DNA of 64,000 nt, taken from positions 2,170,001 to 2,234,000 of the forward strand of contig OZ287070.1 in assembly GCA_965645245.1 (NCBI GenBank), read 5' to 3'. Each line of letters begins with the position of its first letter. Within the stretch, counting starts at the first letter, position 1. Below the pieces are notes generated by a model. The model worked only from the letters and a program-made list of their open reading frames with translations, did not search any database and was not told the origin of the DNA. This document shows, piece after piece, positions 1-64,000 of the stretch. Both the position numbers and the translations under genes were made by a program. This stretch comes from Massalongia carnosa. Taxonomy: Eukaryota.

Positions 1-1
1 T

Positions 2-2614
2 TCTGTTTCACCTACACCTTTTGCTTTGCTCCGCCGTGCCAAGCATTTTGAGTACCGTGACGACGATCGAGCTTTGCAAGAATTTTCCAACTACGACGAT
101 CCTGTGCAGGCGTTGACCGAGGAGTGTCGACGGGTGCTCTACAGTATCTCATCCACAAACCAGTCAACAGTCTCTACCACAAAAGCTTCCACGAGCCTTG
201 GGGATGCGTCTTGGTCACGATTTGAGGATATTGGGTTCGGCGGGTTCGGAGATTATTCTGATCATGAGGATGAGGCAGAAGGCTCTGCCTTGGGGAAAAA
301 ACGCAAAGCACCACCGGGTCTAAGGTCAGCGCCACAGTCCAAGACCCACGATCTTGGCCGCCCAACAACGCCTTCATGGGCCGATTTTCTTTCCTCGGGA
401 TTTGTTGATGAGACCAACAATAGTCGACCGGCACCTCTTCTACTCCCATCGGATAAGATACTCCCACCCATAGACGGTAGACGAGGGCAAAGCTCACAAT
501 CTCACCGTCGTGCTGCAGAAGATGGGTCTAACCTAGAGCCTGGAGAGCTTGCAAGCATCAACAGCATTTACTATGATGATGCTTTCTGGTGGGTCTGGAT
601 AAGTAGTCTTGCCGGCGAGGAGACCACAGAGAGAAAGGCCGTCTTTGGAAGATGTGCATTGATTGAGACGACGATGAAAGGCGGGAAATGGCTTATCATA
701 GAAGAGATTGTCAAGGGTGCAGCGCCAGAGCCAGATCAGGGGGCTTATATCGCAGAAAAGAAGAGCCGATTTGGCTTCAGTAAGAGGGGGAAAGTGACCA
801 GGACGAAATCCATGAGCAGGAAATCAGGGCCTCCACCAATCACGCAGCCATACACACGGAGCAATCAGCCTTCTCCTCTGAGCAAAACTAGTATCGGTCC
901 CGACCAGCATGCACGGATACAAGCTGCCGCAGCGGTGTTGCAACAGAAGCAAAAGCAGCACGAGCGAGATGCCACAGGTCCCCGAAGGGCCAGGATGGAA
1001 GATGCAACATCGACCAAAACGAACAGTGTCTTCACACTGCAACCTGTCATCATGAGCGAAGCAGCTCCTGCGATGAAGTGGGCCAACTCTTATGACAAGG
1101 ATGCAATCCGCGCTGCGTATCTTGGTAATAATTTTACCGGCAAGGGATCTACAACAGACCTACGAGGTCCTGCAGGATTCTCCAACTTCGAAGACCATAA
1201 TGGTTCTATGACACCGATGGCGCCCAATGGGTCTGCTCATAAAAATGGCGGCAACATATACGACCATGGGGGTGGGTTACCTCGGAACGATTCCGGTCTT
1301 ACAGGAAAGGACTTAGCAAAGGACAGAGATTTACCAGCGCTTCCACCGGACATACCTCAACAACCAGTGTCGAATGAAACGGCTACGCAGGCAGCCAAGG
1401 TTCCATTGCCAGCCATCACCCCTATGGAGAATGCTCGTTCATCTGACGTGAAACCACTGTCTCCTACTGGACAATACTTCGCTGGTGTGGATGAGCCATC
1501 GCATAATGTATTAGATGCTTCTGCGCAAGAAGTGACTAATGGCACCGTTTCATCCAACTCTTCACCCGAGAGTAAGAAGGGTAATATGAAGCTCCCTAGA
1601 ACACAAGGTGGTGGATTCAAAGGTTTCTTTGGCAAGAAGAAGACGGGAGCCGCGGTCCCGCCTGCGTCGCCGAAACCTGTGGATAGTACAGCAGTAGCAG
1701 CAGCCCGTGCGGCTTATGTCGGGCCTCAGATGAAGCCAAATTACAATAGTAGCCAAACCACTTTGGGACGTCGCATGTCCCTCATCGGGCGGAAGAAGTC
1801 GCCTCCAGCGCCAGCTATGCCACCTCCGGCGGTAGAACCGGTTCAGGACGCAGAAAATGGAGATACCGCTACGCCAATGCCTATTCCGGCCAACCGTTTC
1901 GGAAGTCACAACGGTTTCGCTGGTTCCCAAATCAGTTTGAACCGTGGCAATACTACCGAAGAGCACCAAGCCAAGCGCGAATTCCGTAGCTTTGACCAAG
2001 GCCCCATGATGGATCAACCAGCGTTTGTCCCCGAAGACTCTCCAGAACAGCAGGTTTCAGACCCTCCTACTCCTATTCCACCGCTACGTCCGAGAATTCC
2101 ACAGCAACGTGAGACAGTCCATATGAAACCACTGCAGGGGCCACAGCAACGTGAGCCAGTTCATATGAAACCACTGCAGGGTCCACAGCAACGTGAGCTA
2201 GTTCCTTCGAAACAACTTCAGGAGCACGAGGTAGATCTTCATAGGCAGCCGGGTGAACGTCTGTTCGTCCCGGAAAGCCGAACCGAGGAACCAGAAGTCT
2301 CCGACTCTGAAGACGATCGTTCCGAGTCCCCTGCTTTGGACCGTTGGGCCCAGATTAGGAAGAATGCGGCCGAACGAGCAGCAAAGGTAAATGAGCAACC
2401 CAAGCGTAGCCATGCCGATGCAACCGACGACGGCGATGCTGATGGCGAGACAAGCGGTGAAGAAAGTAAGTAGTAACTCTAAGTCTGCTGGCTCCAGCCG
2501 CAATGCTGATTTGCTCCTGTAGCCATCGAATCCAGGGTCGCTCGTATCAAAGCCCGCGTTGCCGAGCTGACCGGCAATATAGACGCCTCCAGCGGGAGCC
2601 GCGAACGCATTTAA
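2..2614 (+). CDS. MSB1: Msb1/Mug8-family morphogenesis-related protein, 5' end outside the window
   Basis: Frame open from nt 2 (SVSPTPFALLRRAKHFEYRDDD...ALTEECRRVL, WSRFEDIGF, FWWVWISSLAGEE). GT-AG intron 2466-2522, then last exon TIESRVARIKARVAELTGN... to TAA 2612-2614. Confidence 0.8.
2099..2204 (+). repeat. 42-bp coding tandem repeat, ~2.5 copies (PQQRExVHMKPLQG)
   Basis: ccacagcaacgtgag(a/c)cagt(c/t)catatgaaaccactgcaggg at 2099 and 2141, partial copy at 2183. Confidence 0.95.
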
Positions 2615-4930
2615 TTAATTCATCCTCTTCTTCGGACCTCAGCTTTACCAGTTTTCATTCCCCTTTCCTCGCTTCTTTCTTTTCCTTGGAATTTAGATAC
2701 CCAAGCGCTGCTACACACTCTTAGATCTTGAGACTGAGACTATTTTTCCAGCTTTCTCCTTTTTACGCCAGCAACATACATTATCTTTTCTTTGTCGAGC
2801 CGTTGCATACCTGACACGCTGCACGCCGCCAGCTCATTTCATCGTTGGCTTTCTCATCACCCTTGACTAATATTTTCGAGCCAAGCGAGAATCGTCGGAA
2901 ATCTAGCAGAAATCTGGCTTTGGGCATTTGTGAGGAAACGGGGACCCCTTCTTTTAATAAGACGTGCGAATGGCAATAATCGTAGCTGGACGATAAACAC
3001 ATCATCCTTGGTAGCTAGAGCGGAGGCGAGAGAGACGAAGAAGCCAGGGCAACAGACGGCCCCGGGGGGGTTTATGAGGTGTTTCTTTAATAGAATAAAT
3101 AGTTGCCTTTTGCAATGTGACCTGCTCTTATCTACGAACTTACTCCCTAGCGCATTCCTGAAAACGACCGATGGCATTTTTCCAAGTCATTCACCCCCTT
3201 GTAGACGACAACAACTTCCTTTGCAAAGATCCGCAAGGGGGTCGAGTAACTCACTCGCGCGCAATTTGATTTGGGGGCGAAGAGGGGGGGGGGTTTTAAA
3301 AGTATTTTGCGGTGGATCTAAGTAATGCGATCTATCGCCCGCGAACATATCTACCTATCTAGTTTTTTTTAAATTAGATCAAATTCTCGAGTCGATGGGT
3401 AATCGCTTATCCTTTTTTTTCCCCTCTTCTTTTTTTTTTGGGAAAGGGGGAGGGAGGAGGAGGAGAGAGAGAGAGGAAGAGAGCGAATGCATGTATAACA
3501 CTAATAATAGGTGGGAGGGCTTCGGTGGTTTTATGTACGATACAGCGGTTAATTGGGTTTTTTTTAGGAATGGGATTGATTGAGTATACGGATTTTAGGT
3601 AGGAGCTTAGGAAAAGGGGGGGGGATAAAGGGAGTGGGAGGTTTTCGTGAATGATTTATCTATTCTGGAGTATTTCTGGGTTTCAATGCAAAAGCAAAAA
3701 GGTTCCCGAGTCTATGGACGGAATCTGAGGTCATGCTTCTTCTTGGCCCTCCTTAGGGAACAAACTGGTTGTGGAGGGGGGGGGGGGGGGGGGGGAATGT
3801 AAACGTAGAGTCGAAGAGCGCATTTCCGAACGAGGGACGGAGGGGAGGAGTTTGGAGGCGGCGACGGAAACGGAAACGGAAACGGCTGTTTTTGTGGTTG
3901 TTTGATTTTTCTTTTACGGGCTATGAGATGGGAGATTGGACCTGTTTCATGCGGCTTTACTACTACTATCAGCTGTGAGGTTTGGGTCGGTGTAAGATGA
4001 TGAATCAAATGGGTCTGTTTTTCCGTGAACCGGGGAGAGAGGGTGAGGCGGTCGGGTCAGTCAGTCTGACAGGAGTTGACGAGTATGATGACTGAGGGTC
4101 TGACAGAATCAAAGGGATGGGGGGAGTGGATTGGGTGGGCTGTGGAGTAAGAGCGGTGCTGAATGGAGAGCGATTCGGATGCTCTACTTAGAGTAGTTTT
4201 CTCACGAACCGAGTCGGCGGAAAACGCCAGAGATTTTCGTCGAGGCTCTTTTCTTATCTTGGCACAGCGAGCCGATCATGCGCCGCCTCAGATCGTGGGT
4301 AACGATGAAAGAAACCCATGTCATGAGCAGCGGCCAGTGGCCAGCGGCCAGCGGCAAGCATGACGACAGGCGGCGTGCAGAGAACAGAGTACAGTACAGA
4401 GAGTAAGTTCACTACTGTCCGAGTTCCCAATAATAGCCCCTCGAACCGTTCGGTTGCTAGTCAAAAGGATTTAAGGAATCCCAGAAGTCAGAAAGAGCCG
4501 CATGTACAGAGAGTACCACGGATGGGATTGGGTTCTGGGTTCTGGGGATCGGGGCTCTCCTGGTTGGTTGTTGGATGTGAACCATCCGTACGCTGTATGT
4601 TGTTGCACTCTGTATGTTGTACTCTCCGTATGGTGTTCCTGTGTTCCTTCATGCGCACTGGATCATGCATCACCGCAGTTTACCGTTCGAAGCGCCCTAG
4701 CCACAACGAGCTGCGTGAACTTGCATGCAAGCTGTTCTTTCACACATCGCCGCAGGTCGCTGCACGTCGCACACATCGCGAACACGTTGCACTGCTCCAC
4801 GGGACCGGCTTTCGTGCCTAAGGATCCCTCGAGATGAGTTTTTAGGCGACAGCTTCTTGGCGCGTGCTGATTGGGTGGCAGTCGGTGCCTGTGAGTGAGC
4901 CCATTACAATTCAGAAGGATTTCTCGAGAG

Positions 4931-4932
<2 letters not shown>

Positions 4933-4975
<43 letters not shown>
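4933..4975. repeat. (TC)n microsatellite
   Basis: About 21 uninterrupted TC units. Confidence 0.97.
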
Positions 4976-4977
<2 letters not shown>

Positions 4978-5437
4978 ATGACGAAGGAGATTGGGACATG
5001 ACAGCGGGCATCGAATGACGTTCAGTTGTTCCACGCTTTACTCGAAGTCTCACGTACTCGAGACGTGCTGCGGACCTATTATCGTTTAGAGTTCTCGTCT
5101 TTCTCGTCCGCTGACGTCCTTCTAGAGGGACATGGCATGATTTACGGAGTCTTCTTACCGAGTGTTATGAGTGATTACGATTACTTTCGTACTGGTTCGG
5201 CGTAAGGCTGATGGAAAAAAAGACTGCTAATTAGTTGGTTGGAAAGATTGGATTCGATCAATGAGAGAGAGAGAAGGGCCGTGAGCAAAAGGCGCGAGAT
5301 CCAGCCTGCATGCAGAGTATTATGATTCGTGATTCGTGATTCGTGACGATGGATTCAAGTCATACGCTGTAAAAGATATCCTTACCCTAACCACCCTAAC
5401 CCTCCCTAACCTCCGCCTTCCTCTCTGCCCTCACGAT

Positions 5438-5503
5438 CCACAACCCACAATCCACAATCCACAATCCACAATCCACAATCCACAATCCACAATCCACAAT
5501 CCA
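5438..5503. repeat. (CCACAAT)n heptamer tandem repeat
   Basis: About 9 copies of ccacaat upstream of the MADS-box gene. Confidence 0.93.
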
Positions 5504-6221
5504 CGATGCTCTAAAAGGACTCCCGATGCCTCTCCCCCTTCCCTTCCCTCCCATTTCCCAATTCTGTCGTGAACGACGTCTTTTAGGACTTCGTGTTCCC
5601 GTTGTGTGCGCCCCCAGATGACGAGAAGGAGATTCGAGACCGCGCCAGAAAGGTAATGAGCCCTAATTATCCAACATTTCTCGCTAGATGATTGGAGAGG
5701 AGGCAATCCATCCGGAGATTATGTCACAAATTACCCCCGCAAACGGGTCTATTTATAACAAATCTCTCGAATTAGGGATCCACCAGAGGCGAAGGACGTT
5801 GCGTGGAAAAGCCACCAAAGAAAACCCCAAAGAAAGGCCCACAGAATCCCACGTCCCCCCCCTCCCTTCCTTTCTCAGTCTCTACCTTTCTTCCTCGATT
5901 CTATTTTTGGTCCATCGCACTGATATTTTCCAATTTACCTTCAACCCGCAACCGGTACCTGTCGAGCGGCGATATATATGATTGATCTTCACTGCTCATT
6001 TCCTCAGCCTCTTCACCATTACTGGCAAAGGTTTCTAAACAGTCGCGTCTCCTGGAACGCAGATTGGACCGTCCGGAACCCAGGGCGGGCATCTCGTTCA
6101 CATCCCACCGAGGTCCTCCACTCCCAGCGGTCCTTACTCTTGACCAGCCTTCGCTCTTTTCACATCCATACGACCCTAACCCCCCCTCCCCCCCTCCCCC
6201 CCCCCGTTTTTTGTAGCGATC

Positions 6222-8101
6222 ATGGGCAGAAGGAAGATTGAGATCAAGGCCATCAAGGACGATAGGAACCGCTCGGTGTAAGTGAACCCATCGAGTGCTG
6301 TGATGTTGCAGAGCCGGGGTCCGACCACGGTCGGTCTCATCAGCGCCACGCTGCAATCCTACACCTGGATTCCAGCGCCGACGCTGCCAGACTTTCGTGG
6401 AAATGATGCCAGACTAATCGCTTCTGTAGTACTTTTTTGAAGCGCAAGGGTGGTTTGTTTAAGAAGGCTCACGAGCTTTCCGTTCTCTGTTCGGTCGATG
6501 TCGCGGTAATTATCTTTGGGCACAACAAAAAGTTATACGAGTTTTCTTCCGGTGATATAAACGAAACGATTGGACGATTTCAATATGTAAGCGGGCGAGA
6601 CGACGACGATGCGGTCGCATGTGCTAATCTTGGGTAGTATGGTGGAGCGCATGAACATAAAGGACCCGCCGACTTCAACGGCCGACGTGATTTAGATGAT
6701 GATGATGACGACGATATTGGCACCCCGCCGCTCGACGATCAAATGCCACCCGAGCATCCTCTTCCCTCTCAGCTGCAAAACGCATCTAATTACTCCAATT
6801 TGAGACATGCCACCGCGTCTCCACCGATCGCAAATGGCGTACCGTTCCATCACCGACAGCATACCCCACAACCTCAGATGGGCTCGCGTCCAGCGTCGAG
6901 GAACAACGTGCGCCGGCCCAGCTCCAACCTCGGTCCGCCACAACATCAGCAAGCAAGCCAGCCGCCTCCCGGCCCCAACGGATTTGCGTACATGGCGAAT
7001 CCTCCGGTCTTCAATCCTCATCCAGCCCATGGCATGCCCGTCCCTCCTCATCACGGACCACCGCCCGCCCATCATCCGCAATACTACGGCCAACAGCCGC
7101 CTCAGCATTCCCAGGTGCAACAGGCCTACAGACAAGACCAGAGACCCTCGTCCGTGCCCCCGTCATTCGCTCAGCAAGAAATTTCCCAGCCGCCATCCAT
7201 GTCATCCCCGCCGCAACCTGAACGCGAACAAAGACCGCCAGAAAACCAACCTAATCGTATCCCGAAGCCCCCTCCTGCCAAACGGAGTATATTCACCCCC
7301 ATCGATGACAGCCGATCGCTGCTGGCCCAGCATTGGGGTATTGCCAGCACTACTTCCGAGCCTCGAAGCGAGATTAAGGCGGAAAAAGACGGCCGATCCC
7401 AGTCCGTCGACGTCAACAGCGCGCCACGAGCCAAGCCAGCGGGACCCACGCCACCTCCGCCACGACCGCCACGAGGACCTTTACCACAGCGAACACAATC
7501 CTCTTCATCCCTCGGAGACCGTCAGCCACCATCTCGCACTAATAGCATGCAGCTGGGAGCCAAGCGGCCCCGGCTCAAGGTCCAGATTCCCAGCGAGCAG
7601 TCCGATGGCGGCAGCGCCACGGCTGAATCCTCTCCACGGCAATCCGCAGGTACTGCTGGGGGCACACCAGCCAAAGCCAGCACCGACGCCAGCCACTCCT
7701 CGGGTGTCGTGTTACCTCCGCCTTCCCCCAGCGCCAGTGCCATCCTCAGCGCCGGCGCGCAAGGCCCGCCCAACCCCTTTGCGCGTCCTCATCCTCCGAT
7801 GAACAACGCCAACCCAAACAGCCAAGCGTTCAATAATAACAACATCGAAACCCCCATTTCGGCGCTGCCGTCACGATTTGTAGCCGATGGTCTCCTTCCA
7901 TCTCCATCGTCGTTTTATCCCGAATGGGGTTTTGGTCGATCGGCGGCCGAGGCTAACATGCTGCCGAGCCCTCTGAACTTCCAAACCCCGGTGATGAGCA
8001 ACGGACCAAGTTTCTTGCGAGACGAAGACGGAGAGCGGAAGAGGAAGAGCCCGGAAGGGGACGGGCAAGAGCAGTCGAATTTAAAGCGGGTCAAAACATG
8101 A
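6222..8101 (+). CDS. rlmA: MEF2-type MADS-box transcription factor (RlmA/Rlm1, cell wall integrity)
   Basis: Spliced N-terminus [48 protein letters not shown] (intron 6278-6429, second intron from ~6587). Pro/Gln-rich tail with [10 protein letters not shown] and [12 protein letters not shown]. Confidence 0.93.
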
Positions 8102-9113
8102 TTCCGGTGATTTCAGTAATGTGAGCTACGTTCCATTCATGCACGGAGGAAGGTGTTGCTTTTGTGAGCAGGCAGTTTGGTGGATTTACTTTTGATTTCT
8201 ACGGACAGTTCTTCTCATAGGTTTCATGACCCCACGCATCGTCCTGATACCCTCTTATACTCTCACTCTCTCTTTTGATTATTGTGTGCGACTTTTCATG
8301 TGGGTGCGGGTGTGATGGAATTATTGGCTTTGTTGGCAACGTGGAAGATAGGCGACGTTTGTGTATATGAGTGGCCGGTTTTTGCTCAATTGTATTCACT
8401 TCGATATCGGCGACGCTTTTGGTAGCCCATGCTGGCAGCGACTCCAACTTCGGTGCCGTTGCTGTCGGGAATGCAGAAGTCTGATATGACATGTTTCCAT
8501 GAGGGTGTTGAGAATGGTGGGGTTGCGACATGGAGGTTAAAGGGGGGAAGTTGAAACATCGCAGTTGCAGAGCAAGTGCGATGGGTGCTAGCTAGGTACT
8601 CGAGTACTTGGCGCTCTGTACTCGGGAATCCCCATGCGATACGCGATGACATCATGACTGTTCGATTTGGGGTTAACGAGTTACCGTTTCCGTAAGTGCT
8701 ACCTGTGATTGAAATTACATAATCCGGACGCGTTAATCTCGTTGGAGTGTATCGAACTCATGCCGATTTCCGGAAGCGGATGTCCGGATGGAATTAGCGG
8801 CCTAAACCCCGAGATGCGAAAGATTGCGTCATCTTCGAAACTTGACAGGAATGAAATATTCGTTGATGGAGTGGTGCAGATCATCCTTCGACGCCCACAC
8901 CTTGTCAAGCTTCTCTGTATATATTCTAGCTGCGCTGTACGGCGTGTTTTTCCGAAGGCGGTAGTATCATGGCTTCTTAATCGATTGATTCCACCTCTCT
9001 ACTCAAATTTGAAGAGCGACAAGCTTTTGCTTTCGCCACCGCTACTACCTCGCCACATAGCGGGGATAGTTCGTGATCTCGTTGCATTCAGTCACTATAT
9101 ACAATCTACTGCC

Positions 9114-11167
9114 ATGGCCAACCTCCACCTGCAACCTTTACAGGCGGATCCTGTGGTAGGCGTGGCCCACGCTGGACCGGCCGCCGAGGTGGATTCGAAG
9201 CCTGCAACTTTGGCAGAAAAGGAGAAAGGCAACGCCTCAAGCGCATCAGCGTCCAATTCATCCGATGTTGTGCTGGAGCCGAAAACACAGCAGCACCCGG
9301 TCGCCCCGGAGCGAAGCAAAGGGAAGGTGGCATTAATCATGGGCGCGCTTTGCGTGAGCTTCACGATCGTCAATCGACCCTGAGGAACACACCGCTAACG
9401 CATGTAGGCAGATCGCTGTCTTCCTCGCGGCACTCGACACGGTGTGTTGCGCTTCCTTGCTTTCGCGGAGGAGGTTACTGAGATCTATGACAGACGATTA
9501 TCACGACGGCAGTACCTACAATCGCTGCTCACTACCATTCCTCGCAGGCCGATTACACATGGGTTGGATCTGCCTATCTCCTTGCCGGCGCGGCTGCGAC
9601 GCCCATATGGGGGAAGCTCAGTGATATTTGGGGTCGTAAGCCTACCTTGCTGGCTGCCAACACGATCTTTTTCGTAGGATCGTTGATCGCGGCGGTGAGC
9701 GTTAGCATCAAGGTGCTCCTTGCTGGCAGAGCGATTCAGGGGATTGGAGGTGGCGGTCTGCTTATCTTGGCCAACATCTGCATTAGTGATCTCTTCAGCA
9801 TGAGGTGGGTCATGTGATTTCCTTGTGCGAGGAGCACGCTGATGGAGACGTTTCAGAGATCGTGGGAAATATTTTGGAATGCTTGGTGGTGTCTGGGGGG
9901 TTGCCAGCGCAATAGGGCCAGTGCTTGGCGGTGTTTTTACAGAGAAGGTCTCGTGGCGTTGGTGTTTTTACATCAACCGTAAGTCCTCCGATCCTTTTAC
10001 CGCTATTCCCCTCATCTGGACCTAGTACCCTTCGACGGGCTTGCTTTTGCAATCATTCTTTTCCTCCTCGACATTGAAACACCCAAAACGCCGTTGCTGG
10101 CGGGTCTCAAGGCTATCGACTGGGTAGGATGCATCACCATCGTTGGTGGAACCGTCATGTTCCTCCTTGGCCTCGAGTATGGCGGCGTCACACATCCGTG
10201 GGATTCGGCCATCGTTGTTTGTCTGATCGTGTTTGGACTTTTCGCCATTGGCCTCTTCTTCCTCAACGAATGGAAATGGGCCAAATACCCCATCATGCCT
10301 CTGCGCATCTTCAAATACCGCTCCAACATCGCCTCGCTAGGGGTCTGCTTCACCCATGGCATGGTCTTCATCGGCGGCGTCTTCTTCCTCCCGCTCTACT
10401 TCCAAGCCGTCTTCGGTGCCACCCCCATCCTCTCGGGCGTCTATCTCATGCCGTTCGTTCTCTCCCTCTCGCTCGCTTCCGTCGTGGTGGGCGTCATCAT
10501 CAAAAAAACCGGTCAGTACCTTCCGCCCATCTGGGTGGGTTCTCTCGTCCTCACACTCGGCATCGGCCTCTTTATCGACCTTCCCGACAGCCGTCGTTCC
10601 TGGGCCCGCATCATCTGCTACCAAATCATTGCCGGCCTTGGTGCCGGACCCCTTTTTCAAGCTCCTCTCCTTGCGCTGCAAACGAAGATTCACCCCAAGG
10701 ACATCGCCGCCGCGACCGCTACTTTTGGCTTCACCCGGCAGCTCGCGACCTCGGTCTCCGTGGTCATCGGTGGCGTCATCTTCCAGAACGGCATGCACAA
10801 ACGCCAACCCTCCCTCCGCGCCTCCCTCGGCGCCCACATCGCCGCGGAGCTCGGCGGCGTCGGCGCAGGCGCTAGCACCGCCACCGTGGCCGCCCTCCCG
10901 CCCGCGGCGAAATCCGTCGTCACGAGAGCGTATACGGACAGCCTGAAGATCATGTGGGTGTTTTACGTGTGCATAGCGGCGGTCGAGGTGGCGATTTCGC
11001 TAGCGATTAGCAAGCAGAAGCTCAGCAGGGCACACGAGGTGCAGAAGACGGGGCTCGCCGAGCAGGAGCGCGCGAGACGGGAACGGAAGAGCGAGGAGCG
11101 CGCAAAGAAAGGGGGGGGGATGAGTGCGGATGCGGCCGAGAAGTTAAAGAGCGAGGGGAGAGTATAG
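9114..11167 (+). CDS. MFS drug:H+ antiporter (DHA2/14-TMS type)
   Basis: Multi-exon. Motifs [49 protein letters not shown]; 357-aa hydrophobic last exon ends at 11167. Confidence 0.9.
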
Positions 11168-11492
11168 AGCGGGGGGTTTTGGGGAGTTTTTCGTGGATGA
11201 ACACGGCGGCATGGAGTGCCTACGGGGATTGAGAGCCAGAGAGAGGTTCTCATTCGCCCGCGGGAGGGGGGGGGGGGCGGAGCCTCTACATGTATCTATA
11301 GCATCAGAACCTCCTCATCTCATCCCATACATCTCATCGGCATCAGCGCCCTTTGATGTACATACCATATCCCCAACCAAGATCCCGTCAAACCATCTTG
11401 TTTCGTTTTATTTTATTTTTATTCGGTTCGCTCCTCCCCCCCTCCTATTTTTCTAAGTTTTTTTTAGTCTTCCCCCATTCTTTTCGTCTCTA

Positions 11493-11694
11493 TCATTCAT
11501 TCATTCATTCATTCATTCATTCATTCATTCATTCATTCATTCATTCCTTCCTTCGCTTTATCTTCTTCTTCTTCTTCTTCTTCTTCTTCTTCTTCTCCTT
11601 CCCGCCCCGCCCCGTCTTTTTCTCTCCCTCTATTCATAGCATAGCACGTCACATACACATAGACGTATCTATTCTATTCTATTCTATTCTATTC

Positions 11695-11728
<34 letters not shown>

Positions 11729-12186
11729 AACCCCCCCCCCCCCCCCCTTTTTTTTGGAAGATCCAAAAATATATATATATATATATCTACAAAAACAAAA
11801 ACAAAATACTATGTATGTGTGATATACGTCCGAAAGCCTTTCGGCGGAGTATGTGAGAGCGAGCGCGACGGAGATTGTAGTATGGGTGGAAGTTTTTGTT
11901 AGTAGTAGTAGTAGTAGTATTGTTGTTGTTGTTGTTGTTGTTGTTGATATTTCTTCTAAAAGGATGGAAGGGGGGGGGGGGGGGGGGGGGGGTAAATCGA
12001 CAAGGTTTGGAAGATGGGGAAAATGTAGTTCAGTCCCGGTCCAGTTGCTATCAGGATCAGGATTATCAATAATAGTAATAACAATAACACCAGCAAGCTC
12101 GGGAATATATACATACAACAACTACTCAAGAGAATCGGGGTCTTGAGGGGGAGAAGAAAAAAAAAAAAAGAGAGAGAGAGAGAGAG
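11493..12186. repeat. Dense compound microsatellite/homopolymer cluster between convergent genes
   Basis: (ATTC)n, (TTC)n, (CTATT)n, (CA)n, polyC/polyT, (TA)n, (TAG)n, (TTG)n, polyG, polyA and (AG)n within ~700 bp. Confidence 0.95.
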
Positions 12187-12661
12187 CCTATTTATTCACG
12201 CAAAAGAGGTTGGATGGATGGATGATTGATGAATGGATAGGGATATAAAGGGGGTGGGTACTCTGACTAAAACCAGATTCCGGTTTTCTCTTTCTAGCTT
12301 TTTTCAAAAAAGAAAATACAAAAACTAAAGGAAAAAAACGAGGAACCGAAACATGAAAATCATAAAACATATCTTGTTGCAGCGCATTGCTTCCGTTTAC
12401 ATCATCGCGGGTATCGTCATTTTAAGGAAATTATGATCATGATCCCTTGGTCTATATAATTCTCCCATCGAGGACCCTCTTCCCCCTCATGTCACAGGAA
12501 GGGAATAAAATGAACCCATGCACGCCATCCTTGTGCGCTGTGGCTAACCTATCGAGTCGCAAATGCTTTGGATTGAAATGTCCACGGGAGAAGATTTCAT
12601 TCCATGAGTTTTTGAAGTCTAGTATGGTGGTTGGTGGTTTAGGTGGGAGGAGAGGATGTGT

Positions 12662-13871
12662 TTAGCGTTGAAGAATTATTTCTATCATGAATCTTAGAAC
12701 ATCCTGCAGCCGGCCCGGAAAAAGAACTTAATGAAACCAAACCTACCAGTCAAAAACTCCTCAAAACTCAGCGTGATATACCCGTCCCGGTCGTCATCGT
12801 ATCTCTTGAAAACATCCGTCATGCGCTTCAGAACGATGCAGCTCTGCACGAACAGATCAAAACTCATGTTGTTGCTGCCGCTCTTGTCGTAGGTGCGAAA
12901 CAGCAGATTGACAAAGTTGGGCGACAGCCGGTAGCCGAAGGCGACAAGAGCCTTGGTGTACTCGTTGAAGCAGATATAGCCGCTTCTGTCCTCGTCGAAA
13001 CGGTCAAAGAGGCCGCGCCAGGCGGCGAGAAAGCCCCAGAGTCCGCTGAACCGAACGCAAGATTTTAGCCCTCAACTCATCAAGGACAAGGAGGTGGCGC
13101 TTAGCTCACCAGAATTCATCGAAGCCAATCGTCCCGCTCTTATCCGTATCGAACATCCGAATCATCATCTTAACTGTATACGGGTCAAACGCCGTCCAAT
13201 CACCGTTCACCAACGCAGCCTTAAGTTCCGTCTCCGAAAGCTGCCCAGTACCCGTCTTGTCGACAGCTTTGAAAAGCGGGAACAGCGACGCGTCCGCGCT
13301 GCTGCTGCGGCCCGGCGCAGGTGTCGGCGGCGGTCGAGAAAGGGGCGAGGAGCGGCCGTGAGGGTTTTGGGGAGGTGGGCCGGAGCCATGGTTCTGCGGA
13401 GGAGGGGAAGCGGGGTTGTGGTGATTAGTGCCATAGGAGGTGTTGTTATAAGTGGTGGTGGGTGGAGGGCGGTTGTTGTAGGATTGAGGCGGTGCCTGTT
13501 GGAAATATTGGGGCATGGGAGGGGGGGGTTTGCTTTGATAGGAGGAGAGTAGGGTGTTGTTGCCGTACGTTTGGTGCGGGTTGGAGATGGAGGATCGGTG
13601 GGGTTGCGGAACTGAGGTTTGTCGCTGTTGTTGTTGCGCCGGGAACAGCGGCCGCTGTTGCTGTTGCTGAGACAAAAGGATTTGCGCAGCCTGAGAGTAT
13701 CAATCAGTTGTGGTTGCTCTTGAATCTGTCGTGTTGGATAGTCACCTGTTCCGGTTCGGCGTGCCTAAAACCTACTGTCAGCCTTCTCGGTTCGACTGAT
13801 TGTACATAAAATTTCAACAACTGCACCTACGCTGGAAGTGCATCAGGGTTGTAGCCACTATTGTACGCCAT
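12662..13871 (-). CDS. pef1: Penta-EF-hand protein (peflin/ALG-2-like)
   Basis: Spliced MAYNSGYNPDALP|AHAEPEQ|AAQILLSQQQ..., Pro-rich N-terminus, EF-hands DKTGTGQLSETEL, DTDKSGTIGFDEF, DEDRSGYICFNEY, DDDRDGYITLSFEEF; last exon EIILQR*. Confidence 0.93.
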
Positions 13872-14201
13872 ATCCTGCTGGATTGTTGGCTTTTCTAAAA
13901 AAAAAAAAAAGGAGCGAAGTACGTTAAAGATTGGGAGGACGAGTGTAAGGCTGAGCATCGTTGCAAATGTGGGCGCAGATTCTAAACTTAATTTGCCGCA
14001 TGCTCTAACTAGTTACTCGATCTCAAGCGCGTAGCGAATGGTTCCATGAAGTCGGCTTGATTCCTATACGTTGATTAAGGAGAGAAATCATGTAACATTA
14101 TCTAAATATATGTCCAAACTCCTTGAATTCGTATCCTGTCTGGGTTCTAGGATATTTCATCGTTACCACCACCAAAAGCTCTCGGTAGATACAGTCCTTC
14201 C

Positions 14202-14667
14202 TCAAGATAGGGGAAAGAATTGATTAAACCTCCCTTCTGGATCCCACTTGTGTTTGATAGTCTTCAATCTGTCAACATTGTCACCGTAAATCGTCCTTAG
14301 ATTCTCGTCACCATGGCCAAAGTTGATGTATCTACAGGATTAAATTAGTAATCGAGTCGTCCACATGAGCGAACCTGGTTGACGACTTACGCTCGATCCT
14401 CAGCAAAGCCCGAGTTGTCTTGCCATAATCTTCTCGGCTCCATTCCGAAATGTTCTGCCGCGTGGTCTTGAGTCGCGTTGGCATACCATGGGATCATGAT
14501 TGCGTGAAAGTTGACAGCCCGATGAGGATACGCCGCGCTGGTGTCCGAAAAAGTTCGTACCGTCTTGTGTGAATAGCATTCAACCAGCATAGAAGACTGC
14601 TCAACGCCAGGATTTTCTTTCAAGAAGGAAACGTAGTTGTTCCAAATAGCACGGAACGTGGTTGGGT
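14202..14667 (-). pseudogene. 3' fragment of an FAD-linked oxidoreductase with berberine-bridge-enzyme (BBE) C-terminal domain
   Basis: SAAYPHR...WQDNSGF, an intron, then YINFGHGDENLRTIYGDNVDRLKTIKHKWDPEGRFNQFFPLS*. The FAD-binding N-terminal part is absent; the frame runs into the tandem array. Confidence 0.8.
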
Positions 14668-15032
14668 ATGGTCGAAGGCAATCAAGTCCTCGGACACCAA
14701 AGAGCTTGCTAAGCTCGATGGTCGAAGGCAATCAAGTCCTCGGACACCAAAGAGCTTGCTAAGCCCGCTGGTCGAAGGCACTCAAGCCCTCGGACACCAA
14801 AGAGCTTGCTAAGCTCGATGGTCGAAGGCACTCAAGTCCTCGGACACCAAAAGAGCTTGCAATGCTCGATGGTCGAAGGCACTCAAGTCCTCGGGCACTA
14901 AAGAGCTTGCTAAGCTCGATGGTCGAAGGCACCCAAGTCCTCGGACACCAGAAGAGCTTGCTAAGCTCGATGGTCGAAGGCACCCAAGTCCTCGGACACC
15001 AGAAGAGCTTGCTAAGCTCGATGGTCGAAGGC
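14668..15032. repeat. 50-51-bp tandem array, 7 full units plus a partial; degenerate extra unit at ~15137-15180
   Basis: Unit atggtcgaaggca(a/c)(t/c)caagtcctcggacacca(a/g)agagcttgctaagctcg starting at 14668, 14718, 14768, 14818, 14869, 14919, 14970 and 15021. Confidence 0.97.
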
Positions 15033-18000
15033 AAAAAAAGTATATTGCTGGCCCTGAGCGCCCAATTGGTTCAAAAATCATCAAAGCGTCAGTTTCACCC
15101 GTGGTTGAGTTCTGGACACGCAAAAAATACAAAATCCCTCGGACATCAAAGAGCTTAGTAAACTCATTGATCGAAGGCACAAAGACCTTTCTTTTTGGCA
15201 ATTATGCCTTCTTAAGGCACTAGATGAGATTGTGCGGCAGTTGCCTCTTATTATTTAACCGGCCTAAAGCCGGTTAAATCAAATTGGAATAACCCTGCGC
15301 TCAATTTGCTTCTGGTCAATTGGACCCTTGAAAAAGCCGAAGTTGAAATTCTCATCATGGCAAACAAGCATGTTAAGCAAACAGGTTTCTCTGTTGAGAC
15401 ATCAGAGTGGACACTGGCTAAGGAGGGACTGTTTTTTCCTTGTCTATAAGAAAGGTCACAGATCCACATTCTTTCAGTCACTACTAAGTTTCTCGCCTTG
15501 TTCAATTGCTCCCCATTCTCCCATTATGTCTATCATAGATACGTCACATCTTTTGGAGAAAGCCGAAAGATATTCGGCATGGGCAAGCTATACGAAGGGC
15601 ATTCTGCTCAAGAACAACTGCGAAGGAGCCATTCTGGAGAATCAATCAGAAATCACCGCTGAAACCATCAAGGAAGGTTTAATACAAGCAGGCTTCGACG
15701 CCAAAGGTATTTCAGTCAGCATCTTGGTAAAAGAACTGCGTGACTAGAAGAATAGACAGAAGGCCGAGATGACCAAAGCTATAGGAATCATTCACGGATT
15801 AGTTGCGGAGTGCCATTACAGCCTCATCGACAACAAGAATGCGGCAGAAATGTGGAAAATCCTGAAGGATAGATTCCAAGATATAGCACCAATGAGCATC
15901 AGCGACATCATTCTGAAGGTTAGTTCCAAGAAGATGACCGACTTCGAGACGACCAGTCTATACTGTGCATATTACGAGAGCGCTTTAAACAAGATTAAAG
16001 GAATACTGGACGACAAGGCCAAAGTGGATGTGCATACCGTGGAGTTTATGCTTAAGGGAATGATGCTGGGTAACACCAGACGTCTATTCCCCATTGATAG
16101 CCCAACTTCGACGAGATTGAACATACGAAACCACAAACCTGTCGGAAGCAATGAAGACCATTATTGCTTATTATGTCAACATGAAAATCACCAAGGCACT
16201 TCATATCAGCACACCTGACTCAAGAGGTCGAGCCCCATCAGGGAACTGCACCTTCTCTTAATGTGTCAAGAGAAAGAACACTCGTCATTGGCTAGATACC
16301 TGTTTGCAGAAGTTTCCACAGTTAAAAAGACATAGAAGTTCGCTCGAATCCGGAAGAGCAAAGAAACAAAAGACTACCTCGTTAGAAACGAAGGGCGGAC
16401 TTATCTCATACTTCAACCAACATTCCAACGACCATTGACACTCCAGATTTGAGGATGCAGTTGAGCAAAGTGGACGAGGACACCTATCAAGGACTGGACG
16501 TCATTATCTGTCAAATCAAAACTCACTACATGGCATGGAAGGCTTGGTCATCTCAACATAGCAACGTGTCGAAAATATCTGAAAACGCTAGACATAACGT
16601 ACGATGACGATATCAACCACGGTTGGTTTTTCCATGCATGCGAAACGGGAAAAGCCAAAAAGATATACAACCGAACACGGCAAGAGAAGGCCACAGAGCT
16701 CTTTCAAAAGATAAACTCTGACCTAGTGGGACTAATCAAGCCATCAGGACTTCTTGAAGAACTTTACTTCTTCACTTTCACCTGTGATGCTAGCAGATAC
16801 ACTCATGTCTATACCGGATACAAGAAGAGTGAATGGTTTGATCACTTGTTGACATACTACAGCATGGCTCAAAATAAATCCGGAAAGGCTAAACTCATAA
16901 GCAGTTTTCGCACTGACTTCGGCACGGAGCTTCGCAGTCACAAGTCAGACGTTTGGTCCTTGGAACAAGGCATAACGTTTGAAACAGCTGCTCCATACTC
17001 AAGAGGAAAACGGAGTCGCGGAACGAATGGGCAGAACCATCATGGACATGACAAGATGCAGTGTCATTGCCGGAGACATTCCAGACTACTTGTGGGCAGA
17101 AGTGGTTCTAGCCATGGTTCACACCAAGAACATCAGACCAACCAACGCCTTAGCAGGTAAAACCCCGTATGAGATCTTCGAGAAGAAGTCACCTAAGCTG
17201 GATCACCTGAGAATTCTCAGATCTACAGTCTATGCATTAATTCACGAAAAAGAGCGAAAAGGAATAAACAGCAAGGCTGCTAAATTTTCTCCGAGGGCTC
17301 AGAAAGGAATCCTGTGTGGATATGACAGAAGCACCATCTATCGCGTCTTTATGGAAAAAGACTACAAGGTCATCAGGGGCAAGGACTTACGAATTCATGA
17401 AGACGCCACATTCAAAGATGGGACCGATCTACCCACGTACGACTCAACATATCATCAAGCAATGAACTCCAAATATGCAAACGAATGGAGTCAGTCTGGG
17501 TAATGGATGAGATCAAAAGTCTGCTGGAGAATAAAACCTGGGATACATTACCTACCGAGTCCATGGAACCCGGACATATAGTCTTAAGTGGCAAATGAGT
17601 ATTCAAGCTGAAACGGGACGTAAATGAAAAGATCGTTCGCTTTAAAGCCAGATGGGTTGTCAAAGGATATCTACAACAATACTGAGTAGATTTCGATCAA
17701 ACCTTTGCATCTATGGTCAAACAATGGCTTTTCGCTTGCTATTCGCGTTAGCTGCTCATCACTATCTGCACATCGAGCGGCTGGATATAGTGACAGCTTT
17801 TCTGAACGGTCTCATTATCAACTCATCTATGTCCACATGCCGAAAGGATATGACACAGCTGGCATGGTGTGTAGGTTGAACAAAGCCCTGTACGGTTTGA
17901 ACAGTCTCCGCGTCTCTGGTATGAATGACTGTCAGCTTTTCTATTGAGCAAATTAGGATTGGAGAAACTCCACGCAGATCATAACATTTTCGTCACACCT

Positions 18001-18841
18001 CAAGGGATAAAAGGACACATTGTTACCTCTTTCGTTGACGATTTGAACATCATAGGCCCAAAGGGTTCCCCGATGATCACCGAAGTCAAGAAACAGCTCA
18101 AGCTAGCTTTCAAGATGGTAGACATGGGACCAATCAGCTACTATCTAGGCCTTAAAGTCGAACGAGATCGAGTCAACAAAACCATAAAGCACTCCCATGC
18201 GAGAAGGCTGTCTCTTCATCAATGAATTTCAGGACTCCAACAAGGACATAAAGCAATATCAAACCATGGTCGGATCCATCACGTTCGCAATGATAGAAAC
18301 CAAGCCTGACATAGCTTTCGCAACGTCCGTAATCAGTCGACATGCAAAGAATCCAGGCAAAACAAATATGGAAGCGGCCAAACACATTCTCAGATACCTT
18401 AGCGGTACCAAGAATAGAGACATCACCTTCGACAAATAGCAGCGAAAATCCAACTGAGGTTATGTGTTCATGCTGAACAATGGACCAATAAGCTGGTGTT
18501 CCAAAAGACAAACAACCGTCACATTGTCATCAACCGAAGCAGAGTATATGGCACTCACCTTAGCAGCAAAGGAGGCAACATGGCTACGTTTACTGATGAC
18601 CCAACTCGGATTGATGACTTCTGATGACGGATCCCCGACAATAAACGTGTTAAGAGGAGAAGGCACAATTGCATTGAAAGGCGACAATCAAAGCGCCATA
18701 GCACTGGCCAATAACCCCGTATTACACTCCAGGACCAAGTATATCGACATTCAGCACTACAGTGAACCCTGGTTAAAACGAACCTTTTTCCAACGAATTC
18801 GGCTTATAACGAATTTTTTTCATGGATGAGCGATTCTTGTA

Positions 18842-20126
18842 CACCTTTTCCGGGGGTTATTTGTTAGTGGTGTACATGCAGGGGTAAAAATCCGCTAACC
18901 TTTTGAGGTTTACTTCTTAGGCATCTCATCCCAAAAAGAAAATTCATTTCGATCATTCAGAATGGAAGCAACAGTGCCCCCCCCCTCAACGCCCAAAAAG
19001 CAGTCTGATTTAACGCGAGACCAGCGTATTCAGGTCACCACATTAAGAGAAATTGGATGGTCATACGAGCAAATTGCTAAACATTTGGGCATTACCATTC
19101 GTCAAGTCCAATACTCCTGCACCGCCGGTCGCCCTACTCCGCAGAAAAAAAATTGCGGCCCACGCAGCATTATTAGTGACGATGCTCGTCAAATGTTAAT
19201 CAATTTCGTATGCGCTTCTGCAGAAAACAGGCGACTTTCTTACGCTCAACTAGCTTGGAAGCTTGGTTGGAATGTCTCTGAAGATGTTATACGAAAAGCA
19301 TTGAAAAAAGAAGGATTTTCGAGACGCATTGCTCGTAGCAAACCTCCGATTTCCGAAGTAAATCGCCTGCGACGATTGGAATGGTCATTGGAGCATTTAA
19401 ACTGGACGAAAGAGCAATGGAATTTTATACTGTGGAGCGACGAGACTTGGGTCAACGGCACGCGTCATCAACGCGTATGGGTAACCAGACGAGCTCATGA
19501 AGAGTTGGACCCTACCTGTATTGTTCCTCGTTTGAGACGACAAGGCGGATGGATGTTTTGGGGCTGCTTTGCGGGCATACAAAAAGGGCCATGTCTCTTT
19601 TGGGAGAAGGATTGGGGGACTATCAATAAGGAATCATACTGCGAGCGTATAGTGCCTCTTGTACATGGTTGGATACGTATGCATCCGGAGCTACAATTCA
19701 TGCAAGACAACGCGCCTGGCCATGCAGCAAATTTTACTATTCAGGAACTTTCAAGAACGCGATATTTCGACTATTCTATGGCCCCCATTCTCGCCTGACT
19801 TGAACCCTATAGAAACTGTATGGGAAATCATGAAAAATTGGATTCAGATGCACTATGGAAATGAAGACAAACTGTCCTACGATCAACTACGTCAGGCAGT
19901 GAGGGAGGCATGGGATGCGGTCGGTGCTGATCAGTTAAATGAGCTGATCGAGTCCATGATGGAGCGATGTCAGGCAGTTATTGATGCCGAAGGAAAGCAT
20001 ACCAAATTTTAAAGAAGTTTGATTGGTCAACTTTATTGCGCCCGATCTAAAATAATCCCTGTCTTTCCCCCTGTCTCCCCCCCCCCGCTTTGTACCTCCC
20101 TAACAAATAACCCCCCGGCGTAGGTG
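18842..20126 (+). mobile_element. Tc1-like DNA transposon nested in the left end of the pogo element
   Basis: TA at 18840-41 and 20127-28. Imperfect ~40-bp TIRs cacct...ccgggggttatttgttag....gtaca....gggg. Confidence 0.92.
18962..20012 (+). CDS. Tc1-family DD34E transposase, one frameshift near 19750
   Basis: HTH N-terminus, WSDETW, FMQDNAPGH, WPPFSPDLNPIE. Deleting one T in ctttcaa joins the two ORFs with exactly 34 residues between D and E. Confidence 0.92.
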
Positions 20127-20318
20127 TATGTAAAATAACGAATGTCGGCCTATTGCGAATTCGTAAGCAATTTTAGAAAGTTTCTTAGTGATTCGCTATA
20201 ACTAGACCTCGGCAATTACCCTTTTAGGATTAGCTGATAAAAATTCTTGATACGTAGTACTACATGCTGCGCATCCTATCGATAGATAACATATCCTTTT
20301 AATAACCAACAACTCATC

Positions 20319-21964
20319 ATGAATTCTTCCTCCAAAAAACGTCGTCGACCTATCACAGATGCAGAAAAACACGCGCTTCGTCAGTATGTTCAGAATAATT
20401 TCGTTAAAAGACCTTTCGGCAAAGCTCTTCAAGTCTGGTTTGAAGCTGAATTCGGTCATACACCTTCGGAATCTACAATATCGGATATTCTTTCTCGAAA
20501 ATACGATCGTTTAAATGAGAAGGAGACATTTCAACCTGATATCAAAAGATTGAAAGCTTCTTTTTGGCCGGATCTTGAAGCGGCTCTTTTCGAATGGCAA
20601 CAACGAATGCAGACAAAGCAGGCGACTGTGACGGGAGAGTTATTGAAGGAGATGGCAAAGAAAATCTGGACAAGACTTCCTCAATACTCTCATGAAGAAA
20701 TGCCCAAATTTCTAACGGTTGGCTAGATGCTTTTAAAGCTCGTCATTCCATCTCCTTTCGTATTCGACATGGAGAAGCGGCATCAGTTGACAAGGAGACA
20801 GTGGAAGAAGAATTGAGGGACTTGAGAATTAAGTTGGCTCCGTACGATCAAGACGATGTATACAACATGGATGAGGCTGCCTTGTATTGGAAGATGAATC
20901 CGAATGGAACGTTGGCTACAGCTTCATCTGCTGGATTGAAGCTTGAGAAAGCTAGAATAACCGTTAATTTTTGCGTTAATGCAACGGGCACTCATAAACT
21001 TCCACTTTTGTTCATTGGTACGGCAAAAACACCTCGCTGTTTTACGCGTGAGGGGATCAACGTTAGCAACCTGAATATGCTATGGCGAAGCAATAGAAAG
21101 GCATGGATGACGGGAGTATTATTTCAAGAGTATTTGCAATGGTTTAGTCGTCAAACAAATCGCAAAGTAGTCTTGCTAGTCGATGGATTTTCAGCTCATG
21201 TTGCTGGCTATCGTCGGTATTCAGAATCAAATCCTGAATCAAACGTTAAAGTGATATTTCTTCCTGCCAATGCTACAAGCATCTGTCAACCATTGGATCA
21301 AGGCATCATCAAGACGTTTAAGGCTCACTACAAGCGAAAATGGCTAGCCTTTTTATGTGATCAGTATGATGCGGACAAAGATCCTTTTAAGAACATGCAT
21401 ATTTTGCAAGCTATTCGTTGGTCAATGACTGCTTGGGAGTATGACGTCAAACCCGCTACTATCGTCAACTGCTGGATTAAGTCTTTGGTATTCTCAGCAA
21501 ATTACGGACCTACTACGCAATTGCAAGCGAAGAAAATGGGCTGGACGAAAGAAAAGGGTTGGTCGAAGGCAGTTGATCAAGAGACGGAAGACTACAATCA
21601 ACTAGTAAAAGAGATGAGCACTACATTGCAGCAGTTGAAGAAGAATGATCGCATTCAAGACGTCATAAGTATTGAACGATGTCTCAATCCCGCGGAAGAA
21701 ATCATTGAGGATGATGATGATGACATTCTTGATACTATTGTGGATGCATACGCCGAGGGTCAAATTGAAGAATCGGATGAAGATGAGATCGTCAAACCTA
21801 CAGTGAAATACTCTGAAGCTATTCAAGCTTTGAGAATACTACGTACATTTCATGAGCAACAGGAAGATGGCGACATCGATCTGATTCAACCTTCGGAGCA
21901 GGTTATGCTAAATGGGGAAATCAATACTAGAAAGCAGATGACCATTACCAGCTATTTTAGGTAG
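20319..21964 (+). CDS. pogo/Tigger transposase (CENP-B-type HTH + DDE_1), one frameshift near 20710
   Basis: STISDIL and PDLEAALFEW N-terminal motifs. Adding one T in aaatttct restores FSNGWLDAFKARH. Catalytic YNMDEAALYW, LLVDGFSAH, QPLDQGII. Confidence 0.9.
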
Positions 21965-22281
21965 AAAATGAGATGTTTTCGTAGAAATTAAGGTTATAAC
22001 GAAAACTGGTTATAACGAATTTTTTTCATGGAATCATCGATTCGTTATAGCCAGGGTTCACTGTACTTCATACGAAACGAGGTGCTAGAAGGAAGAATCG
22101 ACCTCACCTATGTTCCGACCGAAGACATGATTGCAGATGGACTGACAAAAACCCTCACGCACGTCAAGTTCTTCTCCTTTATCAGACAGCTCAACATGGA
22201 CAAACAGACATGAGAGGTAAAGAAGTTCAACCACGGTTGAATCCACGATGGAAACAAGTACTGGTAGGACTTGAGGGGGGG

Positions 22282-22555
22282 TGTTGAATATCCAATTCCT
22301 ACCAGCACAATGAACACCTATCAGTACGATGAACATAGCACCTACGGCTGCCCTAGATGGACAGATCATCTATGGAAACCGTAGATGCCGCATTAGGCTT
22401 AGTCCCAAGATAAGATAAGATCACCTCGCTTAGAAGGGGGTGACCAGTAATAGGAAAAGATTGCTGCCTAGCAACTCTTCATCCTTAACATCACGGTCAT
22501 ACATACCTTTATTATTACATAGCCATATAGCCATAATCATATACCTATTTCAACA
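22282..22555 (+). repeat. 3' LTR (274 bp) of the copia element, preceded by a polypurine tract
   Basis: PPT [14 protein letters not shown] run at 22273-22281, directly followed by TGTTGAATA...TATTTCAACA inverted termini. Confidence 0.88.
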
Positions 22556-23209
22556 AGAAATAACATCGAATTATTTCGATTTAAATCTTATTTCACTCAT
22601 CTCATTCAATCGTTGAATGTAAGAAAGATGCTTTCAGTCGTTCAAGCATTATCACCTCGAAGGCATTGACGAATTGATGCGGGGTGAAGATTCTGATTTT
22701 GGTAAACTCGACTTTTTGTCGATTTTTCAGCGCATGCGAAAGCAAACATTCTCTTTTATCGTTATACTATTGTAATAGGGTAGGCCTAGTATGCGTTCGT
22801 TGAACGTAAGACTGGCCTATGTGGCTATGTGGGATACGTACAGCCAAAACAACCACCAAGACAATAAGGTCCCGCCTAATCCAGTTAGGCATAGTGTGGG
22901 GACTTAACTTATTATGGAGGTGTTTTCGTAGTACACGAAGTATCCTCTCGCCTCGCCTCACCTCCCCTAGCTCGCCTGCCTAGTCTCATCTACCCGAGTG
23001 TTTCGGTGACCGAAAATACCAGGTAGTATGGGCAAGGTATGGAAGAAGAGCTTAGGTTGTGGATTGTCCTATCCTATATATATCAATGATCAAGCACTTC
23101 AAAAGGGTAGCATATAGTCTACCCTTTGACCCGACCCTACCTATTTTGTACCTCTATTGTGACCATCACGTTGTGTAGCCCCTATGGATCCCGTCTTCCA
23201 GTAGTGAAT

Positions 23210-23990
23210 GCCTGCTGGGAGAAGGTCTCCCCGTTTCAACTATCCTCGTTCAGAAACATAGGCTTGATGTCATATAACCCCGATGTAATGATTCGAAAAT
23301 AAGAGGCTTTTCAGACTCGTAGACCGACTATTCAGTCCCCACTTTTGTCAGCTTCATTGCTTGTCAGAACACCTCGTACGACTCAAGAGGTTGTTGATTA
23401 CGAAAACACGCTACGAAAAAGTCTGTGTGAACATGAGACGTGGAGGTTCATTAAAAGAAACGAATGATCGTTGTGATTAGACTGCGAGCTTACCGAGTTG
23501 GGCTTAGTGTCCCTTTTCAGGAGTTATAGGAAATCTCTGCGAGCAGTTACTGTTTTCCTCCTTGTGTTCGTTTCGTCAGATTATCATGTAGCATAGTCGA
23601 TAGCAAAACACTGTTCCACCACATGGATAGGATCATTGGACTCCTACCGTGACAGTCTGAAGAAGTAAAATGTACCGAATGAGGAATGGGATTGTCATGT
23701 GGAACGATTTGTGAAGGGTTCCATTTCTAGTGCTCATGTATGTCAGATTTCGGAGCGAGAACTTCGAGTCAATCAGGTGCTGTTCGTTGCGAAGGCTGCA
23801 CGCAGGAAACTCGGTGAAAAGATTGCCCAGAAAGGAGGGGTCATAACAGTTCGAGATGTACGGGCGAAGGTTACAAAACGCACCTAGAATGAGGTGGAAA
23901 AGATCAAGTAGGCCTATGACCGTGTCGTACTAGTGCTGAAAAGAAGCAGTTGACCTTGGACCGAAAGTACAAAACAATCGCTCGATCGAT
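23210..23990 (+). pseudogene. Decayed relic resembling the C-terminal part of a Fot1/pogo transposase
   Basis: FRNIGLMSYNPDVMIRK...RTPRTTQEV and ERFVKGS...RRKLGEKIAQKGGVITV with stops. Resemblance by eye only. Confidence 0.45.
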
Positions 23991-26099
23991 GCTAAGTTAA
24001 GCAAAGATGTTTCATCAGCGTCATAGTCGATCAAAGCAATCATAACCGTTGTTGTCAGTGATTTGTAGCAAAAAAGGTAGATAATTAGGGAAAAGTGCGT
24101 CAGTGTGCTGGACACTAGTAGGGGGCTCGCTTCGATTACTAGTGTCTCAACAGTTTGGAGCACCGCATGCTTTTGAACCCAGGAAGTGGAACAAGAAAGC
24201 GACACCCACTATCGAAGGAGGCCTAGCCCAATGTATTCCGAGGGCAATTTGACCGTGCAAAAAAGAGAAAGCTCCAAACCGAAAAGACTGCGAGAAATAT
24301 CGAAGCAGCACCAGGTAATCATGGAACCAGCGAGGTTTCCACAAAATCCAATCGGTACCAACTGAACCAGTTGGCACTCGCTCGAGCAAGAAATCCCAGC
24401 CTAAGCCCGCGATATAAATAGGAAGCCAAAGCCGAGCTCCCATCAACCACATCTTAGGAGTTGGGATCGATGACGAACCAACCAAGTTTGAAGATTCTCT
24501 TTACATTCAACCAGTGAGCGCTCATTCTCCTGCTCTAACCCTAACTACTACCTCATGTCTCTTACCCCCCTCGACTCCAGAACTCGATATGGAAATCTTT
24601 CCCTTCATGCAAGAGTTCAGAATCTCCATTTGGCAGAGACCTCTTTTCTGAAGCGAGAGCTTCGATAGCGCGGAGATAGCGCGTTGGCGTTTGTGTTAGG
24701 AGGGGGTTGGCGCCAAAATGTCGGAACGAATCGGGAATGCCTTCACTTTCCGTTTTCTGCCCGTTAAACGACGTTGCGATGGAAAAGTCGGTGAAAATGT
24801 ACTTTGTTGTGCTAGCTTCGGATAGCCAAGTTTTTTTTTGTTTTTAACTACCTATGTATCTGTGGCTTGAAATTGATGTCTTGGCTATGTTACCTACCAT
24901 TATGGTGGTGGAGGGGCATGATGGAGTGTTCTGATTATATTCGTGTCGCCCAGAAGTGTTCGGTTTTTAAAAATATACAATAACTCGAAGAGAAAAACCA
25001 AGCACTCTTAGGTATCTACTTTTGGGTTACGTTTTCCGAGACATGGAAGAGGTTTTAGGGGGGGGGGGGGGGTTGTCACTTTCTTTGCACCTGAGGAAGC
25101 ATGTTTGGTCTAGCTAAATGTTCTGGATCTAGAAGTACACGAATTCTTCCCCTTTTGCTGTTCTTTCGTCATGTCAACTCGAGCGCGAAATGTCTCCACC
25201 TCAATCTCCTGTTGCTTTTCTTCGTTCTCTTGTTCCTAGTAAGTAACATAAAATGAAGCAGAACAAGCTCCCTGCCAAAGCTCCCTGCAAAAGCTCTACC
25301 CCGGCGACTTATTGGGCAAGTTCTATAAAAACGGTTGCAGAGCAGTAGAGCTTATACTGTATCATGTATCCGTTCTGGTGATAATCAGAAGCATCAGCAT
25401 CAAAGGTCCGTTGAGCAACGGTCCTAGTGCTGAGTAGCCCAAATATGCTGCTGGTTTTTTAAATCTCCAGCCTGCATCAACCCGCCGACACATTTCCTTG
25501 CTGCCAGCGTTTCTTCCTCCAGTTTGTTCTTCACTCTTCAGACTGCATCTCCAACGGCAAGCTCTTCAATTTCCGAGCTCGCTTCTTTGAGTTTCCCACC
25601 TAGCAGTTTACCAAAACTCTCACTATCACTATTATAGAAGTTTCATATAGCTCAATCGCTTTCCACCCACCCCCCTAGTGCGAGCCCGGCCCTGCATCAT
25701 GAGTGGGGTTTTGCCCTGAGTGTCTTCGACGAACTCATCCCGCCCCCTTCCCTTTGAGCAACTGTCGAGTACCATTTCCAGTTTTGTCGTGAGTAAATGT
25801 CCAATGCATAGGCATCCATCACTTCCAGCTCGAATGAATGTTTAGGTAGGGCATAGGGTGAATTTTCTACCTTTGGTGTACGTGATATGATCGTAGAAGA
25901 TCTTACGTTTCAAATGCCCCGTCGATGTAGTAATTTGGAAGGCTTCTGAGGCGTAAGAGTTATATAGGTATGTCTATGGATGTAAGCATCTACGGAATAC
26001 AGTTTTCATACTGACAATTTATCCAATAGATGTACCCGGAGGTAAAACCCCATTTACGTTCATAATGGTTACCCTCGTCCTCCCTATTTACAAGGAGGC

Positions 26100-27086
26100 A
26101 GTGAACCTAGAATGCGGAGAAGTTTAGAGAGGCACCCGAACTTCGGGCGGTCCAGGAGCAACAATCGTGACGGGAGCCTTGACGGTCTGAATTAATGCGG
26201 CAATGTCTGATTGCTGCTGGTTTGAAGGTCATGCTGGCAGCCTCTATATTGCATTGTCATCCCGATTGATGTCACTCCCTTGACTTGAAACCCGCCATTG
26301 TTCTCCGTGCTGATGGTGATAAGAGAATTAGGACCTAACTGCATCGTGACGACGTAGCCGGCTTTGAGATTCGACCCTCCTAGGACGGTAGCAGTAAAAG
26401 TGCGAGAACTTCAAAGGTGGTCGAAGTTGTAATCCTGCACCTTTCAGAAATTGCAGTCCGGACGTCGGTAGTGCAAGGGGCCGAGGCGTCGACGCAGCCT
26501 AGGTTACGCAGGCCTGTGGTCTTCCATTTGCTTACGTCGTACCCCTGTTCAATCTCAAATATGGCAAGATGATTGCCGTTTGGCGACGAGAGAAGAGAAG
26601 TGACGCGAGCTTGCGTCCAGCCATCTGACAAGAAGTAGATAGCGATTTTCTCCTCAGGAACATTGTTTGGATCGGTCCCAGGCGGCATAACGGGGCCAAG
26701 CTCATAGGAATATGCGCCTAGAATCACTTTGAGGAATTTTGATTCAAGCTTGTTAGCCTTCATCTATTGTATCCAGCCCACAAAGTCTGAACAGTTGGAG
26801 GTGGTCGTACTGCAGGGTCATACGTCGCTGCTTGTTCCAGGGGGATATAGTCTGATGCTTCGGGCGCAGATATATGATTGTCGTTGACCAGGTGAACCAG
26901 CCGAGCCACCGGGACGGGTTGGCATTGAAATGGCAGAGGGAGCCGTAGAGGCTGAAAGCAGGTTTGATGATGCAAGCTCTGATTTTTTCGTAGCTGCTTT
27001 TCGTGCTGAAGATTTACTATACTTTGGCGTGTTCGAAGGGCTAGATTGCTTGCTTCCATGAGATCGGCTGCCCGAAGTTTTCCAAT

Positions 27087-27173
<87 letters not shown>

Positions 27174-27417
27174 ATGGAATGGACACGAAATGTCATGTAA
27201 ACATAGCAGGTGCTGAAGAAACAATCAGAGTGACCATAGACGAAATCGGCGAATTCTTGTTTCCCTCAATGGACTTGGTGGTACTCGATGTGGTGGGATC
27301 CTTCTCGACGACGGTAACCCATACCCGCCTGCAATCTTCGTCTCTTGTGTCTTTAGCAACAGGAGCAGCAAGGACGGCTGCGAAAAAACCAGCAGCCGCC
27401 GCGAGAAAACCCTTAAT
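26100..27417 (-). pseudogene. Disrupted secreted protein gene with Ser/Thr-rich linker
   Basis: ATT in place of ATG before signal-like KGFLAAAAGFFAAVLAAPV. TGA at 27193, poly-Thr, further stops and frameshifts in a globular-looking C-terminal region. The 3' boundary is approximate. Confidence 0.55.
27087..27173. repeat. (TAG)29 microsatellite (poly-Thr on the minus strand)
   Basis: 87 bp of perfect TAG units. Confidence 0.97.
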
Positions 27418-28831
27418 GTTGTTGAATCTTCGACGACAAAACGCGACGGTTGCAGAAATCAAACAGAAAGAAAGTGAAGATTATTGCAAGCAGCAAGTAA
27501 TGTCGAAGGAACGTAAGATGAACTTAACTAGTCAATGACTGTTAAAATGTACGGAACCCAAGCAGAAATGCTGGCTATGCAAAGGAGAAAAACAGCCCAA
27601 CAAGACAAAATTCTTATAGAAGATGTACGCCATCCCTGCTACTCTGTAGAGATACATTAGATGGGAAATCAAAGTGTTCAAACTTTGATAATGACGCAAT
27701 CGATTAAAATGAAGTTCTCGGTCTTGCAATAGTAGGCAGTTTCAAGCGCAAAGCACCATACGCGCACCAGTCTGAGACGGCAAACTTTTAAGCTACGTTG
27801 CTAGAGCCTCGTTAACTTATCTTGGTCAGAGATCCTGATCAAACACTGGTGACAGTTCCATCTCCATGATCCAGTACTTTAGGAGAGATAGGTAACTAGT
27901 CAACCAACTACGGATGGAAACCAAAGCGATATTTCCCCGGGCGTCGACTATTGCGGTGGATGTTTGCAGTTTCTTCAAATACTCCACCTCCAAGTACTGG
28001 TTTTTATAAGCACCTGTGACCACAAGCCAATTTCAAGTCCATGAATTTTGGGAAATTTCAATGCCTTCATGATTTCACGGTTCAAATTAGACTCCGCCTT
28101 CAACGCGATGTTGCAAAAGTTTTGAGAGACTTCTGGTTCGCGTCCAGTCTTTGGATTTAATTCCAGGATTGGAATGTGGGTTTCGAGTCTAAGAATTTTG
28201 GGTGCGTTGGAGCCTCTAGAAATGGAGGAATATCAACTCACAATGCTGGCTTGCTTGCAAAGGCGACTATATGTCTCCTCTTCCGAAAGTAACGCCCACT
28301 CGTACCTTGACTTGATCAGACAGCGAATTTTCAGTGGCATAGAACAGTATTGACTGCGGCCGATTATATAAAAGCAATAAGGATGTAAAGTTCCAATAAC
28401 GTCTTCTAAACCTTTCGCTCCTGTGCCAGTCAAAACTGATTACGTTAGAGATTGAAACCACATTCGAAAAGTATAAGCTAGATACGGAAACTTATGTATG
28501 CAAAAGGAATTCAAAGAAAAGAACGAGTCATAAGAAGCCAGATGAGGAGCACGAAGTATCTAAACGGCTAGTCTAACGGTTTTTTAGGAATCTTATAGGA
28601 AAAGATTATCCAAGGTTGATGATGGCTTCAAACTCATTGGCCATGCACATTTTTCGGTTATCATACCTAGCTTCTCAACAATGCTTTTTTCAAATAAAGG
28701 CTTTGCGCATTTCATGTAATCCTGCTGGAGAGTATCACATGCATAGGAAGACTGTTAAATGTGCACGGCGAGACCAGATTCAACACGTAGTTCGTCTCCT
28801 TAATTGTATTGCTAATCGTCCAGGGAAACGA

Positions 28832-29660
28832 TTATATAATTTCTTCACTTCTCCCATCGACTGCGAAACCACCCGGCGGACCCATCTCGCCATCAACACC
28901 CGAAACAATGTTGTTATCCGAAACGGCTGAGAAGTCTAGGGAAGTTAAGTCGTCACTGATCTTAGCAGTTAGTTCGCCAACGGGATTATTGGGCTCGTTT
29001 ATACCCTCAGCGGTGGTCCCATCATTTTCAAACTTAAATGGCGTAACAACAGGTGGACACCAGTTTTTATAATACTTGGTCCCAATATATCCGAAAGTTG
29101 CAAACCCGTTTTGAGGCTCCTCGTCGCTGGGCATGTACCCTCCATACTGCAGGAGATTGTAAGGATTTGTTTCAGCCTTGCCGTTTGAACAAGTGATCGC
29201 GCAAGAGATTACTTGCATTGAAGCGGTAAGCAGATGTGACGACAAGCCTTGGATTATGAAAGACCCACGCGTCCACGTTTGATAGAGACAGTAGTCTTTA
29301 CCAAAATTCAAGGTTACGTCTTGATCAAGCCATGCGTCATCAAAGTAGACGAGCTGGTGCCATTTAGCTGGCAATTTCAAAACCGCTCTTGTGCCAGGCC
29401 TGAACCCGGCATTGATTGTCATGTGACGGTCGAAATCTGGATGGAATATTTGAAATGGTTTCTCGGGGCAGACAGCATGCGTGTTGATCTTGATGCACCA
29501 ATCGTTGGTAAACTAAATATAGTCATAGTCAGAACCACCGAAAGTATAGTCAAGTCAAAAAGTGAGGACATACAACAGTTATCACGCCCAATACAGTAGC
29601 AAAATGAGACAATAGAAGCCAGAATGCTGGATGAAGGTGGTGAATCGTGTGATGAGACAT
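28832..29660 (-). CDS. Putative secreted protein of unknown function (~255 aa)
   Basis: ATG at 29660, hydrophobic AFWLLLSHFATVLG. Intron 29573-29513 (GTATGT, CTGAC, TAG) joins in frame to FTNDWCIKINTHAVCPEKPF... and the 196-aa ORF. Confidence 0.6.
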
Positions 29661-30099
29661 AATTATAAGCTCATATCGTACGCTGGAAGCGGGGCCATCA
29701 AAAGCCCGATTTAAACCATTATTAAAGGAGAATAGAATAGAGCAGGGACCTCTGGTAGATATGGTAAGCTGGGCATGAGGTCCTAGGTCATGAGCAGCTA
29801 TGCCGTTGCTTTGCAATAACGAGGATGTGGTTCGGAGTTAGCATCCCATGGTAGATTTGTATCAATAAGATATATTGAAAGGCAACTTGCAAGTTCCCGA
29901 TGTATCCGAGAACCTTTGAACTTGCAAAGCACAAAGCATAAAGCACAAATTAAAAATCGTAGATTCGTGGATTCTATAGCGTAAGCAATAAAGTCTCCGA
30001 ACGGACCGTCCCGCTCCTGGGTATGAAATCCGAAACATTATTTACTTGAAACAGTTCGGATCATGTCCGAATGTGACTGTGCTGAGTACGTTATGACAA

Positions 30100-31400
30100 A
30101 TGATTACATAAGCTTCGTAGCACCCTCATTACCCCATGATGCTAATATTCCCTGCAACTCAAAAGCAGGACTACCTTCGAAAGACAACACCAACGTAATA
30201 CTTACGTTATTTTTTCTCAAAGGATAGTCAAGGCACAACCGAGGATTCCGTTCTTTCTTGACTAAGGCTTTATATGCTTCTTGCTCCAAAAGTATCGCCT
30301 ACTGCTTTTGAAGTTGCTTTTTTTATCCAATTTAAACTGGCAGAGAAACGGAGTATAAAGCATTCATGACAGGGAATCTTAACATAGCATAGCTCAAGTT
30401 TGTGCTCCTAGTTTCCATTGCTGTAAAACTTGAAAATTTCCAGCTCTCAATGTCCTTATTGGACCATAGTATAAATGTAGAGGTTTAAGTATAGATCATA
30501 AGGAAGCCCCTAGCATTCAGGAGTTCATCATAATATGTGTCTCTTAGTCAGAGCACAGTGCTCAGAAATGTGAGAGCAGCTGCAATAATACATCAGTCCA
30601 ACCGCAGAAAAGATAAGAAGCTAACAAGCACGAACGTAGTAATGCCTTGTAGCGTAGTTGCGCTGCATCATAGGTATTGGTGATTTGGCAAACCACGATG
30701 ATGACTCTGTTCTTTGCATCGAGGTAGAAGGCTCTGGATTTACATTATAGACTGGTATGTCTTTCTTAAGATGCTGCTTAGTAGCTTACTTCCTAGAGCA
30801 ACTTTTTAAGGAGAGGCCTAAGTTGAGAATAAGCATTTATCTTGATCTTTCAAGGGAGACGGATGGCGACTAGTGTGGCTCGCGCGCTATTATAGACATC
30901 CCCTAGCCTCACTAGATCAACAGCAGCAGTATTTTATGTCTAAGCCGTCATTTCTTAAATGTTCATCTACGCTGAGATCTCATATGAGAGCCGTGTTGCC
31001 TCGTGGATAGTCTTGTCAAGACCTATAAAGCTGGTCGGGAGAGGAGCTATTAGCTCAGATAGTAGAGTTGAGTAGGACGTAGACTTACTTTGACAAGAAC
31101 CGTGACCTGCTCTCCACCACTAAGTAGAAAGACTATTGCTTCCTCTGGGTACTCTAGCTTCGAAGCCGACGATGTCCAGCATTTCATTCATGTCTAACCT
31201 ATCACACCGGACTATCTCAGTTCTCTCGGGGCTACCAGAGAAAAACCCGTTTCTTCCACCGCTGGGATTGAGTTGTTGACAGTCTATAATGAAGAACGTC
31301 ATCCAGTTTCGTTGGGATCGAGAGAATTTGGGTCTTAAGGCTTGGTTGTTCATACTTATTGTCAGTGGCAACATGAGAGCCAAGTTATGCCAGCTTCATG
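30100..31400 (-). pseudogene. Heavily decayed unidentified coding relic
   Basis: Protein-like stretches with an intron-like GTAAGT...CTAATAG near 31088-31048 and many TAA/TAG stops. Confidence 0.3.
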
Positions 31401-31725
31401 ATGACAATAACCTGGACGAGCAATGCTTAAGAACGTTACCAATTATCGCCAAAGAAATATGATTCGAGGAACACCGCTCTGTATCTTCATTTCCCTATCC
31501 TAGTAGCAGCTATCTACAAAGCTCATCCCACAGAGATAACCCCACACTAACCTCCCTTACTAAAGCTAAAAAAGCCCTACCGCTTGCCCCATTTAAGACC
31601 CACCGGCCTCTCGCTTAACAAAAGCCTCGTCATTCCTATGCAATTTATCTTAACTTTTCCCTTACCCATGGCCATCAGCCATTCCACAACTTATTCCTAA
31701 GTGAACTAGCCAACAGACATAAAAA

Positions 31726-33165
31726 ATGGCAGTCTCGGAGCCAGAGAAACCAGAAGAAGAGGAGTTCTGGTTATTTGGTTATGGGTAAGTCATATGCCAT
31801 CAGCCAGAGAACTCCTTCTCTGTATGCTGGTAGGGTTGGATGAGTTAAGAGATATATAATAGGAGTCTGATCTGGAAGCCTCCGCCGCATTTCGGTATGT
31901 CCAACAACCACTCCGTCGGGAGCCTCTTGGGGGTCAAACCCATTCTTTTGGTTCAATGCTCTCTTCTTCCTCTGTATCTTCTCTTCTTGGCTCTATGTTT
32001 TCAAGTAATCTCTTCGGTTCCTCGCTATCTTTGGGGATGGAGGGGAAAATCTCTGCTAAAACCCCCCTTTCATAACCCCTAGACCGCCGCGTACCCGGTT
32101 ACATCAAAGGCTACGTCCGCAGATTCTGGCAGGTCTGCAACCCCTTCATCCTAGTGCCTGGATCATTTCTTCTCCTCACTCGCCCCTTAAAAACCCTTCT
32201 CCATTCACTAAGGTCTCCTCCCGACTTCCTTCTCCTCTTCCTTTTCCACACTTCCCCACCAACCCACCAACAAACCACCTGAACCAAAAAAACCCCTCAA
32301 AAATTTGAAACCAAAAAAACTAACAATATTCCGCCCATTTTCGAACTCCCAGTCGAGGTTTTCTCCCCCATTCCCCCTCCCACCTAAGAAAACACAATCC
32401 TAACCCGCATCACACCCTTCTGGCCAAACAGCGAAGACCACCGCGGCACCCCCCAAAGCCCCGGCCGCGTCGTCACCCTCCTCGAGCGCTCCTACTGGGA
32501 AACCCTCCAGGATGAAGATATCGTGCGTAAATCCCCTCTCTTTCCCTTGCCACCTGTCTCCCCAACCCCCCCCCAAAAAAACAAGATCAGCGTTCACCCC
32601 GCCCCCCCTAAAACAAGTAAATAACAAACCCTAAAATCCCCACCCATTCCCTCACCCACAGTCCTACCCACACGTCTGGGGCGCTGCGTATCGCATCCCC
32701 ACTTCCCAAATTCCGGCCGTGAAAGCCTACCTCGACATCCGCGAAATCAACGGTTACAGCATCCAGCACACGGATTTCTACCTCTCCCCTTCCTCTTTAT
32801 CTGCCCAATATCCTCCTCCCGCAATAAGAAACACCCTCCTCTACATCGGCCTACCCACGAACCCGCAATTCCTCGGCGTCCAACACCCGCAGGCGGTAGC
32901 GGAAGTGATCGCTAAGAGCAGGGGTCCCAGTGGGGAGAACGCTGAGTATTTGTTTATGCTAGAAGAGGCGCTGAAGGCGCTCGGACCAGGGAGCGGGGAC
33001 GAGCATGTTAAGGGTTTGGGGAATCGAGTGAGGGCGCTTATTAAAGGGGAGGATAATAGCGCGGAAAAGGGGTCATGGACGGGGGTTGGGGTAATCGGAC
33101 CATCAACAGACAACGGCCGAAAGACCACCACGGGCAACGAGCAAGCAGAGGTGGAGAAGGGGTAG
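31726..33165 (+). CDS. GCG1: ChaC-family glutathione-specific gamma-glutamylcyclotransferase
   Basis: Exons give FWLFGYG|SLIWKPPPHF|DRRVPGYIKGYVRRFWQ|SS|EDHRGTPQSPGRVVTL...VWGAAY...YLDIREINGY...GPSGENAEYL. Confidence 0.92.
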
Positions 33166-33739
33166 CTGCTTTGTATAAAATCTTTAAAGAAAAGCTCGTG
33201 ATATTGTAGGACGCTCAATCTTCTTCGTGACAGAACCTTTGCAGGTCGCACAACTATCTAGAACGAACCATGGGATAAGCCCAAGTTTGGCTCTTTGATC
33301 GGCAGACAAGAATCAGACTTGATAGGTAAAGTTGACTGAGCGGATGCGACATTGATTGAGAGAAAAAGTGCTTTTAGGGGGAGTGATGAGAAGGTTTGTT
33401 GTGCTAATGAGAGTTGTTGGGATCGTGGTGATGAGGTTACAAGAAATTTCATCCGCCACGCCTATTTGCGCCTGTGCATGAGAGTGCTAAGATTAGAAGC
33501 CACTTCCAAGTCCTAAAAAGAGAGAAAAAATCCTTGGCGCTAATGTCGGATCTCTTGGTATGCAGATGCATACATTGAACCAAGATCCGAGAGCCATAAC
33601 TGCCAAGAATCCTTTCCGCTCAGCTGTACTTGTCCGCTACCGTCCGTCAAAGATGTCTGCAAATACTGTTTGTCCTTCGGCTCGCTAGATATCTAAGCGC
33701 AAGAATATAGGCCGTGTCGAAATCTTGTCCAGGATCAAT

Positions 33740-34506
33740 TTACCAACGGCCACCACCGCCGCCACCTCCCGATTGGTTGTCATACCCTCCACCACCACCT
33801 CCGTAAGATTGGTTACCTCCAGAGTAATGCTGACTACTACCTCCACCATTGTATCCTGAATCTGCGGTAAACATATGAGCAAACTCAACAAAGGGGAATA
33901 GAAATCTACTTACCTCCTCCTCCTCCTCCGCCACGGTTGTCATATCCACCGCCACCTCCGCCGTCTGGAAATGTTAGAAAATTAAGACTAGGGACAGGTT
34001 AAGCCTTACTATATCCTCCATTTCCGTACCCTCCGCCACCACGCGAGTTGTAGCTTCCTCCTCCACGTCCGCCACTTCCGCCGCCTCCGCCGCCTCCACC
34101 GCCACGCTCGGAAGCTTTATCAACGCGAATAGTGCGACCATCAAATCTATATATATTAGCCAAGAAAGAAGTAAAAGATAAGAATCGTCTAAATTTACTC
34201 AACATTGTTCATTGCAGCAATAGCTGAATCAGCATCGGATTCTTGGCTGAAGCGAACGAACCCGAATCCACGACTACGGCCTGTATCACGATCTTTGACG
34301 ACGATCTACAAAATAGACGTTAGGTAAGGTTCCACACCAGAGGATGAGAGACAATACAGCTTCCTCAACCGCGCCGAACTCTTCGAACTTGGCACGGAGA
34401 GCGCTGTCATCAGTGTGCCAAGCAAGGCCACTAGATCATACTTAGTGCTCGAAATCCAAATTAATGGGACGCGGCTAAGAACGTACCCAATGAATAACTT
34501 GGCCAT
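33740..34506 (-). CDS. Glycine-rich RNA-binding protein (single RRM + Gly/Tyr tail)
   Basis: MAKLFIG|GLAWHT (RNP2), [10 protein letters not shown] (RNP1), [11 protein letters not shown], several short exons, ends GGGRW*. Confidence 0.93.
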
Positions 34507-34524
34507 TTTGAAGTGATGTTTCGC

Positions 34525-34716
34525 TCAGTTGCAGTGGACTATGAAACTCTCAATCTCAAATCTCTCACAGCAAACGCACTCGCACTGGTCGATTTGAGGA
34601 AGAACAGGCAGATAGTATGACACGGAAACATCGATGTGATACATGACCGGCGCACAAGAGCAAGGAGCATTGGGTATATCAGGGTCAGTAGACGTGGAAG
34701 AGCAGCGGACGAACAT
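34525..34716 (-). CDS. Candidate 63-aa Cys-rich upstream ORF of the glycine-rich RBP gene
   Basis: MFVRCSSTSTDPDIPNAPCSCAPVMYHIDVSVSYYLPVLPQIDQCECVCCERFEIESFIVHCN*, stop 18 nt before the RBP ATG. Confidence 0.45.
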   Translation of the reverse strand: MFVRCSSTSTDPDIPNAPCSCAPVMYHIDVSVSYYLPVLPQIDQCECVCCERFEIESFIVHCN

Positions 34717-36117
34717 CTCAAAGGTTGGTGTTGTTGTTGGGGTTGTTCGTGTGGTTTTTTGATTGCTGTGTGGAGATAAGTTTAGGATCGAGTCGTATGT
34801 AGAAATGCGACTCAAGTTGGAGACGATAAGACAGATCACTCGAAGTATCTGTTGTTGATGGGTTTGATCGATCCTGATGTTAAGGTGAGGAAAAAAGTCT
34901 AGAGAGAAGAAGGGTTTGAGAGATTGAGGGGGAGTGGGAGAAAGTGGGATGGACCTTGAAAAGTAGGAAATTGCCCCTCTTTTATCGCTAAGCCTATACG
35001 GGAGGAAAGAACGCCATTTTCTTTCGCAATCTTTTACTTTCCTTTACGTTCGAACACCCTCACTTTCTTTGTTCTCGGGTTTCAAGACGTCCGTCCAGCA
35101 CATGTGCAGAATGAGTGAAGTGAAGATCCAATGGAACAAGATGAAATATGCTCCGTACGGGTGATACTCGTTGCACCCAATCTCCCACTTCGATGAGCGA
35201 AAACGTGGCTTCATCAACCGATCGAGTTGGCATCTTTGCTCAGCGTGGTCTCGTGACTTAATCTGGATGCAGCTCATCGATTCGCACTCATTACCAAGCA
35301 TCGTGCAGCATCTCGTCCGTCTCTCTCGTCAAATCACATAGACGCGTCAATATAGAAGAGCCAAGCCCACGCTGCATCTTATCGGACTCAACAAAATGAT
35401 CGAGATGTCATGTACATTGTAGCGATCCCTCCGAAAATCGGCGATTAACGAGAATGTTCCGTGACGAGATCTGGAACCTCATCGCAGGCTTGCTGACCTT
35501 ACTGTCGCTGGCAATAAGCGAGACTGGTAGCCAGCAATGCCGCAACTGTTGTAGTTTTGTAACTGCTGCAATGCTGCAATGCTAATGGTGGAATCTCGTT
35601 GGTGATCAGTATGCAAGGCTAGCAAGAGATTAGGGAGATACAGAGCAAGTACTTTGTACTGAGGTATCTGTACCTATAGTATAATAAACGCTTGAAAGTA
35701 CTGAGACTTTCCAACTCAATGAAGCCTCATTCTAATGACCTCGTCGGGGTTGAATCCAGACTCGCCCTTTGTAGCTCGGGGGCTCATCATTAGATGCGAG
35801 GCCTAAGACGGATGAAAAATCTTCTTGTTCAACCCCGGGAAACTTATATCTTGTTAGATAAAGTACCTCGTCATTTGATTCTTCGCTAATTCTACAAATT
35901 TATTTCTCGGGTGCTGTGTTCCTAGACACCTACATACCTATCGTGGCAATATGGGGTTCCTTTCCCAATCAAACTGAAGCTTGGTCGTTCCTGCCCTTTC
36001 CAATGCCCTTGGCCTTCAAAACTTACATCCCGTGCCATATCGCCCCCCAGCCGTAGCCCCAATTGCTTCGGGAACACCAGATACAAGTCATGGACAAAGT
36101 GAAACCCTCCCAACCTC

Positions 36118-39110
36118 ATGTCTTCTCATCGTCGGCCTTCCCCACGAGCAAGCATTAGGGATTGGCTTTTGCGGACTGAGGCCGTGTCCACAAGCCATGA
36201 GTACAGCCACAGAAACCCCCAGAGTCACGAGGATGTACGGAAATCGCCTTGTCAAAACCAGAAAGACAATTACTCTACTCACTGCAGTTCAGGTGAATCG
36301 AGCCACGGAGACTCCAACGTGGCTCGACGGGATACTGGTGAGTGACGTACGGTGTTGCAGCATTTTTGCGTCAAAGCAAGCCATGCTTACCGTAGAATGA
36401 AAGCAAAATATGGATCTCCTAAGATCCCAGGCAAAGAGAACGTAAGCCTCCCTCAACGTTTGGGATTGCACGCACCTTTTCGTTCTTTTGGACCAGAGTT
36501 CGACTATATGGATATAGACACGAATATGGCACCTATCAAGCAAAAGTGGAAACGGCGTCGCTCTTCATCTAGTTCTTACCTAGAGCCTGCCGCATTCGCC
36601 ATCCGCGCAGGTGATAAAAAAGAAACCCGCAATGGAAGCAGAGATAACCGTTCGCGAGGAATTTCGCGCGAGCTGGACGATAGCACCTCTCAAAGTTCTT
36701 CTACCATCGCAGATACTTCCATAAACATACCCCTCTCCCTAGACGAGCTGAAAAAGCCCTACCAGAAACGATCAAGGCATAAAACGCGAGAGGATCGTTA
36801 CGATTTGAAACAGGCGAAGAAAGCTAAGAAGCAAAAGAAAGGTACGAAAAAGGAATTCACCCGAAAGAGTAAAAAGCGGAAGCATAATGAGAAATCGGGA
36901 GTTGGCTTGATGCATGACTTCGTTGCGCAAAACGTAGCGTCCAATAGACTCACGGTGAGCATGGTGAAGCTGTTCCATATGGCCCACAAGTCATGCTATC
37001 ATATGCAGCTAATTCTGGGAATAGCTTCGATCAGCATCAATGGTTGGCCTCTTTAGCAAAGGCCGAGCGTCTTCGCCTGTCAAAAGAAGGGGTTGTAAGC
37101 ATTTAAAGTAGGTCATACGCATGAATATGCTAATAAAGAAATATAACAGTGCCTGATCTTGCATTCTCCGAAATGACCTTTCTAAACTCCCGCAGGGAGA
37201 AATCGGATAAACCTGGCAAGCCTATCGCCAAGAAATCGCGCCGGAAAAAGGACAAGGCTCTTGACACAGGAGCAGAGATATCCAGGTATTTTACCACCAA
37301 ACAGGCTTTGCGGAACAGCGGGTTTTCGGCGCGTTTGGAGCCCGTAGTACCGGTTGAGAATCCCCGATATTTAAATGAACGTAAAAGACATGAGGATAGA
37401 GGCAGAAACCCCGAACCGGAGTACAGAGTGTTACCGTTTCTTGATCTTCCTGATAAACCCTTTCTTGGCTTTGGAAGCTCCGGGATAGAAAATACTTCTC
37501 CCGTCAGGGTACCTAAGAATATTAATTCGAGTATCTTCCCCCCTGGATCTAATCCAGCGCCTTCGTTACGGACAAGCCAGATTTCTTGGTCAGTGAGCGA
37601 AGTGCCCCAGCATCGCCCATCACCATCTCACCGCGCAGACCGGAGTACGTCTAGATCTGCAAGACCGAGCAAGCAAGTGAGCCTAGTCCCAAATGAAATT
37701 TCAGTTGTTCGATCCGACAGAAACTGCAATGATGGCGACTATGAGCACATTTCTTCTATTGATAACACGAATCAAGAGCGCTCCCCCTTTAGACCGCAAA
37801 CCCTTGATCTATTTCTTCGTAAGGATCCTCCAAAGAAGCCCAGCCGGATGAAAATGCCAGACACTGTTCCCTTAGAAGAGAGAGACATTGGCTTTGCCAA
37901 TCCTGTTAATAGCCAGACCGCCACCTCCAAGGATACCAAAACCTACAAGTCTTGCGCGGAAAGCAATGCAGCAAAAATGTTTGCAGTAGAAGTAACATCT
38001 CCAAAACTCGACCTACCTCAAGCAAATAGCCAAAATGAATTCACACATCAAACGTTGTCGGATTCATTCGATGCAGCTCTTGAAAATTTTCTTCGGAAAT
38101 GTAGATCAAGGACCCCAAGATTAGCGAATCAGCCACTCAGTCCAACTAAGATACCTTATGTCCTTCAATCAGAAAAACCAAATATCGTCATCTGTGACGG
38201 TCCTGTCGAACAGGGTCAGTTCGCCAATAGCTTTCCAGTGCGGAATGAGGAACTTACTCATCCGAAGAGAGCTTTTGTAGCTTCGTGTCATAGTTCTCTA
38301 TTACCCGGATCTAAATTATCAACCCAACCTCTGGGTCTCCAGGCTGATGATCTAAAGGCAGGGTGCTTGCTTCCATCGCCAAGCCAAAGGTGTCGAAAAG
38401 CCTTAAGAGTCGCATCTTTGCGTAGTGGGTCATCTCAAACCAACCTTTTGGCTGTCCATGAAATTTCCTCGAAAGTTGGTGAGTCTATTTCAAGAAATGT
38501 GTGGGATGACGATGAAAATGTCTGTTGGCGGTAGACACAACCAGAAAGCCACATCTCGAAGACTAGCCAGGGCAAAGAGCATATTCAAAGATACGGCAAT
38601 GTTGGGAATGATAAAAATCCCACGAGCTTTAGTGATTCTGCACCTAGTACAAGCTGTGTCCCAATTGTCGATGAGTACGAGGCTATTTATGCTTCCGATC
38701 CAAATGGAAAAATCGTTACACTCGAGGATGATTTTGATAAGAACCCTGAAGTGACCAATGAAATAGCTTACCAAGAGACAGAAGAGATGCAAGAGCGAAA
38801 TGCTTATTATTTTCGAGAGAATGGGACAGGCCTAGACTTTCTCCCATGTGACGGGAGTGGAGATCTAGACAACGGCGCCGTCAACGACGAAGATTCCATG
38901 TATCTCCCTGAGGACTCGCCTGTTTACGGCACAAGACACATTGAAATATCAGTCGGAGCAAGATCGCCGTCAAACCGTCGGTTTCGAAAATCTTGGTGTC
39001 AGAACCAATGGGACGCTCGATATATGGCAGGCAACCGAGGCAGAGCCCAGCTGGACCAACAGTACGACGAGGTGTTGCCGGGTTTCTGGAAACCGCACAT
39101 ACGTTCTTAA
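36118..39110 (+). CDS. Conserved-looking fungal hypothetical protein (basic, mostly disordered) with an internal in-frame TAG at 38532
   Basis: Motifs RHKTREDRY, FVAQNVASNRLT, GLFSKGRASSP, PDLAFSEMTFL and terminal GFWKPH. Introns at ~36955 and ~37095; first-intron boundaries uncertain. Confidence 0.7.
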
Positions 39111-39725
39111 GCAGGTAAACATGGCCTGGGAAGTACATCAATTTCAGGAGCCTTCTATCGAGATGGAGTCTCCTATCTCAGTGGGAAGCTATAATCATCA
39201 AAACCTCAGAATAGAATACATGTTATGTATAGTACATATCAGGATATATTAATGTATATTTACCTTTCCCTCAAAACTAATTGTTAAAAATCTCCGCCTA
39301 GTTTGGGTGATCTCGAAGTTTTTACGAAAACCTATCCTTCCTCGTTTTCAGGCTATTCTGACTCATTTAAATTTCATATTGATTCTCGACATTACTTGCA
39401 ACGTATTGCAACTCCAGTGTTGTGAGCCGATTTGAGTTTTGTAACTTGATTATAAAATGGTACGGAAATAATCTAGGCCTGTTGCAAATCGAAGCACATA
39501 ACTATAAAAACACTGTCGACAAGTAACCATCAAAAACTCCACGATTCTACAGCGTAAATTCTCGGCAGGAGCCGCAATATGATCGACACAAGGATCCTCA
39601 ACTCATCAGCTTCCTAAACCTAGTCGTCCTCCAGCACAAAATCGTCACCCTTTATTTGGACACCATCAGCATATTTTTTCGTTCCTTTAGCCTCCTCTCC
39701 CTCCTCCTCCTCATCGCTATAAAAT

Positions 39726-40688
39726 ATGGAACAACAACAGCAACAGCAGCAGTCCCAAACTCCACAACCACGCCCCGGTGACCTCAGCTGGCGCCTAAGT
39801 TCCCACCCTATCACCCTGCTCATCTTCCTCACATTTCGTCTTTGTAGGCTCTCTCGCTCTTGAATTTCTCGGCATTTACGCCTAGTTTTCTTAGATAGCT
39901 AACATTAATGCAGCATCCCTTCTAGTCTACCTCTTCGGCCTGCACCTATTCACCGATAATTTGTAACTTCTCTTTCCACCTTCCACCTTAGGCTCTCTAA
40001 CCCCTCCGCCTTATCAACAGTGTCCTAATCTTCATCCTCACCATCCTTCTCCTCGCGACCGATTTCTACTACCTCAAAAACATTGCCGGCCGCCGCCTCG
40101 TTGGCTTGCGCTGGTGGAATGAGGTCGACCCCGTGACAGGCAACTCGCACTGGGTGTTCGAGTCGCAGGACCGCAGCGGGGAGGGAGGCGCGCCGATGCA
40201 GAACTTGACGGATAAGCGGTTTTTCTGGTTGGCGTTGTATGCGCAGCCGGGACTGTGGGTGGCGATGGCAGTGTTCGCAGTGCTGAAGTTGGATAACTTG
40301 ATTTGGCTAAGTTTGATCGGTAGGTCTTCTTCTACGCTGGGGTCCTACAGAAGTCCTCCATTCTTTCCTTGTTCTTTTAATGCCAGTTGGCAAGAAAGAG
40401 CGGGAAGTTTGGCAATCACCTCCCACCCCCCTTCCGCAACCCCTGATTTCTCACCACCTGCCCACCCCTTACAAGAACCCCCAATCAAAACTAACACTAA
40501 TGATTCCCCCACCCACTACTTTAGTAATCGCACTCCTTCTCACCATCACCAACACCATTGCCTTCTCGCGCTGCGACCGCTTCAGCCATGCCGCCAACCT
40601 GGCCTCCAGCGCCATGTACTCCGGCGGGCTGGCGCGGACCTTGGCCGGGGGGATGTTTAGTCGGGTTTTTGGCGGTGGCAGGAGGTAG
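39726..40688 (+). CDS. TVP23: Golgi apparatus membrane protein TVP23
   Basis: [46 protein letters not shown]; three introns. Confidence 0.93.
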
Positions 40689-41071
40689 CTGTGGAAAGGC
40701 AAAGAATGGGGGAGGGGAGGGAGGAAGTGGGGGTGGGCTGAGGGGTTGCAGTTGCCTTGTTTTTGCAGCACGTTCCTGGGGGTTACGAAGGGGGGGAGGG
40801 AGGGGAGAGGAAGGGCGGAAGTGCTGTATGCACGATCAATACCTTTCCTATAAAAATTATATTCATCCAGCCCTGAACCTCGACTTTGAAAAGCCAAAGC
40901 TGAAGGATGAAAGCTCCCTTCCTTTCCCTTCCCGAAAACTACTCACCACCACCTATGCTCTCTCCCTCCGCCCTTTTTAGTCATTTTTTATTACCGGATA
41001 TACCTCTATCTCTCCCCGTGCGCCCCATCGGGTTATCAACATGGAATCTATACGGCTAGATAGGTAGATTG

Positions 41072-41844
41072 TGTGGCGGGGCCACACGTGCTATATAGAT
41101 GATCAGGTGACAGGGCAGGCCTGTGCAGCCGGATAAAAAGGGCTTTTTGCTGGCGTTTTCTCCTACATCTCGAAGAACAATAACACATCTATTCATCAAC
41201 ATTCGTACATCTCAACACAGCACCTCAACACTTCATCTTTGTCACATAGTCATAGTGAAAACACATTCATTTGTGCAGTCGTCTAGTCGAGTTCATCACA
41301 TGTCTGGTCAGTCGTAGACTCATTCGATCATTTGTGTCTGTTCACTGCTCAGTTGATCATCTATCTATCACGTCGCATCTTCTTTCATTAATAAGCATCT
41401 TTATCATTCATCATCACTTCTTATCATTTAAATGAGAAGGGATGATGAATGATAAAGATGCTTATTAATGAAAGAAGATGCGACGTGATAGATAGATGAT
41501 CAACTGAGCAGTGAACAGACACAAATGATCGAATGAGTCTACGACTGACCAGACATGTGATGAACTCGACTAGACGACTGCACAAATGAATGTGTTTTCA
41601 CTATGACTATGTGACAAAGATGAAGTGTTGAGTCGCTGTGTTGAGATGTACGTGTTGATGAATAGATGTGTTATGTATGTCAAGATTTATGTGGAGATGA
41701 ATAGATGTGTTGAGAAATTATATAGAGATGTTCTTCGATGTGTATGAGAAAACGCCAGCAAAAAGCCCCTTTTATCCCCACCCTCGGCTGCACAGGCCTG
41801 TCCTGTCACCTAATCATCTATATAGTACGTGTGGCCCCGCCACA
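41072..41844. repeat. ~770-bp spacerless inverted repeat (foldback/MITE-like) with TG...CA ends
   Basis: Left arm 41072-41429 is the reverse complement of right arm 41430-41844. Centre catttaaatg; the right arm carries extra sequence near 41674-41730. Confidence 0.95.
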
Positions 41845-42397
41845 ATAGCTATATTTATTGGAAGATAGCTAGTACCGGGAAATAGGGTACAGAACAGGAA
41901 CAAGGGAGATGGAGTAGGGGGGCCGGGGGCGGGGGCGGGGGCGGGGGACTACGTTTGCGATGAGGTGATTCTTAAAAAAAAAAATTTGGTCATGGGGGAA
42001 TGAGGGATGGAGGGAAGAAACAAAGAAAGAGGGTGTATTGCTTGAGTGCTTGGTTATCTCCCTCTCTATTTTTTGGTAGTGGAAGATAAAACAAAGTGGA
42101 ATGGAATAAAGCAATGGAATACATATTTAACTCGGGGGTTGGGTATATGTATATTAGTGTAAATGTATGTGTGGCAAGCAGATGAGCTCGAGATCTAAAG
42201 ACTTGCCTGGACTTGAAGCACAACATATATAAGAAACTGAATGGGGTATATTAGATTATTAGATCTAGATAGTTACGGAAGAGGCCCGAACTAATCTCAA
42301 CTCTTAGATTTATCGGTATCTGCCAATCAAATCCCTATCTTATGCCCTCCTATTCCCGTCCTCCCTGCTCCAAGCAGTTCTCAACGCACAGGATATA

Positions 42398-43978
42398 TCA
42401 CCTTGCCCCCAGCGCCTGCAAAGCACCTCTAAGCTCCTTGACAGCCGTCGTCACGTCCTCGAAATTTAGGGCTGAAATCGCCCATCGCGCGTGTTTTTGC
42501 GCGGCGAGGATGGCTTCTTCGTCAGCAAGGTAGGGGGCTTGGGTGCGTGATTGTTGGGGCTGTTGTGTTTGAGGGGGGGTTGGTGGTGTGGGGGAGAAGA
42601 CATGAGGGACGAGATTGGACTTTGGGAGGGGTTGGTGGTGTGTTGGAAGAGGCTGGGGTGGTTGGGGTGGGGTTCTCGACGCGCTTGGGGGAGGGTGAGA
42701 GAGGTAAGATAGGTGAGAGGGAAAGGGGGCGGGGGGGTTGTCGGAAGGTAGTGGTTGGCCCATGTTGGGAGGGGGGAATGATTGCAGCGATATTGTTCTG
42801 TGTATGTCAGGTTGATGGGGATTTAATGGTGCGGAAATATGGGATGGCGTATCCGGCAAGGTAATCGACAAGTCCCGCTGTGGAGTTATGCTTGGATCTT
42901 CGGAAGGAAGCTGGGGCGGTATGGAAGAATGGTTCTCGCTTTTTGAATCTGGGATTATTGGGAAATAGCCACCGTCGTCAGCAGCGTTCTCGTGGCCCAG
43001 AGGTATGTCCAAAGGTAGCCCTTCGTTTCGCGCTGACTGATTATAATAGCTATCGATTTCTTCCAAATGAGGGGCTTGGTATCCGTTGTCTTGGCTCGGT
43101 ATATGCGACGCTGAAGGCGCCCTTGAAGGGTGTAGCGACTCCTCAGTAAAGGAACGTTGAGCAAGATGTGGCTCAAGCTGGTCATGGGCGTCGGGTACAT
43201 CCTCAACAGAAGGTTGGTACGCGGAAGTTGTACCTCGTTCAGCTCTTGTCGAGCTACTTATGAGTTGAACGTCAGGCTCCACAGATGGCTGTTCCCGTGC
43301 CGGGGACTCTACTGGAGCAGGATTTGACAAGTTTGGATCTTCCCCGGCCTTGATCGCTCGAGCAATACGCACAGCGTGATACTTAGCGTATTTAATTTTA
43401 GAAGCAATTTCTGGGTCCAAAGGGCCCCATATCTGGCAGAGTTCCAGAAACGTTGCGGACGCCAGGAATGTATCTGCTGTCTGTCTTTTATGCTATCAAT
43501 TCTTGATCCACTTCCAGTTTTTTTTCAATTTTTGGATGCAAACCTCGTGGCTTTGTTCAGTTTCATTGCATTCTCTGCCCTCGACAGCGTCTCTGTTCCA
43601 AATTGTTCGACGTATGTCTGGCCTGCTAAGTCATCGGCGATAGCATAGTTTTCGTGATGGTCGGCTTTACTCTGATGTATGGTAAGCATTGATTACAAGC
43701 TTCTTCGTCTGTGAAAGCTATACTTGTTCAAGCTTGTCCATAAGATGCATGGTATAGGTCATGCTCTCATCGTCGGAGTTGTGCAAGCCTTTAGAGAGGA
43801 TCTGGTTGACAATCCAATAGTTGCCTATCCATTTTCTCAGCGTTTAGTCCTCTATCGTATTCGGCATGACATTACACCAGTATGCCACCACTGGTTTGGC
43901 TTTCTCCAGCTGGCCAGCTCGCTGAGCGAAACGAGCTATATCGGCAGGTTTTAGCGCGGCGGGAATTGTTGCTGCCAT
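42398..43978 (-). CDS. VTA1: Vta1 (MIT domains + C-terminal VSL), ESCRT/Vps4 cofactor
   Basis: MAATIPAALKPADIARFAQRAGQLEKAKPVVAYW|CNYWIV, KIKYAKYHAVRI, C-terminal AQKHARWAISALNFEDVTTAVKEL. Confidence 0.93.
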
Positions 43979-44418
43979 GGTGAGCTGTCGAACATAAGGA
44001 TGTGGAACTCTTTATTGGAGGAAGCCGAAGCTTGTAAGAGCTCGGGAGGCTATAAACTCATGGCACTTTGACTCGAAGGCATATGGTTTAGATGGGGTGA
44101 GAGGTTGAAGGTATCGCCATGAATTCCATTCCAAAGTTGCCATCCGTTCTACGTACGTTGCCTAGCCCTAAGACTTAACAAACCGGGGTACACTTACGGA
44201 ATGACGGCACGATGGCACGACGGGACGACGGCTCCAGTTAACCTTGCATTCACGCTAACCCGATCCTGATAGCTACCCTCCAACACTAATCCCGCATATT
44301 CGCGGAGTAGCGTAAAAAAAGGATACGTTTCAACTTCAAGCTTCCACTACTTATACTTAAGAACCGCCCTTCGTGTCCGCAACTCTTTACAGTCGTTACA
44401 TGGAATACAATCTTCACA

Positions 44419-46140
44419 ATGTATCTAAAAGATATTCTCGCATCGACACTCACTTCCTTCCTATTGATTGGGACCACTAAGGCGGATGGCCTGTATACAA
44501 AGGGCTCCGCGGTACTTCAAGTGGACGGAAAGAGCTATGACAAGCTTATCGCAAAGTCAAGCCAAACATCGGTAAGAACTCCATAGGCTTTATCCGAGCT
44601 ACTTACATGCCTTTCGGCACAATACTAATACGAAATACAGATATTAGAGTAAGTGCACCTCGCCCTGATGCCGGAAATGTCTTGATAAATCCCCCTTAGA
44701 TTCTATGCGCCGTGGTGTGGGCATTGCCAAAGTCTTAAGCCAGCTTATGAGAAAGCCGCCAAGAGCCTAAGCGGCCTGGCACAAGTTGCTGCCATCAACT
44801 GTGACGATGAAAGCAACAAGCAATTCTGTGGAGGGATGGGCGTCCAAGGCTTTCCCACTCTCAAGATTATAAAACCTTCCAAGACATCGGGAAAACCTAT
44901 CGTGGAAGACTATCAGGGACCTCGGACAGCAAGTGGAATAATGGATGCTGTCAAGCTTGCTATCCCGAACCACGTCAAGAAAATCACAGACAAGGGTTTG
45001 AATGCATGGTTAGAGTCCAGTAATGGAACAACCAAAGCGATTTTGTTCAGTGAAAAGGGTACAACAGGCGCGCTCATCAAAGTTCTTTCCATCGAGTTCC
45101 TTGCTAGTATCAACTTTGCACAGATCAGGAGCAAGGAGACTGCAGCGGTTGAAATGTTTGGGGTGAACGATTTTCCAAGTCTTATTATACTCCCTGGTGG
45201 TAGCCAGGAGCCAGTGAAATTCGATGGTGCATTCTCAAAGAGCGCACTGAAGGAGTTCTTGGCTCGATTTGCTGAGCCTAAAGTAGAGCCTGAGCCTGAG
45301 CCCAAGAAACAGAAGCCTTTGGCAAAGAAGCCGAAGAAGAAGGAGAATTCTAAGGCGAAGACGGAGGAAACAAAAACCGAGGAGCTAAAGCCTGAAGAAC
45401 CCAAGCCTGAGGAAGAAGCAAAGCCTGAAAAACCGAAAGCTGACGGAGTAAAGCCTGAAGAAACACATTCAGAGAAAGCAAAATCGACTTCTGAACCGTC
45501 ATCCTTTGCCTCTGCGCCTGCTTCACACGCATCAGTTGAAGCAGCGGAAATGGAAGCTGAGGAAATTACCATCACTTTGGGGGGTTCTAGTTCTCCAACA
45601 GAATCACCTGAACCCATTGCTGTACCAGAAGACGCCCCGAAGCCTGTTCCGATTCCCGAACCGTTCCCACCAATTCCCGCCCTTCTGGAAGAGAACCATC
45701 TTCAAAAGCAATGCCTTGATGCAAAGGCAACCACATGTGTGCTTGCACTATTACCTGCAGCAACAGACGACGAAGGCTCAACTCTTCCAGAGACAGCTAA
45801 TGTTGCGCTGGCAAGCTTGGCTGAGCTTGCAGACAAGCATGTCCAGAGGGGAAGCAAGCTATTCCCATTTTACACAATACCAAACAGAAACGCGGCGGCG
45901 ACAAAGCTGCGAGAGGCTCTGAAGCTTGGGGATGACAGGGAGATTGTGCTTATAGCGGTGAACGCTAGGAGAGGGTGGTGGAGACAATATAAGAATGTGG
46001 ACTACAGGTTCAACTCAGTTGAAAACTGGGTGGATAATATCCGATTTGGTGAAGGTGAAAAGGGCAAGCTACCAGAAGAGTTGATATTTGTTGAGGAAGA
46101 GATAAAAGCACATGCACCACCAGAACATGGGGAATTGTAG
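44419..46140 (+). CDS. prpA: PDI-related ER thioredoxin protein (PrpA/Mpd1-like)
   Basis: Signal peptide, 8-nt exon 44641-44648, FYAPWCGHC active site, GVQGFPTLK, C-terminal HGEL (HDEL-like). Confidence 0.88.
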
Positions 46141-46712
46141 TAATGGAGCGATAAAAGCCGTATATGTGACTTGAACGCCACTGTCTTTGACAAATTAGCA
46201 ACTCATCGTAACTGAACCCAAATACATATATTACCTGTGTTAAGAGTACAGATATGGTTTTGCGTAAATCTCCAATTTCCAGTTTTAGTGAGACTCGTCC
46301 CAAATCAAGATATGTAGTATACCGAAGTCTACGCTACAATGACATTTTCCTATTTAACTACGGTCTGCAGCAATTCAATGCCTTCTTTGTTTGCATTATC
46401 CGACAGTTTATTAAAGCAATTTGAACTTTATCAACCCCTTTCTCTCCAAGCATAGCTAATCTTCCCCACCAAGGCCTTTAAACCTCCTTTTAAAGCATAC
46501 ACGTCGGAGATCGGTGTCTGAAACTCTCCCAGGTGCACGTATTCCCATCCACCTTTATTGTAGATCTCCTTACTTCCATAAGTACTCAAGGTAGAATTTG
46601 ATCGTTTTATCTGCATAAATTCTGGTACGGGTTTGCCAGGTAGTCTTAGATCGGCTCTTCAACCTGCGGAAGTAACACTTTTGACTAACTACCAGGTCTG
46701 TGAACGTGGAGC

Positions 46713-47487
46713 ATGCTATTCGAACTTGACAAAAGGCAAGACGTGGTATTGGTGGATGGTGGTGGCTATGTACAACAGGATGATGGATCTTGGTGGGACT
46801 CTCCAGTGAGTTTAGCCGGACAGATGGACGAATACATCCAAAGTTGTTGTTAAAACGGTGCAGGCAGCTTCAGCAATCAAATGGACCATTGTTGGGGCCA
46901 TCTTCCTAATAGCCATCCTCTGGTTTGTAGGGGGGTATTATCATGCCCAAAGAAGAATGCAGAAAGGCCTCTATCCTTTGGCATATCATAGAGTAGGATG
47001 ACCGCATCTACTTGATATTCCTTAATATTCCTTGACCACTGACATGGCCTAGTGGCTTCTCCCAAGAGCTCATCGTGCTCGCTTTTCACCCCCAAATCAA
47101 TTCTCAGCCAACCCATATCAAAGTGGGTATCAAGCCGGCTACCAAATGCATGCATATCCTCCTCCAGGTAAAGTCTCTATGGTCAGCTCATGTCCATTTA
47201 CTAATTGTAAAGCGTATAATCCTACTCTTGCGCCTCCTCCAATATATCAACCAACGCAGGCCGAATCGAAAGTCCATCCTACCCACCAATGGGCTGACCT
47301 TCCACCAGAAACTCTTTCTACGGGAGCTTTCCCTTCAGGCCAATCGTCAGGTGCTGCTTTGGCAAGCGGGCCAACTCCAAACGAGGAATTCTCACACATA
47401 GCTCCACCGTCTAGCTCCTTTGAGCCTCAGCTTCCACCTCGGCTTGTTAAGTCGAGCTGGATGGGAAGACTCAACCCATTTAGATGA
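46713..47487 (+). CDS. RCR-like single-pass membrane protein with PPxY motifs
   Basis: TM segment IKWTIVGAIFLIAILWFVGGYY, HAQRRMQKGLYPLAYHR|WL, PPAY and PPIY motifs; three introns. Confidence 0.7.
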
Positions 47488-47684
47488 TCACAACTTCAAA
47501 CAGCACAAACCCATCCTTCTATGGCAGGATCGAAGTTCTTTACGATGTTAAATTCGTAGCGCACTACTCTAACCTAGCTTTACGTTTTCCCAATTCCTCG
47601 GAAACTTTCTCAGTATTTCTAGTATAGGAGTTATAGTACATATAGCAAAGCGTGGGCTTATGAAGTTCAATTATTGATATGGCT

Positions 47685-48354
47685 CTATCCAATATCCATA
47701 GCATTTTCATCATATGTGAAATTGTTCCAGCTACTATGCTCAGGGTAATACTTGCCAGACCCTAATTCGTTCTCCATTGCCTTTGCCCCATTATTTTGCA
47801 ACTCTAACTCCCTCATGTCTTGCGCCTGCTTTTCTCTCGCCCTGGCCCTGGTTTCAATAATCGCTTTCCTCACATTATCTTGATCTGGATGGACCGAGAG
47901 AGACGAAGGGACATTGTATAGTATCATTTCGCTACTCGTTACGGGTTGGCTTTGTGTAGTTAGGATGGAATTCGGGATCTTTCCAAGCTTCTTCTCAATC
48001 TCTGGTAAGAAGATAAGCTTCTCCTCATCGGACTCGATCTCGGAGAGCTCTTGGTCAAGATTGTAGATGTAAACCTTCTCTTTCGTATCGTCCAGCTGCA
48101 TTGACTCTGATTCCTCAATTGGGGGAGGTGGACGCTGGGGCGCATCTTGCTTGCGTGGGAAGTAGAGTTTGCCACTTTGATCTATAGTAGGGTATTAGCA
48201 AGTTGATGCGATATAGACATGCGAAAAATGTGCTATTACCGAGATTTAGCAAATTAAATCTCTTTGCGAGTCGCTGATCATTCTCAATTTGGTCGTTGGC
48301 CGGTCGTTTTCGACCATGAGGAAGAACCGTAGACGTCCCGACTTGACAGTCCAT
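47685..48354 (-). CDS. Conserved fungal hypothetical protein
   Basis: GRKRPA...QRLAKRFNLLNL|...MQLDDTKEKVYIYNLDQEL...LYNVPSSLSV...VRKAIIETRARAR; one intron. Confidence 0.75.
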
Positions 48355-48471
48355 CCTCCATGCCACCCCACCCCACGCCCAATTATAGATGCCTTCAGCG
48401 ATGCTTTGAGGGTTATGAAATGGTGCTTATTCGGCGTGTGTTAGTTTGAACAGCGTTCACAGACTCGCTTG

Positions 48472-51400
48472 ATGCGAAGAGAGAAGATCGTAAGGAGTTG
48501 CGGGCTTACTTTGAGTCACGCGTTTCCATATCCACTTTACAAATTCCATGGACTTCCAATTTCTACAGTTCCAAAATACAAGTACCGCCTGACTAGAAAT
48601 CCAATCATGTCTTTTACAGCCGGGGAGAAAGAGCAATGGCCTGCTTTGCGAGTAAGGGAAACATTTCTGGATTACTTCAAGAGGAATGGTCATACTTTTG
48701 GTATATATATCGAACTCCTAGGAGAGCCCTAAGCATGATACTGACCGTATCATCTAGTCCCATCTTCTTCGGTCGTGCCACATTCCGATCCGACATTGCT
48801 CTTTACCAATGCCGGCATGAATCAGTATAAATCAATATTTCTAAACACAGTCGATCCTTCCTCTAATTTCGCTCACCTGAAGCGCGCCGTAAACTCGCAG
48901 AAGGTCCGAGCCATATCTGCTTGGACTTCAGCCAGTACGCTAACAGTTGTAGTGTATTCGTGCTGGAGGCAAGCATAACGTAAGCTTCAGCCAAGTTGTT
49001 AAGAGGCACAGGCAGAGGCTTATTTAAAAAGGACCTTGATGATGTTGGGAAAGATAGTTACCATCATGTAGGCTCTCTGCACCTATATTGTATTTGAGAG
49101 CGTTAATCAGAGTTATCAGACATTTTTTGAGATGCTTGGCAACTGGAGCTTTGGTGACTACTTCAAGAAAGGGGCTATAGAGTACTCCTGGGAGCTTCTG
49201 ACCAAGATATATGGTCTACAGCCTGATCGCCTCTATGTGACTTATTTTGAAGGCCATGAAGCCGGGGGGCTAGAGCCCGACCTAGAAGCAAAAGAGTTAT
49301 GGAAAGCTGTAGGGGTTGCTGGCGACCATATCCTTCCTGGAAATATGAAAGACAACTTCTGGGAGATGGGCGAACAAGGGCCTTGTGGACCTTGCAGTGA
49401 GGTTCATTATGATCGAATAGGTGGCAGGAATGCCGCGGAGCTGGTTAATCAAGATGACCCAAACGTGCTTGAGATATGGAACAATGTGTTCATCCAGTAC
49501 AATCGAGAGCCAGATAGATCTTTACGGCCATTACCGAATAAGCATATTGATACGGGAATGGGGTTCGAACGCTTGGTTTCAATTCTTCAAGATAAACCGT
49601 CGAACTACGATACCGATGTTTTTTCACCCCTGTTTCAAACCATAGAGAAAATTACAGGTGCGAGGGAGTACCAAGGTAAATTTGGTAACGAGGATCTAGA
49701 TGGCATTGATACGGCCTATCGAGTGATCGCAGACCACGTACGAACGCTCACATTTGCAATTTCAGACGGTGCTGCACCCAATAATGACGGTCGAGGTTAT
49801 GTTGTCCGCAGGGTACTACGGAGAGGCGCTCGATACGCCCGCAAATACTTTAGATCTGACATTGGAGACTTTTTCTCGAAAATTGTCCCAACCCTAGTTC
49901 AGCAGATGGGTGATATGTTTCCAGAAATTAAGAAGAAAGAGTCAGATGTATTGGAAATTCTAAATGAAGAAGAGGAGTCGTTTGCCAAGACTCTCGATCG
50001 TGGAGAGAGGCAGTTTGAGAATTACGCTCAGCAGTCCAAAATTCAGGATTCAGGACGGCTTCACGGAGCCAATGTATGGCGGTTGTATGATACGTTTGGG
50101 TTTCCAGTGGATCTAACACGGCTTATGGCTGAAGAGAGAGGCCTAGATATAGACGATGCAGAGTTTGAAGAAGCTCGACTCAAGGCCAAGGAGGCCAGCA
50201 GAGGAGAGAAGAAAGCAGCCACTGACCTTGTAAAGCTGGACGTCCATGACATCAATACCCTGTCGAGGATGTCAGGCATTACAACTACGGACGATAGTGC
50301 AAAATACGGCCGAGGCAATATCACATCGCTAATCAAATCTATCTACTATAACAAAGAGTTCCTGCAAAGTACGAAAGATATACCCGAAGGCGAGCAATTC
50401 GGCGTAATACTGGATCGAACAAATTTCTATGCGGAGCAAGGTGGTCAGGAGAACGACACGGGGAAGATTATCATTGATGGTGTTGCCGAAATCGATGTTC
50501 AAAATGTTCAGGTGTATGGTGGATACGTGCTTCATACTGGCTACATTAAGTACGGTTCCCTATCCGTGAACAATGAAGTCCTATGCGAATACGACGAGCT
50601 ACGACGGTGGCCTATTCGAAACAATCATACCGGAACACACATACTTAACTTTGCGCTGCGCGAAGTTCTCGGTGATGGTGTTGATCAACGAGGATCACTT
50701 GTGGCGGCAGAGAAGCTACGTTTCGATTTTTCCCATAAATCCAGCGTCACGGACGCCGAGCTGGAGAAGATTGAGGATATATCCACCAAGTACATTCGTC
50801 AAAACTGCGGAGTCTATGCCAAAGATGTCCCATTGGCAACGGCTCGTGAGATCGAAGGATTGCGCGCCGTGTTTGGGGAAACGTACCCCGATCCTGTACG
50901 AGTTGTATCAGTAGGTGTGGAAGTTGAAGAGCTTCTCCAAAACGTCAAAGACCCTAAATGGCGCGAAGTGAGCGTGGAGTTCTGCGGCGGCACGCACGTG
51001 CAGAAGACAGGCGACATCAAAGATCTCGTTATCCTCGAGGAGAGCGGCATCGCCAAGGGCATCCGACGCATCATCGCCGTGACGGGAGAAGACGCGCACA
51101 CGGTCCAACGGGTCGCGGAGGAATTCGGCGACCGCATCTCCCGCTTGGAGAAGATGGTTCACGGACCGCCCAAGGAGCAAGAAGTAAAGCTTGTCCAGAA
51201 CGATCTGAACCAACTAGCCATTTCCGCCATCACCAAGGCCAAGCTGCGGGAGCGTTTCGCAAAGGTCGTCAAGCAGCAGTTGGACGAACAGAAGGCGCTT
51301 CAGAAGGCGGAAACCAAGAAAGCACAGGATGCAGTGGTGGAGTTTTTCGCTCGCCCCGAGAACAAGGGAAAGGATCATCTGATCACTAGAATCCCAATTT

Positions 51401-51822
51401 CTGCCAATGCGAAAGCCGTCAGCGAAGCTATCAATCACGTCAAGACCAAGAGCAAGGACAAATCCGTCTACATTTTCGCGGCTGACACTACGGGCGGAAA
51501 GGTCATTCATGGCTGCCACGTCTCCGAAGTATGTATCCATTTTTTTATTCTTCCTCCTTTCCGCTCTCCTTCCCTAAAAGGCCCTCCTCACTCAATCCAT
51601 TGCACCTCCTTCCTTTTTCGCTAATACGCACCCACCACCCCACAGGAAGCCAACAAGCGCGGCGCCTCTGCTAGCGATTGGGCCGGCGCCGTTTCGGAAA
51701 TCGTTGGTGGCAAAGCCGGCGGAAAGGGAGCCACAAGCATCGGGAACGGCACCGCGGCGGAGAAAGTCGATGAGGCGCTGGATGCGGCGAGGAAATACCT
51801 GGAGCGTTTTCATATCGGTTGA
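48472..51822 (+). CDS. ALA1: Alanyl-tRNA synthetase; cytosolic start probably 48607, in-frame upstream ATG at 48472
   Basis: [53 protein letters not shown]; editing domain NHTGTH and EFCGGTH; GIRRI; last exon GGKAGGK to TGA 51820-22. Confidence 0.97.
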
Positions 51823-52573
51823 TTTTTGCATTAAGAGAGGAGTGAGGGGTGGGGGAGTCCTAAGGGGGTGGGGTGGGGAGGGTGTGGGGAGGGTGTGGGG
51901 AGGATGTAGACTTGGTGGTATTGTATAGCTTTAAATCAAAAGGAATAGGAGGGTTACTAGACTTTCATTTCCTTGCATTCCCTGTCTAAATACAAGATGC
52001 AGCAGCACGTGGATAAGAGAGCGGAACATTACTTATATGATCTATACTACAAGGGCACTCGACCTTAGCTTAGTGCTGCTCTCGTGCATGAACACTATTC
52101 TCGAAGATGCAAAGGCTGCCTACCTGTATCATGTCCACGACAATCCCCCTCCCCCCAAACATGTGCCATGTGACATTTGAGAATACCTTCCAAAATGCCC
52201 TTTTCTTCTCCGGGTTGTGTGGCATAATGCATCAAACCGGGCCGTTTGTGTTTTTTAAAACCCATTGATGTCGAGGGGCGGAGGAGAGAGGCTTCGGTTG
52301 GAAAGCAATAGATGCTAGGTCTAGGAAAAGAACACATACACACACAGAGAGAGAGAGAGAAAGAGAAGATATGTAGGAAGGAGAAAAACCATGTTGCTAA
52401 TCAGGTTCAATGACTATTGAATGCGTAACGAACGCCTCGAACTGCCGTGGAATTTCTTTCCTCCATTCTCCACTCCCTCTCACAACCTTCCAAATCCAAT
52501 CCGAGCCCCGAGGAATCTATTCCTAAGCGTGGGAACTCCCTGGTGCTGCCGCGCGTGCCCCACAGCTCGGCCT

Positions 52574-53894
52574 CTACTTTCGCTTGGGACGTCCCGAGCG
52601 GCCTTTTACTGAATTTTCAAAGTCCTGGATTAGTCCCATCGCGTTCGAAAATGCCTCGCTGCTTTCCCAGGTGGAATCCTTGGCCGCGTAACCAAGCCAT
52701 TTGACCTTATACTCGGCCCTTTTCCCCCGAAATCGCTTATCCAAGATCCTCTCCACCCTGTACTCCGTCTTTGCTGAAGAGACCGTAGATGTCGAACATC
52801 CCGAAGCGGTGGGAGCTGATGAAGATGGGTAGATCCAGAAAGGTTCCCGGAGGCTTTGCAACGAGGCTTCGGAGAAATCGAGAACTCCGTTAGGATCGAT
52901 CTGCTCAAGGCGGGCTTCCAGTATTTCCAAATCTGGGAATATCCACTTTTGGGCAACATCCTCTTGAATCCAGCCGATGATATTGAACATGCAGCGACGA
53001 GCATCATGGGACTGAGACATTCCCCATCGACGTAATTCTTGCGCCAAATAGGTGATGGTGCCATTGGCAGCTCGGGAAGCCCAATGCACGCGCAAAGTAT
53101 CTTGGTACATGTTAACACTCATGGTGAACACCAGCCCCATATCGAAAAAGCTATCCTCTCTCACCACGGCGCGCTTCAGCTGAAGGATATTATTTACCAT
53201 GACTGCGCCGTTATATTGGTTCTGAAGATCTGACACGTATTCCTTGCCTAACGGGCTCTTAGCTTCAGCTGTGAATAATGGCCATGCCAAGGCCGTGTCC
53301 GGAGTCATGTGACCTTTTAGATATCCTGAAGCCCGAGGGCTACGTATTTGCTATTGGATTCCATCCAATAGCTTGATCGGGTTGTGGCACCGGGAGTGGC
53401 GTCGTCATGCTTGGGGGTAAATGCACTGATCTGCCCCATGCCTGGTTGGCTTGAATGGCCATCTCATTGCTGTCCCAGATATCATCCAAGGGAAGCAGTT
53501 TTGCAAGAACTGCTTGGAACAATCCAGATTCGTTCCGGCATTTCCAAGCTCTCCGCGCGAGATTAAGCTGAGGTCCAGATTCGGCATTCAACGAGGGCCG
53601 CCCTAAGACTTCCTCGATATATTTGATATTTTGAGGTGAGGTGGGAGTGTCGATGGCGGGGTGAATATGACGATCCATTAAAAGTTCACTATGAAGAGTT
53701 GGGTTAGCATTCATGGTGCGTAAGAACAGACGCTGCGTAGATGTGGTTTCTGTATCAGAGATCTGCTCGTCAGTGGATTTGCCGTCTAAGGAAAAATGCT
53801 GTGGTACTGTATCAAGAGAAGTATAGTTTATGCTTTGGGCAGGTATTAAATCCGCCTCTTTACAGCGAGGCCCAAAGTTGTAATCGGTGTCCAT
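52574..53894 (-). CDS. PD-(D/E)xK-like nuclease-fold protein fused to a C-terminal chromodomain, one frameshift near 53350
   Basis: NE...NQAW...PQPDQAIG / WPLFTAEAK...LQNQYNGA...LRVHW, then EYRVERILDKR...EYKVKWLGY...STWE and basic tail GRPKRK. Confidence 0.7.
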
Positions 53895-54911
53895 CGTTTG
53901 TCAATAAATTTGGCGTTGTTTCAAAATAAAAAAATCTTAATTCGAAACTTGTTAGAGAGATATATATCCCAGCTCCTATGTTGTCTAGTTTCACAGTAGA
54001 ACATCTCCCTTGGTCTGGGATTTTTGGACGATCAAAGAAAAAACCTACCTTTTTAGGATAAGAAGAACAGGAAGAAGGCCGGAAGAATTACTGATACCGT
54101 TTGCGGAAGACTGCATCAGGAACAGTGTCATATTACTACCCCCTTTTTTTCAACCCTTGGATAAACAAAGGGGACACTCCTTTATCTTCCTTATTTTCGT
54201 CATTTTATTGCAGCGAAGATCATATGTAGTCTTCCTTTGCCATGCTAGAATGCCTGGAATGAAACCCATCTTGCAAGCACGTCAAGACCTCAGCAAGCCA
54301 ATAAACTGATTACCCATGTAGATATCAAGGCGATCCTTGACTACTGCAGACCTAACGCTAATAAGCTGGGATTGGGTGGAGGCGCTGGTATGCCGTACTC
54401 GACCCATGCAGGAAAATCCGTTATCTTTTAATTTGATACAAGAGGCGGCATCGAAATGGTTTGCGAAGCCTGAAATCTGAATGATTGGAAACTAATTTGG
54501 CATCGACGGTTGTAAATAGCTACCCTCACGTGGTGATTGAAGCTTGAGATTAGATTAGATTACATATTATCAGCTAGATGAGATAAGCGAATCGCTCCAG
54601 TCACATGTCTGCCAGTCTGCCAGGCACCCAGGGCAAAAGACCTAAGGACTCCACGTGACCCGCTGCCCGGTGCGTGGACACATCGTCTGGTTCTTTTGCT
54701 ATATTGCTCTTTTGCCCTCTCGCAGAACCACAGAGAACAACGTTATATTTTTTATATAGCAGACGTGTTGGCAGGCATTCATGATGGCCTAGTCGTCTGT
54801 TCCAAGTGGCTGACGTACATGGGTCCAAGGCGGTAAACGTCTGATCCCAGAAATGGCGATCCAAGACCTGCAAGCAGATTTCAACCCTCAGATACTACGA
54901 AACATCTCATC

Positions 54912-56538
54912 ATGCAGTGCGACATTTGCAAACGCCCATCAAGTAGTCGTCTTCCCTTTAATTGTGTCGACTGTGCGCGAAATGCTCTGTATGAGCCACG
55001 AGTACAACTCGCGCAGATTCTGCTTCAAAACGAAGCTATCTCTAAAGACGTGGAACGAAATATAGGTGCAAAATCGACAAGCAACAACAGCAGGACGGTA
55101 GCTAATATCAAGTCTCCGGAGCTCCGTGGAGCATGGACACTCGAGCAGGCTAAAGGAGACCAAATTTGTTCAACAGCCAAAACGCAGGCTATGCTGAGCC
55201 ATGTTGAAGCCTTGCGTAAAGAGACGGAAAGCATGAAAATCGAAGTGGCCAAGAGAAAATCAAGCCTTCTCAAGCGTCGGTCTGTTCTCAAATCGGCCGT
55301 CAATGCTTTATCGCAACATGAGTTGGTGGCCCTGAAGCCAGTGGAGAAGGGAGTGAGACGCATTCAACATCGGTGGGACGCCATCCACACCAAGACTGCC
55401 GAGTCGCGAGTTTTCCTTTGCCGAGAGGCTGCTCAACTGTACGGGCTACAGCAGCGCAAGCGGAGAAAAGGCACACTGGGCAGAGATGTCTATCTGATTG
55501 GAGGAATTCCCATTGTAGATCTCAGAGACCTGAATAGTAACCCTACCCGCTTGATCCGTTTTTCTATCCTCAAGCTGATACAAATTCCACGAAGATGCCT
55601 CTTCAGCTCAGGTTACCACGTCTATCACCAATCTTGCTCACCTCATTCATCTCGTCTCCCACTACCTTTCCATCCGTCTTCCCGCTGAAATCACCCTCAG
55701 CCACCGCGACTACCCCCTCCCCACCATCTTCTCCCCGGCATCTTCTTACACCCCACGGGAGGTCCCCTTCCCCGGTTCCTCAAACAATAGTCCCTCCGCC
55801 TCGCGCACAGCCGACCAACGTTCCCTTCCCCGCCCCCGGCCCCTCCATCTCGATAAAAAACTCTCCGTCCTAGCCAAAGAAGATTCAGTTGCCTATGCTT
55901 TTTTTGTTGAGGGTATTACGTTCTTAGCCTGGGATGTCGCCTGGGTATGCAAAACTCAAGGCCTTGACGTCAGTGCCGGCTCTTGGGAAGAAGTTTGCGC
56001 TATGGGCCGGAATCTCTGGCAGCTTCTCGTCGGCCCTCCCGCTCAAAACAGCACAAGTCCGCCTCCAGCGACAAGAATAGCGCTATCAATTCAAGACACC
56101 CCTTCTAGACCAACAATCTTCCGCAACCCAACCTCCATGCATCCTCCTCATCCGCCACCTTCCCTCTCCCTCAAGCCTCCCTCCTCACCTACCTCGCTCG
56201 GCTACTACTCCCACGGCACGGCGCACTCGTTCCTCGCTGGTGCCGAAGGCGCAGAATACCTACACGGGTGGCGATTGCAGTCGCCCGTCAAGGTGATTGA
56301 AAAAGTGAAGGCGATGCTGCTGAGCGAGCGCACGGGCGCCGAATGGGAGATTCTAGAGGGGAACGAGTGGCTGGACGAGGAAGGGGGGGAAGGGGAGCGC
56401 ACTGGTGATAGTTCTGCTGCTCGGAAGGGAGGGGACGAGGGGAAGGCCAGAGATATGACTGCGGGGGGGGAAGGGGAGGAGGGCAAGAGCAAGGGAACGA
56501 ACGGGTGGATGAAGGTGAAGAGCCGGGCGGGGGTTTAA
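54912..56538 (+). CDS. Atg14/Vps38(UVRAG)-family PI3K complex subunit
   Basis: CxxC...CxxC N-terminus, coiled coil, ESRVFLCREAAQLYGL, SHYLSIRLPAEITL, LAWDVAWVCKTQG, LGYYSHGTAHSFL; one intron ~55538-55594. Confidence 0.85.
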
Positions 56539-57599
56539 TTTAGATGGAATAAATATCTCGTTTTTTATTGTTCTTCTTTTAAACCGCATTGCTGGGTATT
56601 TAGAGCGACGGGTTTGAGAAATTAGAGCTGGTCAAGTTTTTTTGGTGGCAGTCATCCATCAACCAACGGACAAGGTATGTATCTAAGTGCCTGTACATAT
56701 ACATGACCCCCGTTTTACTTATATAGGTATCATCACACCGCATCGCTCGCTTTAACTACCTAATCTTCAAATCTCCCGTTCTGTTCATTCGCTTATTTCT
56801 TCCTACTTATCCAGAAAAGAACTTTCCACCCATCTAGTTACCTACCCAACCAAGTTCTATGTACCTGGCTCTCTTTTCGCTCTTTTTCTATTCTCCCTGC
56901 ATGCATGCATTCATGCACGCATGCATATATAAAATGTATGTAAAGAGTAATGTATGTATAGATGCATGTATGAATTATATATTGCATGTATGCAGATATG
57001 TATGTACGTGAAGTCTTCAGGGTGAGAGCAAAGATGTCGAGAAAGGGGCACTACTACCTATGGAATGAGTGAGACATAAGGTAACCAGTCTCGTTGAAAT
57101 ATCCTTTATACATAGGTAGGTAGGTAAGTAAGGATCTAGGGGGTTTAGCCAATCGGGCCTCTCTTTCGTCGACCTTATCCCCAACCTTCTGGACAGCGGC
57201 GCCAGGGTGTGATGGACTAAGCTTCGAGTTTTATACAGGCTTGGGGGGGGGAGGGCGGAATTGAACGTCTAGGTAACCGGTTCTTGGGATATTTTTAGAA
57301 TTTGGGGAAATAGGATAAGTGTAGCTTGGGGGGACAAGAAATATTGAGAAGAAAGAACGCTGGTGACAAATAATATGATTATAGTAGGAAGTAAAACTCT
57401 GGGAACTTGAGAGGAGACTAGTTACATTTGCTAGAATCCTCTGACCAAAGTGCATTCCACACATCTTTGATATTGCCTGGAAATCGAAGATAGGCCATTT
57501 TCACAATATAATCGCGAACTTTCCGGGCCACGGACGCCGACGGTCTGGGCAGGAGGTTTTCTGCCAGGTTCAATTGCGCGCGCGCTGAGACAGAAGACT

Positions 57600-58570
57600 C
57601 ATCGCCATGCCCATGGTTATTGCGGCAGAGTTACACGTCCCAGGCCCACATATAAACCGAACCCTAGAACCCCCGTCCGCTGCTACCTAAAAGATACATT
57701 GACGGATCTGGACAGAGATTTGGAGCTCGTCTTCCCGGTGTCCATGTCGACTCCTCCCATCGTGATGATGAGTATATCGGGCCTGGAGACCCAGATTGCG
57801 AGTAACAGGTGCATTCCAGAATACAGAATTTGCTCAATTTTCCATTGCTTGTTGACTGACGGACACACAAACACGACTTGGAAAATTTTAAATGAATCTC
57901 GGTGCAGCTTTTCATCCTTGTTGGTTCTATCCATGGGGTTATTTATAGCTCCAAATCCTGTCTCGGGCCATGGTGTAGACCTTCACTTCACTCAATACTC
58001 CCTATTTCTGCTTTGAGATACCTTCTGACATGTTTTCAATCCATATAAGAAGGAACTAACGTATGGTACGACTTGAATCAGCATTAGGAACCCTTTTTAA
58101 AGCGACTCTGTACTCTGAGCTAGCAACAACCGAGGTCGTTCCTAGCATATGACCTTCAAATTCATCAAGAATAACATACTGAGGATTGCCTTTTGTGATA
58201 ATTAGTTCTGCTGTAACTGACCCAGCTAGATCGATTAAGTATCCGTCGATATCTTCTCTCTCATTCTCTGGATATGCATAGTCCAATGTACGACCCGATG
58301 GAGGTATTAATCTTTAGGCCAAATGCTCGGAAGCATTTCTCTGCGTCACAATCTTAATCCCCGTTTTTGACGCTGCCTAGAAATCCAGGGTATCCATTTA
58401 CTTCGAGAGGAGCAACGGCTATGATGACTCTAATGTTATCTGTAACCGTCTTGATTTTCTTGACTTCTCCCTTTGTCAATGGAACGGTCCAAAAGAATGT
58501 TTCATCGTTATTTCAGACGTACGAATATTTTCGGGATTGTTCACAGCTGCAGTCATCGCCACTAAGAAGA
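57600..58570 (-). pseudogene. Decayed subtilisin-like (S8) serine protease
   Basis: Collinear degenerate motifs: prodomain-like FWTVPLT, QRNASEHL, DYAYPEN...YLID (Asp region), DEFEGH...SVVASSEYRVALK (His region), IITMGGVD; many stops. Boundaries approximate. Confidence 0.5.
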
Positions 58571-60705
58571 TGGCATTTTGGAACTACGTTCCCATGATCA
58601 GATTGGCATACTATTCGAACCATGGGAACGCTGCGAGACCCGAAATTCTCCCCGGAACTTTGAACCCCTTTGAGACAGATATTGGCGGTTTCCCAGGCTT
58701 TTTGCCCCCTAATCTGGGCTAAACAGCGCAGACTTACTTGGGAATTTTGCGTATAAAAATATAACTCAGCTTTATTTGGGCATAGCTTTATGTACTATGG
58801 TTTGAAGCACTACCTGAAAGTGATAGAGGCTCCGGCCCAAGCGCACCAGGCGCATTCGGGTTTCGAAACAATTTTGTTGAATCGTCAACAATATCGTCTG
58901 TTGCAGGCTGACCATTACTGTCGGATGGCGGTGGCACAGTTTTGCTCCCGGCAGGTGGATCAGCTCCGCTAAACCAATCAATGGGAGCCTGACCACCATG
59001 CAGAGAGGCCCGCCGACAGCCACCCCACCATACAATCCAGTCTCAACTAGTCCATTGAAGAGGGATTCTCCAGCGGCCCATACTACATCGAACACATCGA
59101 TGCCTACATCACCGCCATCTAAAACGGGAGTAGAAAGAAGCAAGACAGTGATTGAATTTTGTGTGGTCTTACCAATCATGCCTAGGGAGTCACAAAAAAT
59201 TTCTCGTGATGTATGTTACGTATTGACAAATCATCGCATCGATGTGATGAAAAAAGGTAAGAAAAAAAAAGAGGCACGCGTTTGATCATGTGTCCTTTGG
59301 TTGCAGGGCAACCTCATCCTATCTTCACGGTTGAAACAGAAGGAGATGGGTGATAAATAGCTCTAGACACGGCAGGTACTGTAGATAAGAGATCGTGGCT
59401 GGGAACGAGAGGGGAGGAGCTCCCATTTCGCAGAATAGTTTTCATCATTGCTCACCAACGAACTTTTATTCAATCAAGGATTCACCATGAACACGCCATC
59501 TCTCGAAATCGGCGGCATAAGCATGTTTTGAATGAGCTCATTCCTATACGTTGTCGCCTTGTGCTGCCGTCGGGTCTTGTTCATTGCTCAAGATCTGTTC
59601 TCGTTCTTTCAACGATAGGATTTCCCACAGTTTAAAACTCCCTTGTTCTTCAGCCGTTGGGTTTGACATTCACAAGCAGCCCAAAGCGCCGAAACGTGTA
59701 CGTAAGCGAAACGCCGAGGAAGGGATCGAAAGAGAGATGGCGGTAGAGTTCATTCGTATACGTTTTCTGCATACTCTGTAGAACCGACAGCGTATGAATA
59801 AACGATCAGGACGAGAAGCTCAAACAGTGACGTGGAGGTAGAAATATCGGGTTGAAGCGACAAATACTCTAGCGAGGGTGTTAGGGTTTCCATGATGGAT
59901 TGGGGGATTAGGGTTAGTCAAGCACAGAGCAAAGAAACAATTAATAGCACGCGCTGATTTGACCCCTGAGGTACTCTGTACCGAGTACCGTAATCCAACC
60001 AATTTTAAAAACTTAGGCGCCAAGGATCTGGATTGCTTGAAGGAGATTTGCTTGAAAGGCTTGACGCCTTACTTAGGGTCACTTAGGTCCGCAGTCTTAT
60101 GTACTTAAGGGCAAAGGCACCAACCGGTAACTTGTTGGTTCTCCCGTCCACGCAGTCCACGTAAGTTACTGTTTAGTCACAGTCACGCCGGAAATTACAG
60201 GAACGACTTTGTTCCGCAACAGCATCACTGTTGTTCCGCTTTAAGACCGGACACCCTTCATCTCCTACCTCAATTTCTTCCATCTTCACAACACTTTTTG
60301 ACGACGCGCTCTTTCAGTTCACGACATTCATTCAGAGACAAGCCACTCCTTTCTTGTTCTCTGTCTACCCTCGTGAATCGATTGTCCCTCTTCTGTTTAG
60401 TCCTTCACAATCCTCATTGCTCATTCCGGCCAAAACAAACAAACGAGATCGTGAAAGGTACGTTTATCTCGGAAACCACATTTCCCTTTTTAATGATTAC
60501 TTCACGCTTTTTCTGGCCAGTCTGTATCTAATTTTGTCCACCATCTCAATTTTTTAATTTTCGTCGCATCCTGTAAACCCAGCGCTGGTCGCTAATTTTA
60601 ATCTTTCTTTCCAGAGTGAATTCGGCGTATCCTCTCGATTCCATCGGACGAGACTTGTCTTCGATAGATCACAATTTACTACTTGCAATACCACCAACCT
60701 TTGAT

Positions 60706-61638
60706 ATGCGATTTTCGTATAGCACACTCGTCGTGGCTGCGCTCAGCCTGGAATACGCCATCGCGCAGCCGGCGCACCACAGGCACCATCATCATAAACA
60801 TCGGCGAACCGATTACTCCAATGCTGATGTCTCCGCAGTGGATTTCAACAATAAGGACGTTTACAAGGGGGTTGACTTTGGCACCTTAGATTATAGCGGT
60901 AAAACTCCACCACCAGCTGCAAATGACTCGGGCGTTTCGAAGACAAAAGATGACCCTAAGGTTAACCCCAAAGCCGATCCTAAGGTTGACCCTACTGTTA
61001 ACCCTAAAGTCAATACCAAAGACGTTTCAACCGGCCAAGGTTCTAGCGATGGCTCATCGGGCCCTCAATTCGGCGGCAGGACCGATCCAATTGACGATGG
61101 CAACAAAGACCACTATATTGGCAATGTCGGCAAGCCTTACGGAAGCAATATGCAGAAAGTCGCTGAATCGGACCTGGGCAAGTGCAAGTACAGCATCAAC
61201 TTCATCAACCAGGGTGGAGAATCCATCACGGTCATTGTATGGAATAAATCCGGAAGAGATGGACAAGCCCAGTCTGGCATGAGCTTAGAACCAAACTTGA
61301 AAATGCCCTTGGGCATTGGCGAGTCCCAAGCGGTCTGTTTCGACGAAAACAGCCAAGTTGCCTTTTCTCAAGATTGTATAAGGGATCCTCTAAAGGGCAA
61401 TCTTCCCGATTGCACTTGGGGCGAGGCAGACTTTGGGGACCTTCGCAACGGTGCCTGGAGCGGTTACGACCGTTCGTCAATCCCCAACGGCGCCGGAAAC
61501 ACTGGCCTGCTGACCATCTCGTGCCCCAACGGAGAGACTAGTAGCAAAGAGAGCAACAGCTTCGAAAACGTTGCACAGACGAACGCAGGAGGATCGCTTG
61601 TTCCTGGGCCCGTCCATCTGAAAGCCCAGATGGGTTAA
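60706..61638 (+). CDS. Secreted Asp f 4 allergen-like protein
   Basis: Signal peptide, His-rich stretch plus RR site, YIGNVGKPYGSN, VIVWNKSG, VCFDENSQ, TWGEADFG, WSGYDRS. Confidence 0.8.
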   Translation: MRFSYSTLVVAALSLEYAIAQPAHHRHHHHKHRRTDYSNADVSAVDFNNKDVYKGVDFGTLDYSGKTPPPAANDSGVSKTKDDPKVNPKADPKVDPTVNPKVNTKDVSTGQGSSDGSSGPQFGGRTDPIDDGNKDHYIGNVGKPYGSNMQKVAESDLGKCKYSINFINQGGESITVIVWNKSGRDGQAQSGMSLEPNLKMPLGIGESQAVCFDENSQVAFSQDCIRDPLKGNLPDCTWGEADFGDLRNGAWSGYDRSSIPNGAGNTGLLTISCPNGETSSKESNSFENVAQTNAGGSLVPGPVHLKAQMG

Positions 61639-62854
61639 AGTTTCTTTTGATGGAACCGTGAGACGATGCAATGGTGCGGATTGAAACAATCTATGTTGCG
61701 TCTCACTTTGGGTGGGGAGAGGTGGGGGAATTTGTTTTGTTTTATTCTATTTTTTCTCTCGGGAAGTGATTGGATATACCCTGAGATGTACTCTACCTAT
61801 CGCTGTTTTGTCATCCTGTTCACCGGAGGGACGGCGGAAGAGATCAGAGATACATTTTTTACAAGACCCGTGGCGAGTACGCTGGCGTACCTCTGGCATC
61901 TCCATTAGCTTTTAGGTTGGTTTGGTGTTCGCGCCTACTGTTTTAAATACTGTTTTTTCCCCCTTTATGAATACTCTTTTCCACCTTTCCGCTGTTATAT
62001 GGCAAAAAAAAACATGATGTTGGCCAAGATGTGTTAATTTCTTTGTCGCTATCTCAACACGAATGAAGTGGTGATGATTGATTTTCTTCTTTTCCGAAAC
62101 GTTAATTGTGTGTGCTTCGCTCACAGAACTCTATTCTGTTCGGAAATATGGATGAAAGTACTACCAATAATCCGTAACTCACCCACCCACCCGCCTGTGC
62201 CTACCTACTACCTATGTATCCTGCTCCCTCCAAGTTCTCCACCAATCCATCCATCAGGCAGTCGCATCTGGCCTAATACTAATCACGCTTACTTCCATCC
62301 ACCAAGCAAGCTCTTAGAGCTTTGCTCTTCTTCCCACCCCCCTCCCCAAAAGGGTTTATCAAGGCAGTCAATCATTCATACACTCTCTTTCCAATGATGG
62401 AATTCTTCTCCCCATCATCATCATCATCATCATCTTGGCGGAAGTAAGTAATTGAGACTATACATTCACTTCTCCGAGAACACCCTTCTTCCCTCAATCG
62501 TCAGGGGTCCACAGGCCCATGCAAATCGTTCCCTGGACCCAATCTAACCTAACCTAACCTGAAGTTTAAGCAACAGCCGATAAGCAAATTCACAGATAGA
62601 CCTTCGTCCCATCCATGGTATATGACAAGGATAGAAACAGGGCTGGCTGGGTCGGCTATAAACACAAGACTCGCTCGCTCGCTCCTCAGATTCCTAAGTA
62701 AACAAAAACATAAGTCAACGAAACACTCCAACAGCAATCCTCGCCACGCTTGTTGGGTGGAGGAGAAAACAAAGCACACAAGATTATCTTTACCAAAAGC
62801 GTCACGCTCCCTGGATTTGGGAACGGGAAGGAGAGGAAATATTCTTAACACAGC

Positions 62855-64000
62855 ATGCGTGGACTCTTCGTTGCGGGCATAGTATTCGTTTCGAGTGTTT
62901 TCCCCGAAGTCGCGACGCAGGCGTGTGCCTACGGATCCGCCCAGCTTTATAAAGGCAACTGGTACTGTTCGGCCGTCAAGGCCATCACCTACACCAATTT
63001 CCCGGGGACAGGCTCCTACAACAAGGTCACGTATATGAACGCTAGTAACGGGCAGTGCACGCAGGAGCGATACGCCTACAGTGGTTCCCTTGCTCCGTTG
63101 AATGAAGAGGTTGGTTACTTTGCGTTTTGTTGCCCTGATTTAGCCATGCGGCGAGCAGGGAAACTGGCTTACCTGAACGTGTAACCTTTTTCAGCTATCC
63201 CTACATATTCGCGGGCCCACCTGGCTGAAACAGCTCGCCGTCTATAACCCTGCTGCAAACCATCCAAAGCGAAGCAACAAAGCCGGCTTCCGTGAACGTC
63301 GCCATGGTCATGAACATCTTCACCAGCGCGAACGGGCCACCAGGAAAACCAAGGAACGGGAGTTGGCACGCCGGTCGGTCGGCGAAGTCGTATCTGCGAT
63401 GATCGATGGAGTTTGGGTCTCTTGGACCAATACTTACGGGGGCCAAGCAGCTGCTCCGGCTACAAGCCTTCCAGAGCCAGCGGCCTCAGTGGCTTTTGCA
63501 AGCGTCTCCGGTCCGATAGCCCTTGTGGCTCCTGCCGTTTCTACTAGCGTTGCAGAACCATCATCACTTGCGACTTATATGATTGTTGGGGAGCCAATGG
63601 CTGCCGCACCTGAGGGAATGAGTGTCACCCCCGTGCCTAGCGTCCGCAGCACGAAAACTCAGATACCCCAATCCTCTTCTGCAGCCAGCGCAGTCGATGC
63701 AAATAGCTCAGCTAGCGAAGATGGAAGCTGGAGTCGCCAAGCATATTACAACGCTGCCGCTGGCATTTCCGAGGGTTTTACTTTTCTAAATCATTATGGG
63801 GGCGTCAACGGAATACCAGGTACAGCAGCCGGGGGAACCGAGTGAGTGAAATGCGATGACTATGGAAAGATAGGTCTTACCTGATCGCTTGAATAGATTC
63901 GGTGCATCTCTGAGCTACGCGTCTTCGGACGGTCGATCAGGGGCTTCTTCTGCGCAAATCCTCTCTGACGCCCTAATCGCAGACGATGTGGAGTTCATCA
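62855..64000 (+). CDS. TOS1: Tos1/YJL171C-like secreted cell-wall protein, 3' end outside the window
   Basis: Signal peptide, GNWYCSAVKAITY, GSYNKVT, YSGSLAPLNEE|LSLHIRGP...LKQLAVY, WSRQAYYNA, TFLNHYGG. Confidence 0.82.

Follow-up and report, generated by a model that had tools for sequence, protein, structure and literature searches.

A lichen-associated ascomycete carries an inactivated gene that joins a DUF7924 domain of predicted restriction-endonuclease-like fold to a chromodomain

Results

The window analysed here, a stretch of 64 kb in which all positions below are counted, carries on its minus strand a gene that sits alone between two housekeeping genes, alanyl-tRNA synthetase (ALA1, 49072-51624, plus strand) and ATG14 (54837-56538, plus strand). 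An earlier note on this DNA had described such an isolated position without reverse transcriptase or integrase, and this holds: terminal, long inverted or LTR-like repeats were not found around the gene within 6 kb, and 19 frames that flank or overlap it gave no match to a transposon family at E<=0.1. There is no second copy of DUF7924 or of a chromodomain in the 64-kb window, within which the gene is single-copy; it is also lineage-restricted. The gene is spread over two stop-to-stop frames, 53340-53900 (186 aa) and 52574-53350 (258 aa). ORF1 (53343..53894, minus strand) comprises the N-terminal 184 codons, in which a variable N-terminus precedes the first half of DUF7924. ORF2 (52577..53350, minus strand, 258 codons) continues with the second half of the domain; a long helix and a linker then lead to the chromodomain and, at the end, a basic tail. 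The two are separated by a +1 frameshift, one extra base. Because the ORF1 frame is closed by the TAG at 53342-53340 and the upstream stop of the ORF2 frame is the TAG at 53353-53351, the shift is confined to positions 53343-53353 of the minus strand, which correspond to the turn just after strand 2 of the DUF7924 core. With one four-letter step, a read-through protein of 439 aa is obtained from the ATG at 53894 without any further stop, in line with the roughly 440 aa and the single frameshift near 53350 that had been read from the two ORFs before. The annotation of the source record covers just the last 244 aa of ORF2 (P0002), starting at Met196. An intron in place of the frameshift was considered and rejected: the in-place GT..AG pair encloses only 18 nt, a candidate of 65 nt (53390-53326) would not restore the frame, and longer GT..AG introns at the break would delete conserved DUF7924 columns or residues that match the profile. 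The homologues, 33 DUF7924 proteins, run unbroken across the break; P0039, for example, aligns in one stretch with query residues 60-333.

DUF7924 and Chromo are the only Pfam families in the read-through protein at E<=1, and rve and RVT domains are absent from it. The DUF7924 match (PF25545; 52976..53459, minus strand, read-through residues 146-306) spans the frameshift and reaches an E-value of 1.7e-14 and 54.4 bits against a gathering cutoff of 27, so that the resemblance to this family, suggested in the earlier note, is now backed by a score above the Pfam threshold. On its own, ORF2 reaches 44.6 bits. Before this analysis DUF7924, a large family of fungi, had no assigned fold or function. 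In a full-text literature search it was named in a single paper only, as an entry in a list (PMC13412767); it appears there, beside RNase_H and zf-CCHC, as one of the families whose copy number is most dispersed in the Neurospora crassa pangenome. An exhaustive HMMER search with ORF2 against 1.84 billion representatives gave 1954 matches at E<=1e-3, and local phmmer comparison of the best 150 of them, with the window's own protein excluded, assigned 33 of the remaining 149 to the DUF7924 part only and 116 to the chromodomain only. With the read-through protein as query, a word-indexed homologue search yielded two proteins, that of the window itself and one with a chromodomain. The 33 DUF7924 homologues, a family found mostly in Ascomycota, share length and layout with the window gene, are 25-30% identical to it and have the blocks PKPD...GW, LAWPxFTxExKG and LQNxHNGA in common with it. 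Their C-terminus is a disordered Ser/basic tail, whereas the window gene has its chromodomain at this place. The window copy further departs from the family in being frameshifted and in the residue that follows ExK, a Ser where Gly is nearly invariant.

The order of a helix Glu, PD, ExK and QN had been taken in the earlier note for the spacing of a PD-(D/E)xK core. All of these motifs are present and all lie on the most conserved columns of DUF7924. CRNES with the helix Glu E122 (53529-53531) and PQPD with D173 (53376-53378) are encoded in ORF1, AEAK with E210 (53264-53266) and K212 (53258-53260) of ExK as well as QN (Q224 and N225 in read-through numbering) in ORF2, all on the minus strand. 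In the numbering of an intact natural allele, P0161, the helix Glu E62 is kept in 36 of 39 DUF7924 sequences, D113 in 35, E150 of ExK in all 39 and K152 in 36, and both G153 after the Lys and Q164 are kept in 37/39. Since E122 and D173 are split from ExK, which is encoded in the other frame, neither ORF product, the annotated 244-aa protein included, can form the site.

The second domain is a chromodomain of the HP1/CDY/Rhino type (52613..52762, minus strand, read-through residues 378-427). Its Pfam match (Chromo, PF00385; E 3.8e-14) scores 52.8 bits where 25.1 are required. Among chromodomains of solved structure, 40 sequences are matched at E<=1e-5, led by Rhino (1.5e-10), with Oxpecker, CDY/CDYL and HP1 next. 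The Y of TEY, the W of KW and the Y of GY in the window protein stand opposite Y/W/F in Rhino and Y/W/Y in CDY, at positions that we take to be the methyl-lysine cage of HP1 structures, which bears out the intact aromatic cage (EY, KW, GY) reported before. The closest relatives of the chromodomain among the matches listed are proteins with two to seven chromodomains in tandem. None of the 117 nearest chromodomain proteins (17 at E<=1e-3, 100 at E<=1e-8) contained a reverse transcriptase or integrase; this is a weak test of origin because the ranking sums the scores of repeats and thereby favours proteins with many chromodomains over retroelement polyproteins with one. The protein ends, again as described earlier (GRPKRK), in a basic tail, GRSGRPKRK (52577..52603, minus strand). 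In the AT-hook consensus, basic residues flank an R-G-R-P core. The tail has the GRP core and is AT-hook- or NLS-like; Pfam AT_hook, a very short motif, gave no match to it at E<=1.

For the fold of the DUF7924 domain two AlphaFold models were available. The AlphaFold2 model of the intact relative P0057, built on an alignment of 33 sequences, has a mean pLDDT of 85.4 and a pTM of 0.78, and the model of P0161 a pLDDT of 81.7 and a pTM of 0.76, with values above 90 in the DUF7924 part. The chromodomain part of the latter is of low confidence (pLDDT about 45-60), as it lay outside the alignment. Sequence searches of the PDB with the protein and with the family profile gave only chromodomains or nothing relevant, and no proven nuclease was matched. 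Structural comparison by exhaustive VIA-align with the P0057 model was headed by two mitoribosomal chains, 3j7y_5 (Z 12.3, 11.8 Å over 255 aligned residues) and 7a5f_s3 (Z 11.4, 4.8 Å over 226), which are presumably mL37 and mL65. Next came BpuSI (3s1s_A, Z 8.7, 4.3 Å over 152), DrdV (7lo5_A, Z 8.4, 3.2 Å over 133), TT1808 (1wdj_A, Z 7.1, 4.0 Å over 131) and an HsdR fragment (3h1t_A, Z 7.0, 5.1 Å over 140); lower ranks were taken by proteins of restriction-endonuclease-like fold, EcoRI, NucC, SgrAI and others. The P0161 model gave the same list, with Z of 11.1, 10.5, 8.5, 8.3, 7.7 and 7.2. Its 15 matches with Z>=5.2 comprise 11 that are titled restriction enzymes, nuclease subunits or (putative) nucleases, the other four being the two mitoribosomal chains at the top and DrdV and TT1808, both of which we take to have the restriction-endonuclease fold. 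A VIA-align Z of 7-8 is often reached by models that have no clear match, and values of 8-9 are near that level; the evidence for the fold therefore rests on the near-uniform identity of the matches and not on any single Z. The check by AlphaFold and Foldseek that had been suggested before thus gave a divided answer: models and VIA-align point to a restriction-endonuclease-like fold, but a Foldseek search of the PDB with the P0057 model, taken alone, returned nothing at E<=1e-3 (best E 1.8e-3). Its best hits were again mitoribosomal chains, and a putative restriction-endonuclease-domain protein and DrdV were among the weaker ones. In the P0161 model E62 begins a helix (62-73), D113 stands just before a strand (114-118), E150 and K152 lie at the end of a strand (142-151), and Q164, N165 and N168 are on a helix (158-182). 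By predicted secondary structure, the placement of E62, D113, E150, K152 and Q164 is the canonical one of PD-(D/E)xK enzymes. In the protein Atlas, 24 of the 30 clusters nearest to P0039 are DUF7924 and four are PF20516, PDDEXK_12 (score 0.90); P0161 has one PDDEXK_12 neighbour cluster at 0.80, which is a lead only by the standard of the Atlas. These neighbours are weak support for a nuclease fold and not independent of the rest. Taken from the two models and their matches, nearly all of them restriction-endonuclease-like, the predicted fold of DUF7924 is that of the PD-(D/E)xK proteins, as the earlier note had proposed.

The stretch is present in five of nine public runs, with no RNA run among those listed, and contigs from four of them were compared (X1, X3, X4 and X5). 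Those of X1 and X3, from two samples of organism A in one study, show no difference to the window at depths of 388 and 776, and in X1 a single contig of 12,403 nt with even depth covers 52375-54150. Since they may include the source data of the assembly itself, these runs are less than fully independent of the window. The contigs of two samples of organism A nevertheless make it clear that the frameshift is real, and the window copy is an inactivated gene, a pseudogene. X5, from organism B, consists of identical pieces of low depth, with coverage that lacks 53260-53387. The X4 contigs, from a lichen metagenome, are 99.3% identical to the window; over about 1.8 kb there are 13 substitutions. 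X4 is without base 53353 at the break and carries C for T at 53352 (TA in the window versus C in X4, plus-strand positions 53352-53353), and with this change ORF1 and ORF2 are in one open frame. The X4-type product is P0161, a protein of 379 aa with both domains in one frame, from a Logan contig of 12,608 nt that equals in length one of the two X4 contigs (12,608 and 10,992 nt). It falls into the same 90% cluster as the annotated 244-aa protein of the window. Compared with the read-through protein from Met61 it is identical at 371 of 379 residues and has RQIR in place of IANT. The residue after the catalytic-type Lys is Gly in P0161 and Ser in the window; Gly is the state of the family (37/39), so the window allele is derived. 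From codon 61 onwards, window and X4 differ by four amino-acid and two silent changes, too few to show constraint. X4 is damaged at another place. Both X4 contigs stop matching the window at 53718..53720, just before codon 61, and the gene there is therefore cut off from its first 60 codons and the upstream region. Beyond this point the sequence is unlike that of the window, for 852 nt to one side and for about 5.1 kb to the other, and the 30-letter loose ends of both contigs do not occur in the 64-kb window. The break at 53719 is an insertion or a rearrangement. Thus, the two alleles are damaged differently, by a frameshift in the window and by an interruption near codon 60 in X4.

The combination of the two domains is rare. 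A chromodomain occurs in none of the 33 close DUF7924 proteins among the best 150 of the 1954 matches to ORF2, a set below which very distant DUF7924 fusions could score, and a homologue search with the family alignment gave PF25545 only in 10 of 10 proteins among the matches listed. A search of metagenomes with an alignment of six DUF7924 sequences yielded 36 loci, 26-37% identical and forming about 18 distinct groups; in the fetched flanks of these 36 loci tblastn found no chromodomain at E<=1e-3, and the 127 ORFs of 11 DUF7924 loci included no Chromo match. Both families together were found in none of the 30 Atlas clusters nearest to P0161. The literature search returned no paper that pairs a chromodomain with PDDEXK and none for PDDEXK_12; for a chromodomain with a restriction endonuclease-like domain, the excerpts among the matches listed concerned only telomeric retrotransposons of the blast fungus. 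A homologue with both domains in one ORF, which the earlier note had called for, is thus at hand as the natural allele P0161, but an independent one was not found; the fusion is a novelty of one lineage and not a family. At four of the metagenome loci (L011, L016, L029 and L030) the order DnaJ, unknown gene, DUF7924 is kept, with a JmjC gene next in two, and DUF7924 in this neighbourhood looks like a stable host gene. At L001/L003 (counted as one locus because they are 99.7% identical over 8.6 kb), and separately at L014, a DUF3435 gene is found 0.2-1.5 kb from DUF7924. The DUF3435 tyrosine recombinase is the "captain" of Starship elements.

Discussion

We show here that a gene of a lichen-associated ascomycete joins DUF7924 to a chromodomain. 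On balance, we regard it as probable that the intact fusion was a chromatin-docked nuclease, as predicted from its domains, which is inactivated in this genome and is being lost. In the intact protein the chromodomain, perhaps together with the basic tail, would dock on chromatin methylated at H3K9 or H3K27. The DUF7924 domain would then bind DNA at the docked site and most likely cut it in a metal-dependent manner, with D173, E210 and K212 as predicted catalytic residues helped by E122. A nuclease aimed at heterochromatin, as suggested earlier, is plausible by motif conservation and modelling. The further idea of a working effector in this genome does not hold, given a frameshift seen in two samples, the separation of E122 and D173 from ExK and the exchange of Gly for Ser after the Lys. 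The function of the window gene would have been lost through the frameshift after strand 2 and this exchange beside the catalytic-type Lys. With the window allele inactivated and X4 broken off near codon 60, the fusion looks like an evolutionary experiment of recent date that is on its way out, young, lineage-specific and already decaying, in a family with a record of copy-number turnover.

Several known systems share parts of this design. The restriction enzymes BpuSI (3s1s) and DrdV (7lo5) have a core fold in common with the DUF7924 models (Z 8.3-8.7, rmsd 3.1-4.3 Å over 133-152 residues), as has HsdR (3h1t, 2w00; Z 7.0-7.2). Type IIG/IIL and type I nucleases of the PD-(D/E)xK group present the same order as DUF7924, with an acidic helix residue, a D before strand 2, ExK on strand 3 and a Q on the next helix. 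The fusion differs from them in being eukaryotic and in lacking detectable sequence similarity as well as methyltransferase, helicase and specificity modules, and the DUF7924 models have extra N-terminal helices and a C-terminal helix of 40 residues. The chromodomains of HP1, CDY and Rhino (4quc, 2dnt, 1kna) match that of the window at E 1.5e-10 to 1.2e-8; the window protein, in contrast, has a single C-terminal chromodomain on a nuclease-fold protein and no chromoshadow domain. Going by its description, plant SEND1 (Pfam Chromo_SEND1) follows the same design of a methyl-lysine reader with a DNA-cutting domain, however with a nuclease fold other than the PD-(D/E)xK fold of DUF7924 and in a different lineage.

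The main rival to a predicted nuclease, one that we consider rather unlikely, is that DUF7924 is a non-catalytic domain of endonuclease fold which binds nucleic acid or serves as a scaffold, as in mL37 and mL65, and that the intact fusion was a chromatin adaptor. Since the best structural matches are non-catalytic proteins, the fold does not prove catalysis. The two mammalian chains head the structural list (Z 10.5-12.3) and, with 207-255 aligned residues, cover a larger part of the model than the restriction enzymes do, and no match to a proven nuclease was found at the level of sequence. An excerpt of a review terms mL37 and mL65 "repurposed endonucleases" (PMC8998825). Their identity to DUF7924 is only 5-8%, and they are ribosome-bound and presumed to be non-catalytic. 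DUF7924, in contrast, is a fungal family of many members that keeps the acidic and Lys columns. With E, D, ExK and Q conserved in 35-39 of 39 sequences, it has the pattern of an active site and not of a scaffold. Conservation of these residues argues against a non-catalytic DUF7924, without settling the matter.

A wider reading would see in DUF7924 as a whole a widespread fungal family with fast turnover, made up of active DNA nucleases of chromatin, serving in genome defence or being selfish or element-associated, some of them beside DUF3435, whose target is revealed by the fusion as that of a methyl-histone-guided cutter of heterochromatin. We hold this to be doubtful; if true, it would be a eukaryotic counterpart of modification-dependent restriction.

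An origin in mobile elements is less likely again. The chromodomain could have been captured from the tail of a Ty3/Gypsy integrase, or DUF7924 could be cargo of a DUF3435 (Starship- or Crypton-like) element. DUF3435 genes close to DUF7924 at L001/L003 and L014 speak for such an origin, as does the state of the X4 locus at 53719, which is interrupted either by a rearrangement or by unlike sequence of at least some 5.9 kb. The copy-number dispersal of DUF7924 in an excerpt of the N. crassa study is in line with it, too (PMC13412767). However, reverse transcriptase, integrase and transposon families are missing from the protein and from the 19 flanking or overlapping frames, the gene is not bordered by long terminal or inverted repeats, and the 12.4-kb X1 contig spans gene and flank at even depth. 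Integrase chromodomains of chromoviruses (Ty3/Gypsy) stand at the end of an integrase or pol protein with LTRs nearby, and the window gene has neither. The concern raised in the earlier note, that the chromodomain might be a separately inserted Gypsy integrase fragment, finds nothing in this window, in rve or RVT matches or in long repeats, to sustain it, though the chromodomain may go back to an ancient captured fragment. The count of 0 among 117 nearest chromodomain proteins points the same way, weak as this test is, and the conserved DnaJ ... JmjC surroundings of DUF7924 at four metagenome loci also stand against element cargo.

It is very unlikely that the frameshift is an error of assembly or sequencing and that the gene is intact in the strain. 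A single break in 439 codons and the open frame of the near-identical relative X4 would fit such an artefact. However, the contigs of two runs from two samples agree base for base at high depth, the break site is not a long homopolymer, and the difference to X4 is a change at two positions and not a simple slip in run length. A meiotic driver or toxin of the Spok type, with a killing nuclease and a protective second part, is highly improbable because no kinase domain was found: according to an excerpt on the fungal Podospora SPOK, this protein has a predicted PD-(D/E)XK domain with a catalytic Lys that is needed for killing (PMC6660238), a type of domain also predicted for the window protein, but SPOK carries a C-terminal kinase beside it, whereas the 439-aa read-through has two domains only and no kinase or other Pfam family at E<=1, so that the drive suggested by the earlier comparison is not supported.

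What is new here is a testable assignment for DUF7924, namely a restriction-endonuclease-like fold, as modelled, with a conserved site of E, D, ExK and Q. The outcome is a useful annotation and a lead, short of a demonstrated system. A fusion in one lineage hints that DUF7924 may work on chromatin, and the intact allele of 379 aa is a natural construct for a test. If DUF7924 proteins are chromatin-directed nucleases, this would bear on fungal genome defence and on selfish elements.

Sequence context of the fusion gene

The minus-strand gene that joins DUF7924 to a chromodomain is interrupted in a close relative. For two long contigs (12,608 and 10,992 nt) of X4, the lichen-metagenome run of this 99.3%-identical relative, comparison with the window shows that the match ends at 53718-53720, immediately ahead of codon 61 of the fusion gene. 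Three bases at this junction are common to both contigs, and beyond it each continues into sequence without a counterpart in the window. Either at least about 5.9 kb of sequence was inserted here or the region was rearranged. A CT/GT microsatellite directly downstream of the fusion gene (52330-52375) was left out as a repeat when contigs from public runs were compared with the window. Three to four tandem copies of a G-rich 11-nt unit resembling GGGGAGGGTGT follow the alanyl-tRNA synthetase gene on its downstream side (51864-51907). The neighbouring ATG14-family gene (54837-56538) is spread over two overlapping frames, one covering positions 1-212 of the Pfam ATG14 profile and the other positions 197-346; an intron around 55580-55690 is most likely.

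Relatives of the two domains

Among the matches listed, the closest relatives of the fusion-gene chromodomain include many proteins built of two to seven tandem chromodomains (P0004-P0030 and others), some with additional C2H2, BTB, zf-CW, Zn2Cys6, PIF1-like or arrestin domains, and such multi-chromodomain proteins look like an abundant class. The top structural matches of two AlphaFold models of DUF7924 proteins (m5d2216e359c9 and mee4f72fd3a70) are an animal mitoribosomal pair, which we take to be mL37/mL65, with Z scores of 10.5-12.3 that far exceed every restriction-enzyme score. The alignment takes in the N-terminal helices of the models as well, and a specific relationship between DUF7924 and this pair is possible.

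The order DnaJ, an unknown ORF of 440-460 aa and DUF7924 is kept across several metagenome genomes (L011, L016, L029, L030), with a JmjC gene next after DUF7924 in L011 and L030; therefore, part of the DUF7924 genes are stable and syntenic. At two unrelated metagenome loci, a DUF3435 tyrosine-recombinase gene (L001:4231-6160, in three frame pieces, with L003 representing the same locus; L014:2581-3587) lies 0.2-1.5 kb from a DUF7924 gene. Some DUF7924 genes may be linked to Starship/Crypton-like elements.
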